From assembly GCA_964457955.1 (NCBI GenBank), contig CAYWEY010000003.1, positions 14,439 through 78,438 on the forward strand: a stretch of DNA of 64,000 bases. Direction: 5' to 3'. The translations under genes were made by a program, and so were the position numbers. Below, piece by piece: positions 1 through 64,000 of this stretch. How positions within the stretch are numbered: the stretch's first letter is position 1; each line of letters starts with the position of its first letter. The notes under the pieces were generated by a model, which saw nothing but the letters and a program-made list of their open reading frames with translations, ran no database searches and was not told where the DNA came from. The DNA comes from Candidatus Woesearchaeota archaeon (GTDB lineage Archaea; Nanobdellota; Nanobdellia; Tiddalikarchaeales; Tiddalikarchaeaceae).

Positions 1-1
1 G

Positions 2-961
2 GTGGGACTTGATTCTTATGACAAAATATATTATGAGAGTAGTTTTTACAAGAAAGGCAAAAAAATAGTTAAGAACGGAGTTGATAAAGGACTATTTGAG
101 AAAGAAGAAGATGGAGCAGTATTCGTTAATCTTGGCGAGCTTGGAAAAAAATATTTAATAAGAGGTGGGGGAACAACACTTTATGTTACTCAGGACTTGG
201 CTCTTGCAAACTTAAAATATGAAGACTTTCCTGATTTTGATAAATCAATCTATATGACAGGTAATGAGCAAAACCATTATTTTAAACAATTATTCAAAAT
301 ATTTGATATATTAAGTTATCCTTTTGCAGGCAAGTGTTATCATATAGGTACTGGGATGGTTCGTCTTCCTGAAGGCAAGATGAGCAGCAGGGAAGGAAAC
401 GTAATATATGCTGATGACCTTATAGAAAAAATGATTAAACTTGCAGAAGAAGAAATAAAGAAAAGAGGCAATACTTCTTCTGATGAGATTAGTGAAAAAA
501 TCGCTCTTGCAGCAATAAAATATCACTTATTGAAGACATCTGCAAGCAAGGATATTGTCCTGAATCCTGAAGAAACAATTAGTTTTGAAGGAGACACAGG
601 CCCTTACTTATTGTATTCGTTAGTGAGAGCATATAAAATACTTAAGAAGTCGAAAACAAAAAAATCGGATTCTGTGAATACAGAATTATTTAAAACAAAA
701 GAAGAGTATGACTTGATTAGACATTTCTCGGATTTAAATAAAGCAATCTCTAAATCATCTCAGAAATTTTCTCCACATATTTTATGCAAATATGTTTATG
801 ATTTAGCATCATATTTTAATTCCTTTTACGAAGTCTGTCCAGTTATTAATGCAGATAGTAATGAATTAAAAAATTCGCGTTTATTGATTGTTGAATCATT
901 TTCAATTATTATGGAACAAGCATTATTCTTATTAGGAATTGATTCTGTTAAGAAGATGTGA
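2..961 (+). CDS. argS: Arginine--tRNA ligase, C-terminal portion (5' end lies outside window)
   Basis: GKMSSREG (KMSKS-like class I motif), ArgRS anticodon-binding C-terminal domain, ends in Met as ArgRS typically does. Confidence 0.8.
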   Translation: MGLDSYDKIYYESSFYKKGKKIVKNGVDKGLFEKEEDGAVFVNLGELGKKYLIRGGGTTLYVTQDLALANLKYEDFPDFDKSIYMTGNEQNHYFKQLFKIFDILSYPFAGKCYHIGTGMVRLPEGKMSSREGNVIYADDLIEKMIKLAEEEIKKRGNTSSDEISEKIALAAIKYHLLKTSASKDIVLNPEETISFEGDTGPYLLYSLVRAYKILKKSKTKKSDSVNTELFKTKEEYDLIRHFSDLNKAISKSSQKFSPHILCKYVYDLASYFNSFYEVCPVINADSNELKNSRLLIVESFSIIMEQALFLLGIDSVKKM

Positions 962-1642
962 TATTTCTTTCCCAGACAAATCCTTGATTTTCTTGTTACC
1001 TTCGCGATGATTAATCTTTTTTTTAAATTCTTTCAGTTTTTTCTTATTATTTGTTTCATAAAATTCTCTGATTTTCTTATCATTATTTGTTAATTCTTTT
1101 TTAGGAACAATACTTAATAATACTGAATGATTTTTTTGTTCAGGCCAGAAAGAATTTTTTGGAACAATACATACTTTTTCTATTTTCAAATAAGCATTAA
1201 GTAAAACATCTTTCCCAATCTTATCATAAGATTTTTTGGATATTGTTACAACTGCTTTATCAAAATCCTTGTTTATTAATTCTTTGAAGAACCAGTCAAT
1301 AATAGTGTAGGGAAGGTTAGATATTATTTTCTTATAATTCTTTAAACCATAACTAGTAATATCATCTTCTATTATTTTCACATTCTTTTTATTACTGAAT
1401 AATTTTTTCAGTATCCTGACTAATCTCGGGTCCTTCTCTATACAAACTATTTTCTTGACTTTGTAAACCATTCTTCTAGTAAGTACTCCTGTCCCACTCC
1501 CTATCTCCATTACAACATCGTCTTTTTCTAGTTCTGCAGTCTCAATTATCTTATTAATGATGTCTTCATCTTTCATGAAACACTGGTCAAGCATTACGTC
1601 AGGTTCAATATTATTCTTTTTCAGAAACAAATCCACTCTCAT
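932..1642 (-). CDS. rsmA: 16S rRNA (adenine-N6)-dimethyltransferase KsgA/RsmA/Dim1
   Basis: EIGSGTGVLT SAM motif and NLPY motif; 4-nt ATGA overlap with upstream HD gene. Confidence 0.8.
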   Translation of the reverse strand: MRVDLFLKKNNIEPDVMLDQCFMKDEDIINKIIETAELEKDDVVMEIGSGTGVLTRRMVYKVKKIVCIEKDPRLVRILKKLFSNKKNVKIIEDDITSYGLKNYKKIISNLPYTIIDWFFKELINKDFDKAVVTISKKSYDKIGKDVLLNAYLKIEKVCIVPKNSFWPEQKNHSVLLSIVPKKELTNNDKKIREFYETNNKKKLKEFKKKINHREGNKKIKDLSGKEISHLLNRINS

Positions 1643-2148
1643 CTTAATAATCTTTTAACTTCTTTTTCTATATTTTTTAATCTTTTTATTGCAGGATGAT
1701 TCTCACCAAGACTCTTTTTTAACTTCCTGATTTCAGGACCCACATCTTCTGCATAATTGTCCTCCTGAACTAATTTATCTGCATAACAAACAATTTTTTC
1801 CTCAACTGTTTCAGGAGTGTAGTCTTTTTTTGGAAGCCCGAGCTTTTCAGCTTCATCTTCAGGCAGCCCGCCCCCGATATGAACTTCCGCTATTCTTTTT
1901 AGTCTGGGATGATTCTTCAATATCTTTCCTCCTTCTAATGCATGCTTCACACCGTGAGTCCTGCTCCGCCCTATATCATGAAGCAATCCTCCAATTTCGC
2001 ATAATCCTACATCAACTTCATTTCCATTATTTTTTATTTTTCCAGCTAATTCTTTGGATTTCCTACTGACTAATTCAGAGTGTTTAATAACTGACTTACT
2101 GCATCCAGTTTTTTCTAATAGTTTTAATGCTTGTTTTTTACTCATCAT
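1639..2148 (-). CDS. HD-domain metal-dependent phosphohydrolase
   Basis: LLHDIGRS ... YADKL HD-domain motifs; likely start at MMSKK (2148), which overlaps the stop of the upstream small membrane gene (ATGATGA). The N-terminal 50 aa of the listed ORF look non-coding. Confidence 0.6.
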   Translation of the reverse strand: MMSKKQALKLLEKTGCSKSVIKHSELVSRKSKELAGKIKNNGNEVDVGLCEIGGLLHDIGRSRTHGVKHALEGGKILKNHPRLKRIAEVHIGGGLPEDEAEKLGLPKKDYTPETVEEKIVCYADKLVQEDNYAEDVGPEIRKLKKSLGENHPAIKRLKNIEKEVKRLLR

Positions 2149-2414
2149 TTTATGAATCTTGTGAAGAAGTAAACTATGGGTATCTTCCATTTCTGCCCGC
2201 TTAATGCCCTGTTTGCAGCAACTATACTCGAAACTCCAAGCAGAGGCCGTCCAATAGCCCAGCCAAGAAGTGGTATGAATGTAACAAGAAAAGCGCATAA
2301 TAATACTGCCATTCCTTGCTTTGCATGAAACTTTATGAAATCATTCCTGCTTTTTATGAAAAAGAAAGATATTACTCCTGAATAACAGAGAACTGCTTTA
2401 AATTTCTCATTCAT
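2145..2414 (-). CDS. small membrane protein (DUF4870/TM2-like, FHAKQG motif)
   Basis: 89 aa, FHAKQGMAVLL...GW motif typical of DUF4870 small membrane proteins; first gene of a translationally coupled 3-gene minus-strand operon. Confidence 0.4.
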   Translation of the reverse strand: MNEKFKAVLCYSGVISFFFIKSRNDFIKFHAKQGMAVLLCAFLVTFIPLLGWAIGRPLLGVSSIVAANRALSGQKWKIPIVYFFTRFIK

Positions 2415-2592
2415 AAATAGATTAAGATTTTTTTTATTATTTAAAATCTTTTTGGTAAAATTTTTTTAATCAAGAAGTATAATAATTTAAGATTGCTTTA
2501 AGAAGATAACAATGATGCATGTAATGTTTACTTAATTAGTTATGATTCTTTTAAGATAATAATAATTTAGAAAACAATAATTATTCTGCTTT

Positions 2593-3060
2593 TAACACAC
2601 ACTCATATTAACCATGTAGGTAATAATTACTTGTTCAACAATATTTTCATGCACGAGATTTCTGAAGAAAAAATCAGGAATAATGATTTATGCACTTATC
2701 TTATTGAAAGATTAGTAAATTTTAATCCACAGAATGCTTTTCCAAAAAAAACAAGTTATTAACAATAAAAGATGGTGAAGTTATTAATTTTGATGAGATT
2801 GAGTTAAGAGTTATTCACACTCCAAGACACTCTTCTGACAACATATGTATTTATGAACCAAACAAGAAATGGTTTTTCACGGGCAATACTTATTACAATG
2901 GAGAAGCATACTTTATTAATAACGAGTCGGATATGAGTGACTGGAAGAAATCTTTATCTATTTTATCAGAATTGGGGGGAAAATCTTATTCTTCCAGGAC
3001 ATAATGAAATACTATGTGGAGAAGTTAACAAATATTTTTTAGAGAATATTGTTTTTTTTA
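2593..3060 (+). pseudogene. decayed metallo-beta-lactamase-fold hydrolase (frameshifted, catalytic motifs mutated)
   Basis: Three frame fragments: LTHTHINHVGN (HxHxDH with D->N), KDGEVINFDEIELRVIHTPRHSSDNICIYEPNKKWFFTGNTYY (HTPGH and TGDT motifs degenerate), ILPGHNEI. No intact ORF. Confidence 0.5.
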
Positions 3061-3101
3061 GGAAAAAGTTTATAATAATGTTTTTTTCGAATAAGTTATT
3101 T

Positions 3102-3536
3102 ATGAATAAATCATTGGATGATTATTTAGGATGCGAAGCATTATTACGCAAATTCTTTGATACTGTCGGGGCATGCAGTTCTTGCAGAATAAGAGGATAC
3201 ACTCACTGCTGTGATGGAAAATGGTATCTTATTGATAGTAATAAATTACTGGACATTGAGAGGGAGAGAAGTTATGGTGAACCCAAAACTGATGATATGT
3301 GTGGTTATCATACTGAGAAAGGTTGTTTGTTGAAAACTCATAAGAGTCCTGTTTGTATAAGTTATGTTTGTGATTTTTTTAAGAAATTCCTTTTTAGTAA
3401 AGATGTGGATTATAATGGTCTGAGAATAAGAAGGTTTCTTAAAAAAGTGTTATCAGGAAAAGCGGAAGAAAGAGAAATATTTGAATTTAAAGAAAAAATA
3501 AGTGATTATATCTCTAAAGTCAGAGGTTGTATTTAA
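3102..3536 (+). CDS. YkgJ-family (CxxCxxCC, COG0727) Cys-rich putative Fe-S/Zn protein, paralog 1
   Basis: CSSCRIRGYTHCC and YHTEKGCLLKTHKSPVCISYVC motifs; homology starts at internal Met (3102), not at the ORF start 2937. Confidence 0.55.
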   Translation: MNKSLDDYLGCEALLRKFFDTVGACSSCRIRGYTHCCDGKWYLIDSNKLLDIERERSYGEPKTDDMCGYHTEKGCLLKTHKSPVCISYVCDFFKKFLFSKDVDYNGLRIRRFLKKVLSGKAEEREIFEFKEKISDYISKVRGCI

Positions 3537-3982
3537 AAATGAATGATTCTCTGAAAAATTATCTTGAGTGTGAAGAATTGCTTAATGATTTTTTTAAAGA
3601 ATTAGGTTACTGCAGGAGTGATTGTTTCTTGGATTATGATGTTCGTTGCTGTAAAAAAAATTATTTCGGGACTAAAAGATTGCTTGAAGAGTTGCATAAT
3701 GAACGTTTAAAGAAGTACGGTATTCCTGCTGAGAAAATAAGAGAATGCTCTTATCATACTGAGAAAGGTTGTTTACTTGAAACTCATAAATCTCCCACTT
3801 GTCTTGCATGGGTTTGTAATTCATTGGAAGAATATTTACACTCTATTGGTGTTGAATACTATCTTGTGGATATACGTTTTTCTCTTATGCAAATATTAAG
3901 AAATGAACTTGGTCAAGATGAGATAATTTGCTTTAAGCAAAATATTAAAAATATGACTAAAAAAATTAAAAGTTTAAAATGA
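3527..3982 (+). CDS. YkgJ-family (CxxCxxCC) Cys-rich protein, paralog 2
   Basis: NYLECEELLN..CRSDC..CC and YHTEKGCLLETHKSPTCLAWVC shared with neighbours. Confidence 0.55.
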   Translation: MYLKMNDSLKNYLECEELLNDFFKELGYCRSDCFLDYDVRCCKKNYFGTKRLLEELHNERLKKYGIPAEKIRECSYHTEKGCLLETHKSPTCLAWVCNSLEEYLHSIGVEYYLVDIRFSLMQILRNELGQDEIICFKQNIKNMTKKIKSLK

Positions 3983-4422
3983 ATGAAGAAAAATTAAGGA
4001 AGTGTTTGGATAATTATCTTGAGTGTGAAGAATTGCTTAATAAATTATTTAAAAAAATTAATCTTTGCCCGTCTTTCTGCAATTATAATCATTGCTGCAG
4101 AGTAGATATGTGGAAATATGATGATTTTGATGCATACTATTATTTACATAAGGAAAGGGTTGAAAAATACGGCAATCCTCCTGAAGACTGGTTAGATTCT
4201 TTCAAAGGAAAGTGCTGGTATCTTAAAAAAGATGGGTGTGCGTTACAAACTCATAAACCAGTATGGTGTCTTTCCCATATTTGTTTTGAAAAACAAATCA
4301 AAATAAATTATGACAAAAACGAAGTGCAGGATAAACTTATTAAAATTATCAGAAATATGATGCCAGAAGAAGAAACACATCTTTTTAAAGAAAAAATTAA
4401 GAAATTTATTAAGAAAATATAA
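3979..4422 (+). CDS. YkgJ-family (CxxCxxCC) Cys-rich protein, paralog 3
   Basis: NYLECEELLN..CPSFCNYNHCC and GCALQTHKPVWCLSHIC; 4-nt overlap with paralog 2. Confidence 0.55.
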   Translation: MNEEKLRKCLDNYLECEELLNKLFKKINLCPSFCNYNHCCRVDMWKYDDFDAYYYLHKERVEKYGNPPEDWLDSFKGKCWYLKKDGCALQTHKPVWCLSHICFEKQIKINYDKNEVQDKLIKIIRNMMPEEETHLFKEKIKKFIKKI

Positions 4423-4427
4423 ATAAC

Positions 4428-5216
4428 TTATTTTATATAATGAATCTTATTATTCAGAGTATAATACACTTTTTTATCTTCTTCCCAGAAGTTTTCAAAA
4501 CCTTCTTTTAATCCTTTCAGGAATATTTTTTCATTAAACTGTTCTTCATTAGTCTTTATTATTGTTCCGCAGAGACCTAAATTTTTTGTCCATACTGGAT
4601 GGAAGTCAGTGCCACTCATCATTCTTATTCTTTCATCCAAAGATAACTGTATATTCTCAAATGTAGGGTTTGTTAAATTAATCATGTCTGGCTTAATTTT
4701 TTTAATTATTTTTCTCTTTTTATTTTTAGGAACGACTGTTGCTTTCTTTTTCTTCCCGTTTTTTCTGCAATAAATATCATAAACTATTCCATTATTCTTG
4801 AAAGGATGCGTATACCAGGAATGCTTGTTTTTCCCAGAATCCTTATACTCTATTTTATGGTAAGTAATTCCGTATTCTTTGTTGAACTTATTAATTTCTA
4901 CTCCAGGAATAATGTTCTTGAAAGATTTTAGTTTTTTATGAATTCTTTCATGAAGTTCATCAAGTGTTGGCTGCATGTCAATAATATCACTTAAAGAACA
5001 CATTTTTTTGTGATCTATGTAATGAATTAATGAAATTATTCCATCATAACCTGCTTCTTCTGCATAATTAATCTTTTCTTCAGGTTCTTTTATAGATTCA
5101 TATTTCTTGGACAAATGATAATGAGCATCTATTAATTGATATTCATCTTCGGGAAATAATTTTCTCACATTCTTAATTATCCTCTTATTTCTTGAAGTAA
5201 CTTTTTTATAAATCAT
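4428..5216 (-). CDS. PHP-domain-like metal-dependent phosphoesterase (tentative)
   Basis: N-terminal IDAHYHLS and C-terminal GTDFH resemble PHP domain motifs; Lys-rich insert. Confidence 0.35.
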   Translation of the reverse strand: MIYKKVTSRNKRIIKNVRKLFPEDEYQLIDAHYHLSKKYESIKEPEEKINYAEEAGYDGIISLIHYIDHKKMCSLSDIIDMQPTLDELHERIHKKLKSFKNIIPGVEINKFNKEYGITYHKIEYKDSGKNKHSWYTHPFKNNGIVYDIYCRKNGKKKKATVVPKNKKRKIIKKIKPDMINLTNPTFENIQLSLDERIRMMSGTDFHPVWTKNLGLCGTIIKTNEEQFNEKIFLKGLKEGFENFWEEDKKVYYTLNNKIHYIK

Positions 5217-5655
5217 TAATTTAAAATAACTAAATTTATTTTTAAAAATTATCGTTACTACTATTAAGATTTTTTTTTATAAACCAGGACTAATTATTGG
5301 TGAATGCTGAATGTTTCTTAAAACAATTTAATCTAAAGAAGGTTTTCTTTTTCTGAATTATTTCTTAGGATCAAATCTTTTAATTTAAATTCTTCAGTCA
5401 TATTTATTGAATAATGCTTCAATATCATCAATCTTTTTCTTATAATTTTCATTAATCAAATAATCCTTATCCAAACAAATTATGTGTATTTTCTGAAAAT
5501 TATTCTTCTGCAATACTATCTCGGTTCCAGGCATTAAGATTTACTTCTGCATTAACTTATAATCAACTATTCCAAAATCCTTAAAGCCTGAAAAACTACT
5601 TGTTATTCCAAATAAATACTCCCATAATTTATGAATTAATCGTTAAATTTTTTTA

Positions 5656-6354
5656 TTAATATATGCTTTTTGAATTCTTTAATTGTTCCTCAGTATCTAT
5701 GTGTATTAAAGAACCAATATGAACAATTATTGTATCAGGATTTTCCTGTTTCCAGTCATAAAGTGCTTTATACCACTGGTACTCTTTGCCATTTAGTTCA
5801 GAATATTTTTCGATTTTCTTAAAATACTGACTTGAATAAATATTTATGCCAGTATAATACAAATTACTTTCAGGTATTTTCGCTGCTTTATTAATACTTA
5901 TGTTGCATTTTTTTAATTCTTTCTTTTTAACACCTGCATGAATCATGCTTAAATCATTATTTTCTTTAAATGGGTTGATTATTTTCTCATATTGTTCTAA
6001 AGATAATATCTTATCACCACTTAGCATGAGAAGGTGTTCATAATTTTTTTTTTCAAAAAAATCTTTAGCATAATAAGCAGAACTTTCTCCAACATAATCT
6101 TTTCCGCCATCAACAAATTTTATTCTTATCCCATAATCTCTTTCTTTAAAATAATTAATTATTTTGTTCTTCAGATAATCAACAATAACTACAACTTCTT
6201 TAAAACCCGCTTTCTCTAAATTATTAATCTTAATCTCAAGCAATGACTTATTGTTCAGTTTAACCATTGGTTTAGGAATATTAAATGTTATTGGTCTTAA
6301 ACGAGTACCTTTTCCTCCAGCAAGGATTATTGGCAATAATTTATCAAGTTTCAT
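5656..6354 (-). CDS. sugar-phosphate nucleotidyltransferase (NDP-sugar pyrophosphorylase)
   Basis: ILAGGKGTRLRPIT signature of the G1P thymidylyl/mannose-1-P guanylyltransferase family. Confidence 0.7.
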   Translation of the reverse strand: MKLDKLLPIILAGGKGTRLRPITFNIPKPMVKLNNKSLLEIKINNLEKAGFKEVVVIVDYLKNKIINYFKERDYGIRIKFVDGGKDYVGESSAYYAKDFFEKKNYEHLLMLSGDKILSLEQYEKIINPFKENNDLSMIHAGVKKKELKKCNISINKAAKIPESNLYYTGINIYSSQYFKKIEKYSELNGKEYQWYKALYDWKQENPDTIIVHIGSLIHIDTEEQLKNSKSIY

Positions 6355-6359
6355 TTTAA

Positions 6360-6430
6360 GGGCCTGCCGGGATTCGAACCCGGATTAGCTGCTCCGAAGG
6401 CAGCTGTACTATCCATTATACTACAGGCCC
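6360..6430 (-). tRNA. tRNA-Arg (anticodon TCG)
   Basis: Cloverleaf on minus strand: acceptor GGGCCUG, anticodon loop CUUCGGA, T-arm CCGGGUUCGAAUCCCGG. Confidence 0.8.
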
Positions 6431-6465
6431 ATATTAATAGAATAGCAAAGTTGTTAATTAAAAAA

Positions 6466-6663
6466 TTATATGGTTATTACTAAATAAAGAATTGTTACAA
6501 TAAGTATTATGACTGCAATATTTCCTAAATTTTTTACACTAAATTTTTTTCCAGTGAACATCATTTCTATGCCTGTTGAGAAAGCTAATAATAGTATGAG
6601 TCCGAAAATGTATAATTTGGGGCTGATGTATCCCATTATGATATTAAGAAATGTTTCAAACAT
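6466..6663 (-). CDS. small integral membrane protein
   Basis: 65 aa, two predicted TM helices, overlaps upstream gene by 8 nt. Confidence 0.35.
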   Translation of the reverse strand: MFETFLNIIMGYISPKLYIFGLILLLAFSTGIEMMFTGKKFSVKNLGNIAVIILIVTILYLVITI

Positions 6664-6883
6664 TTAAGTATTTTATTAAAATTATTATTCCTACAATCAT
6701 TCCAATTATTAGTAAAGTATTCTTTATTTTTTCATTTGTTCCAAAAACTATAGGGAATGGACCTATCATTATTAATCCTGCTGAACTAGTTTTTGAATTA
6801 TTGAATGCTGAGAAAATAAGGAATATTGCAAAGAATAATAGTATTATTCCAATTATTATCTGGAATTCTTTCATTTTCAACAA
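6656..6883 (-). CDS. small membrane protein (DUF131-like, GPFPIVFG motif)
   Basis: 75 aa, two TM helices, IMIGPFPIVFG motif reminiscent of the archaeal DUF131/TIGR00304 family. Confidence 0.4.
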   Translation of the reverse strand: MLKMKEFQIIIGIILLFFAIFLIFSAFNNSKTSSAGLIMIGPFPIVFGTNEKIKNTLLIIGMIVGIIILIKYLNV

Positions 6884-7245
6884 TCACTTTGTATATTACA
6901 ATTAGTATTTCTACAGGAAGTTACACTTGGACAATATTCTTCTTCATTTATTTCCCCATCATTATTAATATCACTGTTTTTACAGCAGTAACTCTTTCTG
7001 TCAGACTCGCTTTGTGACAATCTGTATGTTCTGCAGAGGCTTTCACAATCCCTTCTTAATTGTTGTAATATAGTTTCTTCCTGTGTAGGTATTTTTCCTT
7101 CAGTAGCGCTTAAACCGCTTGAAACCATTTTTGCTCCTATAATTATTATTATACTAAAAACCATTAATCCAAGAATTATGAAAACATATACTGCTTTAGG
7201 CTTCTTGCCTTCTGGTTTGATTTTTTCAGCAAATCCTTCATCCAT
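6877..7245 (-). CDS. membrane-anchored Cys-rich small protein
   Basis: 122 aa, N-terminal TM helix, C-terminal Cys-rich acidic tail; 7-nt overlap with downstream gene. Confidence 0.4.
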   Translation of the reverse strand: MDEGFAEKIKPEGKKPKAVYVFIILGLMVFSIIIIIGAKMVSSGLSATEGKIPTQEETILQQLRRDCESLCRTYRLSQSESDRKSYCCKNSDINNDGEINEEEYCPSVTSCRNTNCNIQSDC

Positions 7246-7282
7246 GATAATTAATGATATTTTTTTATTTAATAAAATTATT

Positions 7283-7356
7283 GGGCTTGCCCGGATTTGA
7301 ACCGGGATCGCGAGGCCCCGAACCTCGAATCATAAACCAAGTTAGACTACAAGCCC
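7283..7356 (-). tRNA. tRNA-Pro (anticodon CGG)
   Basis: Minus-strand cloverleaf: acceptor GGGCUUG, anticodon stem-loop CGAGG-UUCGGGG-CCUCG, T-arm CCCGGUUCAAAUCCGGG. Confidence 0.8.
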
Positions 7357-7739
7357 TTAAGAATATTAAATTATTTTCAGCATATTTATATTTTTAGAAA
7401 ATAATAAAAAACCTGGGCAGGATATTATAATATTATGAGAATAGGGGAAGGATTCCTGATTGTATTGATAGGGCTTTTCATAATCATACCCGTATCCTTT
7501 GCTTTTTATGGAACACAACTAATAAGTTATTTGTCCTTTCTTGAAGTATCAATAATAATTTATGTGATAAGTATTGTTTTCGGAATACTCACTTATTTTG
7601 CAATACATTTGGAAAATTAAATAAAAAGTTTTATAAATATTATTTTATTCTATTCTTTTTTATTATGTTACGAAGATGTGATGGTCGGATATTACGGATT
7701 TAATTTTTTTAGCTTTGCTTTTTCTGGAGGTTTTTTGTT

Positions 7740-7904
7740 ATGAAAATTAATTTTTTAGATGAAGAACCAAATAATTGTCCAAAATGCTTTAGTGAGTTAG
7801 AGCACGAAAATAATTACTTCAGATGCTGGAATTGCAGCACCAGATACTTCATTGATAATGAATTAAAGGATTATGAACTAAAATATGGGTGCCAAGAGAA
7901 TTAG
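7740..7904 (+). CDS. small zinc-ribbon protein (54 aa; below the ORF-track length cutoff)
   Basis: MKINFLDEEPNNCPKCFSELEHENNYFRCWNCSTRYF: CPxC...CWNC zinc ribbon. Confidence 0.35.
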   Translation: MKINFLDEEPNNCPKCFSELEHENNYFRCWNCSTRYFIDNELKDYELKYGCQEN

Positions 7905-7985
7905 TGAAATACGTGAGTGAAGTTAGTAATATGGGGATGGTTGAAAAAGTTTTAAAGAAAGAACTCAGCAGAAAAAAAATATTCA

Positions 7986-8426
7986 GTGATTCTTGACAAG
8001 GAATTAAAAGAAGTTGAGAAAGCTCCATTTGTCGCTTATAAATTCAAGAATAATGGTGGTTATTATAATAATTATTATGAAAGATGCTATGAAGTAGAAG
8101 TTATTGAAGGATTAGAACCTTTATGGTCAGAGTTCAGAATACTTAATGGTTTCAGAATCGAATTAGACCTTTTTTCCAGGAATGATGAATCAGGCGCGTT
8201 GTACTTCTTATCACCCTACTTGGTTTTAAATAATGTTTTGGAATCAGAAATTAATGAAGATGAAGAATATGATGATTGGAGAGAGATCGTGTTGGAGAAG
8301 ATATTGTCATTAAAGAAAATCAAGAATGAAGTTGACAGTATTAGGATGAGAAGAGAGGATAAGAAAAAATTAAGAAGAAGCAGTAAAAAAGTGATTAGCC
8401 AAGAATTAAGAGAATGGCTTGATTAA
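7986..8426 (+). CDS. hypothetical protein
   Basis: 146 aa ORF with acidic and basic C-terminal tail, no recognisable domain. Confidence 0.35.
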   Translation: MILDKELKEVEKAPFVAYKFKNNGGYYNNYYERCYEVEVIEGLEPLWSEFRILNGFRIELDLFSRNDESGALYFLSPYLVLNNVLESEINEDEEYDDWREIVLEKILSLKKIKNEVDSIRMRREDKKKLRRSSKKVISQELREWLD

Positions 8427-8542
8427 GGAATTATTTGGTTAGAACAAAACCTTTGTGAAGAAGTCTTAATCCATTGTCTTTAATATTTTTTAAACTGAAA
8501 TCAAAACTTGTTTCAGGATTATTTGTTATATTTGTATACGAA

Positions 8543-9551
8543 TCAAGTATTAAGAACCCACGTTTTTTTTAAGGATTGTGAGAATTTTTTAAATACTATC
8601 TTTCTTTTATTTTCTGAGAATTGTCCTAAGAAATTGAAACAGAAAATTACATCATACTTGTTCTTAAGTTTCTCTTTGAAAACGTCTTTTACTTCAAAAT
8701 TAACTTTAGTTTTAATATCATTTCTCATCACTATTTTTTTATTCTTAGGAACTTCAAAGAATCTTGAGCATGCATCAATTTCAGAACCAAAATCTGCCAG
8801 AGGATCTTTTCTGACAATAGTTGATAAATCATATATTCCTTTTTCTGCTCTTTTAATACATGTTGGTGAATATGTCAAAAGCATCAATAGTGTAACTCTG
8901 TAAGTTTTCTGATTCATTAATCATTGCTATTGAATAAGGTTCTCTTCCTTCAGAACAAGGAAAGGAAAGAATTTTCACTTTTTTTCTATTTTTGAGAACA
9001 GGAATAATACTTTTTTTATAGTACTCTAATGATGGAACATCTCTAAAAAATCTGGTGTGCTTTGAAACTGCTTTGTTCCTAATAATGTGCTTATAATTCA
9101 GTTTCTTATTTTTTATTTCCTCCCAATTCTTATCAATATACTCAAATAGTTCTTTCTTTGTACGATTTTTCTTCCATGATTCTTCGAAAACACTCATTAC
9201 AAAAACAGGATTAAAACTTTTAACGAATTCCTTAAATTTTTCTTTTGATAAAGGCTCTTCCTTATTAATCAAACAAAGAGTCTTAATATCTCCTTCAACA
9301 AATTCTTCACTAAGAGTCTTATCAAATAATTCTTTTGCTTCTTTTTTTAATAGTTTAAATAATTCTTTTAATTTATCTTTATTTTCAAGCAAGTTCTTTT
9401 CTAATATTTCTAATTGTTTTTTAGTGAAATTATTTTTTTTCCCTATTTTATTAATAAACCCTATTGCTTTATTCAGACTTTCTTCGTCTCTTATGCGGAG
9501 GAATTCATTAATTATTATTAATTTTTTCTTGTAATTTTTGATATTCTTCAT
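8543..9551 (-). pseudogene. CheR-type SAM-dependent methyltransferase split by a frameshift (ORFs 8853-9551 and 8543-8917)
   Basis: Upstream ORF ends HTRFFRDVPSLEYY...KILSFPCSEGREPYSIAM...IDAFDIF; downstream ORF continues CIKRAEKGIY...YDVIFCFNFLGQF. Together these give the full CheR methyltransferase domain across a -1 shift near 8880-8900. N-terminal 150 aa is a K/E-rich coiled coil. Confidence 0.45.
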
Positions 9552-9591
9552 TATCTAAAATTGGCAAGGAAATCAACAGATTTATATTTTT

Positions 9592-10254
9592 TTGTTTTTT
9601 ATAAAAAAGTTTATGGTTTCTGATAAAATCTGGGTTTTGATACCTGTTTATAATGAGGAAAGAACAATAAGGGAAGTTGTTTCAAGGACTAAAGAAGTAA
9701 TTCCAAACATATTAATCGTTAATGATGGAAGCACTGATAACACGAACAATATTCTGAACAATATAAAAGATATATGCTTGATTAATATTAGAGAAAATTC
9801 TGGTAAGGCAAATGCTTTGAAAAAAGGTATGGATTATTTGAGAGAAAAAGATGCTGATAAAGTTGTAGTTATTGATGCTGATTTGCAGCATTTACCTGAA
9901 GAAATACCGCGTCTCTTAAATGCTGATGCAGATATTGTTGTTGGAGTGAGAGAAGACAGAGAATCTATGCCTTTAATAAGAAAAATTGGAAACTTTCTTG
10001 CTGCAAAAATAGTGAGTATGCAGACAGGTTTGGACTGCAATGATCCTCAAAGCGGTTTCAGAGCTTTTTCGAAAAAAGCAGTGAATGAATTATCCTTTAA
10101 TGGTGAAAATTTTAATATTGAGAAAAAGGTTTTGTTGGAACTTTCTGAAAAAGATTTAACATATGCAGAGGTTCCAATATCATGCATTTATGAAGAGGAT
10201 GCCCGAGAATCATACTATGATTTTAAAGACTTGTTGGAATTCTTTGGGGAATAG
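9592..10254 (+). CDS. family 2 glycosyltransferase (dolichyl-phosphate mannose/glucose synthase-like)
   Basis: VLIPVYNEE, VNDGSTDNT, VIDADLQH motifs. Confidence 0.75.
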   Translation: MFFIKKFMVSDKIWVLIPVYNEERTIREVVSRTKEVIPNILIVNDGSTDNTNNILNNIKDICLINIRENSGKANALKKGMDYLREKDADKVVVIDADLQHLPEEIPRLLNADADIVVGVREDRESMPLIRKIGNFLAAKIVSMQTGLDCNDPQSGFRAFSKKAVNELSFNGENFNIEKKVLLELSEKDLTYAEVPISCIYEEDARESYYDFKDLLEFFGE

Positions 10255-10284
10255 TTTTATAAAATGATATTCTTTTAAGAAAGT

Positions 10285-10917
10285 ATGGTGCGTTCACTGT
10301 TTTACAAATCAGGTTATTTATATAATTTCATGTTAAATTTCATACATGGTTCAAATTTGAAAAAAAGATATGAAATAGTTTCAAAATTAGTGGGAAAGAA
10401 TAAGAAAGTTTTTGAACCTGCTTGTGGAACAAGTATTACTGCGGACTATTTGGATACTACATGTGATTATGAAGGATGGGATTTGAATAAAGGTTTTATT
10501 AAATATTGCAGGAGAAAAGGACGGGATGTTAAATTAAAAGACATATTTGATTTTAAAGATTATCCGGAAAGCGATATTATAGTAATTATTGATGTTTTGC
10601 ATCATGTTCTTCCTAGACATGATTTGTTGTTAGAAAATGCAAGAAAATATTGTAAGAAATTAATAATTGTTGAACCTTTCATAGACAGAGAGAATAATAA
10701 GATGGATTTTTTGAAGCATTCAAAAAACAAATTTGTTTTTAATTTTTTTAAGATATTTAATCTTTTTTTCGGTGACAACGACGGCATTAATAATACTGAA
10801 TTAATGTATGATTGGGAGCATGATGAAAAAAGCCTGAGAAATTATTTTAACAGGAGAGGGGCTGAAAAAATAATTAAATCAAAATTTGATTTGATTGGTG
10901 TTTTTTTAAAAGATTGA
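10285..10917 (+). CDS. class I SAM-dependent methyltransferase
   Basis: VFEPACGTS (motif I) and DIIVIIDVLHHV (motif II-like). Confidence 0.5.
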   Translation: MVRSLFYKSGYLYNFMLNFIHGSNLKKRYEIVSKLVGKNKKVFEPACGTSITADYLDTTCDYEGWDLNKGFIKYCRRKGRDVKLKDIFDFKDYPESDIIVIIDVLHHVLPRHDLLLENARKYCKKLIIVEPFIDRENNKMDFLKHSKNKFVFNFFKIFNLFFGDNDGINNTELMYDWEHDEKSLRNYFNRRGAEKIIKSKFDLIGVFLKD

Positions 10918-11053
10918 TTTCTTAACAATTATAGAATTAGTTGAAGCAATCGGTCGGCGCAAACATTATTATTATATTTTGATTCAAATCTTTTTTTATA
11001 TTTCTAAGAATTTTTTTTTAAGTCCTTTTAATATATTATTGTGTGGGAATAAT

Positions 11054-11687
11054 TCAAGCATAAATGGGCAATAATACCCTGCTTTTTTTGCATTCTGAGA
11101 ACAATTTTTTGAAATTTATATCTCCTTCCCCCACACATTGATGCATATTCATAACATAATATTTAACTTTTTTGTAATATTCAGCAGGATTTGTTTTTGT
11201 TGTATTCGTGTGCCCAATATCCAGTGTTGATTTTATTCCTTTAACACTTTTTAAAACATTCAAGTATTCTTTAATTTCATGGCATAATAATAATTCATTT
11301 TTATCTAAGTTTTCAAAACAAATATTAATTTTACTGCTTATTGAAACTATTTTTTTTTTAAATTACTAATTAATGATTCATAACTTAAATGCATTGCTGG
11401 ACCAGGTATTTCACGATATCCAGAATGAATTATTAATTTGTCCGCACCAACTTTTTTAGCAAGACTGATTCCTTTCTTTGCATGTTCAAATACTCCTTTC
11501 CTGATTTCAGGAAGCATACTGCTTGTTGGCAAATACTCTGCAGTATGAATAATTAATTTAAGACCACTATTTTTGATTTCTTCTATAGTTTTTGTTTCCA
11601 ATCAATCCCCAGTTCAAACCATTCAAAACCATGATTAACTGCAAAACTCACATCATCAAGAACATTCTGAGTTGTTAAATGACTCAT
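11054..11687 (-). pseudogene. xylose-isomerase-like TIM-barrel protein (sugar phosphate isomerase/epimerase / AP endonuclease 2 family) broken by two frameshifts
   Basis: Three frame pieces: MSHLTTQNVLDDVSFAVNHGFEWFELG; LIIHTAEY...GADKLIIHSGY; LDIGHTN...VMNMHQCVGEGDINF. One shift coincides with a T10 run at 11350-11359, another is near 11600. Confidence 0.5.
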
Positions 11688-11726
11688 AAATCCTATTTCT
11701 GGATTCAATAGTATAAAAATTATATC

Positions 11727-11895
11727 GGGCTCGAGGGGATTTGAACCCCCGACCTACTGCTTAATCCCCTAAATATGTTCATAGTAGGTCAGTGTCTTCA
11801 TATGATTTCATGAGTAAAATCTCAGTTGACCTTCTTCTAATCATAATTTTTTAGGTTAGGAGGCAGTCGCTCTATCCAAACTGAGCTACGAGCCC
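11727..11895 (-). tRNA. tRNA-Arg (anticodon CCT) with a 95-nt intron at the canonical 37/38 position
   Basis: 5' exon 11857-11895 (GGGCUCGUAGCUCAGUUUGGAUAGAGCGACUGCCUCCUA) and 3' exon 11727-11761 (AGCAGUAGGUCGGGGGUUCAAAUCCCCUCGAGCCC) join to a 74-nt cloverleaf; intron 11762-11856. Confidence 0.7.
11789..11844 (-). ncRNA. candidate C/D-box sRNA embedded in the tRNA-Arg(CCT) intron
   Basis: In tRNA orientation: AUGAUUA (C-like), 12 nt, CUGA (D'), 10 nt, AUGAAAU (weak C'), 12 nt, CUGA (D). 56 nt, typical archaeal C/D sRNA size; the C box deviates from RUGAUGA. Confidence 0.35.
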
Positions 11896-12397
11896 ACAAA
11901 TAATATAATCGAATTTTGTTTTTTTTAAACTTTTACTTTAGATTCTTGAATAAACCATTTATTCAAGTAATTGTCTGCATTAACACTTCTCTTGTTATAC
12001 TCTATTTTTTTTTCTAAAACGTTTTTAAAATAATCTCTATACTCTTTTCTTTATTCATGCCTGGATTGAATAAAATATTCAATTAACTCCTGTCGCTGAA
12101 AAGATTTTCATCATTCAATTCTTTGTATAATCCGCGAAGTTCATCCACCATATTATTGAGGTTAAATTAAAGACTCCTCTTCATTTATATTTCGGAAGAT
12201 TTCTAAGAACCATAAGAGAATTCTCAATAATAATTCCTGTATTTTAATGTTTTCTTTAAACTATTCCTTCTCTGAGAATACTGGCACCGCATAATGAAAT
12301 CAGGCAAATATCAGAACCAGTATTATCAATTATCTTATTTTTATTAATCATCTAATTTGAGAAAATAATATTTTTCTTTTTTAAATTTTTGTTGAAG

Positions 12398-12472
12398 CGG
12401 CCCCGGAGGGATTTGAACCCCCGATCTACTGCTTAGAAGGCAGCCGCCTTATCCAGACTAGGCTACGGGGCC
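12398..12472 (-). tRNA. tRNA-Arg (anticodon TCT)
   Basis: Cloverleaf: acceptor GGCCCCG, anticodon loop CUUCUAA; T-arm and variable region nearly identical to the intron-containing tRNA-Arg(CCT). Confidence 0.8.
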
Positions 12473-12518
12473 GTATTATTAAAAAGTGTTTTTTTGTTTT
12501 TAAAAACTTTTATAATAA

Positions 12519-13145
12519 TTGCTGAGAATATTACTATTCATGCTAGAATTAATTCAGGGATTGAAATTCTTTGAGAATAATGGTTTTAGTCTTGCAGAAT
12601 ATTATGTATGCAAAAATAAGAAGCAGTTATTAAGTTCTTTTAAGAAGATGAATCCTCCTGTTGTTATGAAAATAAGCAGTTCAGAACATTCTCATAAGAC
12701 TGAAATTGGTGGTGTTATTACAGGAATTAAGACCAAGGATGAATTGTTGAATAAATATGAAGAACTCAGTGAAATTAGTGATAATATTATTCTTCAGAAC
12801 CAGATAAGTGGAGTGGAAGTGATTATTGGAGTGCATAATGACCCTGTTTTTAATCAAGTCTTAATGTTTGGTGTTGGAGGAATATTTGTTGAATTATTCA
12901 AAGATGTGAGTTTCCGCAAGTGTCCAATAAATTTAGGTGATGCTGGGCAGATGATTAATGAAATAAAAAGTTCAGAACTTCTCAAAGGATACCGTGGCAG
13001 AAAAGTTAACAGGAGAAAATTAAAAAAATTATTAGTAAGGATTTCAGAACTGGCTGTGGAAGAAACTATTGATAGTTTGGACCTTAATCCTGTTATTCTT
13101 ACAAAAAAAGATTATTTTATTGTTGATGTGCGGTTAAGCCAGTAA
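12519..13145 (+). CDS. acetyl-CoA synthetase (ADP-forming) beta subunit / ATP-grasp domain
   Basis: PVVMKISSSEHSHKTEIGGV, GVHNDPVFNQVLMFGVGGIFVELFKDVSFR, LDLNPV: the ACD beta pattern. Confidence 0.65.
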   Translation: MLRILLFMLELIQGLKFFENNGFSLAEYYVCKNKKQLLSSFKKMNPPVVMKISSSEHSHKTEIGGVITGIKTKDELLNKYEELSEISDNIILQNQISGVEVIIGVHNDPVFNQVLMFGVGGIFVELFKDVSFRKCPINLGDAGQMINEIKSSELLKGYRGRKVNRRKLKKLLVRISELAVEETIDSLDLNPVILTKKDYFIVDVRLSQ

Positions 13146-14854
13146 TGGTAAACTTTGCATGATTCACTTACTAATTCTACTTCAGAGGAAATTATTCCAA
13201 GACTTATTTCCCTAACACCTCTTGTTGGAGAGAAACTATTGTTATTAATTATGAAAGGTTCTCTGCAGTCAACTCGTACTGTCAGATTATACTCTGAAAG
13301 ATTAGTGCTGAAGGATTGTTCACCATTTACAAGTCTGTAAGTATCTATCTCTCCATTAATCTTTCTAGTTCCTGAAATGATTGAGCGATTAATTTCACTC
13401 TTAATCCTGTTCTCTATACTTATTTGGTTCGAGAAGTTGTGTCTTGATTCACTTATTATGTCACCAACATTAACAGAGTCATCACTGGATTCTCCAACAC
13501 TACTCCAGTTGCATTTGAATAATTGGAATGGTGTGAGAACTGAACTTGCATAACCCATATCTTTTTCAAAAATTAGTCTGCACATAGTACTGTTTATAAG
13601 AAAATCTTGTCTTCCTTTAATATCAAAAATATAATCAGGCCTCACCCTACTCCAGTAAGCATAATGTGTTCCTGCCTCGATATACGGGATTATTTCCGGA
13701 GTAGCTATACCCAACGTATCACTTACTATGGTTGTATTGGAATAGTATCCTATCACACCAATATCAGGTATTGATATTTTTCCTTCCATAATACTTGCTG
13801 CATTTAAGTGTTGTTCCTGAATAGCTTTAATTGAGTAAAAACTATTCAAAGTGAAGGGAATGATGAAAAGAATCATGAATATAAATAGCAAATAATTCAT
13901 TCTTTTTTTAAAGTAGTTAGTAAGGAATATTAGGAGTGTGGGTCCAAAAATCACGTATCTATGCATATGCCCAAGTATGTTAAGATTCAGTATAATATAG
14001 AAGAAAACTATTGTCAGGAAATAAATAAATATTTTTTTTCTCTTTTTAAAAAAAAGTATTATGCTGAGAATTGTTATTAATGCACCAATTATTATCAAAT
14101 AAACAATGAAGGGAATGATTAATTTCATTGAACCCATCACAGGAAAATTCTTGTTTAAAACTATTTTAAGATATGCTTTTTTAGCCCAGTAAGTATCAGG
14201 AAATATAGTTCCATTAATTGAAAGACAAGTTATTATCCATGGAGATATTATTAACAAAAATATTGGCAAGTGTTTGAAAAATTCAAATCTTTTCCGGAAT
14301 AAGTAAATGCCTGATATGATTAAGTATAATATTATACTTTCAGGTCTTAAGAGAAATGATACTCCGCAAAGAATTGTTATTATCAAATAATTGTTTTTTA
14401 TGAAATAATAAAATATTGTCAGGAATACTAATACATAAAGGGTCGACTCCATTCCAGTAAATAAATTCCACATAAATAATGGTTCTATACAAAGTATTAG
14501 TGAAGAAATCCATGCCTTTTCATCATTAAAAACAGTTTTAACTAGTTTATAGAAAAATAATACTGTTATAACTCCTATTAATAAATTAATTATGAAAGGT
14601 ATTATTATCTTGTCACCAAAAATTTTTATAAAAACTATTAATATACCTGTCCATAAAGGACTGCTTGTAGCAATAGTTTCTGATGCATAAGGACTATACT
14701 TAAAATAATCCTGATTTAAGAATTGTTTGGCATATTTCATATGAATATATGCATCATCTAATGAATAAATAAAACCGTTCTGGAATAAGAAAATACTTAT
14801 TATTAATCTAATTGTAAAGTATAATGTGAATAAGTAAAAAATTTTTCTCTTCAT
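13112..14854 (-). CDS. large polytopic membrane protein, GT-C-like (ArnT/PMT-type) putative glycosyltransferase
   Basis: 580 aa, ~12 TM helices, acidic SLDDAYIHMKY motif in first external loop, ~200-aa C-terminal soluble domain with many N-x-S/T sites. Confidence 0.35.
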   Translation of the reverse strand: MKRKIFYLFTLYFTIRLIISIFLFQNGFIYSLDDAYIHMKYAKQFLNQDYFKYSPYASETIATSSPLWTGILIVFIKIFGDKIIIPFIINLLIGVITVLFFYKLVKTVFNDEKAWISSLILCIEPLFMWNLFTGMESTLYVLVFLTIFYYFIKNNYLIITILCGVSFLLRPESIILYLIISGIYLFRKRFEFFKHLPIFLLIISPWIITCLSINGTIFPDTYWAKKAYLKIVLNKNFPVMGSMKLIIPFIVYLIIIGALITILSIILFFKKRKKIFIYFLTIVFFYIILNLNILGHMHRYVIFGPTLLIFLTNYFKKRMNYLLFIFMILFIIPFTLNSFYSIKAIQEQHLNAASIMEGKISIPDIGVIGYYSNTTIVSDTLGIATPEIIPYIEAGTHYAYWSRVRPDYIFDIKGRQDFLINSTMCRLIFEKDMGYASSVLTPFQLFKCNWSSVGESSDDSVNVGDIISESRHNFSNQISIENRIKSEINRSIISGTRKINGEIDTYRLVNGEQSFSTNLSEYNLTVRVDCREPFIINNNSFSPTRGVREISLGIISSEVELVSESCKVYHYWLNRTSTIK

Positions 14855-14880
14855 CAGTAAGAAGAATTTTTTATAGTTTT

Positions 14881-16146
14881 TTAATTTTTTGAACTGATAT
14901 TGTATAATGAATAATACTTGTTTTCCCAGATAATATTGTAGTGTTTATTTAAGAAATACCAGTCATTAACTAATGGATTACAGTATTTGCAGTGAAGAAC
15001 AAAACCATAATTTTTAGTTGCTTCTTCATATTCACTTATTGTTCTGTAAATAGTGGGGGAGAATTTCACGGGATTATTCTCTCTGAAACTCCCAACTCCA
15101 AGCACAATATTATTTTTAGGAAAATGATAAATTGCAGGAAGGAACATGTAATCAACAACTCTTATACTTCCACTAATATTTTTAGGAAAATTTTCAGAAA
15201 CATCATTAGTTAGTAATTCAGTATGTGGGAGAGTCAAATTAGTAGTTATTCTCATCATTTCCATAGTAATAATGCTCACTATTATAATTATTAAGATTAT
15301 TCTTATAATAGTCTGTCTTGAATACCAGAATTTTTTAATAATTTTTTCTACTTCTTTGTTGAATTTTTTGGTTCTTTTCTTGACTTTTTTAGAGTCAATG
15401 CTCAAATTCTTTAATATTTTATTTATTGATTCTTCATAATCTTCTACAGAATTACTGATTTTTCTGGTTATTTCCGAAAATAAGTCTTCTTTTATTAAAA
15501 TAGGTGAAAGCAGTATAATAGATCTGAATATTATAACTACAGGATAATAAAATTCTATTTCTGAATTTTTAGAAAAAAAGAAGCTGATTATTAAGAAATA
15601 CATTATTATTATTGAAGTGATTATTGACCAAGTTTTTTTGTCTTTTAACACAAAATAGGATGCAGGAATAAGTGTAAAGGGGTGATTAATGCATGCAATT
15701 ATCATCGGAATCTCCCAGTGTTTTTTTCTCTTATACTGGTATAATGAGTACCAGAATAGTGTTAATGAAAATGCAGAAACATAAGAATCTGTTGTTGTAA
15801 AAAATGCAAGAGAGAGAATCAATAGTGATGCAGTAATAGTGTCTTTTTTCAAGAATTTTGTTATTAAAAAAGTATTGATTAAGATAAGGATAAAAATTAT
15901 TATGTCAACAGTTAAGTAATCAAAAACAGGATATAATAATCCTGAAACTATATAACTTATTATTCCGTAACTAAAAGTTAGTTGTTCTCCATCAAGAAGA
16001 TAAGGATCTTTTAATAAAATTTTTCTCTGTGTTATCATCCGATTATACAACCAAGTATTATGAAGATGTAGAGTTAAATCATGAGATGGATGAAACTGGA
16101 CTAATAATAGGAACAATACTGCAATAAGAATTATTTTTTTTCTCAT
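14881..16146 (-). CDS. polytopic membrane protein, paralog A (unknown family)
   Basis: 421 aa; N-terminal HLHNTWLYNRM motif, ~11 TM, C-terminal soluble domain VVDYMFLP...GSFREN...KYCNP...IWENKYYSLYN shared with neighbour. Confidence 0.45.
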   Translation of the reverse strand: MRKKIILIAVLFLLLVQFHPSHDLTLHLHNTWLYNRMITQRKILLKDPYLLDGEQLTFSYGIISYIVSGLLYPVFDYLTVDIIIFILILINTFLITKFLKKDTITASLLILSLAFFTTTDSYVSAFSLTLFWYSLYQYKRKKHWEIPMIIACINHPFTLIPASYFVLKDKKTWSIITSIIIMYFLIISFFFSKNSEIEFYYPVVIIFRSIILLSPILIKEDLFSEITRKISNSVEDYEESINKILKNLSIDSKKVKKRTKKFNKEVEKIIKKFWYSRQTIIRIILIIIIVSIITMEMMRITTNLTLPHTELLTNDVSENFPKNISGSIRVVDYMFLPAIYHFPKNNIVLGVGSFRENNPVKFSPTIYRTISEYEEATKNYGFVLHCKYCNPLVNDWYFLNKHYNIIWENKYYSLYNISSKN

Positions 16147-16148
16147 AC

Positions 16149-17291
16149 TTAATCCACATTGTACAAATAATAATACTTATTCTCCCACACTATATCATAG
16201 TTGTCTTTTAGTATTTCTCTCTCATTGCTCTGCGGATTGCACATTTTGCAGAATAATACGTAACTGACGTTAATACTGTTAATATATTCTTCATATTGTT
16301 CTGTATTATTCCATGTTGTTTTAACCATGTGCTGATTATTATTCTCTCTGAAACTTCCTGCATCACCAATAGTTATATTGTGTAAGGGCAGTTCAAAGAT
16401 ACTCGGCAGATAAATATAGTCAACAACTCTAACATTTTCTTCTATATCTGGAATTCCTGTGAACATTCCTGACACCATTGGATTAAAACTTGGTTGGTAA
16501 ACTAAAACATATATTGTAAGAGTTAATCCGAAGCCACATAATAATGTGACTATTAATAATGTTGAGTAAAAAGGAAATTTTATTTTGCTTATTTTTTCAA
16601 TAATCTTGACATGTTTTAACTTAATCTTGCCATAATATAATAGGAGGAACACAGGCATGAAATTTAGTAATACTCTTGCCAGAAGCATGAAAATAGTGTA
16701 TACTGGTAAATACACTCCACCAGTGAATATTTTTGAAGCAACTGCAAAATAAGAGAACAATAGTGAGGTTGGAATTATAAGAATGGGTTCGCTTATAGCA
16801 AATACTAATGTTGAAACAAGAGTGTAAGGATGATTGAACCCACTTATGAATACTGGAAAATACCACCACTTTTTTTTGTTAAAATAAGCGTAGCAACCTA
16901 GCCAGAACATTGTGTTTGAAAAACAAGCAGTTAATGCATCATGCTGGATGAAGAAAAAATTACTTAATAATATGTATGATGTCCACGAATCCTTTTTTAA
17001 CCATTTAATAAGAACAAAATAAGATATTATTACTGAACCTGCTATTAAGAAGTTAACAGTCTGTACTCCTGTTAAAAACCATAATAATCCTCCAAGAGAA
17101 TACACTACTACTCCATAAGCATAAGTTATTTGCCCTCCAAGAAAAGGATCCTGTGAATAATAATCCCATTCCTTAATCATCTGATTATACAACCAACAGT
17201 TATGTGTATGGTGGGTGAAATCAAGTCCGTTAAAGGAGAAAGTCAGAATTAAAAGAAAGATTAGTATCAGAGTGCTCCATTTATATTTCAT
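16149..17291 (-). CDS. polytopic membrane protein, paralog B (unknown family)
   Basis: 380 aa; HTHNCWLYNQM and VVDYIYLP...GSFREN...KMCNP...VWENKYYYLYN align with paralog A; genes 3 nt apart. Confidence 0.45.
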   Translation of the reverse strand: MKYKWSTLILIFLLILTFSFNGLDFTHHTHNCWLYNQMIKEWDYYSQDPFLGGQITYAYGVVVYSLGGLLWFLTGVQTVNFLIAGSVIISYFVLIKWLKKDSWTSYILLSNFFFIQHDALTACFSNTMFWLGCYAYFNKKKWWYFPVFISGFNHPYTLVSTLVFAISEPILIIPTSLLFSYFAVASKIFTGGVYLPVYTIFMLLARVLLNFMPVFLLLYYGKIKLKHVKIIEKISKIKFPFYSTLLIVTLLCGFGLTLTIYVLVYQPSFNPMVSGMFTGIPDIEENVRVVDYIYLPSIFELPLHNITIGDAGSFRENNNQHMVKTTWNNTEQYEEYINSINVSYVLFCKMCNPQSNEREILKDNYDIVWENKYYYLYNVD

Positions 17292-17327
17292 GCCAATAAA
17301 TAAAAAGACCTTTGTTTTTAAAAATTG

Positions 17328-18641
17328 TTATTTGAATATTTTTGAAATTATTTCTGCAAACTCAAAAGGTTCTTCAAAATTAATGATGTTGTTTTTTTCT
17401 AGAATCTTTCTCCCTTCAATCACACTGTCTCCCCCCATAAAACATGTTATGACTTTCTTGTTTTTTTCTTTGAAATTCACTAATGCTTTTGCTGTTTTTT
17501 TAGGTTCAGTCATGTCTTGGGGAGTTAATATGCATAATAAAATATCATAAAAATCTTTTTTTTCTAAAATCTCCATACTTTTTTCATATCGTTCTGCAGG
17601 AGCATCTCCAACAACATCAATAGGATTATTGTGGCTCCAGTTATTAGGAAGAAACTTGTTCAATTTTTTTTTTACTTTTTCAGGGAGAAGAGGTATTTTC
17701 ATCCCAAAGTTTTCACAAGCATCACTTGCAAGAACACCTGGTCCCCCTGCATTAGATAATATGCATACTTTATTTCCTTTTAGTCTTCCGTACTTCTCAT
17801 AAACTTCTGCGAGTTTAAACATTTCTTTCAGATTATTTACTTCAATCGCACCACCCTGCTTGAATATTCCGTTGTATACTTTTTCTGAACCTGCAAGACT
17901 GCCGGTATGACTGCTTGCTGCTCTCACACCTGCTTTTGATTTTCCTGCCTTAAGAACAATAATGGGTTTTTTGCAATTCTTCAAGCTTTTCAGGAATCTA
18001 TCTCCATCTTTCACTCCTTCAATATAAAGACAGATTATTTTAGTATTATCATCTTTTCCTAAATAATTAATAACATGTCCAAAGTTAGTGTTAATCATGT
18101 TACCCATACTGATGAATTTTGAGAATCCTCTTTTTTTCTTAATCGCTTCATCCAGTACAGCAACACCTAATGCTCCTGACTGTGATACGAAAGCTGTGGG
18201 AGAATATTCTGGTATTCCTTTAAAAAAACTTGCGTTCATCCTGTTCTGAGTGTTTATTATTCCCAGACAATTAGGGCCAATTATATTAATATCGTGTTTT
18301 TCGGTTTTTTTAAGAACTTTATTACTTAATTCTTCATTACCAACTTCTGAAAATCCCGCGCTTATGATAACAACATTCTTAATATTTTTTTCTCCGCACT
18401 CATCAATAATGTTGGGAACGAACTTAGCAGGAATACAGACAATTACTAAGTCAATACTGTCAGAGTAATCCTTAATATTTTTATATGCTTTAACTCCCTG
18501 AACTTTCTTACTATCAATATTTATTGGTATTGTCTTAAATCCTTCTTTTTTCAGGTTTTTGAAAACAACATAACCTACTTTTCCTTCAGTATTGCTGGCA
18601 CCAATTACAGCAATAGTTTCGGGATTAAAGAATTCATCCAT
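17328..18641 (-). CDS. acetyl-CoA synthetase (ADP-forming) alpha subunit (CoA-binding + succinyl-CoA-synthetase-like domains)
   Basis: PETIAVIGASNTEGKVGY, IIGPNCLGIINT, SQSGALG motifs. Confidence 0.75.
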   Translation of the reverse strand: MDEFFNPETIAVIGASNTEGKVGYVVFKNLKKEGFKTIPINIDSKKVQGVKAYKNIKDYSDSIDLVIVCIPAKFVPNIIDECGEKNIKNVVIISAGFSEVGNEELSNKVLKKTEKHDINIIGPNCLGIINTQNRMNASFFKGIPEYSPTAFVSQSGALGVAVLDEAIKKKRGFSKFISMGNMINTNFGHVINYLGKDDNTKIICLYIEGVKDGDRFLKSLKNCKKPIIVLKAGKSKAGVRAASSHTGSLAGSEKVYNGIFKQGGAIEVNNLKEMFKLAEVYEKYGRLKGNKVCILSNAGGPGVLASDACENFGMKIPLLPEKVKKKLNKFLPNNWSHNNPIDVVGDAPAERYEKSMEILEKKDFYDILLCILTPQDMTEPKKTAKALVNFKEKNKKVITCFMGGDSVIEGRKILEKNNIINFEEPFEFAEIISKIFK

Positions 18642-18887
18642 AATAATTAATTGAAATCTTGCCGTGTTTTAAAAGAGTTTTCAAAATCCGAAAGGATTCG
18701 TCCAGTGAAAAATCAGAACTAATATTATGAACACAATACTTACAAAAATGAGTTGTTTTGGAGAAATTGATAATTTGCTGAAACTATCCTCAAAATACTG
18801 TACTATTCCACCACTGCTTGAAGGCATGCGGACTTTTCCTTTTCCCATAATAATAGTAATTAGAAATAAACCTTTTTTAAAACTTTT

Positions 18888-19082
18888 CTATTTAATGTAA
18901 TTGTTTATTTTCTTAACACATCTTTCTGCTAAATCATGCCTGTCTGCTTCTTCATATAATTTTTTCGCATCTTCAAGAAGTTTAACAGCATAATCCTTTT
19001 CTTCCTTTTTTGCTTTTTTCTCGAGTTTAAGAGCTTCTTTAACTAATTCTTTATCATGATTCAGTATACTGCACAGTGTCAT
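18888..19082 (-). CDS. small K/E-rich hypothetical protein
   Basis: 64 aa; preceded by conserved promoter-like motif shared with ORF 19636-19869. Confidence 0.35.
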   Translation of the reverse strand: MTLCSILNHDKELVKEALKLEKKAKKEEKDYAVKLLEDAKKLYEEADRHDLAERCVKKINNYIK

Positions 19083-19123
19083 GACTAATATAAAGAAAAA
19101 AACAACATTAAAAATGTTACTAT
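19083..19123 (-). promoter_or_regulatory. putative BRE/TATA promoter (copy A of a duplicated ~40-nt motif) for a leaderless transcript
   Basis: Minus strand ATAGTAACATTTTTAATGTTGTTTTTTTCTTTATATTAGTC directly before ATG; TTTTTAAT at -32 to -25. Confidence 0.3.
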
Positions 19124-19161
19124 TAATTAGTGACTATTTATTTAATATATAAATATAAGTT

Positions 19162-19435
19162 GTGGTTGGTTAGTACCCTGCCTTCTGTACAACCCCTATT
19201 AACTTTGAATAGTAGGGTGTTGGCAACATTCTACTAAGCGCACCAGTGTGCTTGCACTTCTCAACAGGTTAAGAGATTTTCCATCCCAAATTCATGAAAC
19301 CTCAATTCAAATATCATCGTGCTCATGAAAGGGTGTTTTTCTGCTTCTCATTAACAAATCCTTAAGATTAATTGTCTGTTTCTCAGTGGGCAGAGGTTCC
19401 CCAGCAATCAGCCGTGAGTTGCCTAAACCAACCAC
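19162..19435. ncRNA. unidentified GC-enriched structured RNA candidate (~274 nt)
   Basis: ~42% GC island in ~28% GC DNA; perfect 10-bp terminal helix GTGGTTGGTT/AACCAACCAC plus several internal hairpins; no ORF. Could not be matched to 5S, SRP RNA or RNase P RNA consensus by eye. Confidence 0.3.
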
Positions 19436-19635
19436 TAAATAATAATATCTAAAAATAGACTTATAAATATTTTCCTGCAAAAAAAAACCAGAACCATACT
19501 AAAATTTTCATGAATTATTATCCAAAAGAAGCCCGCTTAGTATCATTATCTCTTCACCATAAATCTCATAACACTACCTCATCATATTTTCTTATCTCTT
19601 CCCCAATATTATGGAATTCAACAATTATAGAAAAT

Positions 19636-19869
19636 TTAGTGATTTTCGTATTTGTTAATTAAATCTCTTAATTCATCCCACTTTTTTTTAACATACAATT
19701 TACCAAAAGTTCTTTTATCCTCTTCACTCCAGCCTTTTGTTACAATTGTTCGTAAAGTTATGAATTCTTTATACTTATTGAAATCTCCAACTTTATTTAT
19801 AATGTATTCATCTTTCTTAAATTTCTTGAAATCCTTTACATATTTTTTTATTTTATCAACAAGTTTCAT
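19636..19869 (-). CDS. small K/E-rich hypothetical protein
   Basis: 77 aa; preceded by copy B of the promoter-like motif. Confidence 0.35.
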   Translation of the reverse strand: MKLVDKIKKYVKDFKKFKKDEYIINKVGDFNKYKEFITLRTIVTKGWSEEDKRTFGKLYVKKKWDELRDLINKYENH

Positions 19870-19915
19870 ATTAGAAGAATAAAAGAAAAAAACACACTTA
19901 AAAATATTACTATCT
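19870..19915 (-). promoter_or_regulatory. putative BRE/TATA promoter (copy B of duplicated motif)
   Basis: AAAGAAAAAAACACACTTAAAAATATTACTAT matches copy A in ~35/40 positions. Confidence 0.3.
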
Positions 19916-19989
19916 AGTAGTAAAAAAAAGTATTGAATATCAATTGCATTGGTGGATTAAAAAAACACGACTTCTCCTGTATAACACAA

Positions 19990-22935
19990 ATTATTTGTGA
20001 GTTTCAGCTTATTAGTGAACGCGGGCTTAACACGTCGTTGCCTTCGTGCTTACACCCCGTTTCTATCTAACCCATCATTTAATGGAAAGCTTCAGACGAT
20101 GCCTCTTTTTGCGGAGGGCTTCGAGCTTAGATGCTTTCAGCTCTTATCCCATTGGGACGTAGCTGCCCAGCGTGCCTTGTCAGACAACTGGTAGACCAGT
20201 GGTCCCGGAGGATCGTTCCTCTCGTACTCAACCCTCCTTCCACTCAGGCATCGAACACTTCCAGTAGATATAAGCCGAACTGAGTCACCTCGTTCTGAAC
20301 CCAGCTCACGATCCCTTTTAATCGGTGAACACCCGCACCCTTGGCCGCTTGTGTACGGCCAGGATAGAGAGAGCCGACATCGATGAAGCAAGCCCCGCCG
20401 TAGATGCATTCTCCCGGGCGGGACAACTCTGTTATCCCCAGGGTAGCTTTTCTGTCAGACGTATTCCTCAAAAAAAGGATATATACGCGTTCGCTAAACC
20501 ACACTTTCGTGTCAGAACTTCTCGCTGTGCGAAGTCCTGTCAGGCCAGCTTTTGCTTTTGCACTCTACTCCGGATTTCTGTCCCGGATGAGCTGACCTTA
20601 GGGCGCCGGTGATAAATTTTCGCCGGCGTGCCACCCCAGCCAAACTGCCCGACAACAGGTGTCCCAAGAGATAAATCTCAAGGTAAGCATTATCATCCAT
20701 AATTGACAGTGTCCCATTGACGGCTCAGCAACACCCGAAAGTATTGCGTCGAAGCCTTCTGTCTACGCTTCGAATTACGGGTAATAACGCAGCTGCAGGC
20801 TGCAGTAAAGTTCCTGGGGTCTTCTCATCCCACTGGAAGTCCCCGGCTTCTGCACCGGGCAAGTGTATTCACAGGGTTCAAGTTTGGGACAGTAGGAACC
20901 TAGTTACGTCGTTCGCAAAGCCACTAATTAGATGGCAAGGCATTGCGCTACCATAAGAAGGTCATAGTTACCTCCGTCGTTTACCAGTCCTTAGGCCCGT
21001 TGAACCGGGATTTCAGATACTGGCACTGGACAGACGTCACGGGTTATACAAGACGTTTCCGTTTAGCAACCCGCTATGTTTTTGTTAAACAGTCCGGTTC
21101 CCCTAGTCACTGCGCCCAGCACTCGCAGTCTTAAGACTACGAACGCTGAGACCCCTTCTCCCGAAGTTACGGGGCGAATTTGCCGAGTTCCCTAAACTTG
21201 ATTACACCCTACAGGCCTTAGGCTACTCACCCAGGACACCTGTGTCGGTTCTGGGTACGGTTAATCAGAGTCCTTGAAGATGAGATTTTCACGGGCTCCA
21301 GGAATTAATTGAACTCGAGTACACGAGCTGTTCTCAGTATTAATCCATTTCTCCTCATTACGAGACTCCATGGACTTGTACTGATTAAATAACACGACAG
21401 TGTTACTCAACCTATCCCGAAGCGTCTCTCAATCCTCCTTGCGTTGCCGCACGTATCTGATTAGTACAGGAATATTAACCTGTTTCCTTTTCCCCACTTA
21501 GCAGTTAAGCCGTGAGTTAAGACCGACTAACTCTTCGCTGACGAGCGGTGCGAAGAAACCCTTGTCCTTACGGCCATGTGGATTCTCACCACACTATGAT
21601 GCTACTACCGGCAAGATACTCAAACCCAAAACGGTCCATGCAAACTCACGTTCGCACTTCTAACCACTCAGGTCGCCTTCCTACCCGGACACGTCCTACA
21701 ACGTGTCCCCTAAAGTCTCGGTAATTGGCTTAGCCCCGTCCATTTACAGCGCCACCAACCTTGATGAGTAAGCTATTACGCACTTATTATAGGTTTGCTG
21801 CTTCTAAGCCTACCTCCTCACTGTCTCTGGTTGATGACAACCTCATTTGCACTTAGTCAATATTTTGGGACCTTAACTTTAGTCTGGGTTGTTCCCCTCT
21901 CGAACATAAGGCTTACCCCTATGCTCCGACTCCCACCATCTCAGATATTGCAGCATTCGGAGTTTGACTTGGGATCGGGAAACTTTTGTCTCCTCGCATG
22001 CCAAATCAGTATCTCTACCTCTGCAACCATCTCCGGTGAGGCTAGACTGTGGCCTAATTTGGAAGGAACCAGCTATCGCCGAACACGATTGGCTTTTCAC
22101 CCCTATTCCCAGCTCTCGGGAACGCCTTGCTCACAGTACCCCTACAGTCCTCCACGAACTGGAAAGTCCGCTTCAACTTGTCCAGGAATAGATCGTTCGG
22201 CTTCGGGTATTAAAGCAGTAACTTCAGGCGCTATTCACACCCTGCCCCTCGCATGCTGTGGGCATAATTGCTTTCGCTTCGGCTTCACACTAAACGTGTT
22301 TAACCTCGCCACTACCTTAAATTCCTTGCCTCTTTGTCCAAAAGGAACACTGCAACACTCGAAGTGCCGCAGCCTCCTGTGACCATTAGGTTTCAGGATC
22401 TTTTAACTCCCTTTTACGGGTTCTTTTCAACTTTCCCTCACGGTACTTGTACGCTATCGGTATCCTAACCTATTTAGGGTTGGAAGTTTTTGACTCCCAT
22501 CTTCTTAGAGGAATACCATCCCCTAATACTCTGGGAACTGGATATCATTCTTTTTACTTCCTTTACGGGACTGTCACCCTCTATGGTGCTCTATTCCAAG
22601 AGACTTTAAGTCGTAAAAACAATGAATGTTTCCAGCCCAAAACAGCACATCTCACTCATGTCACCATGACTGATTCACTTTGCCCTATTCCCCTTTCGAT
22701 CGACTCTAATAAGGGAATCCCTAACTTGGTTTCTCTTCCTGCGGGTACTAAGATGATTCAATTCTCCGCGTTCCTCCTGCCAAAAGCAGTAACCCCGAAG
22801 GGTTCGGATTCCTATTCGGGAATTCCTGGCTCAAAGGCTCCATGCGCCTCCCCAGGACTTATCGCAGCTTGGCACGCCCTTCATCAGGGTTAGGATCCAA
22901 GTCATCCACCTAATGGCGTCTTTACTCCACATCAT
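19990..22935 (-). rRNA. rrl: 23S (LSU) ribosomal RNA
   Basis: Minus strand 5' region GGUGGAUGACUUGG...CCCUGAUGAAGGGCGUGCCAAGCUGCGAUAAG (22861-22910), sarcin-ricin loop AGUACGAGAGGAACGAUC (20215-20232), GC-rich ~2.95 kb with no coding potential; ends approximate (+/-40 nt). Confidence 0.9.
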
Positions 22936-23481
22936 AATATGTTATAACAGAAGCCAAGAAAGTGTAATTTAATCCACCTATGCGATTGACATTCAATGAA
23001 GATGAATGTACTATGTCAGCTAAAACAACATCCTATTGTAATAGCTCAAGAAATCATCCACATTGCCCCAAAACAGGGGATGCTTCAACTGATAACAAAC
23101 AAATATATTATCTTTTTCTTTTATAAAAGTTTCTATGAAAAAAAAATATTTGAATCATTTTCTTTCACCTTCTTCACGTGTTTTTCATAGTATGAGTTGA
23201 AAACTTTTTTAACATCTGTCTCTTTGCACAGTTCAGCAAGTTTGTTAAATATTTTTCTGAAATAGTGCTTAGGATTGAAAGAAGCACCATAATATTAACA
23301 ATGTAGTTCTTCTCCACTAATTTCATACTCTTCAACAAAGTTTCTTTAATTAATAATTCATATTAAAAAATCATTATTTTTTTTTTGACAATATAAATTT
23401 CTTGTTTCCATAAAAAAATAAATCTTTTTTCTCCCCATCCCACTTCCTAAACCAAAAGATTTAATTGAAAGACTAGAATCC

Positions 23482-23796
23482 TTACTTGAATAAACTTATT
23501 CTCTCATAAACAAATCTTACTTGAGTGCTCACTCCTTTCTGATACCATAATTTGTTAAGCAAATCATTGGAAGGATTACTAGCATATTTATTGAAAACAT
23601 CCATTTCTTCTTCATTAACTTCTTTAATCAACTCCTGCAAATTAGTTTGAGATAATCCCCTGCAATTGTTGAATCCTTCAACACTTCCTTTATAAAATTC
23701 TTTCATCTTCTCAGTATTCTGCTCATCCTTTAATGAATTACATTCACTGATTCCTTCATTAATTATTTTCTTCTGATACTTAGTTATGAAACTCAT
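23482..23796 (-). CDS. hypothetical protein
   Basis: 104 aa ORF, no recognisable domain. Confidence 0.35.
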   Translation of the reverse strand: MSFITKYQKKIINEGISECNSLKDEQNTEKMKEFYKGSVEGFNNCRGLSQTNLQELIKEVNEEEMDVFNKYASNPSNDLLNKLWYQKGVSTQVRFVYERISLFK

Positions 23797-23804
23797 AAAA
23801 ATAA

Positions 23805-24623
23805 TTATAGTATACGAAAATTTTTAATTTTTTTTAAAAACTCTTCAAGAGTCATAAATAATACTTTATTATTATCTAAAACACACGCTTGAGCAATACT
23901 AGAACTTAAACAGCCAAAAAGCATTTTTTCAGAACCTGCTCTGTAATAAAATACATAACTTGTTGATAAAATATTATTCTTCTCCTTAACTGATGAGGAT
24001 TTATCGAGAAATTCGAGTTCAGGATAACCAATCTCCAAACCCGCTTTTTTGGATTCATCAATTAATTCCTGCATAAACATATCAGATAATTCTTTTTTCC
24101 TGTAAAGATTCTCCTCTCTTAACAGACCAAAAACAACTCTCTTACACTCAACAGCGTAATCAATAATTTCATCAATTGTTGAAGATATTAAATTATATGT
24201 TAAGAAATTATTGTCAGCAGTATTATTGGGATAATTGAATAAAGCATAAAGAGCATTATTTTTCTTAAAAGAACCTGAAAAGTATTTATCAAGACTATTC
24301 ACTAATTCAGGATTATAATCACGGATTATTGATTCAATCAGTTTTTTGTTATCATTATTTAATCCTTTAAAATAATGTTTTATAATTTCTTCATGTTTGT
24401 CTGCATTAATAAACTTGGAATCAATCTCTTCTGCTTTTTCAATAATTTTTAATCCAATAATACAATTACGGTATTCAAAACCAGCATTTTTTAACATATC
24501 CTGTTCAGCACAATTATTATCAAGTTTTTTAGCAAATGACTTATATTGGTGCATAAAAATAATTATTAAAAAATTATTTATATAAACTTTTCTAATAAGA
24601 ATGCTATGAATTGGGATATGCAC
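23805..24623 (-). CDS. hypothetical protein
   Basis: 272 aa ORF (start possibly at internal MHQYK); no recognisable domain. Confidence 0.4.
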   Translation of the reverse strand: MHIPIHSILIRKVYINNFLIIIFMHQYKSFAKKLDNNCAEQDMLKNAGFEYRNCIIGLKIIEKAEEIDSKFINADKHEEIIKHYFKGLNNDNKKLIESIIRDYNPELVNSLDKYFSGSFKKNNALYALFNYPNNTADNNFLTYNLISSTIDEIIDYAVECKRVVFGLLREENLYRKKELSDMFMQELIDESKKAGLEIGYPELEFLDKSSSVKEKNNILSTSYVFYYRAGSEKMLFGCLSSSIAQACVLDNNKVLFMTLEEFLKKIKNFRIL

Positions 24624-25064
24624 ATAATATTTGGTTTAATAACTATATTGGGATTATTAATTGTTTTTGCTGGAGTAACAGATTTAGGTTCTGATGATGT
24701 TTTAATGATTTTATTAATAGGAGTAAGTTTCAGCTTATTACCTGATATAGACTATTCTTTTTCTTATTCAAGTTTTTTGTTAAAAATATTCGTAATATTC
24801 ATCTTTGTTTTTATGATAATTGGACTCATTAGTTTCTCAATAAATAATATTCTATTATTTTCTTACTCAGGAATACTCTTAATGTATCATTTTCTTTACT
24901 CAAAAAAGGATTCTTCACACAAGCAACTACCCCACACATTATTTTTTGGTATAGTAAGCTCGTTTGTAATATTCTTAAGTCTTAATTCATGGATTTTATT
25001 CATAACAGCATTCACTTGTTTTTTATCACACTTAATACTTGATAATCACAGAATTATAGTTTAG
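24606..25064 (+). CDS. membrane-bound metal-dependent hydrolase, DUF457/YdjM-like
   Basis: LLPDIDY and SHLILDNH motifs with 4-5 TM helices. Confidence 0.4.
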   Translation: MNWDMHIIFGLITILGLLIVFAGVTDLGSDDVLMILLIGVSFSLLPDIDYSFSYSSFLLKIFVIFIFVFMIIGLISFSINNILLFSYSGILLMYHFLYSKKDSSHKQLPHTLFFGIVSSFVIFLSLNSWILFITAFTCFLSHLILDNHRIIV

Positions 25065-25497
25065 TGAATGTTCTAACAGCTTTCTTAATATCGTCCCTGC
25101 TAATCAAGAAGATATCATCAGTATAACTTCCTAGTGTTGAAACAATATTAATATCTTTTTCAGCAATTAATGATGAAATAAATGCGGTGTATCCTTTAAT
25201 ACTTTCAGCTTTTTCTGAACTAACAATAATTAATTCAGCTAAATCCTTTTTTGTATTAATAATATTATTTCCCATGATTTTTTCAGCCTTTTTTAAGTTT
25301 TTTTCTTCTATAATAAGAGTTATTCCTGACTCTGCCTGAATGATTTGAAACAAGTTCTTTTCTTTAAGAATATTTGTTAATTCAACCAATCCTGATAATA
25401 CTTCAGGATTTTTTTTAAGAATAAGCCTGCATAATCCTGTTTTAATATGAATTTCACTGTTTCTAATCATATTAATTATTTTTTCATTTATATCCAT
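25054..25497 (-). CDS. ACT-like small-molecule-binding domain protein (tentative)
   Basis: 147 aa; GYTAFISSLIAEKDINIVSTLGSYTDDIFLI resembles an ACT fold. Confidence 0.3.
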   Translation of the reverse strand: MDINEKIINMIRNSEIHIKTGLCRLILKKNPEVLSGLVELTNILKEKNLFQIIQAESGITLIIEEKNLKKAEKIMGNNIINTKKDLAELIIVSSEKAESIKGYTAFISSLIAEKDINIVSTLGSYTDDIFLISRDDIKKAVRTFTKL

Positions 25498-25539
25498 TTT
25501 TCTAAAAAGATATAAATAGTCAGTAGTTTAAAAATATTT

Positions 25540-26526
25540 ATGAAAATAAAGAACAAATTGTTATTGATTATTTTAATGATTTTTTTAGGAATATTCATAA
25601 TTTATTTTTCAATACCCTTCCTTGACTTAATAATAATAAGTGCATTGATTTCTTTTGCACTCCAGCCTGTTAAGAAAAAACTTGAAGAAAAAATAAGTGA
25701 TGAAACTACTGTTGTTTTGTTATCAACATTATTCAGTTTTGCGATAATAATAATATTTTCTTATTTCTTCTTCAATACTGTATTATCAGGTATTAAAATA
25801 TTCAGTGATTTAGTTAGTGGTAAGGAAGAAATACAATTAATAAACAGGACATTCACGATTTTTGAATCATATCAAATATCCGAACCCTTGACTGCTGAAG
25901 GAATAAAAAGCTTAGTGAACTTAGTTCAAAGACTTATATTATTAACTCCCCGTTTTATTCTAAGTATATTCGTACTTTTATTATTCACTTATTACTTTAA
26001 TAAGAACGGTAAGGATATAAAGAATAAATTAGAGTCAATAATTCCTCCAGGAGAGATTGTTTATTTCAGAAAATTTTTTCGGAGATCTAAGGAAATGATG
26101 AAAGGAGTTTTTATAGTTCAATTATCTGGGGCTTTAAGCCAGTCTTTCCTTATACTTGTTTTTTTGCTTATACTTAATGTTCCTTTTGCAATAGAATTCT
26201 CATTCCTTGGATTCATATTATCATTATTCGGGATGTCATCAAGTTTTGTAATAATTTTTTTAATAATTTATTATGCTTTAAGTTCGAACTATTTATATGT
26301 TATTATACTCATGGTCTTATTCTTAATCATAATAAATATTGATGATATAGTGAAGCCCTTAATTGCTAAAAGAGTAATGAATGCTAATCCATTACTATTA
26401 TTAACAGGAATAATTGGAGGAGCAGTGAGTTTTGGAGCAACAGGATTCATAATAGGTCCATTAATCGCAGTAATTCTCCAGTCATCAATAGAGGTGTTGT
26501 TTGAAGAAAATGAGGTTAGTGTTTGA
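25540..26526 (+). CDS. AI-2E family (PerM/UPF0118) membrane transporter
   Basis: 328 aa, ~8 TM helices, C-terminal GGAVSFGATGFIIGPLIAVIL motif. Confidence 0.5.
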   Translation: MKIKNKLLLIILMIFLGIFIIYFSIPFLDLIIISALISFALQPVKKKLEEKISDETTVVLLSTLFSFAIIIIFSYFFFNTVLSGIKIFSDLVSGKEEIQLINRTFTIFESYQISEPLTAEGIKSLVNLVQRLILLTPRFILSIFVLLLFTYYFNKNGKDIKNKLESIIPPGEIVYFRKFFRRSKEMMKGVFIVQLSGALSQSFLILVFLLILNVPFAIEFSFLGFILSLFGMSSSFVIIFLIIYYALSSNYLYVIILMVLFLIIINIDDIVKPLIAKRVMNANPLLLLTGIIGGAVSFGATGFIIGPLIAVILQSSIEVLFEENEVSV

Positions 26527-26884
26527 AAAAGCATTAAGAGAAGAAGAGAAGATTAAAGACATTGTCAGCGTTCTTGAATGGGATTATATAAAAACCGAGT
26601 ATGTTAAATGTGTGTATTCAGGTAATAGTAGTTCAAAAGCAATCGCGCGTATCTGGAGCACTCCCAGAATATTCTCTTATGCTTTTGGAATAATTCCTAT
26701 GTATGTTATTGAATTAATCAGAAAAAAATATGATAAACTAAGTGAATCTGAAAAGAATAAAGTACTAATCCATGAATTAATGCATATTCCTAAAACTTTT
26801 AGCGGAGCATTAAGATCACACAGGTTTCATAAAGAAATAGACAGAGTATACAATAATTATGTTTCTCTGAAGAAAAAAATTTAA
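26501..26884 (+). CDS. putative zinc metallopeptidase (HExxH; YgjP/SprT-like)
   Basis: LIHELMHIP...SHRFHKE. Confidence 0.4.
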   Translation: MKKMRLVFEKALREEEKIKDIVSVLEWDYIKTEYVKCVYSGNSSSKAIARIWSTPRIFSYAFGIIPMYVIELIRKKYDKLSESEKNKVLIHELMHIPKTFSGALRSHRFHKEIDRVYNNYVSLKKKI

Positions 26885-27547
26885 ATATAACCTTTGACTA
26901 ATTTTTACTGTGGACCTATCTAATATCAGCAAACAGAATGTAATCCATTTCAGGTATACATGGTTTGCTTTATGCCTTAGATAGTTCCCGATGATGGTTT
27001 CTAAAAAAAGATTCTGAGAAAAAAAGTCCTGAGGGATTTCTTATAAAAAAAAATTTTTTGAAAAAAATTCTTAAGCCATAATACTCAACTAAAAAAACAT
27101 TTTCTAAGAAAGGTTTGGACTTACTGAAATTTTTATGGGGTTGCTCTGTTATGACTTTAAGGATTTTTTTTTATTTGCTACAAAAACCATAATATTTATT
27201 GATGCAAAAATAAAAGGAATAACAAGCACTATGGTTCCTATTATAAATAAGAATATTCTTGTTTCTTTAACTAAAAAATAATATATTAATATTCCAGAAT
27301 TTAAAACAGAGAGAATTGTAAAAAAATAATACAAATATTTCCATTTTTCTATTTTTTTCATTGTCTAATAATAAAAAAATCGTAATTTTTATAAATAACG
27401 TTATTAATAATATATTTTTATGGATTGGTTGCGCATAGTGTGTGAGTACTCTGTTTTTATACCTTCCCAAATATTGTTACTGGTTTTTATATTTCTTAAT
27501 GTTAGAAAATCAATAATTAATTTAAAACAAAGAAAACCAGTTATTGT

Positions 27548-28039
27548 TTAAAAAAACGAGCCTAACCAGTTGAAGAAATTAATTATATTCTTTACTATTC
27601 TGCTGGCAACACTCTCTTCATCTAAGATTATATACTCTCCTCCAAGTGCACCATTAACAGCGTTCACAACTAGTTCTCCTTTAACACCTTTTGATTTACA
27701 CCTTATAGGCTTATTACTTAATACTACTGTCGCGTTTTCAGAAGAGGTGGCATTGAATAATCCTTTTATTGTATTAGAGTCAGTTCTACAGTTAAGTTGT
27801 CCTGGTTCTGTGCTTGCTTCAGCATTAACTTCTTTTTTACTTATATTCATGAGTATTGTTTCATTAGTATCTGTTATATTAAGATTTACAGTGAAAGGCA
27901 ACACTGGACCAACATAATCAGAATATCTTGATATCAGCATTTCAATAGCATCAGTTCTTCCTTGAATCCTTTCAAGAATAGCGCAGAATCCTGTGCTTAT
28001 TGTTAATAAAATCATTAATGATAATATTATTTTCTTCAT
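27548..28039 (-). CDS. secreted hypothetical protein with signal peptide
   Basis: 163 aa; N-terminal MKKIILSLMILLTISTGFCA signal; N-glycosylation-rich. Confidence 0.4.
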   Translation of the reverse strand: MKKIILSLMILLTISTGFCAILERIQGRTDAIEMLISRYSDYVGPVLPFTVNLNITDTNETILMNISKKEVNAEASTEPGQLNCRTDSNTIKGLFNATSSENATVVLSNKPIRCKSKGVKGELVVNAVNGALGGEYIILDEESVASRIVKNIINFFNWLGSFF

Positions 28040-28110
28040 ACTCTAGGATTAAATGGGGCGTATTTAAATATTTAATGTTTATAAATCTGTAAGACATAAT
28101 TCTTAACTAA

Positions 28111-28905
28111 ATGTTAAGATATAATCGGTGGAAGTGTCCGAATTGTGGGAATATTGTTGTTAAAAAGACTTTTTGTCCAGAATGCAATTTTTCTTTCCCT
28201 CAAGATTATCCTGATGAATGGAAATGTCCTTTCTGCGGTTCAATAGTAAAAAATAATACTTATTGTGAAGAATGTTTTTATCCTAAAAGATTAAGTTATC
28301 CTAAATTATGGCATTGTCCTAAATGTGGAGAACTTAATTCCAAAACACCAAACTGTATTTGTGGTTATTACGGGAAAGATATTAGAGTTAAGAAGAGAAT
28401 AAGGAAAAACAAGTATAATATTATGCTAGTATTGTTTTCAATAATCGTTCCTTTATCTCTTCTTGGATTCATGTTTTTAAGTATTAGTTTTGCAGGTCCT
28501 GAAGAGTCCTTGTTCGCCAATTATTCCGGCAATAATGTTTTTTTTGTTTATCCTAATTGGAATCTTTTAAATAAATCAAATACTTTTTTAAGAATTTATG
28601 ATTATGAATTAGGAAGAGAACTAATTTATCTTAATTCTGTTAAAGTTTTCAATTCTTTAGAGAATGAAAAGAATCGTATTCTTTCCAGAATAAGAGAAGG
28701 TTATGGAGGAGGATTAAGTATTTACAAAAATTACGGTTTTGGGAAATGGGAAGTATCCTGTTATAATCTAAAAAACGATATTAATGGTTGTTTGGGAATT
28801 AGATATTGTCATGGAAATGTTAGTTTTATCTATCTAACTAATTTCAGGAATCGTGTTGATGAAAATATTTTAAAAGGAGTTCTTGATAGTTTCATCTGTG
28901 GATAG
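28111..28905 (+). CDS. membrane protein with three tandem N-terminal zinc ribbons
   Basis: WKCPNCG..CPEC / WKCPFCG..CEEC / WHCPKCG..CIC repeats, one TM helix, then ~150-aa extracellular domain. Confidence 0.45.
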   Translation: MLRYNRWKCPNCGNIVVKKTFCPECNFSFPQDYPDEWKCPFCGSIVKNNTYCEECFYPKRLSYPKLWHCPKCGELNSKTPNCICGYYGKDIRVKKRIRKNKYNIMLVLFSIIVPLSLLGFMFLSISFAGPEESLFANYSGNNVFFVYPNWNLLNKSNTFLRIYDYELGRELIYLNSVKVFNSLENEKNRILSRIREGYGGGLSIYKNYGFGKWEVSCYNLKNDINGCLGIRYCHGNVSFIYLTNFRNRVDENILKGVLDSFICG

Positions 28906-28946
28906 AAAGATTTATAATAAAAAAAATTTGGTTTTTGTAGATAATT

Positions 28947-29279
28947 ATGGTTAATGATGATTATTTAGTAAGGTGTAAGAGGTGTGGTTTTCCTTATTCT
29001 CCTGAAAATATGAGCAGGGTCAGAACATGCGTTTTTTGCAGAAAAGCAACAGATGTTCATTCAAGAAAGAAAAAGATAAGGATGATACTTAAGAATATTA
29101 AGAAGTATTTTAATTCTGCAAAACATTTCCCTATAAAAGAGAATGTTCTGAAATGGGCATCACTGAAATTTGATGTTAGTGATGAAACAGGGCTTTCTTA
29201 TCTTAAGGAATTGATTGAGAAGAATAAAGTTGAAATCTATGATGATGGTTTTTACGAGAGAGTAAGATTATTAGATTAA
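28947..29279 (+). CDS. zinc-ribbon small protein
   Basis: CKRCG...CVFC N-terminal ribbon; 110 aa. Confidence 0.4.
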   Translation: MVNDDYLVRCKRCGFPYSPENMSRVRTCVFCRKATDVHSRKKKIRMILKNIKKYFNSAKHFPIKENVLKWASLKFDVSDETGLSYLKELIEKNKVEIYDDGFYERVRLLD

Positions 29280-29455
29280 ATATTTGAAAGAAGTCCATAA
29301 AAGACTGCCGCGCTTACGCTTCCTATTAATAAACCAAAAATGATGTAAAAGAGAACACTTAATCCTCCACCACTGACTGCGAATAATATTCCCATTAAGA
29401 GGACTGAAACACTTATTCCAAGAAGTACAGATATTGCTGTTAATAACACATCCAT
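29276..29455 (-). CDS. small two-TM membrane protein (59 aa; below ORF-track cutoff)
   Basis: MDVLLTAISVLLGISVSVLLMGILFAVSGGGLSVLFYIIFGLLIGSVSAAVFYGLLSNI. Confidence 0.25.
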   Translation of the reverse strand: MDVLLTAISVLLGISVSVLLMGILFAVSGGGLSVLFYIIFGLLIGSVSAAVFYGLLSNI

Positions 29456-29520
29456 AATATTTTCTAATTATTTGATTATTAATAAAATTTTATATTTCAT
29501 CATTTTTAATAAAATATTAT

Positions 29521-31068
29521 ATGAATGAATGGATTTTGACTAATGGTCTTGGAGGATACTCTTCAAAAGAAGGAGTTCTTAACACTCGGAAATATCATGG
29601 TTTGTTAATTTCGTCAAAAGAACCTCCTGTTAAGAGAAGAGTTCTCGTAAGTGAATTAGTTGATAAAATCAGTGATGAATTAATTAATTATTCTTATTCA
29701 TGGAAAAAACGTCCTTTTTTTTCTCATAATTCAAAAAATTTGAGAATAAATAAGACTATAAACATGGTGGGTGGAGAGAACACAGTTATTATTAATTATT
29801 CAGTTTTTTCAAAAAAACCTGTTGACATGATTATATATCCTTTCATTAATAACAGGAATATTCACTCACTTAATAAGTCAAGAAATATTGATACTAGTGA
29901 AGTATTCATTACTTGCTCTGAATCAAGCATGACTAAGAAAGATTTATGGAAAAAAACTTTTTATGAGAAAGAGAAAGAAAGAGGTTATGACAGTGAAGAA
30001 TATGTTTTTTCTCCCGGATTTTTTAAAATAAGAATAATTGGGAAAAAAAATTTTGAAATAATAATCTCAGATAATGAAACAATTAAAAAAAGAACAAGCA
30101 GTTTTAACCTGCTTGATAGTTTTGTTGTAAAAAGAGGAGATTATAAAACAATAATTGCAGGATATCACTGGTTTTCGGACTGGGGAAGAGATTCAATGAT
30201 AAGCATTCCAGGATTATTATTGTCAAGAAAGAAGTACTCAACTGCTAAAAAAATATTAACTCTTTATTCCAAATATTTGAAGAAAGGTATGATTCCACAC
30301 GTCTTCCTGGAGAACAATGAAATAAGGTATGACAGTATTGACACTAGTTTATGGTTTGTGAAAACTGTTCATGAATATTCTGAACTTACTGGAGACGATA
30401 GTTTTGAAGAATTTGTTCATGAAATAATAAATAATTATAAGAATTTCTGTGATAGTGATGGTTTAGTTATTAATCCAGGCCTTAATTCTTGGATGGACAC
30501 TCTTAAAAGACAAGGCAAGCTTGTGGAAGTTAATAGTTTATGGTATAATTGTCTGAAGAATTATGATTATGAGATGGCGGGCAAAGTAAAGAATAGTTTC
30601 AAAAAATTCTGGAATAATAAAAAGAATTGTTTGTATGATTCTTTAAATCCTGATGATGAAAGTGTTCGTCCCAACCAATTATTCGCAGTAGGACTAGAGC
30701 ATACTCCTCTGAGCAAAACTAAATGCAGAAAAATATTGAACAAGATTGTGAATAAAATAGTAACTCCTTACGGGCTAAGAAGTTTATCCCCGGACAATCC
30801 TAATTATAAAGAAATGTATTATGGAAGTGTTTCAGAGCGTGACAGAGCATACCATAATGGGATTATATGGCCTTGGCTTATAGGAATATTTCTTGACTCT
30901 TGTAAAAAAATAGATTACGATTTTGATAAGGAATACTTTGTTAAGAGTTTCAAAAATTTCATATTAATTCCTGAAATATTTGATTCAGAACCACCATTTA
31001 CTCCAAGAGGATGTATTAGTCAGGCATGGAGTGTTGCAGAACTTTACAGACATGGGATTATCGATTGA
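29521..31068 (+). CDS. glycogen-debranching-enzyme-like glycoside hydrolase (amylo-alpha-1,6-glucosidase / GDE_C family)
   Basis: GYHWFSDWGRDSMISIPGLLL signature of the GDE C-terminal (alpha/alpha)6 barrel; 515 aa. Confidence 0.6.
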   Translation: MNEWILTNGLGGYSSKEGVLNTRKYHGLLISSKEPPVKRRVLVSELVDKISDELINYSYSWKKRPFFSHNSKNLRINKTINMVGGENTVIINYSVFSKKPVDMIIYPFINNRNIHSLNKSRNIDTSEVFITCSESSMTKKDLWKKTFYEKEKERGYDSEEYVFSPGFFKIRIIGKKNFEIIISDNETIKKRTSSFNLLDSFVVKRGDYKTIIAGYHWFSDWGRDSMISIPGLLLSRKKYSTAKKILTLYSKYLKKGMIPHVFLENNEIRYDSIDTSLWFVKTVHEYSELTGDDSFEEFVHEIINNYKNFCDSDGLVINPGLNSWMDTLKRQGKLVEVNSLWYNCLKNYDYEMAGKVKNSFKKFWNNKKNCLYDSLNPDDESVRPNQLFAVGLEHTPLSKTKCRKILNKIVNKIVTPYGLRSLSPDNPNYKEMYYGSVSERDRAYHNGIIWPWLIGIFLDSCKKIDYDFDKEYFVKSFKNFILIPEIFDSEPPFTPRGCISQAWSVAELYRHGIID

Positions 31069-31377
31069 AAAGCCATGTTTTTTTGTAAAAAAATGATATT
31101 CCAAGAGCAAATAATAAGTATATAATCGTATTCCATAATTCTATTGCAAAAATTTTTCCAGTTGATATAAGATATCCTTGTTTTATACATATTACTATTC
31201 CTGAGAATAGAATTAGTAATTTACCAACAGTCATTTTCTTAATATTCCTCGTATTTTTCAGTATAGTCCCCATTATTATTAGTCCGCTCACAAATTCAAG
31301 GAATCGGAGGCTTACATCAGAAGTTAATACAAGTTCAGTCATTAGAATATAAAATAATTTTTAATAAACTTTAAAAT

Positions 31378-32331
31378 TTGTGGTTTAATCTAATTATTTT
31401 TATTATGACGTTGTTCACAGATGTTTCAATATTATTGATGTGTTTTGTGCTTTTCTCTTTCTTATCAGAACACTTGGTTTCATCCCTAACTCATTTTTCA
31501 AAAAAACTTAATATAAGTATGTTCATAATTGGTTCAGTAATTCTTTCTTTAGGAACAAGCGCTCCTGAACTAATAGGCGCAATTTTTTCATCAATTATTG
31601 GTGTAGGAGAACTTGCTTTAGGAGGATTGATAGGAAGCAATATCACAAATATTTGCTTAGTACTGGGTGTTACTGCAATAATTCATCCAATATCTCCTTT
31701 TTATAGCACAGAACTTGATGATTCCTTATTTTTAACATTCATTAACCTACTCTTCCTCCTTTTCATACTTGACAGTTTCATAAGTCGTTATGAAGGAGCA
31801 GCACTCATATTATTATATGTTTTATACCATCTTTATTCATACAAGGATGTTAATGCTGAAAAAGAGATTTATATAAGCAGTATTAATGCGGATTTACTGC
31901 TCACTCCTGTTTCTGTTGTTGGACTAGTTATTTGCGGTTTTCTTGCAATAAGTTCTTCAATCAGAATTTCAGAACAGCTTAATATTTCTTTTGTTGGTTT
32001 TGGACTTACTGTTCTTGCTTTAGGAAGTTCACTTCCTGAATTATTCAGTTCAGCAGTTTCTGCTTTGAAAAAGAAATCAAAACTAGCTGTTGGAAATGTT
32101 ATGGGAAGCAATATTGCTAATTTTTTGTTAGTTCTTGGTGTTCTTGCTTTAATAAATCCGTTAAGTGTTAAAATAACATCAATTATTGTCCTCTCCCTAT
32201 TTTTATTATTCATTGCAGTATTATTATTAACATTCTTTATATGGAATGATAAGTCACTAACTAAAGGTGAAGGAATCGCTCTTTTAATAACGTACTTAAT
32301 GTACTTATTGATTATTTCTTTAATGACTTAG
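31378..32331 (+). CDS. Ca2+/cation antiporter (CaCA / YrbG family)
   Basis: Two alpha repeats GTSAPELIGAIFSS...GSNITNICLVLG and GSSLPELFSSAVSA...GSNIANFLLVLG. Confidence 0.75.
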   Translation: MWFNLIIFIMTLFTDVSILLMCFVLFSFLSEHLVSSLTHFSKKLNISMFIIGSVILSLGTSAPELIGAIFSSIIGVGELALGGLIGSNITNICLVLGVTAIIHPISPFYSTELDDSLFLTFINLLFLLFILDSFISRYEGAALILLYVLYHLYSYKDVNAEKEIYISSINADLLLTPVSVVGLVICGFLAISSSIRISEQLNISFVGFGLTVLALGSSLPELFSSAVSALKKKSKLAVGNVMGSNIANFLLVLGVLALINPLSVKITSIIVLSLFLLFIAVLLLTFFIWNDKSLTKGEGIALLITYLMYLLIISLMT

Positions 32332-33704
32332 TACATTTCAACTTTTTCTTCAGTAGTATATCCTGGAGGCAGTGCTTCAGGACTGGACCCACCATGCCAG
32401 GTTATTCTGGGCCTTACTTGCATTGGATAAACTTTTTCTCCCAAGTCATCCATTACTAAAGCACTTCCCTTAAGCTTGGGTAAGTCTTTCATTTGTTTCG
32501 TGACTCCGCCGGAAGCGTATGCTCCCATAACTCTTGCAAGAGCCTGAATATCCGCGTCAGCAGTTAATCTGTGGCTTAAAACAATGTCTGCCTGAGTTAT
32601 GGCATCTATCCTAATCTTGGCTGGCTGCTGTGTTGCCATAACAAGATTAACTCCCGGCTGTCTTCCTTCTCTCAGTATCATAACTAAGGGCATTGTAGCA
32701 AGCGTGGTTCCTTCATCAGGTGGGGGCAGGAATTCGTGCGCTTCATCAACAAAAACCCATACTAATGGTATTTCTTTCTTAGCCTCTTCTTCATAATCAA
32801 CTTTTTCTTTTTTCTTTTTTCCAGCACCAAAATAAGTGTAACTTGACTGAACAGTAGCAAGTTCTTCAATCTTTCTTGCAACCATACGGGTTTCGAGCAA
32901 TCTTCTGCTGATAAGTCCGATTACCATGCTTCTCACATCAAAACCTCCTGTTGCACCAGCATAAATACTAATATCTATAACACTCATTTTTCCCCTTTTA
33001 ACAAGTTCATCAAGAGGTGTTGCTTCTTTAGAGAACACTCCCCACTCTTTTGCTCCTTCGAAACGGTTTGCTGCAGCAATCCTTATTCTTTTCTCAATAT
33101 CTTTATCTTCAAGAATAGTCTCTTTTATTTTATCAAGCCCATAATTATCCTTCTTTTTCTTAATAGAATTAACTGCTTTCTCAATCGCAACACCAACTTC
33201 AGAAGAGAGTGTAGTGTTAAAAACCATCGCCCACTCAGGAGCTGACAAGTCTGAAGGATTAATAGTGAAAGGCTTATCCACAGGCACATTCTTTTCCTTA
33301 TAATAATCATAATAACCTTCAGGAACATAAACAACAGTAGTATCAGGATAACCTTCAGGAGATAATCCCCAATCCTCAAGTAATCTTGCCTGCCTGTAAT
33401 TAGGGAATTTTGTAGTCCAGTAAACTCCCATAGTATCAAAGAATATCATACCAATATTTTTTCTCACAAAATCTTGTAAACCAATTATGGATTCAGCCAT
33501 TACTCCCATAGTATAAGTTTTTCCGCTTCCTCTCTTTCCGCATATTAGGACAATGTGTGATGAATTAACATCCATGTATATTTTGTTAGCAAGACTAGTA
33601 GTTTTCCCCATAGTCACGTAATGTTTTCCTAAGAGTGCTGCTGCATCAGTACCTAATTTCTGATAATCCTTCAAACTTCTTCCGAGAACAATATCATACG
33701 CCAT
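32328..33704 (-). CDS. HerA/FtsK-like P-loop ATPase (COG0433, DUF87)
   Basis: HIVLICGKRGSGKTYTMGVM Walker A, VWVFVDEAHEFL Walker B; composition (A/G/V/R-rich) unlike neighbours. Confidence 0.6.
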   Translation of the reverse strand: MAYDIVLGRSLKDYQKLGTDAAALLGKHYVTMGKTTSLANKIYMDVNSSHIVLICGKRGSGKTYTMGVMAESIIGLQDFVRKNIGMIFFDTMGVYWTTKFPNYRQARLLEDWGLSPEGYPDTTVVYVPEGYYDYYKEKNVPVDKPFTINPSDLSAPEWAMVFNTTLSSEVGVAIEKAVNSIKKKKDNYGLDKIKETILEDKDIEKRIRIAAANRFEGAKEWGVFSKEATPLDELVKRGKMSVIDISIYAGATGGFDVRSMVIGLISRRLLETRMVARKIEELATVQSSYTYFGAGKKKKEKVDYEEEAKKEIPLVWVFVDEAHEFLPPPDEGTTLATMPLVMILREGRQPGVNLVMATQQPAKIRIDAITQADIVLSHRLTADADIQALARVMGAYASGGVTKQMKDLPKLKGSALVMDDLGEKVYPMQVRPRITWHGGSSPEALPPGYTTEEKVEMY

Positions 33705-33748
33705 TAGTATTAGAATAAATACTGTGTTTTATTAAAAATATTTTCCCC

Positions 33749-34249
33749 TTATATGAAATGAAAATAGTTCCTGTTCAGGAACTCGACCAGTCTTCCTGAC
33801 AAGTAAGTGACTAAAATAACTATTATTGTAATAAGAACATGTTCAGTTATTGCATTTGTTGAATTTGTTCCCTGCTTTTTAGCAATAAAATAACTGAATA
33901 ATGCTATTAAAAAAATACCCCAAAAAATGCTTATCATGATTGCTGTTGAGTGCTCGAATAAGAAAATTGGAACAGCGAATGTGGAAGCTATTATTATTTT
34001 TGTCAAAAAAGTGGAGAATGTGGCAGTCCATATCTTCTTAACTGATTTTGTTGTTGATTCCTCACTCACATGAATTCCTAAAGAGTCACTCATAGCGTCA
34101 GCAATACCTATTGAAAAAATTCCTGTGAGTACAACGAATTTTGAGTTTGTTGAAGCATTCAAACCAACCATAGTTCCTATTGTTGTAATAACTCCTGAAA
34201 TAAGTCCAAAACTCACTCCAGTCAATAATGATTCATCCATCTTCTTCAT
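33749..34249 (-). CDS. VIT1/CCC1-like (DUF125) membrane protein
   Basis: 166 aa, GLISGVITTIG and GIADAMSDSLG motifs, 4-5 TM. Confidence 0.4.
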   Translation of the reverse strand: MKKMDESLLTGVSFGLISGVITTIGTMVGLNASTNSKFVVLTGIFSIGIADAMSDSLGIHVSEESTTKSVKKIWTATFSTFLTKIIIASTFAVPIFLFEHSTAIMISIFWGIFLIALFSYFIAKKQGTNSTNAITEHVLITIIVILVTYLSGRLVEFLNRNYFHFI

Positions 34250-34269
34250 GATTTATACTTTAACTCCAT

Positions 34270-35553
34270 TTATTTTGGAGTTGTACTTCCCCACTTGTCA
34301 AGAGCTTTTTTTAATTCTTTATGCTTTTCTGCGTATTCTTCTACACTGATGTCTTTCATTATTGCAGTTATTGATTGTCTTAATGCTTTGGCTCCATTAT
34401 GTGTTCCATCAGGATGACCATGAACTCCTCCTCCAGCCTGTATTAATATATTGGAGCCCAATAAGTCAATAAGCCTCTTTATTATTCCCGGATGAAGTCC
34501 TCCACTGCAAGTTCCGAATACAGGTTTTGTACCATACCATTCCTGCTCTAATAATAATTTTCCTTCAGTGTTTGACATTAATGACGTCTTTGTATGATTG
34601 TCACTCACTTCTTTTTTGTCACCCACCAGTTTACCAAGTCCACCTATATGAAGGTTGTCAACACCTATTATTCTTGCTATTTCAGCAATCACTTTCATAC
34701 TCATCCCATGTTTTGGGTTTCTGTCAAAAGCTGCGTGGAATGCGCGGTGAGCATGTATTGCAAGCCCTAATTCTTCGCATTTATCTCTTATAGTCTGGAC
34801 TCCTCCCCACCCAACAGTAAGTATATCAACCATAACGTATTCATTATCATATTCTTTAACAAGTTCTGCTCTTCTTTTCATTTCTTCAGTTTCTGCAGTA
34901 ATGTTCACAAAATAACTTTTTGTTTCTCCTGTCTCTTTCTCTGCTTTCTCCCTCATCTTCATACTTAAGTCAAGTCTTTTCTTAAACTTGTTAAAATTTT
35001 GTGATGTCAAGTTTTCATCATCTTTCAAGAAATCAATTCCTCCAGTCCATGCTTTATAACCAACATCAGCATGTTCTTCTGAATAATACCCTACTTTTGG
35101 TTTAGGAACTGTTGCTGTAAGTGGGCGCTTATCAACTTTCATGAAATCCCTTACACCATTTATTCCAAACTGGGGTCCTTTGAAGCTCTTAATCAATTTT
35201 TTAGGCCAATGAATATCTTCAATTCTTAATCCGTCAATTGCTTTCATTCCAAAAATATTTCCAGCAATACTGCTCAAGATTTGAGGCATATTCCCTTCCT
35301 CGAATAATTCAAATGGGTAAGCTACTTTAACAAAATCCTTATCTATATCATAACAGTGTGCTGATAATTTAGTGATATGCTCAGGAACTCTTAATCCTGC
35401 CCATGTCCCATTGCTAGATTCGCTTGCTACGCGGGCAGCAGCTTTCTCCATGCTAAATCCTTTTGCAGGCGTAATCCTGAATAAGACTATTAAATCATCT
35501 TTTGCAGGCGCATAATTCATGTCAAGAAAATCTTCATACTTTATCGTTATCAT
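34270..35553 (-). CDS. rbcL: ribulose-1,5-bisphosphate carboxylase/oxygenase, form III (archaeal type)
   Basis: GLKDDENL (carbamylated Lys region), HIGGLGKLVG, GGGVHGHPDG; 427 aa. Confidence 0.9.
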   Translation of the reverse strand: MITIKYEDFLDMNYAPAKDDLIVLFRITPAKGFSMEKAAARVASESSNGTWAGLRVPEHITKLSAHCYDIDKDFVKVAYPFELFEEGNMPQILSSIAGNIFGMKAIDGLRIEDIHWPKKLIKSFKGPQFGINGVRDFMKVDKRPLTATVPKPKVGYYSEEHADVGYKAWTGGIDFLKDDENLTSQNFNKFKKRLDLSMKMREKAEKETGETKSYFVNITAETEEMKRRAELVKEYDNEYVMVDILTVGWGGVQTIRDKCEELGLAIHAHRAFHAAFDRNPKHGMSMKVIAEIARIIGVDNLHIGGLGKLVGDKKEVSDNHTKTSLMSNTEGKLLLEQEWYGTKPVFGTCSGGLHPGIIKRLIDLLGSNILIQAGGGVHGHPDGTHNGAKALRQSITAIMKDISVEEYAEKHKELKKALDKWGSTTPK

Positions 35554-35956
35554 GATATAAAAAAGATATTAATTTATTAAAAACTTTATTCTTCTTTAAC
35601 CTATCATCTTCAAAAATTATTTCTAATCCTTCTTTATTAATATTAATAACTATTCCCTCACCACGTATTGATTTCGGACCAATAATCATCTTCTCGAATT
35701 CTTCGGATATATCCTTCTTGAGTCTTGAATACTTTCTCCACATCTCTTCAAGTCTTAAAGTATTTACTCCATACTTTTTCCCAAGTTTCTTAATCTTTAT
35801 TAAGTCATGCTTCCAGTAAAAATCCCTGCCTTCTGTTAAGGAATGAATAGTTTGAACATCACCTATTTCTGGTTTAATATTATCTATTATCTTTTGCGCT
35901 TCCTTACTCATTTCTTCATACAATCTTCTGAACTTTAAGATTTTATCTTTCAGCAT
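35534..35956 (-). CDS. hypothetical protein co-transcribed with RuBisCO
   Basis: 140 aa; 20-nt overlap with rbcL start. Confidence 0.35.
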   Translation of the reverse strand: MLKDKILKFRRLYEEMSKEAQKIIDNIKPEIGDVQTIHSLTEGRDFYWKHDLIKIKKLGKKYGVNTLRLEEMWRKYSRLKKDISEEFEKMIIGPKSIRGEGIVININKEGLEIIFEDDRLKKNKVFNKLISFLYHDNDKV

Positions 35957-36006
35957 AACTAATAACTAAAGACTTTTATTACAAAAATTTTTTTATTACA
36001 TTATCT

Positions 36007-36093
36007 GCCAGGGTGGCGGAGTCCGGTCAAACGCGTCAGCCTCGAGAGTTGATGAGCTTCGTGCTCGCGCAGGTTCGAATCCTGCTCCTGGCG
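36007..36093 (+). tRNA. tRNA-Ser (anticodon CGA), long variable arm
   Basis: Acceptor GCCAGGG, anticodon loop CUCGAGA, variable stem GAGC/GCUC, T-arm GCAGGUUCGAAUCCUGC. Confidence 0.8.
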
Positions 36094-36462
36094 AATATTT
36101 ATTATGATTAGATAGGAGATAAGAAATGCAGTGCTGAACAAATTATTGAGGCATTTGAGAAGAAAAAAGTATATAAAATCACAAGAAATCCTAATTGGAG
36201 AACAATTTGATTTTTAAATTAATATTATTAGTTAAAGAATATAAAAATAATAAAAATTTCTGTTTTTTTTAATGACTGAGAAGAGTGATTTAAAAATTGT
36301 AACAAATTTTTATAATAGGGAGGCTTTTGTTTCAAAAATTGTGGATTTAATTTACGAGAATGAAGAGTTTTCTAAAAATGAATTGTAAAATATCAGAAAA
36401 AATTTAATTCAAAATATTTTAGCATTCATGCGAAAAATTATCCTGAAAAGTGTAAATATTAT

Positions 36463-36729
36463 GTGGAGAGAGAAAAATATGTTAATAAGATTATTAAGAA
36501 AGAAAAATTTTCTGAACTAAAAATTCAATATTCTATTGGTATGAGTTTTCCTTTTAATACTTCAAGCTCTCAGAGAATAAAAGACTTGGATGATTTATTA
36601 TCTCAGAATAAACTTATTAGAATACTTGATGAGAAAAATAATGGTTTTAAATTGTCAAATAGGGGAAGATTCTTATCGAAAAGGTATGAATTAAGGGATA
36701 AAGAAGTTGAAAATATTAAAAATTTATAA
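36463..36729 (+). CDS. hypothetical protein
   Basis: 88 aa ORF. Confidence 0.3.
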   Translation: MEREKYVNKIIKKEKFSELKIQYSIGMSFPFNTSSSQRIKDLDDLLSQNKLIRILDEKNNGFKLSNRGRFLSKRYELRDKEVENIKNL

Positions 36730-36826
36730 ACAATCCTAATAGGATTAACATTTTTGATTACTTGGTAAAAAGACTGTTCGAGTACTTTATTAAATTATAT
36801 CTGCAGGGGTTTGCAGCTTGGAATAA

Positions 36827-37069
36827 TTAGTCTTCTATTTTCTTAACTTCTATTGCTCCTTTAGGACAGCCAGCTTCTGCTTTTTTATTGCATTCAACAT
36901 CTTCTTTATCACTTAGTTCTATCTCAAAGATTCCGTCTTCAACTTCTTTCTCTCCCTTTAAGTGTATTTTGCCTTCTTTTTCATCAAACTTCCAGAATTT
37001 TGGGCATACTGCTTCGCAGACGCGGTTCTCCTCGCACTTTTCACGGTAAAATATGGCTTTATACTTCAT
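36827..37069 (-). CDS. single-cluster ferredoxin (divergent 4Fe-4S/3Fe-4S)
   Basis: CEAVCPKFW...AGCPKGAIEV. Confidence 0.55.
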   Translation of the reverse strand: MKYKAIFYREKCEENRVCEAVCPKFWKFDEKEGKIHLKGEKEVEDGIFEIELSDKEDVECNKKAEAGCPKGAIEVKKIED

Positions 37070-37073
37070 TATC

Positions 37074-37346
37074 TTATACCTCCTCTACTTTTATTACATT
37101 AACAGGACATTGTTCGGCAGCGTCTTTGTTCAGTTCTAAATCACTCTTTTCAGCATCTTCTTCTTTTCTTTCAAATACTCCTTTTTTCGTTTCTTTACCA
37201 TCAACTAGGTTTACTTTAGGCTCTTTCTCATCCATAACCCAATATTTTCCTTCACTATCAAGACCTGCACATACACCGCAACCAATGCACGTGTTCCCTT
37301 CAGGACTTTCTCCCTCCCTATAATTCACTATTTTAAAATCAACCAT
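37074..37346 (-). CDS. single-cluster ferredoxin, paralog
   Basis: CIGCGVCAGL...EQCPVNVIKV. Confidence 0.55.
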   Translation of the reverse strand: MVDFKIVNYREGESPEGNTCIGCGVCAGLDSEGKYWVMDEKEPKVNLVDGKETKKGVFERKEEDAEKSDLELNKDAAEQCPVNVIKVEEV

Positions 37347-37363
37347 TTTTTTTTTCCACCTCT

Positions 37364-37681
37364 TTATTCAAACTCGTAACCCTCATTCTGCCATTCTGCA
37401 AGTCCACCAGCATAATAATTAATATTCTTATAATCCATATTCTTTAATTTTTTGTAAGCCTTATCTGATGCTTTGCAATGCTTGCTTGAACAATAAACAA
37501 TTATTTCCGCACTCTTATCAGGTAGTTTTTCTTCAGTTTTTCCTTTAATCTCATTAACAGGTATATTAATTGCTCCAGGAATATGTCTTGCTTCATAACT
37601 TTTTCTTCCAAGAAAATCAACTAAAATAAAATCTTCGTTATTATCAATTTTTTTCTTTAACTCTTTTGCACTTACTTTCAT
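37364..37681 (-). CDS. rhodanese-domain sulfurtransferase
   Basis: ILVDFLGRKSYEARHIPGAINIP and active-site IVYCSSKHC. Confidence 0.75.
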   Translation of the reverse strand: MKVSAKELKKKIDNNEDFILVDFLGRKSYEARHIPGAINIPVNEIKGKTEEKLPDKSAEIIVYCSSKHCKASDKAYKKLKNMDYKNINYYAGGLAEWQNEGYEFE

Positions 37682-37699
37682 ATATAAGTCATCTCCAAA

Positions 37700-37831
37700 C
37701 TAATGCATTTTTTTCTTATGCTTTTTTAAATCCTTAACATTTTGACTGCACTTTGGACAATAATGATGTTTCTTAACATGTTCTTTTTTATCCTTTTTCT
37801 TAACTTCCTTATCACATAATTTACATTTCAT
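37700..37831 (-). CDS. tiny C2H2-type zinc-finger protein (43 aa; below ORF-track cutoff)
   Basis: MKCKLCDKEVKKKDKKEHVKKHHYCPKCSQNV: C-x2-C-x12-H-x3-H. Confidence 0.3.
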   Translation of the reverse strand: MKCKLCDKEVKKKDKKEHVKKHHYCPKCSQNVKDLKKHKKKMH

Positions 37832-37912
37832 AAAATAATGAAGAATTATTGGCTTATTATAAAACTTATTTTCCCGCCAAAAATTTATAATAAATCATGA
37901 TATAAATCAGTT

Positions 37913-38263
37913 ATGAAAAATTTTGTTTTAGGAACATTATTAGTTCTTTTAATTATAGGATGCACTGTACAGCAGGAAGAGGGTATGGAGAATGATGCTA
38001 TGGAAGAAGAAGTTGAGAATCATCAGGTGAGTATTGAAGGTTTTGAGTATATTCCGGCATCAATCACTATTAGTGCAGGCGATACTGTGGTATGGACTAA
38101 TATGGATTCAGCAGAGCATACAGTGACAGAAGATAATAACATTTTTGATTCAGGAAGCATGAATAATGACGACACTTATAATAGAACTTTTAATGAAGAG
38201 GGCACGTACAATTATTACTGCACGCTCCATCCATATATGAAAGGAACAATAATAGTAGAATAA
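37913..38263 (+). CDS. blue copper protein (plastocyanin/halocyanin-like cupredoxin), lipoprotein
   Basis: LIIGC lipobox; type-1 Cu ligands AEHTV ... YYCTLHPYM (C-x2-H-x2-M). Confidence 0.75.
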
Positions 38264-38265
38264 TT

Positions 38266-38661
38266 ATGAAGAAAGCAGAAAAGTCTGAAAAAGAATGGAA
38301 AGAAATCCTCACTCCAAAACAATATCATGTATTGAGAGAGAAAGGTACAGAGAAGTTTTTCAGCGGAGAATTGTTAAAGAATAAAGAAGAAGGAATGTAT
38401 GTTTGCGCTGCGTGCGGCAACAAACTATTCAGTTCAGAAACAAAATTTGAGTCAGGAAGTGGTTGGCCGAGTTTTTGGGATGTGATAAAGGAAAGAAATA
38501 TTGAGTTAAGAGAGGACAATAGTTATGGTATGAAACGCACTGAAGTAGTATGTGCTAAGTGTGGCGGGCATCTCGGACACTTATTTGATGACGGGCCCGA
38601 ACCTACTGGTAAGAGGTATTGCATTAATTCTGCATCTTTAGAGTTTGAAAAGAAAGAATAA
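38266..38661 (+). CDS. msrB: peptide methionine-(R)-sulfoxide reductase MsrB
   Basis: [16 protein letters not shown] and two CxxC Zn-site pairs, [11 protein letters not shown]. Confidence 0.9.
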
Positions 38662-38903
38662 TATACTCTTAATGACTAAAGTTTTAGTATTTAAAGGAGG
38701 TTTGTTATGAAAAAATGTGTTGTATACTCGGATTGTGATTATAATGTTATGAAACATTTTGGAATATTAACAGATATATTAAGGATGCTGAAGAGCATGA
38801 TGAATACGCCGAAGTATTTAATCAGATAAGGAAAGATACTTAGAAGAATGCTGAAAAACTTAAAAAAAATACTCGTTAAAAAAGTAAAGGAGGATGTGTT
38901 GAA

Positions 38904-39497
38904 ATGAAGAAATATAATTTACCAAAACTACCTTATAGTTATGATGCTCTTGAGCCTCATATTTCAGAAAAGATTCTTAAGATTCATCATGACAAGCATC
39001 ATAAAGGGTACGTTAATAATTCAAATAATTTGATGAAGAAAATGGATGATGCTAGGAAAGAAGATAAAGATGTGGATACGAAAGCAGTGCTTAAAGCATT
39101 AAGTTATAATGTTGCAGGACAATTGCTTCACAGACTTTATTGGAAGAATATGAGTCCTAATGGTGGAGGAATACCTTCAGGAAAATTATTGGATAAGATA
39201 GAAAAAAATTTCAAGAGTTTCAAGAGGTTTAAGAAAGAGTTCAGTCAGGCTGCTAAGAGTGCTGAAGGTTCTGGATGGGCAGTATTAGCATATTCAAAAG
39301 AGGTTGATAAATTAGTCATTATGCAGGTAGAGAAGCATAATGTGAATATAATACCTTCATACCAGTTATTAATGGTGCTTGATGTGTGGGAGCATGCGTA
39401 TTATTTGGATTATGAGAATAATCGGGGAGAATTTGTTGATGCTTTCTGGAAAATAGTGGACTGGGATGAAGTAAGCAAGAGACTGGAGAGTTTATAA
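38904..39497 (+). CDS. sod: Fe/Mn superoxide dismutase
   Basis: LPYSYDALEPHIS, HHDKHH, DVWEHAYYLDYEN. Confidence 0.9.
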   Translation: MKKYNLPKLPYSYDALEPHISEKILKIHHDKHHKGYVNNSNNLMKKMDDARKEDKDVDTKAVLKALSYNVAGQLLHRLYWKNMSPNGGGIPSGKLLDKIEKNFKSFKRFKKEFSQAAKSAEGSGWAVLAYSKEVDKLVIMQVEKHNVNIIPSYQLLMVLDVWEHAYYLDYENNRGEFVDAFWKIVDWDEVSKRLESL

Positions 39498-39934
39498 TGC
39501 CTTATGAGAGTATAAAGGAATTGCCTGACAGTGTTAGGAATAATCTTCCTAAGCACGCTCAGGAAACATATACGAGTGCTTATAATAGTGCATGAAAAGA
39601 GTATAAAGAAGATGTTTCGCGTAGAATCGTGTGGTCAGTGGTTAAGAAAAAATATGAAAAAAAGAATGACAAATGGGTGGAGAAGTGAAAGCAACTTTTG
39701 GTGCGGGTTGTTTCTAACATGTTGAGGAAGCATTCAGCAAAATAAATGGAAGTAACTAATACTATTTTAGGATTCATGGGTGGAAGTGTCAAGAAATTCT
39801 TCATATAAAGAAGTTAATAATGGGGGCATGCAGAAATAGTTCATATTAATAATAAGTTGTTGGACACGTTCTGGAGGATTCATGACCCGACGCAGAAGAA
39901 TAAGCAGGGAACGGATTTTGGTTCACAATATCGT

Positions 39935-40645
39935 TCAGTAATATTCTTTTAATAACTTAATCTCCTGACTAATCACGTTAGAGTATTCTCCGTCTTTTCT
40001 TAAATCCACTTCTATGATTACTGGTTTACCTGTTTTTTTCACTATTTCCTTAAGTGTGTGTATTTCTTTTAATTTAATTGCAGGACTGTCATGACTATAG
40101 TTTTTTCCTGTATAACTCCAGTGAATTTCACTAATCCTTTGATTATATTTTTTAATAATATTCACTAATTTTTTTGTTCCAGAATTCATTGCGTGACATA
40201 TGTCGAGTGTTAAATCCAGAGATGAATAATTATTCAGTATTTTCTCTAAATTACTGTCTTTCTCTAAATTCTCTACACTAATTTTGTAATTTCTTAATGA
40301 TTTGAACACGTAATCCTTATCTTTAATAGTGTCATGATGGAGAGTAATATTATTACTCCGGATTTGTGTTGTCAGCATCTTCAGCTTATTAATCACTTTT
40401 CTTGTTCTCGAATTATCCTGATACACTATGTTTTTTGCTGGTGCATGAATAGTATTGTAATATTTTTGTGATAATCTTATCACTGCCTCACTTGGTTTGT
40501 ATTCTTTAAAACTTTTATAATCAAGTAGTGATAATTCATAACCATTCACATCATGCTTTAGTATTCTCTTAATAATATTGTCTGTGTTTCTCATGATTCT
40601 AAAATAACATCCTGTGCTCACAAGCAATTTCATAATATTATTCAA
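39935..40645 (-). CDS. xylose-isomerase-like TIM-barrel-like protein (tentative)
   Basis: [14 protein letters not shown]...ISEIHWS resembles the C-terminal metal-binding region. Confidence 0.3.
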
Positions 40646-40678
40646 TAAGATTTTTAAATATAAATTTTTACTAATCTT

Positions 40679-40933
40679 GTGTTTATGAAAGAGGATGATT
40701 TAATTAAAAAACGTGAATTATATCTTTGTAAGAGCGATGAATTCTCTGATTTAGTTGAAGAGAATGAAAATTTAAAGCAAGAGTACGTGACTACAAAAAG
40801 CAAGAATGTTAAAAAGAAGTACTTGGAAAATGTTGATAAAATTAATGATTTGTTTAGAAAGATGAATGGTTTGGAGAAGGAGATTCAGAAAAGTCTCAAT
40901 TCATCTGATAAGACGAAGATTACGTGGGAATAA
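40679..40933 (+). CDS. hypothetical coiled-coil protein
   Basis: 84 aa ORF. Confidence 0.3.
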   Translation: MFMKEDDLIKKRELYLCKSDEFSDLVEENENLKQEYVTTKSKNVKKKYLENVDKINDLFRKMNGLEKEIQKSLNSSDKTKITWE

Positions 40934-41239
40934 ATTAATTTTTTTTTTGTTTTAATCTTTTTATACTGTCTCTTATTATTGCTTTCTCGAATTCTAAATT
41001 ATCACTAGCTTTATTAGGAATCTCTTTCTTAAATGTTCTTGGAGCAATACCATACTCTTTGGAGTTATTCGCATATGTAGAGTTTATGCTGAGAATAGTT
41101 AAAGAACTGGATTTCCCTACATTGATTGAAGTCAGTCTCCAGCCTGAAGAGGATGGAAAATACATAATTAGAAGAGAGATAAATTTGTTAAAAAAAATAT
41201 TTCAAAAGAATAATAAGTTAAAAAAACAGTTATTTAATT

Positions 41240-41596
41240 ATGGTGAGTAAAAAATTCGAACTATTATCATTAAAAAATTATTTGGAAGAAGAAGATAATG
41301 ATAATGCAGTATTTGTTGAAATAAAAAAGGATGATGGATTATTATTTTTTGTTGAAGATTTACTCAATAGTCTGGGTGAATACGATTTTTTTGAGTCAGA
41401 ATTGATTAATAAAGGATTAAGAGGGAGGGAAGGATATGATAAATTGTATGATTCAATAAGTAAACATAATTACTTTTGCAGAAAAAATTTTAATGTTCAT
41501 TTAATAAAGCAGAAAGATTCATTAATAATAATTTTTGAACCTAAGAAATTAATAAATAATGATATAATACAGAAAATAAGAGAATATATAGAATAA
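41240..41596 (+). CDS. hypothetical protein
   Basis: 118 aa ORF. Confidence 0.3.
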   Translation: MVSKKFELLSLKNYLEEEDNDNAVFVEIKKDDGLLFFVEDLLNSLGEYDFFESELINKGLRGREGYDKLYDSISKHNYFCRKNFNVHLIKQKDSLIIIFEPKKLINNDIIQKIREYIE

Positions 41597-41816
41597 GATA
41601 AAATGCTTAGAAGATATTGCTGATGAAAAAATATTTCCTTTAATTTTAACAATAAAATTATGGCAAGATTTTATAAGAAAAATATTGTGTATATGATTAC
41701 AATAAAGATTACATTAATAGAAAAGTAGTTTTTAATAAAATATCACCTGAATTGAATATTTAGAGAGGAAAATTTTTGAGTAAAGTTGAGGAATTAATGA
41801 AATTTTATAACAAAAT

Positions 41817-43004
41817 TCAAGAATAAGTATTTTTTTCAGTCATTTCTATTGCTTCTGAAGGACATATAGACGCGCAGCTTCCGCACCCGTCACAATTCTC
41901 TTCATTAATAATAATTTTATCTTCTTCTTTAATAATAGCATCATAATTACAGTATGGTATGCAGGTATAGCATTCATTGCATGTATCTGTGATTTTAGCA
42001 GTTCTTGATATTTCATCCAGACTAAACCAGTCACTTACAGAGCTCACTGATTTACCTATTAATTGGTCAAGAGTTAGTCCCGTATTTTTAAGATAATTTT
42101 TAAGATTTTTTTTCATTTCGTTAATAATATTGTATCCTTTGTTCATTACTTCAGTGCATGCTTGCAGAGTCTTTGCGCCAAGCAATAAGTACTCTACTAT
42201 TGATTCAATTTCTGAAGTCACTCCTCCCATAGCACTTATATGGTATTTCTCATAATTTATACTGCCAGCTACATTAGCAATGCTTGCTCTCGAGAAAGGC
42301 CTTATAATACTTCCTGATATTCCCCCATGTGTTGTTTTCCCACCAGTATTCAGTTTTGGTTTATAAGTATAAATATTGATTGGTGAAAGTCCTGCAATCG
42401 TATTAATTGCTGCAAAGCCATCCGCCCCCGCTTCAACACATTTTTTACTAATGTACCCTTCGTTTGGGTGGGATAAGTAAGTATGTTTCACCAATATCTT
42501 CTTCTCATCTCCAACAACATCCTTAACTGTCCTAGTTAGTAAGGCACATAAATCAGGTTTTTGTCCTATAACAGAGCCTTTACCTTCATGGTCTGCGTGG
42601 GGACAAGAAAAATTAAGTTCGTACAGGTCGGCAGGAGTATTTTTAAAAGCAAGTGATAATTCTCTCCACTCTTTTTTGTCAGGACTTCCGAACAAACTGA
42701 CTCCTAACAAACGATTTGGGTACTCTTCTTTAATCTCGTGCACCCATTCAACCCATTGCTCAACAGAATAGACAGAACCCATTTCATAGTTTTGTGAGCC
42801 AATAACTTTGTTTTTATACTTTAAGTGACATATTCTTGGTGTCTTGTCCTTAAGTTGTTCTATACTAACACTTTTTGTTATTGCACCACCCCAACCCGCC
42901 TTGTACCCGTTAATAATGCTTTCCTTATCTTTTGTTGGAGGCGCGGAAGCAAGTATGAAAGGATTATCCAAACCTATTTCTAAAAAATTAGTCTCCAGAA
43001 CCAT
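41817..43004 (-). CDS. dihydroorotate/dihydropyrimidine dehydrogenase-like TIM-barrel flavoprotein fused to a C-terminal 2x[4Fe-4S] ferredoxin domain
   Basis: N-terminal GLDNPFILASAPPTKDKESI...GWGGAITKSV (DHOD/DHPD family), C-terminal CNECYTCIPYC and CDGCGSCASICP. Confidence 0.55.
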   Translation of the reverse strand: MVLETNFLEIGLDNPFILASAPPTKDKESIINGYKAGWGGAITKSVSIEQLKDKTPRICHLKYKNKVIGSQNYEMGSVYSVEQWVEWVHEIKEEYPNRLLGVSLFGSPDKKEWRELSLAFKNTPADLYELNFSCPHADHEGKGSVIGQKPDLCALLTRTVKDVVGDEKKILVKHTYLSHPNEGYISKKCVEAGADGFAAINTIAGLSPINIYTYKPKLNTGGKTTHGGISGSIIRPFSRASIANVAGSINYEKYHISAMGGVTSEIESIVEYLLLGAKTLQACTEVMNKGYNIINEMKKNLKNYLKNTGLTLDQLIGKSVSSVSDWFSLDEISRTAKITDTCNECYTCIPYCNYDAIIKEEDKIIINEENCDGCGSCASICPSEAIEMTEKNTYS

Positions 43005-43340
43005 ACTAAATTGAAAATAAAAATGATTGTTTAAAAACTTATGTAACTATTTGATAGAAAATAAAAAAAGATTTAATAACAGTAATTTTAAATTAAAATT
43101 ATATGGATGATTTTGGATTAATGTGTTATAATTCTTCATAGAAAGCAAAGAAGAGATTGTTTAATCATAGAAAATACAAGAATAAGTTATTCAATAATCT
43201 GGAAATTTTAATAATGGGTTTGAATAATACAAGAAGTTATACTGAAATAGAAAATACAAAAAAAATAATATTCTGATTATTGAATTGTAAAAATCGTCTG
43301 AAGAAAATTTTTTAATCAATCATTTTCTTATTTTTAAATA

Positions 43341-44381
43341 ATGAAATCAAAAAAGAAAAAAATTGAGCATGAGAAGAGGATTAGTATTGAATTAATTAAG
43401 AGCGGGCTTAATCCAATAATTAGTCCAAACCCGAATAATAATTGGGAGTCTTGGCAGACTTTCAACCCAGCAGCAATACTTCTGGAAGACAAGGTTCACT
43501 TATTATATCGTGCGATTGGAGATAAAGGTGTCTCCTGTTTTGGTTATGCTTCCTCAAAAAATGGTTTAAGAATTGATGAGAGATTGCCTAATCCCGTATT
43601 TACTCATAAATCTGGTGATGGAAAAAAGTCTTATTATTCCCTGGTCTCAGGTGGGAGTTGGAGTGGGTGTGAAGACCCGAGGCTGGTGAGAGTTAATGAT
43701 GATGATAAGATTTATATGACTTACACAGCGTGCGAGAATGGTTTAAGAGTGGGACTGACTTCTATAAGCGTGAAAGATTTTCTGAATCATGAATGGAACT
43801 GGAATAGAGTAAGATTAATCTCTCCTCCTGGAGAAGTGAATAAGAATTGGGTGTTATTTCCTGAAAAAATAAATAATAAGTACGCTATTCTTCACAGTAT
43901 TTCTCCTGAAATATCAATAACTTATTTAAATAATCTTAATTTTGAAAACAATGAATATATAGAAAGTGATTATGAAAGAGTTGTTAATGGTAATTCATGG
44001 GATTCAGTTCTTAGAGGAGTGGGCGCTCCTCCAATAAAGACTGAGAAGGGATGGCTTGTCTTCTACCATGCTATGAGTCCAGGTGAGATGCATAAGTATA
44101 AAGTAGGAGTGATGCTACTTGATTTAAAAAATCCTACTAGAATAGTTCATAAACATTCTAAACCAGTTCTGGAGCCGGAAGAAGATTATGAGTGGGAGGG
44201 ATTCAAAGGCGGCGTCGTTTATGTTTCAGGTGTAGTTGTTAAAGACGGAGAACTCTTTGTTTATTTTGGTGGTGCAGACAATTATGTTTGCGTAGCACAT
44301 ACTAATTTGCAGAAATTCCTGAAAGCAGTAATATATGATAAAAAATTAGTACTGAAAAAAGACAGGGTTTTGGAAAAATGA
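43341..44381 (+). CDS. GH130-family glycoside hydrolase/phosphorylase (5-bladed beta-propeller)
   Basis: FNPAAILLEDKVHLLYRA, GCEDPRLVRV, YMTYTA, GAPPIKTEKGWLVFYHA motifs. Confidence 0.6.
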   Translation: MKSKKKKIEHEKRISIELIKSGLNPIISPNPNNNWESWQTFNPAAILLEDKVHLLYRAIGDKGVSCFGYASSKNGLRIDERLPNPVFTHKSGDGKKSYYSLVSGGSWSGCEDPRLVRVNDDDKIYMTYTACENGLRVGLTSISVKDFLNHEWNWNRVRLISPPGEVNKNWVLFPEKINNKYAILHSISPEISITYLNNLNFENNEYIESDYERVVNGNSWDSVLRGVGAPPIKTEKGWLVFYHAMSPGEMHKYKVGVMLLDLKNPTRIVHKHSKPVLEPEEDYEWEGFKGGVVYVSGVVVKDGELFVYFGGADNYVCVAHTNLQKFLKAVIYDKKLVLKKDRVLEK

Positions 44382-46297
44382 TAATAAAAAGATGCAAAGA
44401 TAATCCGGTTCTTAAACCAGATAATAAAAGATTCTGGGAAGCTCAAGCAGTTTTTAATGGTTGTCCTGTGAAAAAAGATTCTAAAACGTATTTATTATAC
44501 AGAGCTATCTCCCTGCCTTATTTTGATACTCCTGCGGATAAGAGGATGGAAATATCCAGTATAGGAATAGCTGATAGTAATGACGGAATACATTTTAAGA
44601 ACAGGAAAAGATTCATAATGCCGGAAAAGGAATGGGAGAAGTATGGTTGTGAAGACCCGAGAATAACTAAGTTAAATAATAAGTATTATATTTTCTACAC
44701 TGCTTTATCAACACACCCTTTCTCTGCTCAAGGAATTAAAGTAGGATTGGCTGTAAGCAAGGATTTGAAGACAATTGAAGAAAGACACTTAATCACTCCT
44801 TTCAATGCTAAAGGATTTGCATTATTTCCTGAAAAAATAGAAGGTAAGTATTGGGCAATACTGACAGTTCATACTGATATGCCTCCTGCAAAAATATGTT
44901 TGATAAGTTTTGATAAAGAAGAAGAGATGTGGGATGAAGACTACTGGAAAAAATGGTATGAGGATTATGATAGTCATTCTCTGGGATTGCAGAGGAAACC
45001 GCAAGACCATATAGAGGTTGGTGCGCCTCCGATAAAAACAAAAGAAGGATGGTTATTATTCTATTCTTACATAAGGAATTATTTATCAAATGAAAGGTTC
45101 TTTGGAGTGGAAGTAGTTCTGCTTGATTTAAAAAATCCTTCAAAAATAGTTGCTCGCTTAGAGATGCCAATACTTGGTCCGCATGAATATTATGAAAGAA
45201 TAGGTATGGTTCCAAACGTTGTCTTTCCTTCAGGTGCTGTGAAGAACAAGGATTTAATACACTTATATTATGGTGCGGCGGACACAACATGCTGCAGGGC
45301 GGATATAAGAGAGAGTTATCTGCTTAATTACATGCTCAGGAAAGGTCCGAAAATAAAGTTCAAAAGATTCAAGAATAATCCGATAATAACGCCAAAAGAA
45401 GAGAATAGTTGGGAGACTCTGGCAACATTTAATCCAGCAGCAGTACGTATTAATGATAAAGTTCATATATTATATAGAGCAATGTCTGATGATAATACTT
45501 CAGTCTTGGGTTATGCAATAAGTAAGAATGGTAAAAAAATAGATTATCGTTCAGATAAGCCAGCTTATGTTCCGAGAAAATCATTTGAGGAGAAAAAAAA
45601 TCCTGGAGGAAATTCTGGATGCGAAGATCCGAGACTGACAATTATTGGTGACAAAGTTTACATGTTCTACACAGCTTATGATGGGGTTAATTCACCGAGA
45701 GTTAGTTTTACATGGATAAAGAAGAATGATTTTTTGAAACAGAAATGGGATGAGTGGGTGGAGCCTAAAATAATATCTCCTCCCAATATGGATGACAAGG
45801 ATGCCTGCCTATTTCCTGAAAAAATTGATAATAATTATTATATAATTCATAGAACAGGTGATGACATGGATTTAGCTGTTGTTCCTGACCTCGAGTTCGG
45901 TGAGAACGAGTGGATTGAAGACCTTATATGGATTAAGCCCAGAAATGGTTGGTGGGACAGTAAGAAAGTTGGTGTTGCAGCACCACCATTAAAAATTGAT
46001 GATAATTGGTTAATCCTGTATCATGGTGTTTCAGAAAAAAGTATTTACAGAGTAGGAGCAGTATTAGTTAGTGGAAAAGACCCTTTCAATATTCTTGCCA
46101 GGACTTATGAACCATTATTTGAGCCTGAAGAATCTTATGAAAAAAAAGGAATAGTATCAAATGTTGTTTTCCCGTGCGGTGCAGTAATTATTGATGATGA
46201 ATTACTATTATACTATGGTGGGGGAGACAAAGTCACAGGCGTTGCAAGTATAAAAGTTAATGACTTATTTAAGAAATTAAAAAACAAAAGAATTTAA
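44378..46297 (+). CDS. tandem double GH130-family domain protein
   Basis: 639 aa = two GH130 units (GCEDPRITKL / GAPPIKTKEGW and FNPAAVRINDKVHILYRA / GCEDPRLTII / AAPPLKIDDNW); 4-nt overlap with upstream GH130 gene. Confidence 0.6.
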   Translation: MIIKRCKDNPVLKPDNKRFWEAQAVFNGCPVKKDSKTYLLYRAISLPYFDTPADKRMEISSIGIADSNDGIHFKNRKRFIMPEKEWEKYGCEDPRITKLNNKYYIFYTALSTHPFSAQGIKVGLAVSKDLKTIEERHLITPFNAKGFALFPEKIEGKYWAILTVHTDMPPAKICLISFDKEEEMWDEDYWKKWYEDYDSHSLGLQRKPQDHIEVGAPPIKTKEGWLLFYSYIRNYLSNERFFGVEVVLLDLKNPSKIVARLEMPILGPHEYYERIGMVPNVVFPSGAVKNKDLIHLYYGAADTTCCRADIRESYLLNYMLRKGPKIKFKRFKNNPIITPKEENSWETLATFNPAAVRINDKVHILYRAMSDDNTSVLGYAISKNGKKIDYRSDKPAYVPRKSFEEKKNPGGNSGCEDPRLTIIGDKVYMFYTAYDGVNSPRVSFTWIKKNDFLKQKWDEWVEPKIISPPNMDDKDACLFPEKIDNNYYIIHRTGDDMDLAVVPDLEFGENEWIEDLIWIKPRNGWWDSKKVGVAAPPLKIDDNWLILYHGVSEKSIYRVGAVLVSGKDPFNILARTYEPLFEPEESYEKKGIVSNVVFPCGAVIIDDELLLYYGGGDKVTGVASIKVNDLFKKLKNKRI

Positions 46298-46570
46298 TCA
46301 CTGAAGAGAAAATAATTTTGGATGCGCCTCCGAGATGATCAGAAACTGTTAGAAAAACAATTGTTATAGAAGTTTTTTAAACAAAAAAGAACAAGTAAAA
46401 AATATGCGAACAAACCAAAATACTGAAAGAATACAACGAAGAACACAACATAAGAAAATAAATAAAAGATTAAACATAATAAGCACAAACAACTATTCTT
46501 CTTATTCAGACGAAGAGGAAGGAAAAAGAAATAATTAAATTTTTTAATTACTTTTTACGAATCATAACAC

Positions 46571-47839
46571 TTATTCGTAAGTTATTGCTTTTATCGGGTC
46601 AAGATGAGATGCTTTCCTTGCAGGAAGATATCCTGAAAGAGCCCCAATAACAATACTAAGAAGCAATGAATAAAACAGTATATTAAAACTTATTGCTAAT
46701 CTTATACCATTAGATAATCCTGGAAGCACCGCAGGAGCAAAACTAACCATTATTTGAGCCAATCCAATACCCATAATTATACCACCAAAACCCCCTATTA
46801 AACTTATTAATACAGACTCAACAAGAATTAATAATATAATATCCAGATTCTTAGCACCAATCGCTTTCATAATACCAATTTCACGAGTCCTCTCATAAAC
46901 ACTAGTAAACATAGTATTAGATATTGAAACCACACCAACCAACAAACTAATTGCAGCAATACCCGTCAATAACATTGTTATAGTATTCAAAACATCACCC
47001 ACCATACTCATCTTAGAAACACTTTCTAAAATATGAAAATCCTCCTCATCCCATTCACTAATATCATGAGTATTGCGCAATGCTTCTTTTATCAAAACAG
47101 AAGTCTCATTAACAACATCCTGACTTGAAGCACGAACAGTTATACTATCATAACTTTCATCCCAACCCTCATCAAACAACTCAACATTATCAACAATCAT
47201 AAACACACTATCATCCGAACCACCCCTACCCTGCTCTTCAAGTATACCTGCAACGCGAAACTCCTCACTATACTCATCACCACTCTCATCTTCAAACAAC
47301 AAAATATCCCCAACAAAAACTTCCTCATCAAAAACCTCATGAGCAATACGATAACCAATAACAATCTTGTCCTCATCATTATCATCCATAAAATAACCCT
47401 CTTCAAAATCAAAACTCTCAATCACCTCATACTCTGAAGGAATAACAAAATTAACAGAGACAGTAATACTCTCATCCTCAAACTCCATTCTCAAACGCTC
47501 ACTCACCAGAGGACTAACAGCAACAATATTCGGAAGAGTCAAGAGTTCATCAACATCCTCATCTGTCAAAACTGCTTCCCCATTATCATATTCATTATTC
47601 TTATATCCTCCTGGACGCATCCTACTCGCTTCCTGCGCACTACCCGGCAATACTTGAATATTCTCAGTGCCAAAAGCACTGAACTGCTCATTCAAACTTA
47701 CATTAATACTCTCGCCAAGACTCATTAATCCAACAACACTCGCTATACCAATAACTATACCAAGAATAGTCAACCAGCTACGCAATCCTTTAAAACCAAT
47801 ATTCTTTAATGATAATGATAAAACATCCCTAAGTCTCAT
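46571..47839 (-). CDS. ABC transporter permease, MacB/FtsX-type with periplasmic domain
   Basis: N-terminal TM + MacB_PCD-like extracytoplasmic domain + C-terminal FtsX 3-TM bundle. Confidence 0.8.
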   Translation of the reverse strand: MRLRDVLSLSLKNIGFKGLRSWLTILGIVIGIASVVGLMSLGESINVSLNEQFSAFGTENIQVLPGSAQEASRMRPGGYKNNEYDNGEAVLTDEDVDELLTLPNIVAVSPLVSERLRMEFEDESITVSVNFVIPSEYEVIESFDFEEGYFMDDNDEDKIVIGYRIAHEVFDEEVFVGDILLFEDESGDEYSEEFRVAGILEEQGRGGSDDSVFMIVDNVELFDEGWDESYDSITVRASSQDVVNETSVLIKEALRNTHDISEWDEEDFHILESVSKMSMVGDVLNTITMLLTGIAAISLLVGVVSISNTMFTSVYERTREIGIMKAIGAKNLDIILLILVESVLISLIGGFGGIIMGIGLAQIMVSFAPAVLPGLSNGIRLAISFNILFYSLLLSIVIGALSGYLPARKASHLDPIKAITYE

Positions 47840-47852
47840 TCCCCACTACTCC

Positions 47853-49253
47853 TTACTTCTTTTTCCTTTTCTTAATAATTACATAACTAACCACAACAAC
47901 AAATACTACTCCAATAAAACCAAGTCCTGCATAAACTCCAGTCCAATCAACAGTTCCCTGATTCTTAAAACCACCTCCCCCCTGCTTAAAATCTTCAGGC
48001 ATGTCGGGAGTAGCAAAACTCGTAGTTGCTTGACTATCATAAATTATCTCTTTTGTAATGTTCTCAACCATTCTCTGACCCAACTGATTCGTGAAACTAA
48101 TCTCAAAACCCAAATCAATCAATCCTTCAGAAACCATCTCCTGCCGAGCCCCCCTCCTCTCCTGCATACTCATATTCTCACCTTTTAATGTAAAAGTAAA
48201 ACTGGACGTTGAATAATCACCAGGCACCAAATCACCCACAAAATCCTGATTAACACTCCCAATACCAATATTCCCATTATCCCTTATAGATAATACAACA
48301 GAATCCGCATCAACAGTACCAATATTAGCAAGAGTCACCCTCACTTTAACTTCAGAACTATCCTTACTGAAAGAAACATCCTTAATCAACAATTCAAAAG
48401 GAGAACCCCCCTCAATATTCGCCCCAAAACTACTTTCAGAACTATACTCATCACTATCACTCTCATAACTCAAGTTAACAACAGACTCATGCATTCCAGT
48501 ACTCACAGAACTATCCGAAACAAGCTCCAAAACAACATCCTGACTCTCACCACCAAAAATATCATCTAAAACAATAACATTAGATGATGAGTGAGTGCTA
48601 AAAGTATCAGAATCAAAACTCAACTCAACATTCTCTGCTTCAACAACACCTGAATTCTTAACAGTCAATATTAATTGAAAAACTTCTCCAGGAGTAATCT
48701 CCTCATCAGACAAAACAATATCTGAAATAATCAAGTTCGGCTCTATACGCGAATTCTCTATCTCAAAAAATTCCTTATAACTCACATGTTTCCCAAAATC
48801 CTCATCAGAACCATCATAACTAGGCCTTGTTGAATATCTTATACTAAAATATGCTGAATAATAATCTGTAGTAATATTCTCAGGAATCTCTATCTTATAA
48901 ATCAGTTGTTTAGAATCACTTCCATAAACATCACCAACAGGTTCATAACAACTACTAGGATATTCTAAACAAACCCTTCTGGATAAACTAAATTTATTAC
49001 AACTCTCACACTCCATACTACACTCAAGAGGAGAATCAACACTATCAAGAACAATCTCAGTATTATAAGCTGGGTTCGTCCCATCATTATTCAATATAAT
49101 TTTTAGATAACCCGTCCCGCCAGGCTCCATTCCAACAACTTCCGAACTAATCTGCAATACAGGGTTTTCAGGAGTAGCTCCCGAACAAAAATTAATTAAC
49201 AACAAACTAACCAATATAACTGCTACCGGTCTTAACTTCATATTCACCATCAC
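47853..49253 (-). CDS. large secreted/cell-surface protein with C-terminal TM anchor (COG1361/DUF11-like)
   Basis: Signal peptide, beta-rich S/T/D-rich extracellular region, C-terminal TM helix + KKRKKK stop-transfer. Confidence 0.45.
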   Translation of the reverse strand: MMVNMKLRPVAVILVSLLLINFCSGATPENPVLQISSEVVGMEPGGTGYLKIILNNDGTNPAYNTEIVLDSVDSPLECSMECESCNKFSLSRRVCLEYPSSCYEPVGDVYGSDSKQLIYKIEIPENITTDYYSAYFSIRYSTRPSYDGSDEDFGKHVSYKEFFEIENSRIEPNLIISDIVLSDEEITPGEVFQLILTVKNSGVVEAENVELSFDSDTFSTHSSSNVIVLDDIFGGESQDVVLELVSDSSVSTGMHESVVNLSYESDSDEYSSESSFGANIEGGSPFELLIKDVSFSKDSSEVKVRVTLANIGTVDADSVVLSIRDNGNIGIGSVNQDFVGDLVPGDYSTSSFTFTLKGENMSMQERRGARQEMVSEGLIDLGFEISFTNQLGQRMVENITKEIIYDSQATTSFATPDMPEDFKQGGGGFKNQGTVDWTGVYAGLGFIGVVFVVVVSYVIIKKRKKK

Positions 49254-49932
49254 TTATCACCTTTCCATCAAGCATTTTAATAACACGAGGCGCTTGCCTC
49301 GCAATCTTAGGATCATGAGTCACAACAATCAAAGTATTACTATTATTCCATAATTTCTTGAACAATTTAACCACTTCCTTACCAGTCTTGCTATCCAAAT
49401 TACCAGTAGGCTCATCAGCAAAAATTATCTTCGGATTATTCGCTAATGCACGAGCAATAGCAACTCTCTGCCGCTGACCACCCGACAATTGTCCAGGAAG
49501 ATGGTCACATCTTTCTCCAAGACCCACATTCTTAAGCAGTTTCCTCGCCCTCTCCTTACGATCACCATCCTCCTCACCCGCAAAAATCATAGGTAATTCA
49601 ACATTCTCAAGAGCAGTCAAATTAGGTGTTAAGAAAAAAAACTGGAAAACAAAACCAATATTCTCACTTCTCAAATGAGTAAGTTCATCATCACTTAATT
49701 CATCAACTTTAGAACCGTTTATGAAAACATTCCCCTTTGTAGGCATGTCCAATAATCCCATAACATGCATAAGAGTACTCTTACCACATCCAGACGGACC
49801 GTAAACAGCGATGAACTCACCTTCTTCAACTTCCAAACTAACACCATTAACTGCTTTCACAATATTACTCTTGCCAAGACGATAATACTTCTTCACATTC
49901 TTCAACTCGATTATCTTATTATTATCACTCAT
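49207..49932 (-). CDS. ABC transporter ATP-binding protein (MacB/LolD-like)
   Basis: GPSGCGKSTL Walker A, LSGGQRQRVAIARAL signature, IFADEPTGNLD Walker B; likely start at MSDNNK (49932), not the ORF-track start 49962. Confidence 0.85.
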   Translation of the reverse strand: MSDNNKIIELKNVKKYYRLGKSNIVKAVNGVSLEVEEGEFIAVYGPSGCGKSTLMHVMGLLDMPTKGNVFINGSKVDELSDDELTHLRSENIGFVFQFFFLTPNLTALENVELPMIFAGEEDGDRKERARKLLKNVGLGERCDHLPGQLSGGQRQRVAIARALANNPKIIFADEPTGNLDSKTGKEVVKLFKKLWNNSNTLIVVTHDPKIARQAPRVIKMLDGKVISDGEYEVKTGSSYIG

Positions 49933-49973
49933 GAATAATATTTCATAATACTGAAACAGCATATTAAACTAAC

Positions 49974-50549
49974 TTGAAACAGTTTGAAACGATTCCAAAA
50001 ATTTTAAAAACAAATGAAACACTATTTAAATACTTAATGAAACAATCTGAAACAAAAAACAAGCACACAATATTAATGTACTTATGTTTTATAATGGGAG
50101 GATTATGCATATTAGTATCAATTTACATGCTAATTTTCAACACAAACATATTATTATCCAGAAGAAACAAAAGCATAACTAATTTCACAAAAAATAACAA
50201 CACATTACGCCCACACCCTCAACAATCAAATCCTTTCAACGCAATAAACCTAATAACTAACTTAATAATATTATCTACGGGAATAACTTTAATAAGTTCA
50301 GGAATCAGCCTCAATTCATTAATAACAAAAAAAATCAAGAAAGACATTACAGACATGTTATTAACTCCTGAAGAAAAAAAAGTAATAGAAATATTGGAGA
50401 AAAGAAACGGGGAAATAACACAAAACGAGATAACACAAATAACAAATTATTCAAGAGTAAAAGTATACAGGATAACAAAAAGTTTAGAAGAAAAAAAACT
50501 AATACAAAAAATAAAATACGGACAAACAAACAAAATAATACTAAAATAA
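49974..50549 (+). CDS. membrane-anchored winged-helix transcriptional regulator (tentative)
   Basis: Two TM helices followed by VIEILEKRNGEITQNEITQITNYSRVKVYRITKSLEEKKLI wHTH; divergent from the ABC operon. Confidence 0.4.
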   Translation: MKQFETIPKILKTNETLFKYLMKQSETKNKHTILMYLCFIMGGLCILVSIYMLIFNTNILLSRRNKSITNFTKNNNTLRPHPQQSNPFNAINLITNLIILSTGITLISSGISLNSLITKKIKKDITDMLLTPEEKKVIEILEKRNGEITQNEITQITNYSRVKVYRITKSLEEKKLIQKIKYGQTNKIILK

Positions 50550-50723
50550 TCATAATTAACAAAAAAATACGAAATAGGATACATAATGAGCACAATAGCA
50601 TACCTAATATTATTCCTATTCAGAAAACGAGGAAGAAAAAAGAAATAATTATACTCGCTAGGTTTTTTGTTTTTAATTATAAAGGAGTTTTATCTAAAAT
50701 GAGTGTTCTATTGAATATTGAAT

Positions 50724-50972
50724 TTAAATCCTTTCTAGATAAACCTTTAATCTTTGATTTAAGCGGGAAAATATGATGGTCATGCACTTGATCCATTGGA
50801 TAATTTCCAACCTGTCTTGTTGTAAAAAAAGTTTAATTTTATTATTCTTTTCTCTATGTTCTTTTTCTGATTCAGAAATAAATTTTTTACCTATTTTATG
50901 TTTAATTCTTTTTTTAAGAATATTTAAAATTCTTTTATAATTTTTATAAGTTGCTCTTTCCAATCTAGTCAT
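50724..50972 (-). CDS. highly basic small protein (K/R-rich)
   Basis: 82 aa, pI strongly basic. Confidence 0.3.
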   Translation of the reverse strand: MTRLERATYKNYKRILNILKKRIKHKIGKKFISESEKEHREKNNKIKLFLQQDRLEIIQWIKCMTIIFSRLNQRLKVYLERI

Positions 50973-51300
50973 TTGAGATTTAAAATTCTTCTCAAGTTCT
51001 TTGCCTAATTTTTTAGGATTTTCTTTTAATTTTTTAATAATATTTTTGAGCTTACTCTTCTTTTTATCAAATCTTTTTCTCTTTTTAGATATAAGTTATA
51101 TAATAAAATCTTAATATTTTATTCTTTGTATGAGAATTCCTTTATTCTTACAATATCATCCAACATATAACAGATAAATACTCCTACTGCTATTATTCCA
51201 AACCCTGTGTAAGCATTTTGGTGGAATATTTGTAAACATTATGAAAATATATGAAATTGCAAAAACAGGGGAAGAAAAATTAATAATTACGATGCATTAA

Positions 51301-52298
51301 TCAACCAAGTTTCTCATTATAGAAACAATTTGGATCTGAATTAAATAATGATCCTGTTTTATAGAATGAACTTGCTCTGCATCCCCCACAAAAATATTTA
51401 GAATTACAAGAGCCACAAGGGCCATTAAATGAAGTTCTATTCCTTAATCTTTTCAAAACTTTATTATTAAACCAGATATCATTTAATGATTCATTGAAAA
51501 CATTGGCCAAAACGTATTTAATGAAAGGACAAGGCAAAACATCACCATTAGAACAAATATAAATTGATGCCACTCCTGCAATACATCCCCCAGTTATTCC
51601 TTTTCTTTTATTACTTTCAAGTAGTTTAAATCTATCATCATCAACCAAAAATAAAAGAACATTAGAGCATTTGATCAGTTTATTATTTTTTTTAATTTTT
51701 GATATCTTCTTAAGAGCTTTTTGCAATTCTTTTGGATTTAATGTTTCATTTTCAAAGGAATTGTTAACCGGGACCAGACGATTGATTCCTATTTCAACAT
51801 TCATTTCAGAAGCAAATTTATCTAATTCATCTAATGAATTAATCAATGATTTATGTAATGCTGCTTGAAGTGTAACCTTAATGTTATTATTTTTAAGTAA
51901 TTCAATTTTACTAATCAAATCTGACAAATAATTCTCTCTAAAACAAGATTCATCCCCTGGAGGCACATCAATACTCAATTGAATTGAATCAAATACTTTT
52001 AATTGGTTAATATTATTTTCATTTATCAACAAACCATTAGTCATCAAGATTAATTTAGGAAAATCTTTTTGCTTAGCATATATAGCATATTCAAATAATT
52101 CTTTAACCATTAATGGCTCCCCCCCCCAGTAAATACTAACCTATAAACTTCAAGTTCTTTTAATTCATCAATCAAACTAAAAACTTTTTCAGGATTTAAT
52201 TTTTTTACAGGATTACGTCTAACATAACAATGCTTACAATCAAGATTGCATTCATTTGTTAATTCTATTTCAACTATATGAAGCCCTTTATTTTCCAT
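51301..52298 (-). CDS. radical SAM / SPASM-domain enzyme (paralog 3), interrupted by a frameshift in a C9 run
   Basis: N-terminal ORF (52110-52298) ELTNECNLDCKHCY (CxxxCxxC)...VFTGGG stops inside a C9 run; C-terminal ORF (51301-52110) has SPASM cysteines CIAGVASIYICSNGDVLPC...CGSCNSKYFCGGCRA. Confidence 0.6.
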
Positions 52299-53352
52299 CT
52301 CTCAAACCATAAATAACACAATAAGGGTCACCTCTAAAAGGATCACCTAATAATTTATCCGCAAAAGCCCTACACCCACCTGTGCATAATCTCAATAAAT
52401 CACATTTACTACACTTATCTTCTTTTGGGATGAAATAACGAAACTTTTTCATAACACTTGAGTCTTTCCAAACTTTTAATAAATCATCAGTAAGCGCATT
52501 ACCACACAAAAACTTTTCTGATTTGAAATAATTACACGGAACAATATACCCACTAGCAGTTATAACCATTTTAAATCTCCCAGCCATACAAAAAGGAATT
52601 TTTATTCTATCAAGTTCGTTTAAAAAAATTAAAGCATGATTTGGTTTGATTTTAATATCTAATTTTTTAATTTTTTGGTATATGGTATAAAACTCTCTCC
52701 ATTCTTTTTTAGATAAAATATATTTATGTCTTGATTCACCACAAGGGATCATATCTAATAAATGTAATTCCATATAATCTCTTTTTTTAACAAAAGAAGC
52801 TAATTCAAAAATTTCCTTATAATTTAATTTATTAACAACACATGCGATTGATATTTTATTTTTATCAAAATACTTCTCTAACAATTCTAAAGAATCAAAC
52901 AATTTTTTAAGTAAATCCTTCCCTCCTCTTATTTCATCCTGTTTATTTAAACTATCGATATTAACATTAATTTTATCAAAACCAATTTCTCCAATCCTTT
53001 TAGCAATTAATTTATTAATTAATAATAAGTTTGTATTTAGATGAACTTTTATTCCATTTCTTTTTAAAGAATCCGCAAGTTCTAAAAGAATTTCCGCTCT
53101 AATCAATGGTTCACCTCCAGAAAATGAAACATACAAAGGATTTAATTGATTAATGATTTTTTTATTAATAATTCTTAACTCATCATTATTTAATTCTCTT
53201 TTTTTAAAACAATTATCTTTATTATAACAATAAACACAATCAAGATTGCATTTGTTAGTTAAATCAAATTGTACTTGTGCAGGTCTAGTAAATAAATATT
53301 CAAAATCAGATAATTTCTTAGAATTAGTTAAATCAAATTTTGGATTCATCAA
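52288..53352 (-). CDS. radical SAM / SPASM-domain enzyme (paralog 2)
   Basis: FDLTNKCNLDCVYCYN (CxxxCxxC), SFSGGEPL, SPASM CMAGRFKMVITASGYIVPC...CSKCDLLRLCTGGCRA. Confidence 0.75.
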   Translation of the reverse strand: MMNPKFDLTNSKKLSDFEYLFTRPAQVQFDLTNKCNLDCVYCYNKDNCFKKRELNNDELRIINKKIINQLNPLYVSFSGGEPLIRAEILLELADSLKRNGIKVHLNTNLLLINKLIAKRIGEIGFDKINVNIDSLNKQDEIRGGKDLLKKLFDSLELLEKYFDKNKISIACVVNKLNYKEIFELASFVKKRDYMELHLLDMIPCGESRHKYILSKKEWREFYTIYQKIKKLDIKIKPNHALIFLNELDRIKIPFCMAGRFKMVITASGYIVPCNYFKSEKFLCGNALTDDLLKVWKDSSVMKKFRYFIPKEDKCSKCDLLRLCTGGCRAFADKLLGDPFRGDPYCVIYGLRDGK

Positions 53353-53390
53353 TTAAATCCAAGAGAATATTTATTCTTAAATATTTCTAA

Positions 53391-53492
53391 CTAATCTCCA
53401 TTTAATTCACAAACAGAACTCAAAACTTCTTCAACAGATAATTTCCATGAGTCTTCATTTGAATCTTCTGTTTTTTTAGTTGCTTCTTCCAT
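53391..53492 (-). CDS. candidate precursor peptide (33 aa; below ORF-track cutoff): MEEATKKTEDSNEDSWKLSVEEVLSSVCELNGD
   Basis: ATG..TAG ORF in the 165-nt gap between the methyltransferase and rSAM paralog 2, same strand; acidic leader-like N-half, single Cys near C-terminus. Confidence 0.3.
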   Translation of the reverse strand: MEEATKKTEDSNEDSWKLSVEEVLSSVCELNGD

Positions 53493-53517
53493 AAACAAGT
53501 GTAATTACTATCAATAT

Positions 53518-54294
53518 TTATAAACTTTTTCTTAAAATGTAATATTGCCTGCTAAGGTGTTTTTGTTCATCCCAATATATCTTGGATTCATCAATTATTT
53601 CCAACACTTCAAAACCAATATCGTTAACAATACTTTCGATCTCACTTGACGAATAACCTCGTTCCACATGTTTTTCTTTAATTTCTTTTTCACCTTTTTT
53701 TAGTATTATATCCAAACACCATATATTTTCTTCTCCACTGAAATTAAATGTGATATTATTCCTCCCTATATTAAAAATTCTTTGTGGTGCATTACTTGAC
53801 ACACTTACATGCTCTTTTGTATTCATATCAAATATGAAATAAGCTCCTTTGTTTAAATGGTCATAGACCTTCTTAAAAACCTTTTTTAAATCGTCAATAG
53901 ATAATAAATAATTAAGTGAATCATAAAATGATACTGCCAGATCAAATTTTTTAGGAATATTAAAAGTTCTTAAGTCACTGATTACAAAATTAATCTTATC
54001 ATTATATGCTTTAAGTTTTTCTTTTGCGAGATTAATCATATATTTTGATTTATCAACACCTACTACATTAAAATCTAACTCTAATAACATCTTAGAAATC
54101 GTCCCTGTCCCACAAGCAAGATCTATTGCATTTCCTTTAATACTATACTTTTTAACTTGTTCTTTAATAAGATCATTCCATTTATCGTATTTCGATGAAG
54201 TCATTAATTCATCATAAAGATTTGAGAATTCAATTCCATAATTATTTGGTTGTTTCATTTTGATGACTGTATGAAAACCTACAGAAACCTCCAC
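53518..54294 (-). CDS. class I SAM-dependent methyltransferase (Methyltransf_11/25-like)
   Basis: IDLACGTGTISKML motif I, VGVDKS, LAVSFYDSLNY. Confidence 0.7.
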   Translation of the reverse strand: MEVSVGFHTVIKMKQPNNYGIEFSNLYDELMTSSKYDKWNDLIKEQVKKYSIKGNAIDLACGTGTISKMLLELDFNVVGVDKSKYMINLAKEKLKAYNDKINFVISDLRTFNIPKKFDLAVSFYDSLNYLLSIDDLKKVFKKVYDHLNKGAYFIFDMNTKEHVSVSSNAPQRIFNIGRNNITFNFSGEENIWCLDIILKKGEKEIKEKHVERGYSSSEIESIVNDIGFEVLEIIDESKIYWDEQKHLSRQYYILRKSL

Positions 54295-55417
54295 ATCTTA
54301 TTTCATCCTTATTGATATCACACTCTTCACAAAGCGGAATTAAAAATTTTTCTGTCTCTTCTAATAAATCAGAAATTACTCTTTCAGGAATATATTCATT
54401 TAAATTACCTAATTTTGAGTTTCTATCCATCACACAAGGATATAAATATCCTTTAACATCTATCGATATCCTCTTTCTAATACCACACCCATACCATCTT
54501 GATTCGGGTATTGTTTTTTTAGTTGCTAAAAATCCGTTACGGACGTGTTTATTACTTAAATATTGTTTCAATACAATATGAGCATCTTTTGAATTAATTT
54601 TATTAAACACAGCATTTCCTGTTTTAATTGCAGGTCTCAAATGAAGAGTGGTATTAAAATTTTTGGCCAAATTTATAAGTTTTGGAACATCTGAATAATT
54701 GTGGTCTCCAAGAGTAGTTACTAAATATTCTGGGATATTGTTCTCACATAATTTTTCTAAACCAATCAACAAATCATCAAATAAACCTTTTCTTTTACGA
54801 ATCGTATCATGGTTTTTTCCATAACCATCTATGCTTACAGCAAGACCAAGACTATTTTTTAATGTTTTAAAAAAGTCTTCATTTTTATTTTTTAATTGAC
54901 CTCCATTTGTAACAATATAATAATTTCTTCCATTATTATCTATTCTTTTAAGAATTTCTTGCAAATCATTTCTAAGAAGAGGTTCTCCCCCAGTTACTTC
55001 AAAAACCATCAAACCTAAATCACACAATTTATCAACTCTTTCTAATAAATCCTTTTTACTTGGCGAACCTTTATTCAAATCTTTTTTATGATAACAAGCT
55101 TTACAATCACAATCACAATTTGATGTTGCTTCTAACAAAACTTGTGAAGGCAAGAGATCGTTATCAACCTTAAAAGTTTTAACATAATTATTATTGTTCT
55201 CAATAATTATCCCGCTTTGATATAATCTAACTAAATCTTTTGTTGAAACTTGTGAGAAGTCATTATTTAACAATGATTTTGTTGTTTTTTTATCAACCCA
55301 AAAAAATGATGCATAAAGACCAGGAGTTACTATTGTACTTCCTGAAGGTTCTTGTCTTATTATTGTCTTTTCATCGAATCCTAATTTATAAAAATCAATA
55401 TTTTTAATTATATCCAA
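54242..55417 (-). CDS. radical SAM / SPASM-domain enzyme (paralog 1) with ~100-aa N-terminal extension (possible RRE-like substrate-binding domain)
   Basis: LLEATSNCDCDCKACY (CxxxCxxC), VTGGEPLL, SPASM WYGCGIRKRISIDVKGYLYPC...CEEC...CGGFC; 53-nt overlap with methyltransferase. Confidence 0.75.
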   Translation of the reverse strand: MDIIKNIDFYKLGFDEKTIIRQEPSGSTIVTPGLYASFFWVDKKTTKSLLNNDFSQVSTKDLVRLYQSGIIIENNNNYVKTFKVDNDLLPSQVLLEATSNCDCDCKACYHKKDLNKGSPSKKDLLERVDKLCDLGLMVFEVTGGEPLLRNDLQEILKRIDNNGRNYYIVTNGGQLKNKNEDFFKTLKNSLGLAVSIDGYGKNHDTIRKRKGLFDDLLIGLEKLCENNIPEYLVTTLGDHNYSDVPKLINLAKNFNTTLHLRPAIKTGNAVFNKINSKDAHIVLKQYLSNKHVRNGFLATKKTIPESRWYGCGIRKRISIDVKGYLYPCVMDRNSKLGNLNEYIPERVISDLLEETEKFLIPLCEECDINKDEIRCGGFCRFSYSHQNETTK

Positions 55418-55472
55418 ATCAGTATTATCTTTCCTGATTTCACTTAAACATGGAACTCCTAAGTTGTGTTGA

Positions 55473-56357
55473 TTAATAATAGTAATTTTTCATCATCTCT
55501 GTCATTTCATTATAACAAATATCATCTGAAACTTCTACATTAATAATCCTTTTGATTGCATTTTCCTTTTTAATAATCCCCCATCTGATTCTTTCTGAAA
55601 AATAATTGATCACTATTGGTAGTGATTTATTGATTTGTTTCAAAGTTAATTTGCTTTTTCCATAAATATTTCTTAATATAAAACCAGGTATTAAACAATC
55701 AGTGTCATACCCTCCACACATAGGATCCTCCCAAGGAATTCTTTCTTCATTTTTAATATTTTTAATTTTCTCTTTTGTTAACCCCAATGCTGCCGAACCT
55801 CTTAAAACGCAATAATCTCTTTTTTTCCAAAAAATTGAGTATCGTTTTAATGATTCATTGAATTTTGGAGTATCCCCTCCTGTTATTAATAAATTATTAC
55901 TATTTTGCTTTAAATATTTTTTATAATAATTATCCAGTATATCGTTACAAATTTTACCGCAAGGAAGTTTTTTATTCACAATCATATCTGTGTAAATACA
56001 TTTATCTTTATCATTTATATTAATCCATTCATGATTATTCTTTAAATTTTCAAATTCTAAAACCCTTCGAATATTTTTTTTCACCTTATTTCCTTTATAA
56101 CCATGATTAATGGTAAAAAGATTAAGTTCCACATTATAATCATCAGTTAACTTTCTTAATTCATGTAGTGTTATAACACTATCTAATCCTCCTGAAAAAG
56201 CAAAACTAACTGAATCAGTTTCTAATAAATAATTTATTAATTCTTGCTTAAACAGAGTGGAAAAACATTTAACTGTTTCATCATCTAATTCTTTACAATA
56301 ATCACAAATTGTATTCTTTGTCAATACAAGACAATTATCACAAAATTCCATGTACAT
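55473..56357 (-). CDS. PP-loop ATP pyrophosphatase, TtuA/NcsA-like architecture (N-terminal Cys4 zinc ribbon + SGGxDS)
   Basis: CDNC...CDYC, then SFAFSGGLDSV PP-loop; additional Cys pairs CGKIC and CGGYDTDC. Confidence 0.55.
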   Translation of the reverse strand: MYMEFCDNCLVLTKNTICDYCKELDDETVKCFSTLFKQELINYLLETDSVSFAFSGGLDSVITLHELRKLTDDYNVELNLFTINHGYKGNKVKKNIRRVLEFENLKNNHEWININDKDKCIYTDMIVNKKLPCGKICNDILDNYYKKYLKQNSNNLLITGGDTPKFNESLKRYSIFWKKRDYCVLRGSAALGLTKEKIKNIKNEERIPWEDPMCGGYDTDCLIPGFILRNIYGKSKLTLKQINKSLPIVINYFSERIRWGIIKKENAIKRIINVEVSDDICYNEMTEMMKNYYY

Positions 56358-56828
56358 ATCTCAAATTTATTCATTAATAAATATTAATTAATATGCAACA
56401 AATTATAAAAAGGAACAGAAGATAATTGGGAAAGTTCTTGATAATGAAATTGTAAGCGAAAAAATTAGAGGATATTTTAAATTTGAATCATTTGATGAAG
56501 TTATTTATAGAATAAAAAAAATACTTTTTGGAGGAATAGCATTTAATCAAATTATTAAGGATGAATCTCTTAAAAATGTTAATTTAGGAAGAATGACATT
56601 CATTAAAGATTTATCTCCTTTAGCAGAAGAATTTGAAGAACATCAAGAATTGTTTTCAAGAATATCAGATAATGAGGTAATAATTGATTTTGCACAATTA
56701 AAATATCAAGTAAGTAATAAGTGGAAAATGAAAAATGAAAAGTAAAAAAGATAAAAGTATTTTAAAAAATGATATTCATAACTCACAAAACAAAGAGAAA
56801 GGGAGCATAAACTGAACAGAGCATATTA

Positions 56829-56903
56829 TGCCCCCTCCGGGATTCGAACCCGGGTCGTCGGCTTGAAAGGCCGATATCCTTAACCGGACTAGACGAAAGG
56901 GGC
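56829..56903 (-). tRNA. tRNA-Glu (anticodon TTC)
   Basis: Acceptor GCCCCUU/AGGGGGC, anticodon stem-loop UCGGC-CUUUCAA-GCCGA, T-arm CCGGGUUCGAAUCCCGG. Confidence 0.8.
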
Positions 56904-56996
56904 AATTAAATAATATACTATTTGGCATAACGATTTTTTAAACCTTTTGGAAATTTTCATAATATTTTTAATCTGTTATAATATTGTTATAACTTT

Positions 56997-57488
56997 ATGA
57001 GTGAAGTGCTTGACGTGATTAAGAAAGATGGCAAAGTTATTGACAAAAAAAGTAGAGAAGTTGTTCATGAGAAGCACTTACTGCATAAACAGGTTATGAT
57101 TTTTGTTTTCAACAGTAGTGGAGATGTCTTGGTGCAGAAGAGGAGTAAAAAAAAAGAAATATTCCCAAATTACTGGAGTATTGGAGTAACAGGTCACGTA
57201 CTTTCAGGAGAAGATGAGCGCTCTGCAGCAGTAAGAGAAGCTAAAGAAGAATTAAGTATGATAATTAAGCAGTCACACCTTATTAATATAGGAAGTTTTG
57301 TTATTGATGTGCCTGAAGAGTATGCTAAAATAAAAATGTATTATTATGAATATAATGCTGAACTTGAGAGGAATAAAAAAGAAGTTGCAGATTTCAAGTA
57401 TATTCCTATCAATAAAGTGAGTAAGATAAAGAAACTCACACCCCTCTCAAAGAAGGCTTTAGAATTTTATAAAAACGAGATGTATTAA
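56997..57488 (+). CDS. Nudix hydrolase
   Basis: Nudix box GHVLSGEDERSAAVREAKEELSM. Confidence 0.7.
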   Translation: MSEVLDVIKKDGKVIDKKSREVVHEKHLLHKQVMIFVFNSSGDVLVQKRSKKKEIFPNYWSIGVTGHVLSGEDERSAAVREAKEELSMIIKQSHLINIGSFVIDVPEEYAKIKMYYYEYNAELERNKKEVADFKYIPINKVSKIKKLTPLSKKALEFYKNEMY

Positions 57489-57530
57489 GAGAAAGTTTTA
57501 TAAAACTATTTTTGTTATTCTTATTAGATT

Positions 57531-57821
57531 ATGTTAGTTGGATTAAAAGAAGAATTCGATGAGCTTTCTGATATTATTAGTGAGCAAGAAGGAAAGATGA
57601 AAGAGTACGAAAATGATTCTGATAAATTGTCTAAAGTATATTCTTTACTTGAAAAGAAATATAAGGAGATTTCAGAGATTTATCAGAAACTAGGTATTGT
57701 TAATCATGCAGAAGAAATGTTAATGAAGTCTGAAGAGTATAAGAAAAAATTAGATGAATTAAAAGAACCTGTTCCTGTTTATAATCCTTTAAGTGAAGTA
57801 GTAAGAAAAATTGAAAAATGA
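57531..57821 (+). CDS. small coiled-coil hypothetical protein
   Basis: 96 aa; ATGA overlap with next ORF. Confidence 0.3.
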   Translation: MLVGLKEEFDELSDIISEQEGKMKEYENDSDKLSKVYSLLEKKYKEISEIYQKLGIVNHAEEMLMKSEEYKKKLDELKEPVPVYNPLSEVVRKIEK

Positions 57822-58069
57822 ATATTGAGTCAATAGTTGATGAGTATAATAAGAGAAAACAAAAAGATTCTTCATACACTATTAAGGATTTAGTGGAAGA
57901 AATTAAGCCAAAATCAATAAGTGGTGAAGACTTCAGAAAAGAAGTTGATACAAAATTATTGAATTATTGTATGAGAAAAGCAATTGAGATGGATAAGAAG
58001 GGATTAATTGAAGAAGCAAACAAATACTATGAGTTGGCTGGAAGACTAAAAAAAAATTTCTTAAAGTAA
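57818..58069 (+). CDS. small hypothetical protein
   Basis: 83 aa. Confidence 0.3.
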   Translation: MNIESIVDEYNKRKQKDSSYTIKDLVEEIKPKSISGEDFRKEVDTKLLNYCMRKAIEMDKKGLIEEANKYYELAGRLKKNFLK

Positions 58070-58969
58070 ACTTTTTGGAATAGTTCTATTCTTCTCAGCA
58101 AGACGCATTGATTCTCTGACTGACTTAATAGTTTTTTTCTTAATATTAAGAGTTTTCATTATTTCATTATCAGACTTTTCTTCTTCAAAGAGCACGAGTA
58201 TCTTGTCAATAAGAAGAGGAGATACTCCTATTATTGCTTCTTCATCAGCACCAGGGAATAAGTCAGGACTCGCTGGTTTATTAACAATATTTTTAGGGAC
58301 GCCAAGATAATCTGCTACTTTTTTAATCTCTGTTTTGTATAAGTGTTTAATTATACTAATATCATGTGCTCCGTCTCCGTACTTGTCATAAAAACCCATT
58401 AACCATTCAGTCTTATCAGTTGTTCCTAGAACTAAACCATTCTTCAGATAAGCATAATGATAAAGTAGTGCCATCCTAATCTTAACTTTGGTTAATAAGA
58501 AAGCACCTATAAAACCATACTTATTGAAAATCTTTTTCTGAAATTTTGAAAGCTTACCATACCAGAATTTTTGCGCAAAAATATATGGTGAGAAGTCTGG
58601 AAATATTTTTTTAATAAGAGAGGAAACTGTTTTAGTAATCATCTTACCAGGTCTTGCAGGAAGAAGTTCGTAAACACCTAATTCTTCAAGAACTGGAGTA
58701 ATATTTATTTTCTCATAATTTATACCAAGATTCTTGGCAACTTTTTCCGCATCACTCATATTTTTTTCATCAGAATCTTTTTCTGGCATTATAAGTCCAA
58801 AAACATTCTCCTTACCTAAAATCTTAACAGCAAGATAACAAGCAGTTGAAGAATCGAGTCCGCCTGAAAGCCCAACTATTACTCTATCCTTGTTAAAATT
58901 TTTCATCTCTCTCTTTAAGAACTTCTTAATCTTATTAACTTCTTTTTCAGGATTAATATTAAGCATCAA
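58061..58969 (-). CDS. nadE: NH3-dependent NAD+ synthetase
   Basis: VIVGLSGGLDSS PP-loop, NadE-family length and C-terminal region. Confidence 0.8.
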   Translation of the reverse strand: MMLNINPEKEVNKIKKFLKREMKNFNKDRVIVGLSGGLDSSTACYLAVKILGKENVFGLIMPEKDSDEKNMSDAEKVAKNLGINYEKINITPVLEELGVYELLPARPGKMITKTVSSLIKKIFPDFSPYIFAQKFWYGKLSKFQKKIFNKYGFIGAFLLTKVKIRMALLYHYAYLKNGLVLGTTDKTEWLMGFYDKYGDGAHDISIIKHLYKTEIKKVADYLGVPKNIVNKPASPDLFPGADEEAIIGVSPLLIDKILVLFEEEKSDNEIMKTLNIKKKTIKSVRESMRLAEKNRTIPKSLL

Positions 58970-59183
58970 GGTTTATAAAACTTTAATTCAATAAAAAAGT
59001 TATGAAAAAAGAGATAAAAAGAAATATTTACTGGATTAGTTTATCAATAATAACAACCACGATTCTTTTTTATATTGTTGAGAACCTGCTGGATTTCTTA
59101 TCATGGTATATTAGACTCTTATTAGTTATTATACCTATTATTCCTTTCACTGCTCTATGGAAAGGATTATTTGATAAGATTAT

Positions 59184-60341
59184 TTAAACTTGAGTTGATA
59201 TTTTAATCAGAGCATTCTTTATTTTTTCTCGGAGTTCTTTTTCTTCTTCTCCAAGTCTATTGTGAATTAAGTGATAACTCATTTTCTTAAATTCTCTGAT
59301 AGAAGGAAAACTTTCTCTTAAACAATAATTAACCAAGTATTCTCCGTCAATATCTGATGTTTTGAAGTTTAAAATTCTAGCACATATTTCAGGAATAACT
59401 CTTTCAATAAGCTCAGAATTAACATTCTTATCATCCCTCAATGAAAATAATTTTTTTAAATAAAGTTTATAATCATCAATATGCTTTTCTTCATTAATCT
59501 CATCAACAATCTCATAACAAATTTCAAGATAAGGCCATAATATCTTATCTTCTTCCATATTATGATAATTTTTCAAATGCTTAAAAGCAAAAAAATATTC
59601 TCCACCTTCATTCTCAACAAGAAACTTATAATCTTTAATGTTAAACACTTCCTTTATAATACTTGCTAAGGATTCTGAAAAAGTCAATAAATGTTCATCA
59701 TGCTCCACACTAATATTTCTTATTTTAGTACTATAATCTCTCTTAATTCTCCAAATGTTATTCCTTAAATTCTTGAAAAGCAATTCTTTTTTTCCCTCAC
59801 TACTTAAATCACTCTTTTTTATCCCTAAAAGTTTTAACAAGTCATTTTTTCTTTCATCAATTAATCTCTCAATATCTTCCTTATACTCTGAATTGTCTCC
59901 TTCATAATCAACACTCGTAAAAATGTCAATGAATTCTTTGAAGAATTTAGACTCACGATTAAATTCATGCGTTTCAGAAAAGGTTAATAATATAAAAGCA
60001 CCTTCATCCTTTACTAATATATCAAATTTTTTTTCTAAAAGGAATTCTTTACCCTCTGTTTTCTTAATCAAGTGTATGCTTTTAATATTACTTAATATTG
60101 AAGTTAAAGAAGATAATGCTGCACTAATAAGGATTAATTTATCATCTCTTCCATTAATTTTCAAAAATTTCCAGAAAAAACTTCTGTTTAAATCTTCTTC
60201 AGATTTATGCTCTCTGAAAAAATTATAAATTTTTTCTCTTTCTTCAAAATCAAACTGGAAAGCGTTAATCCCGTTCTCAATAACTACAAAAGGAAGATTG
60301 CATTCATCTATGCTTATTTTTTCTTTATCCATATTTTTCAT
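59184..60341 (-). CDS. hypothetical protein
   Basis: 385 aa ORF, no recognisable motif. Confidence 0.4.
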   Translation of the reverse strand: MKNMDKEKISIDECNLPFVVIENGINAFQFDFEEREKIYNFFREHKSEEDLNRSFFWKFLKINGRDDKLILISAALSSLTSILSNIKSIHLIKKTEGKEFLLEKKFDILVKDEGAFILLTFSETHEFNRESKFFKEFIDIFTSVDYEGDNSEYKEDIERLIDERKNDLLKLLGIKKSDLSSEGKKELLFKNLRNNIWRIKRDYSTKIRNISVEHDEHLLTFSESLASIIKEVFNIKDYKFLVENEGGEYFFAFKHLKNYHNMEEDKILWPYLEICYEIVDEINEEKHIDDYKLYLKKLFSLRDDKNVNSELIERVIPEICARILNFKTSDIDGEYLVNYCLRESFPSIREFKKMSYHLIHNRLGEEEKELREKIKNALIKISTQV

Positions 60342-60409
60342 AAAATTTTTAGTTATTAAAAAATATTTTCATAATATTTATAATAATTAAATTTTGGATT
60401 CTTTCTATA

Positions 60410-60922
60410 ATGGGAGTAAAACAAGTAATAATAGATGAAGAGGATAATTTAAGCGAAGAATCATTCAATAACCTTTTTGGCGTACTCAACAGTTTTTCTG
60501 AGGAAAGGGATTTGGAATTAATAATTACAAAAAACAATGAGAATAGTGAATATCATTATACTAATGGAACTATGTTATTGTATTTACCTTCTCTCAAAAA
60601 AGAAGAACAAGTTATTAGACTAACTAAAAATTTTTATTTAAGACTGTTAAGCATGGCTTATTTAAAACCTACTAATGAAGAAGTTAAGAATTATTTTAAA
60701 AAGTTTAATATAGAATATAAGAATATAACAAGATACGGATTCTGTTCCATAACTGATAATCATAAAAAAAATTTATGTGTTAATTCTATTAAATTTTACT
60801 TAAACGAATCAAATAATTCAAAAAGTAAGAGAATTTTAAAAAAAGAAGGATTATGCTTTGAATGCGCAGAACGTTTTCCTGAAGAAATATATAAAAAATA
60901 TATTATCGGATTATTAAGATAA
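60410..60922 (+). CDS. hypothetical protein
   Basis: 170 aa ORF. Confidence 0.35.
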   Translation: MGVKQVIIDEEDNLSEESFNNLFGVLNSFSEERDLELIITKNNENSEYHYTNGTMLLYLPSLKKEEQVIRLTKNFYLRLLSMAYLKPTNEEVKNYFKKFNIEYKNITRYGFCSITDNHKKNLCVNSIKFYLNESNNSKSKRILKKEGLCFECAERFPEEIYKKYIIGLLR

Positions 60923-61031
60923 CCACTTTTTAATAGTAACTTTTATAAATATGATATTTTTTTATAGTATTAAGAATAAATAATTATAGAAAAAAAGTTA
61001 TTCTTGTTAAAAAAATAGGTGAAAAAAAATA

Positions 61032-62165
61032 ATGAAATTTAATGAATTTAATGTTAGTGATGATTTAATCACTGATTTAAAAAAACATGATATAATCAAT
61101 CTTACTCCTGTTCAGGAGCAGGCAATCCCGCACATTCTTAATGAAAGAGATTTGCTTGTACAATCCAAAACAGGAAGCGGTAAAACAATAGGTTTTGCGG
61201 TACCGACTATTGAGAATATTGAACCAAAAGGAGATGTGCAGATTCTTGTGATTACTCCAACACGTGAACTAGCAAGGCAGGTTGGAAAAGAATATATGAA
61301 GTTTTCAAAAACTAAAGGACTTAAAACAGTTCTTGTTTATGGAGGAGTATCTGTGAGAAAACAGTCTCAAAAAGTTGGTTTTGCAGATATTATTGTAGGA
61401 ACTCCTGGAAGACTTCTTGACTTATTGTACAGGAAAGTATTAAAACTGGATAATGTTGAGTACTTAGTTATTGATGAAGCAGACAGGTTAATGGATATGG
61501 GTTTCATTGATGATATTAACAAAATCCTTAACTTTACGCCTAAGAATAAGCAGAGCATATTATGCAGTGCGACAATAAATTCCAGAGTATTAAAGTTAAA
61601 AGATAAGTATTTGAATAATCCTGCTGAAGTCATACTGAATAATAAATTAAAAAACAATAAATTAGAACAATACTATTATAATGTCAGAAAGAACAGAAAA
61701 TTGTCTTTACTTACTCATTTGTTAAGAAATGAAGACACTGATTTGGTTTTAGTATTCTGCAACATGAAGAGAACAACCCGGTTTGTGGCAAAAGTACTTA
61801 AGTATAATGGTATAAAAGCTGCATGCATGAATGGTGATATGAGCCAGCATAGCAGGGAAAAAACTATTAAGAAATTTATAGAAGGAAAAATAAAAGTATT
61901 GGTTGCAACAGATGTTGCTGCAAGAGGATTGCATGTTGATAACATAACTCATGTTATAAATTACAACCTACCACATAATGAGAAAACATACACTCATCGT
62001 GTGGGAAGAACAGCACGCAACGGGAAAGAAGGAAAAGCAATAATATTATTATCAAGTGATGATTTCCGTGAAATGGATAAGATAAAAAATATTTATCGCG
62101 GAAAAATTAATGAATCAAAAGCAAGTAATTACAAAAAAGTGAGAATTCCTTCTAGAAAAAGATAA
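61032..62165 (+). CDS. DEAD-box ATP-dependent RNA helicase
   Basis: Q motif, SKTGSGKT, PTRELA, DEAD, SAT, HRVGRTARNG. Confidence 0.9.
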   Translation: MKFNEFNVSDDLITDLKKHDIINLTPVQEQAIPHILNERDLLVQSKTGSGKTIGFAVPTIENIEPKGDVQILVITPTRELARQVGKEYMKFSKTKGLKTVLVYGGVSVRKQSQKVGFADIIVGTPGRLLDLLYRKVLKLDNVEYLVIDEADRLMDMGFIDDINKILNFTPKNKQSILCSATINSRVLKLKDKYLNNPAEVILNNKLKNNKLEQYYYNVRKNRKLSLLTHLLRNEDTDLVLVFCNMKRTTRFVAKVLKYNGIKAACMNGDMSQHSREKTIKKFIEGKIKVLVATDVAARGLHVDNITHVINYNLPHNEKTYTHRVGRTARNGKEGKAIILLSSDDFREMDKIKNIYRGKINESKASNYKKVRIPSRKR

Positions 62166-62229
62166 AAAAAATAAAAAATAATAAAAATTGTTTTTTGAAA
62201 AATTAAATTTTTTTAATTAGAAATTTTTT

Positions 62230-62520
62230 TTATGCCTCTTCAATATCAGAAACTTCACTTTCTTCTGGTTCTTCCATCTCTTCTATGTCTTCCATTTCAG
62301 TTTCTTCAGCGCCTTCTGCGCCTTCTTCTATTTTTTCAACTTCTTCGGCTTTAAGACCTCTGTCTCCCTGAACAATCTCAAAAGAGACTCTGTCACCTTC
62401 TTTGATGTTTACTCCTTCCTTTAATCCACTTACGTGAACAAAGTAATCTTTTCCGTCATCTCCGGTTATAAAGCCGTAATTCTTCATATTATTAAAAAAC
62501 TTTACAGTTCCTTCTTTCAT
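62230..62520 (-). CDS. cold-shock-domain protein (CspA family) with acidic C-terminal tail
   Basis: GTVKFFNNMKNYGFITGDDGKDYFVHVSGL RNP1/RNP2-type CSD; E/D-rich 35-aa tail. Confidence 0.85.
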   Translation of the reverse strand: MKEGTVKFFNNMKNYGFITGDDGKDYFVHVSGLKEGVNIKEGDRVSFEIVQGDRGLKAEEVEKIEEGAEGAEETEMEDIEEMEEPEESEVSDIEEA

Positions 62521-62789
62521 ATTAATCTTGTAAAATCAATTTGGGTTTAAAAGTATTTGGGTTAATTAACCTCTTTTACCCAATATTTTATTAAATTTTT
62601 TGAAATATTCTCTGCTTGGAGTAAAATTTTTCATATTATCCTTCTCGGATTTTATAAAATATTCTAAATCATTTTTTTGATAATTCTAAATAATCCTCAT
62701 TAATCCCAAAATGTATTCTGAATCTAACATTCATATCCTCTAACGCGTTGATAGTCTTCCAAATATGATTTAATAAATATATGTTTATT

Positions 62790-63197
62790 CTTTAACCCCA
62801 TATCATAATATATTATTCCTCTTTTTTCTTAAATCCAGCCAGACTGTTGTAAAAAAAAGAATCTCCTATTGTTAACTGAGTTTTTATTTAGTTATATTAT
62901 TGGCTTTGGAGTTCGGTCCTGACCATGTTCACTTATTCATTGGTGACTGGAAAGATTATGCGGTGAGAAAATTAGTGCAGTTGTTGAAAGAATTTGTTAG
63001 CAGAATGATGAGAAAAAACCATTGGAAACTCTTCAAAAACATGTTATGGGGAAAAAAAATTCTGGAGCAACGGATACTCCTACAGAACAATAGGAAGCGT
63101 CACAACAAAAACCATCAAAATCTACAAAAGCACTGGAAAAATTATTAAACTTCAGAACACCCACTACTTCAGTCGTGGGATTACTTTACAAAAGTAA
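62790..63197 (+). mobile_element. tnpA: IS200/IS605-family tnpA (Y1 HUH transposase) remnant: N-terminally decayed and frameshifted
   Basis: LEFGPDHVHLFIGD (HUH motif) in ORF 62900-63148; after an A8 run (63052-63059) the +1 frame reads KKFWSNGYSYRTIGSVTTKTIKIYKSTGK (catalytic-Tyr region); upstream only degenerate YHIIIYY-like traces. Confidence 0.5.
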
Positions 63198-63208
63198 TTT
63201 TTTCATGT

Positions 63209-63940
63209 TCAGATATTTTCCAAATACGATTTGAATTTTTTGGGAATTTGTTTAATATCCACCCATAAGAATTCAATTTTTTTCTTATTTAGTTTTTTTT
63301 CAATTAATTTTTTAGCATAATCTTTAATGTTAAGAACGTATATCTCTTCTTTTTTAGAAACAAATGGTTTTACCATCATACCTGATCCTCTGGGAATGCC
63401 CCCAATTTCTTCTTTTGCTTTAGTAACAACAGTGATTAAAGGATGCTCTAATTCACCTGAAGGATTAGTTTTTCTAAATCCTTCTACAACCTTGAAAGTA
63501 TTTCCTTCAGAATTTTTTAACATAAGAACTTCTTTTGTTTTAGAATTATAAACTGCTAGTGCTACTTTCAAACCTGATTCAGGAGCATTATCATATTTTG
63601 ATTTTAATTGAGAACAAAAAGTGTCACTAATTTTGTTTCTAAAATTAGAAAGGATGTCCGCTTCGTCTACTTTTTTTCCTTTAGTATTAAGTATTGGTAA
63701 ATCATATTTTTTCAATCCAACAATTATTGATTTAATCTTTTCAGGATCGTCATATTTTGAAGAAATCCTATCAAAATCAATAATTATTGCTTTTGGTTTC
63801 CAATCCTTAACTATGAATTCTTGTACTCCTTCATGGCCGGATGTAGCATCATTCCTAGTAATTATAAAGTAAGATAAACGGGAACTAAATTTTCTTCTTA
63901 TACTTTTAAAGTCATCTATACGATGCCATAAATTAGTCAT
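63209..63940 (-). CDS. hypothetical protein (reading frame stays open to the window edge; true start may lie beyond 64000)
   Basis: 243 aa from first Met; no stop upstream within window. Confidence 0.4.
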   Translation of the reverse strand: MTNLWHRIDDFKSIRRKFSSRLSYFIITRNDATSGHEGVQEFIVKDWKPKAIIIDFDRISSKYDDPEKIKSIIVGLKKYDLPILNTKGKKVDEADILSNFRNKISDTFCSQLKSKYDNAPESGLKVALAVYNSKTKEVLMLKNSEGNTFKVVEGFRKTNPSGELEHPLITVVTKAKEEIGGIPRGSGMMVKPFVSKKEEIYVLNIKDYAKKLIEKKLNKKKIEFLWVDIKQIPKKFKSYLENI

Positions 63941-64000
63941 TAAGTCTTTGTTTCCTGCCAGAGTGATTTCACCTTCAATTAAGATACCAAAATTGTTAAA

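Follow-up and report, generated by a model that had tools for sequence, protein, structure and literature searches.

The locus described here raises the question of whether a 33-codon open reading frame (ORF), situated between a methyltransferase gene and a gene for a radical SAM (rSAM)/SPASM enzyme, is a true gene and, if so, what its product does. We analyzed a 64,000-nucleotide stretch of archaeal DNA (hereafter, the window), for which a sequence-only reading had proposed this ORF as a candidate precursor peptide for the adjacent enzymes. The ORF, which runs from 53492 to 53391, and all of the genes flanking it are on the minus strand:

53391–53492, minus strand: candidate precursor-peptide gene, 33 codons plus TAG (translation, homologs, leave-out profile, synonymous codon variation)
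52288–53349, minus strand: rSAM/SPASM enzyme 2 (rSAM-2), 353 aa, with CxxxCxxC and a full 7-Cys SPASM motif (Pfam Radical_SAM, SPASM, Fer4_12)
51301–52298, minus strand: rSAM/SPASM enzyme 3 (rSAM-3), split by a +2 frameshift into ORFs of 62 aa and 269 aa (Pfam and NCBIfam on both pieces)
53518–54294, minus strand: class I SAM-dependent methyltransferase, 258 aa (Pfam Methyltransf_25/11/12)
54242–55486, minus strand: rSAM enzyme 1 (rSAM-1), with a SPASM-like C-terminus and an N-terminal extension of approximately 120 aa (Pfam, ortholog alignment, DNA)
55473–56357, minus strand: PP-loop ATP pyrophosphatase-family protein, 294 aa (Pfam ATP_bind_3, narrowly under the cut-off)

Translation of the minus strand at 53391–53492 yielded MEEATKKTEDSNEDSWKLSVEEVLSSVCELNGD followed by a stop, in exact agreement with the ORF as originally proposed. 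The coordinates also confirmed its position in a gap of 165 nt between the methyltransferase (stop codon at 53518–53520) and rSAM-2 (TTG at 53352; ATG at 53349). By length alone, the ORF is not significant: the region has a GC content of 26 to 31% and includes dozens of ORFs of 20 to 40 codons, such that short ORFs of this kind are common by chance. Homology and conservation, rather than ORF length, are therefore what place this ORF beyond chance. The 865 ORFs in the window with 30 or more codons were searched with a family profile built without the window peptide and without its closest relative; the window peptide scored 32.5 bits (E = 3.9e-9), and the second-best ORF scored 5.5 bits.

In every locus examined (>20 loci, archaeal and bacterial, with GC contents ranging from 23 to 66%), the rSAM-2 ortholog is immediately preceded by a homologous small ORF. 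The sequence-only reading had pointed to orthologous clusters as the place where a spurious ORF would be missing; the ORF is kept in every such cluster examined, and in all of these loci the small gene adjoins and co-occurs with the modifying-enzyme genes in the manner of RiPP-type precursors. Members of the family share a C-terminal motif with fixed spacing, W-[KQR]-[LMI]-x9-C-x-[ILV]-N-x-[DN], with the consensus C-terminal segment WQMDVEEFNANGCLINGD. The W, C, and N are invariant across 22 distinct peptide genes, and the conserved positions following the Cys are Asn at +3 (invariant) and Asp or Asn at +5. In the window peptide, the motif falls within residues 16 to 33 (WKLSVEEVLSSVCELNGD) and reads W-K-L-x9-C-x-L-N-G-D. 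Codons vary at the conserved positions (TGT/TGC, AAT/AAC, all four Gly codons, and GAT/GAC). Some family members have C-terminal extensions of 1 to 15 residues past the motif. One locus (L083) has two peptide genes in tandem, and some ORFs contain the core twice; such tandem genes and double cores are typical of substrates.

These alignments change the picture of the peptide drawn from the window alone. The C-terminal segment SVCELNGD, originally singled out, does lie inside the conserved part, but that part comprises the whole C-terminal 18 residues from the Trp. The acidic N-terminal half, which had been described as leader-like, corresponds in the family to a stretch that varies in both length and sequence. 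Similarly, the Glu that flanks the Cys in the window peptide is not conserved, with L, A, T, or M in its place elsewhere.

A DNA-pattern scan of metagenomes, designed independently of the enzymes, gave results in line with this conservation once the matches had been scored with the family profile. Nine matches scored 33 to 59 bits, and all nine had the rSAM gene downstream, compared to none of the 55 chance matches, which scored ≤16.4 bits. Among 1.84 billion proteins, approximately 80 representative peptide clusters were found. The abundance of short ORFs in the AT-rich DNA of this region might still be taken to mean that the ORF arose by chance in a 5′ UTR or intergenic spacer; we consider this reading already refuted by the leave-out profile, by conservation at the protein level with synonymous changes across the full GC range of the loci, by the number of representative clusters, and by the strict division of the pattern matches according to their downstream genes. 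The peptide gene is real, conserved, and strictly co-occurring with the enzyme pair.

The peptide family is new to Pfam and NCBIfam. Searches of the window peptide against Pfam and NCBIfam (E up to 0.01), and against NCBIfam again (E up to 10), returned no families; for related peptides at E up to 10, NCBIfam returned nothing and Pfam a single sub-threshold chance match. All database homologs of the peptide are unnamed or labeled “hypothetical,” and none has a Pfam domain. The exact window peptide is recorded solely from a Logan assembly, and the neighboring rSAM-2 is recorded from NCBI; to the extent that database records allow, the original description of the ORF as unannotated thus holds. 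The motif was absent from the searchable literature (covering the motif itself, GeoRSP, and archaeal or DPANN rSAM RiPPs), although an earlier description is possible given that most subscription journals fall outside that scope. We also considered an origin of the peptide from rSAM-3, based on a 44-nt similarity between the ORF and the rSAM-3 N-terminus. The corresponding pair in L082 shows no such similarity by eye, and we treated the match as chance. A second precursor candidate put forward by the sequence-only reading, a 27-aa ORF at 51156–51239 on the minus strand, does exist as an ORF, but none of the related loci contains a homolog; its sole match is partial (20 of 27 aa, cut by a contig end) and comes from an assembly (L155) that is 99.9% identical to the window.

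The peptide gene carries its own promoter-like signals, as judged from the DNA sequence:

53517–53532, minus strand: candidate archaeal promoter, a purine-rich BRE-like element AGAAAAAG followed by a TATA box TTTATAAA

This candidate promoter overlaps the methyltransferase stop codon, and its 3′ end lies 24 nt before the peptide ATG, a distance that predicts a leaderless or near-leaderless transcript. A TTTATA[AT]A box occurs 21 to 24 nt upstream of the peptide ATG in L081, L082, L112, L083 (both copies), and L123; in total, seven archaeal peptide copies have a TATA box at this distance. In bacteria, the peptide gene has -35/-10 boxes and a Shine-Dalgarno site, and a hairpin with a T-run follows it. 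A sigma-70 promoter and terminator scan found fewer promoter-like sites than in shuffled sequences, under a model that is not applicable to an archaeon. Within the gap, an Rfam search found no RNA family, and RNA folding indicated a stability that is not unusual (z = -1.6).

Accessory genes vary among loci, and the invariant core consists of the peptide gene, rSAM-2, and rSAM-3. We identified approximately 60 rSAM-2 orthologs (39 to 99% identity), in which the Cys pattern is invariant. The best PDB sequence matches of rSAM-2 are anSME, SuiB, and PqqE; because these enzymes modify peptides or proteins, the matches support a peptide substrate. Against NCBIfam, rSAM-2 fell below the cut-off of every model. 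A degenerate-pattern scan of genome contigs, based on the rSAM-2 alignment, recovered generic rSAM genes, with L001 as the only ortholog among the matches listed. One rSAM-2 ortholog is labeled “AdoMet-dependent heme synthase” by JGI. In all other loci, an intact rSAM-3 ortholog of 329 to 338 aa directly follows rSAM-2. The window copy is interrupted at the following site:

52119–52127, minus strand: G9 homopolymer within the GGE(P) SAM-binding motif of rSAM-3

At this site, the orthologs read ACT GGN GGN GAA CCN, and the window frame is broken because the run has nine Gs where the reading frame needs seven. Two Logan assemblies (L155 and L156), both 99.9% identical to the window, also have nine Gs here. 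The strain is likewise represented in the source samples SRR7048218 and SRR7048220. The frameshift raises the possibility that the pathway is impaired, inactivated, or phase-variable in this genome. In addition, the first canonical start of rSAM-1 is a TTG at 55417, and the 23 conserved codons upstream of it (ITIINQHNLGVPC...) include no ATG, GTG, or TTG. Together, these features suggest that the pathway may be decaying in this organism.

The remaining genes of the window cluster are shared with subsets of the related loci. The methyltransferase, for which the best NCBIfam match is a daptide methyltransferase (62.6 bits; cut-off 175), is an accessory gene of the clusters that we call type A; it is present in L081-L083, L112, L123, L134, L140, and L162. 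The gene for the PP-loop protein occurs as an accessory in type A and B clusters. Its product combines a CxxC...CxxC ribbon at the N-terminus with an SGGLDS motif and with the conserved motifs PCGKxCN and CGGYDTDC; similarity to TilS, ArgG, AsnB, TtuA, LarE, and QueC is confined to the PP-loop region. For the N-terminus of rSAM-1, Pfam and NCBIfam searches returned nothing, a PDB sequence search with a profile returned only noise, and a single-sequence AF2 model was unusable (pLDDT 39). Bacterial clusters add an M20 peptidase, which is limited to their type C clusters, and a GNAT protein; one archaeal cluster adds an amidohydrolase, and one sister locus has a C39-type peptidase. No leader peptidase or exporter is conserved across the loci examined. 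The window also encodes ABC/MacB proteins (46571–49962), which lie apart from the cluster and are not conserved elsewhere. The genomes are small and low in GC, and housekeeping genes surround the clusters.

In several sister clusters (L134, L140, and L162-165), a gene for a protein of 67 to 73 aa lies between the peptide gene and rSAM-2. Pfam and NCBIfam searches with these proteins returned nothing, and a PDB sequence search with a profile returned only noise. An AF2 model (pLDDT 90.9) gave, as its top Foldseek matches in the PDB, the leader-binding RRE proteins TbiB1, PbtF RRE, McbB, LynD/TruD, and ThcOx. By hhalign, the protein also aligned with the PqqD-annotated N-termini of distant rSAM homologs (P = 4.9e-4). 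Based on the model, these clusters encode an RRE-fold partner beside the peptide. The rSAM-1 N-terminus showed no relationship by hhalign to this small protein or to PqqD-like domains, and a profile search of all window ORFs detected no RRE in the window (best E = 0.06).

Given these data, we consider it likely that the ORF is a genuine, separately transcribed gene for the substrate (precursor) peptide of rSAM-2 and rSAM-3. Conservation, strict co-occurrence with the rSAM pair, and the RRE-fold neighbor in sister clusters all support the original proposal of a candidate precursor. We infer that the peptide is modified from gene context alone, and the residues and chemistry described here are predictions of the same kind. 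The conserved amphipathic stretch W-K-L-S-V-E-E-V-L would act as a docking element: a PqqD-like RRE would bind it in clusters that encode one, and in the window cluster the enzymes themselves would do so. Docking would place the tail (G)-C-x-[ILV]-N-x-[DN]-COOH at the SPASM active sites, where the invariant Cys would react, most likely through a radical-mediated thioether cross-link to the Asn at +3 or the terminal Asp/Asn at +5. A thioether from the peptide Cys (similar to those formed by QhpD or PapB) is plausible; given that the Glu after the Cys is not conserved, the Asn or the terminal Asp/Asn would be the partner. A single thioether cannot explain the presence of all the rSAM enzymes, as two or three of them face a peptide with one Cys. 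In type A clusters, including that of the window, the product would then be tailored by the third rSAM enzyme, the methyltransferase, and the PP-loop enzyme, which would adenylate a carboxyl or carbonyl group.

Accounts that deny the peptide a role as substrate fit these observations poorly. The ORF lies immediately 5′ of the enzyme genes, a terminator-like hairpin separates the peptide gene from rSAM-2 in the bacterial versions, and the Trp is conserved at a fixed distance from the conserved C-terminus, as in arrest peptides such as TnaC; it could therefore be a regulatory upstream ORF, with a leader or arrest peptide that controls expression of rSAM-2 and rSAM-3. However, the 1- to 15-residue extensions and the duplicated internal cores shift the motif away from the stop codon, a dedicated RRE-fold protein accompanies the peptide in sister clusters, the gene occurs in tandem copies, and the gap has neither an Rfam match nor an unusually stable fold, all of which make this a very remote prospect. 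The single invariant Cys and the strict co-occurrence with the enzyme pair could also be explained if the peptide were an unmodified small partner of the two enzymes (a subunit, a chaperone, or a cluster ligand via its Cys). This is improbable as well, given that RRE domains bind substrates, that variable N-terminal lengths and repeated cores are not expected of a structural subunit, and that the related SPASM enzymes of known function (anSME, SuiB, and PqqE) act on peptides or proteins.

An alternative that concerns the end product, and thus refines the substrate reading rather than contradicting it, is that the peptide serves as a scaffold for a small molecule: its last residues (C-x-x-N-x-D) would be converted, tailored, and cut off as a diffusible cofactor or metabolite, as for PQQ and mycofactocin. 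Between DPANN-like archaea and bacteria the core hardly changes, whereas the N-terminal part is unconstrained; PqqA and MftA show this pattern, which is the opposite of that seen in hypervariable bacteriocin cores. Considering this together with the position of the motif at the extreme C-terminus and the lack of a conserved transporter or exporter, the product may serve a housekeeping role, as a metabolite or cofactor, instead of being a variable antibiotic. The M20 peptidase and GNAT of the bacterial clusters, the amidohydrolase of one archaeal cluster, the housekeeping surroundings of the clusters, and the presence of MftC and PqqE among the better NCBIfam matches of rSAM-2 point in the same direction. 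On the other hand, none of those matches comes near its family cut-off, no oxidoreductase emerged as a candidate client, archaeal type A clusters (including that of the window) lack the peptidase, and the C39-type peptidase in one sister locus points to a secreted peptide. On balance, we regard the scaffold as possible but somewhat doubtful.

For the precursor reading that we prefer, the consequences are practical as well as biochemical. Genome-mining pipelines see only generic “radical SAM/SPASM” or “heme synthase-like” genes at such loci and miss the peptide. With the substrate gene, the motif, and the minimal three-gene unit (peptide, rSAM-2, and rSAM-3) defined, an anonymous enzyme pair becomes directly testable. 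A core that is nearly unchanged between archaea and bacteria, and that is found in very small genomes, is unusual for antibiotic-type RiPPs; it might reflect a conserved physiological product (such as a cofactor, signal, or redox mediator) of organisms about whose metabolism little is known. The combination of an enzyme pair that would act on a single-Cys core with a putative PP-loop adenylating enzyme hints at undescribed rSAM chemistry. More speculatively still, the W...G-C-x-[ILV]-N-x-[DN] peptides and rSAM-2/rSAM-3 could make an unrecognized peptide-derived cofactor or metabolite, common to genome-reduced DPANN-like archaea and bacteria. Its synthesis would begin with cross-linking of the invariant C-terminal residues, followed by adenylation and methylation as tailoring steps and then by release; this would be a third system beside PQQ and mycofactocin.

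We compared the family to known systems. Mycofactocin (MftA, MftB, and MftC) resembles it in its short peptide, which varies at the N-terminus and keeps a Cys-containing core at the C-terminus, in the discrete PqqD-like RRE gene between the peptide and the SPASM enzyme (here, in sister clusters), and in the lack of an exporter. However, rSAM-2 scores 104.8 bits against MftC (cut-off 265), there are two or three rSAM enzymes rather than one, the loci showed no homologs of MftD, MftE, or MftF, and the window cluster has no detectable RRE gene. The family peptides end in N-x-D/N (N-G-D in the window) rather than G-V-Y; therefore, the Tyr decarboxylation chemistry cannot apply. PQQ biosynthesis (PqqA, PqqD, and PqqE) shares the logic of peptide, RRE, and SPASM enzyme, as well as an invariant core, and the PqqE SPASM domain is among the top PDB matches. 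It differs in that rSAM-2 reaches only 81.5 bits against the PqqE model (cut-off 381), the core lacks a Glu/Tyr pair (E-x3-Y in PqqA), and PqqB, PqqC, and PqqF are absent.

The thioether-forming SPASM maturases (PapB, QhpD acting on QhpC, NxxcB, and the sactisynthases) are similar in that a Cys lies near Asn and Asp in the core and the rSAM/SPASM enzymes have two auxiliary clusters. A Cys-to-Asp/Asn cross-link would be the chemically simplest prediction. Nevertheless, the family peptide has one Cys rather than several, its order C-x-x-N is the reverse of NxxC, and the ranthipeptide and sactipeptide models are not reached (PapB 68.6 bits versus a cut-off of 340; StsB 79.1 versus 625; SCIFF, AlbA, and SkfB lower). 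QhpD acts at Cys-Asp/Glu pairs in the gamma subunit of quinohemoprotein amine dehydrogenase, and no qhp-like genes were found in any locus examined. The Trp-Lys pair of the window peptide had been thought to allow streptide-like chemistry, and WgkB is among the matches of rSAM-2; the idea fails for want of a conserved Lys, which many family members replace by Gln, Arg, or Ala, and the scores are low for both the KxxxW maturase model TIGR04080 (31.1 versus 500) and WgkB (103 versus 650).

The heme enzymes AhbD and NirJ are similar in size, have a SPASM domain, and are top-ranking NCBIfam matches. Yet the scores of rSAM-2 (111.6 and 126.3 bits) and rSAM-3 (105.7 and 101.4 bits) are far from the cut-offs of 500, no other heme-pathway genes are present, and the loci instead have a conserved peptide gene, plus an RRE in sister clusters. 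The heme-synthase label on rSAM-2/rSAM-3-type genes is probably an over-annotation. Finally, GeoRSP and SynChlorMet, which are defined by NCBIfam/TIGRFAM and, to our knowledge, uncharacterized, are likewise cassettes in which two SPASM-family proteins are encoded side by side, together with a PqqD-like protein. GeoRSP_rSAM is the single best NCBIfam match of rSAM-2, and rSAM-3 also matches GeoRSP_SPASM. The TIGR04303/TIGR04304 cut-offs are missed, with 137.6 bits versus 400 for rSAM-2 and 45 versus 300 for the rSAM-3 fragment, as are those of ScmE (79.7) and ScmF (63.3) in SynChlorMet (cut-off 400). In contrast to both cassettes, the family described here has an identifiable precursor peptide, and both of its paralogs, rSAM-2 and rSAM-3, keep CxxxCxxC.

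The 33-codon ORF that a sequence-only reading had proposed as a precursor peptide gene is a real, selected gene that carries its own signals and is strictly coupled to two SPASM enzymes. It lies where that reading had placed it, in the 165-nt gap between a methyltransferase and the second of three radical-SAM (rSAM) paralogs, and we confirmed its translation (minus strand, 53492 to 53391) as MEEATKKTEDSNEDSWKLSVEEVLSSVCELNGD followed by a stop codon. The gene order is as follows.

56357 to 55473, minus strand: PP-loop ATPase-family protein
55417 to 54242, minus strand: rSAM-1
54294 to 53518, minus strand: class I methyltransferase
53492 to 53391, minus strand: small ORF (peptide gene)
53352 or 53349 to 52288, minus strand: rSAM-2, an rSAM/SPASM gene
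52298 to 52110 and 52110 to 51301, minus strand: rSAM-3, as two ORFs

The window is archaeal DNA, with archaeal 23S rRNA and archaeal RNase P RNA present, and its GC content is about 26 to 31%. These two RNAs lie in that order at 19163-22935 (minus strand). The 64 kb contain neither a 16S nor a 5S gene; the rRNA genes appear unlinked. An Rfam tRNA spanning 170 nt (11726-11895, minus strand), not reported by ARAGORN, is probably an intron-containing archaeal tRNA. Dozens of ORFs of the peptide's length occur in this AT-rich DNA; because such a length is unremarkable here, the meaning of the ORF rests on comparative evidence. A 26-nt direct repeat (88% identity) brackets the gene, with copies at the rSAM-2 start (53337-53362) and within the 3' part of the methyltransferase (53579-53604); repeats as good as this are common in the AT-rich region. 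Part of the ORF (KLSVEEVLSSVCELN, 53401-53444) is 75% identical in DNA over 44 nt to the N-terminal helix of rSAM-3 (KLNPEKVFSLIDELK, 52159-52202), which is probably chance, because the corresponding pair in the related locus L082 shows no such likeness by eye.

We found about 60 orthologous rSAM-2 clusters (39 to 99% identity), and each of the 13 contexts fetched has, directly 5' of the rSAM-2 ortholog, a small ORF that shares the peptide's C-terminal motif. The source annotation sometimes calls this ORF (29 to 49 aa) and often misses it. The motif has fixed spacing, [DE]-x-W-[KQR]-[LMI]-x9-C-x-[ILV]-N-x-[DN], and ends in a stop codon or short tail. In 22 distinct genes whose loci span 23 to 66% GC, W, C, and N are invariant while the codons at conserved positions vary (TGT/TGC, AAT/AAC, GAT/GAC, four Gly codons, and seven different codons where Leu/Ile is conserved), a comparison which argues that selection acts on the protein. 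When 865 window ORFs were scored with a family profile that omits the window peptide and its nearest relative, the peptide ORF reached 32.5 bits (E 3.9e-9) and the second-best ORF 5.5 bits. When 1.84 billion representative proteins were searched exhaustively with HMMER, 80 representatives reached E ≤ 1e-3, and 78 of these have a length of 26 to 68 aa and carry the motif C-terminally; the database homologs are all unnamed or "hypothetical" and lack a Pfam domain. The motif can also be duplicated, as two tandem peptide genes in one L083 cluster (about 5767-5844 and 5988-6074; also in L084) or as two core copies within single ORFs (homologs P0088, P0161, and P0145). For a 27-aa ORF earlier put forward as a second candidate, related loci offer no homolog beyond an incomplete match in L155, an assembly nearly identical to the window.

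As an independent test of co-occurrence, we searched a metagenome collection with the peptide motif alone, back-translated into a DNA pattern, and obtained 64 hits. Nine scored 33 to 59 bits by the family profile, values that are partly circular because some hits are profile members, and all nine are followed by a same-strand rSAM-2 homolog, a pairing that is not circular. The remaining 55 scored ≤16.4 bits and either are interrupted by in-frame stops or fall within long proteins of other kinds (e.g., NuoF-like); none is accompanied by an rSAM-2 homolog.

The gene also appears to have its own promoter. The window has a TATA box (TTTATAAA) that follows a BRE-like stretch rich in purines; the box overlaps the stop codon of the methyltransferase, and 24 nt separate its end from the peptide ATG. 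The same box lies 21 to 24 nt 5' in L081, L082, L112, L123, and both L083 copies. Archaeal promoters of leaderless mRNAs are expected to have this geometry, and the element is a predicted promoter for the peptide gene. In bacterial versions, the peptide gene comes with -35/-10 boxes and a Shine-Dalgarno site, and a hairpin with a T-run separates it from rSAM-2, an arrangement common among RiPP precursor genes. The window's methyltransferase/rSAM-2 gap has no Rfam family match and no unusually good RNA fold.

In sister clusters (L134, L140, and L162-165), a gene of 67 to 73 aa sits exactly between the peptide and rSAM-2. Its product has no Pfam, NCBIfam, or PDB sequence match. An AlphaFold model built on an eight-sequence alignment (pLDDT 90.9) has RiPP leader-binding domains as its best PDB matches by Foldseek: TbiB1 bound to its own leader peptide (probability 1.00, TM 0.67), then the PbtF RRE (RiPP recognition element), McbB, LynD/TruD, and ThcOx, with modest E-values (≥0.014), as expected for a 70-residue domain. 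Profile-profile comparison matched the protein over its whole length to PqqD-annotated N-termini of distant rSAM homologs (P 4.9e-4). As modeled, then, the peptide has an RRE partner in sister clusters, which is good evidence that the family binds a peptide substrate. A profile search of the window ORFs found no RRE-like gene of this type; the N-terminal extension of rSAM-1 (roughly 120 aa) is a candidate stand-in.

The invariant unit is the peptide, rSAM-2, and rSAM-3, with the two enzyme genes usually overlapping and both enzymes keeping the CxxxCxxC motif and the full seven-Cys SPASM pattern. Around this core we distinguish four arrangements.

Type A: core plus upstream PP-loop protein, rSAM-1, and methyltransferase (the window, L081-L083, L112, L123, L134, L140, and L162-165)
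Type B: core plus PP-loop protein only, with or without GNAT and amidohydrolase
Type C: core plus GNAT and M20 peptidase (bacterial-looking: sigma-70-like boxes, Shine-Dalgarno sites, BamB/Der neighbors)
Minimal: core alone (L158)

The similarity of the PP-loop protein to TilS, ArgG, AsnB, TtuA, LarE, and QueC is confined to the region of the SGGLDS motif, and the protein has its own conserved motifs, PCGKxCN and CGGYDTDC. An isoleucyl-tRNA-synthetase-type gene (tRNA-synt_1 and Anticodon_1) flanks the cluster in three orientations in three loci (L083 1-2662, L085 8014-10884, and L088 8039-10906; DUF5915 in L083 and L085), an arrangement that could reflect lineage synteny or something more meaningful. 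A stand-alone C39-family peptidase, an APH-type kinase, and a 210-aa protein of unknown function lie 5' of the type A cluster in L162 (2780-4872) and may be extra tailoring or processing genes. In the window, an ABC ATPase, a CARDB-domain protein, and a MacB/FtsX-type permease (46571-49962, minus strand) lie about 1.3 kb downstream; we rejected them as cluster members, as they are not conserved beside the cluster in other loci.

The peptide gene, rSAM-2, methyltransferase, and PP-loop gene are intact in the window. rSAM-3 is broken into 62-aa and 269-aa ORFs with a one-base overlap (TAATG) by two extra G's, a +2 frameshift: a G9 run (52119-52127, minus strand), where the frame calls for G7, sits inside the GGE(P) SAM-binding motif. 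Because Logan assemblies L155 and L156, 99.9% identical to the window, share G9, it looks like a genuine population feature rather than a single-assembly error, although both may come from the same study. The interruption may represent a pseudogene, a switch for phase variation, or a point of slippage. In rSAM-1, 23 codons 5' of the annotated TTG (55418-55486, minus strand) encode the conserved N-terminus (ITIINQHNLGVPC...) and overlap the PP-loop gene end; they include no ATG, GTG, or TTG, and the orthologs' Met aligns with ATT. In this organism, the pathway may be in decay, subject to phase variation, or restored by slippage.

We infer that the amphipathic W-K-L-x-V-E-E-V-L segment would dock the peptide and that the G-C-x-[ILV]-N-x-[DN] tail would be the site of chemistry. 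A Cys-Glu link, suggested earlier, is excluded as a family feature, as the Glu after Cys is not conserved; streptide-like Lys-Trp chemistry is unlikely because many family members have Q, R, or A in place of the Lys that follows Trp. We tentatively put forward, as the simplest prediction, a thioether joining the Cys to either the invariant Asn or the terminal Asp/Asn. A single Cys cannot occupy two or three rSAM enzymes, and the pathway must therefore include additional or different steps; candidates are epimerization, C-C bond formation, and oxidative chemistry at the C-terminus. PP-loop superfamily enzymes adenylate a carboxyl or carbonyl group before N or S attack, and the PP-loop protein may for this reason act on the terminal Asp.

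Every curated rSAM model was missed by a wide margin: GeoRSP (137.6 bits, cut-off 400 bits), NirJ2 (126, cut-off 500), AhbD (112, cut-off 500), MftC (105, cut-off 265), WgkB (103, cut-off 650), PqqE (82, cut-off 381), PapB (69, cut-off 340), and KxxxW maturase (31, cut-off 500). The peptide itself had zero matches to curated Pfam and NCBIfam models. The strings GCLINGD and GCLLNGD are absent from the searchable literature, with an earlier description in journals beyond it possible, and archaeal RiPP cluster surveys in that literature name rSAM-type clusters only generically. Given the missed models and the absent motif, we provisionally assign the system to the rSAM/SPASM-modified ribosomal peptide kind, resembling peptide-derived cofactor systems and outside every named family. 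Among enzymes of known function, anSME, SuiB, and PqqE are the closest by sequence, and all three act on peptides or proteins. Together with the M20 peptidase of type C clusters, features like those of PqqA and MftA lead us to entertain a released small-molecule or cofactor-like end product, which by this analogy is conceivable but rather unlikely. PqqA and MftA are nearer than bacteriocins in three respects: a C-terminal core that is invariant, an N-terminus that varies, and the absence of an exporter.
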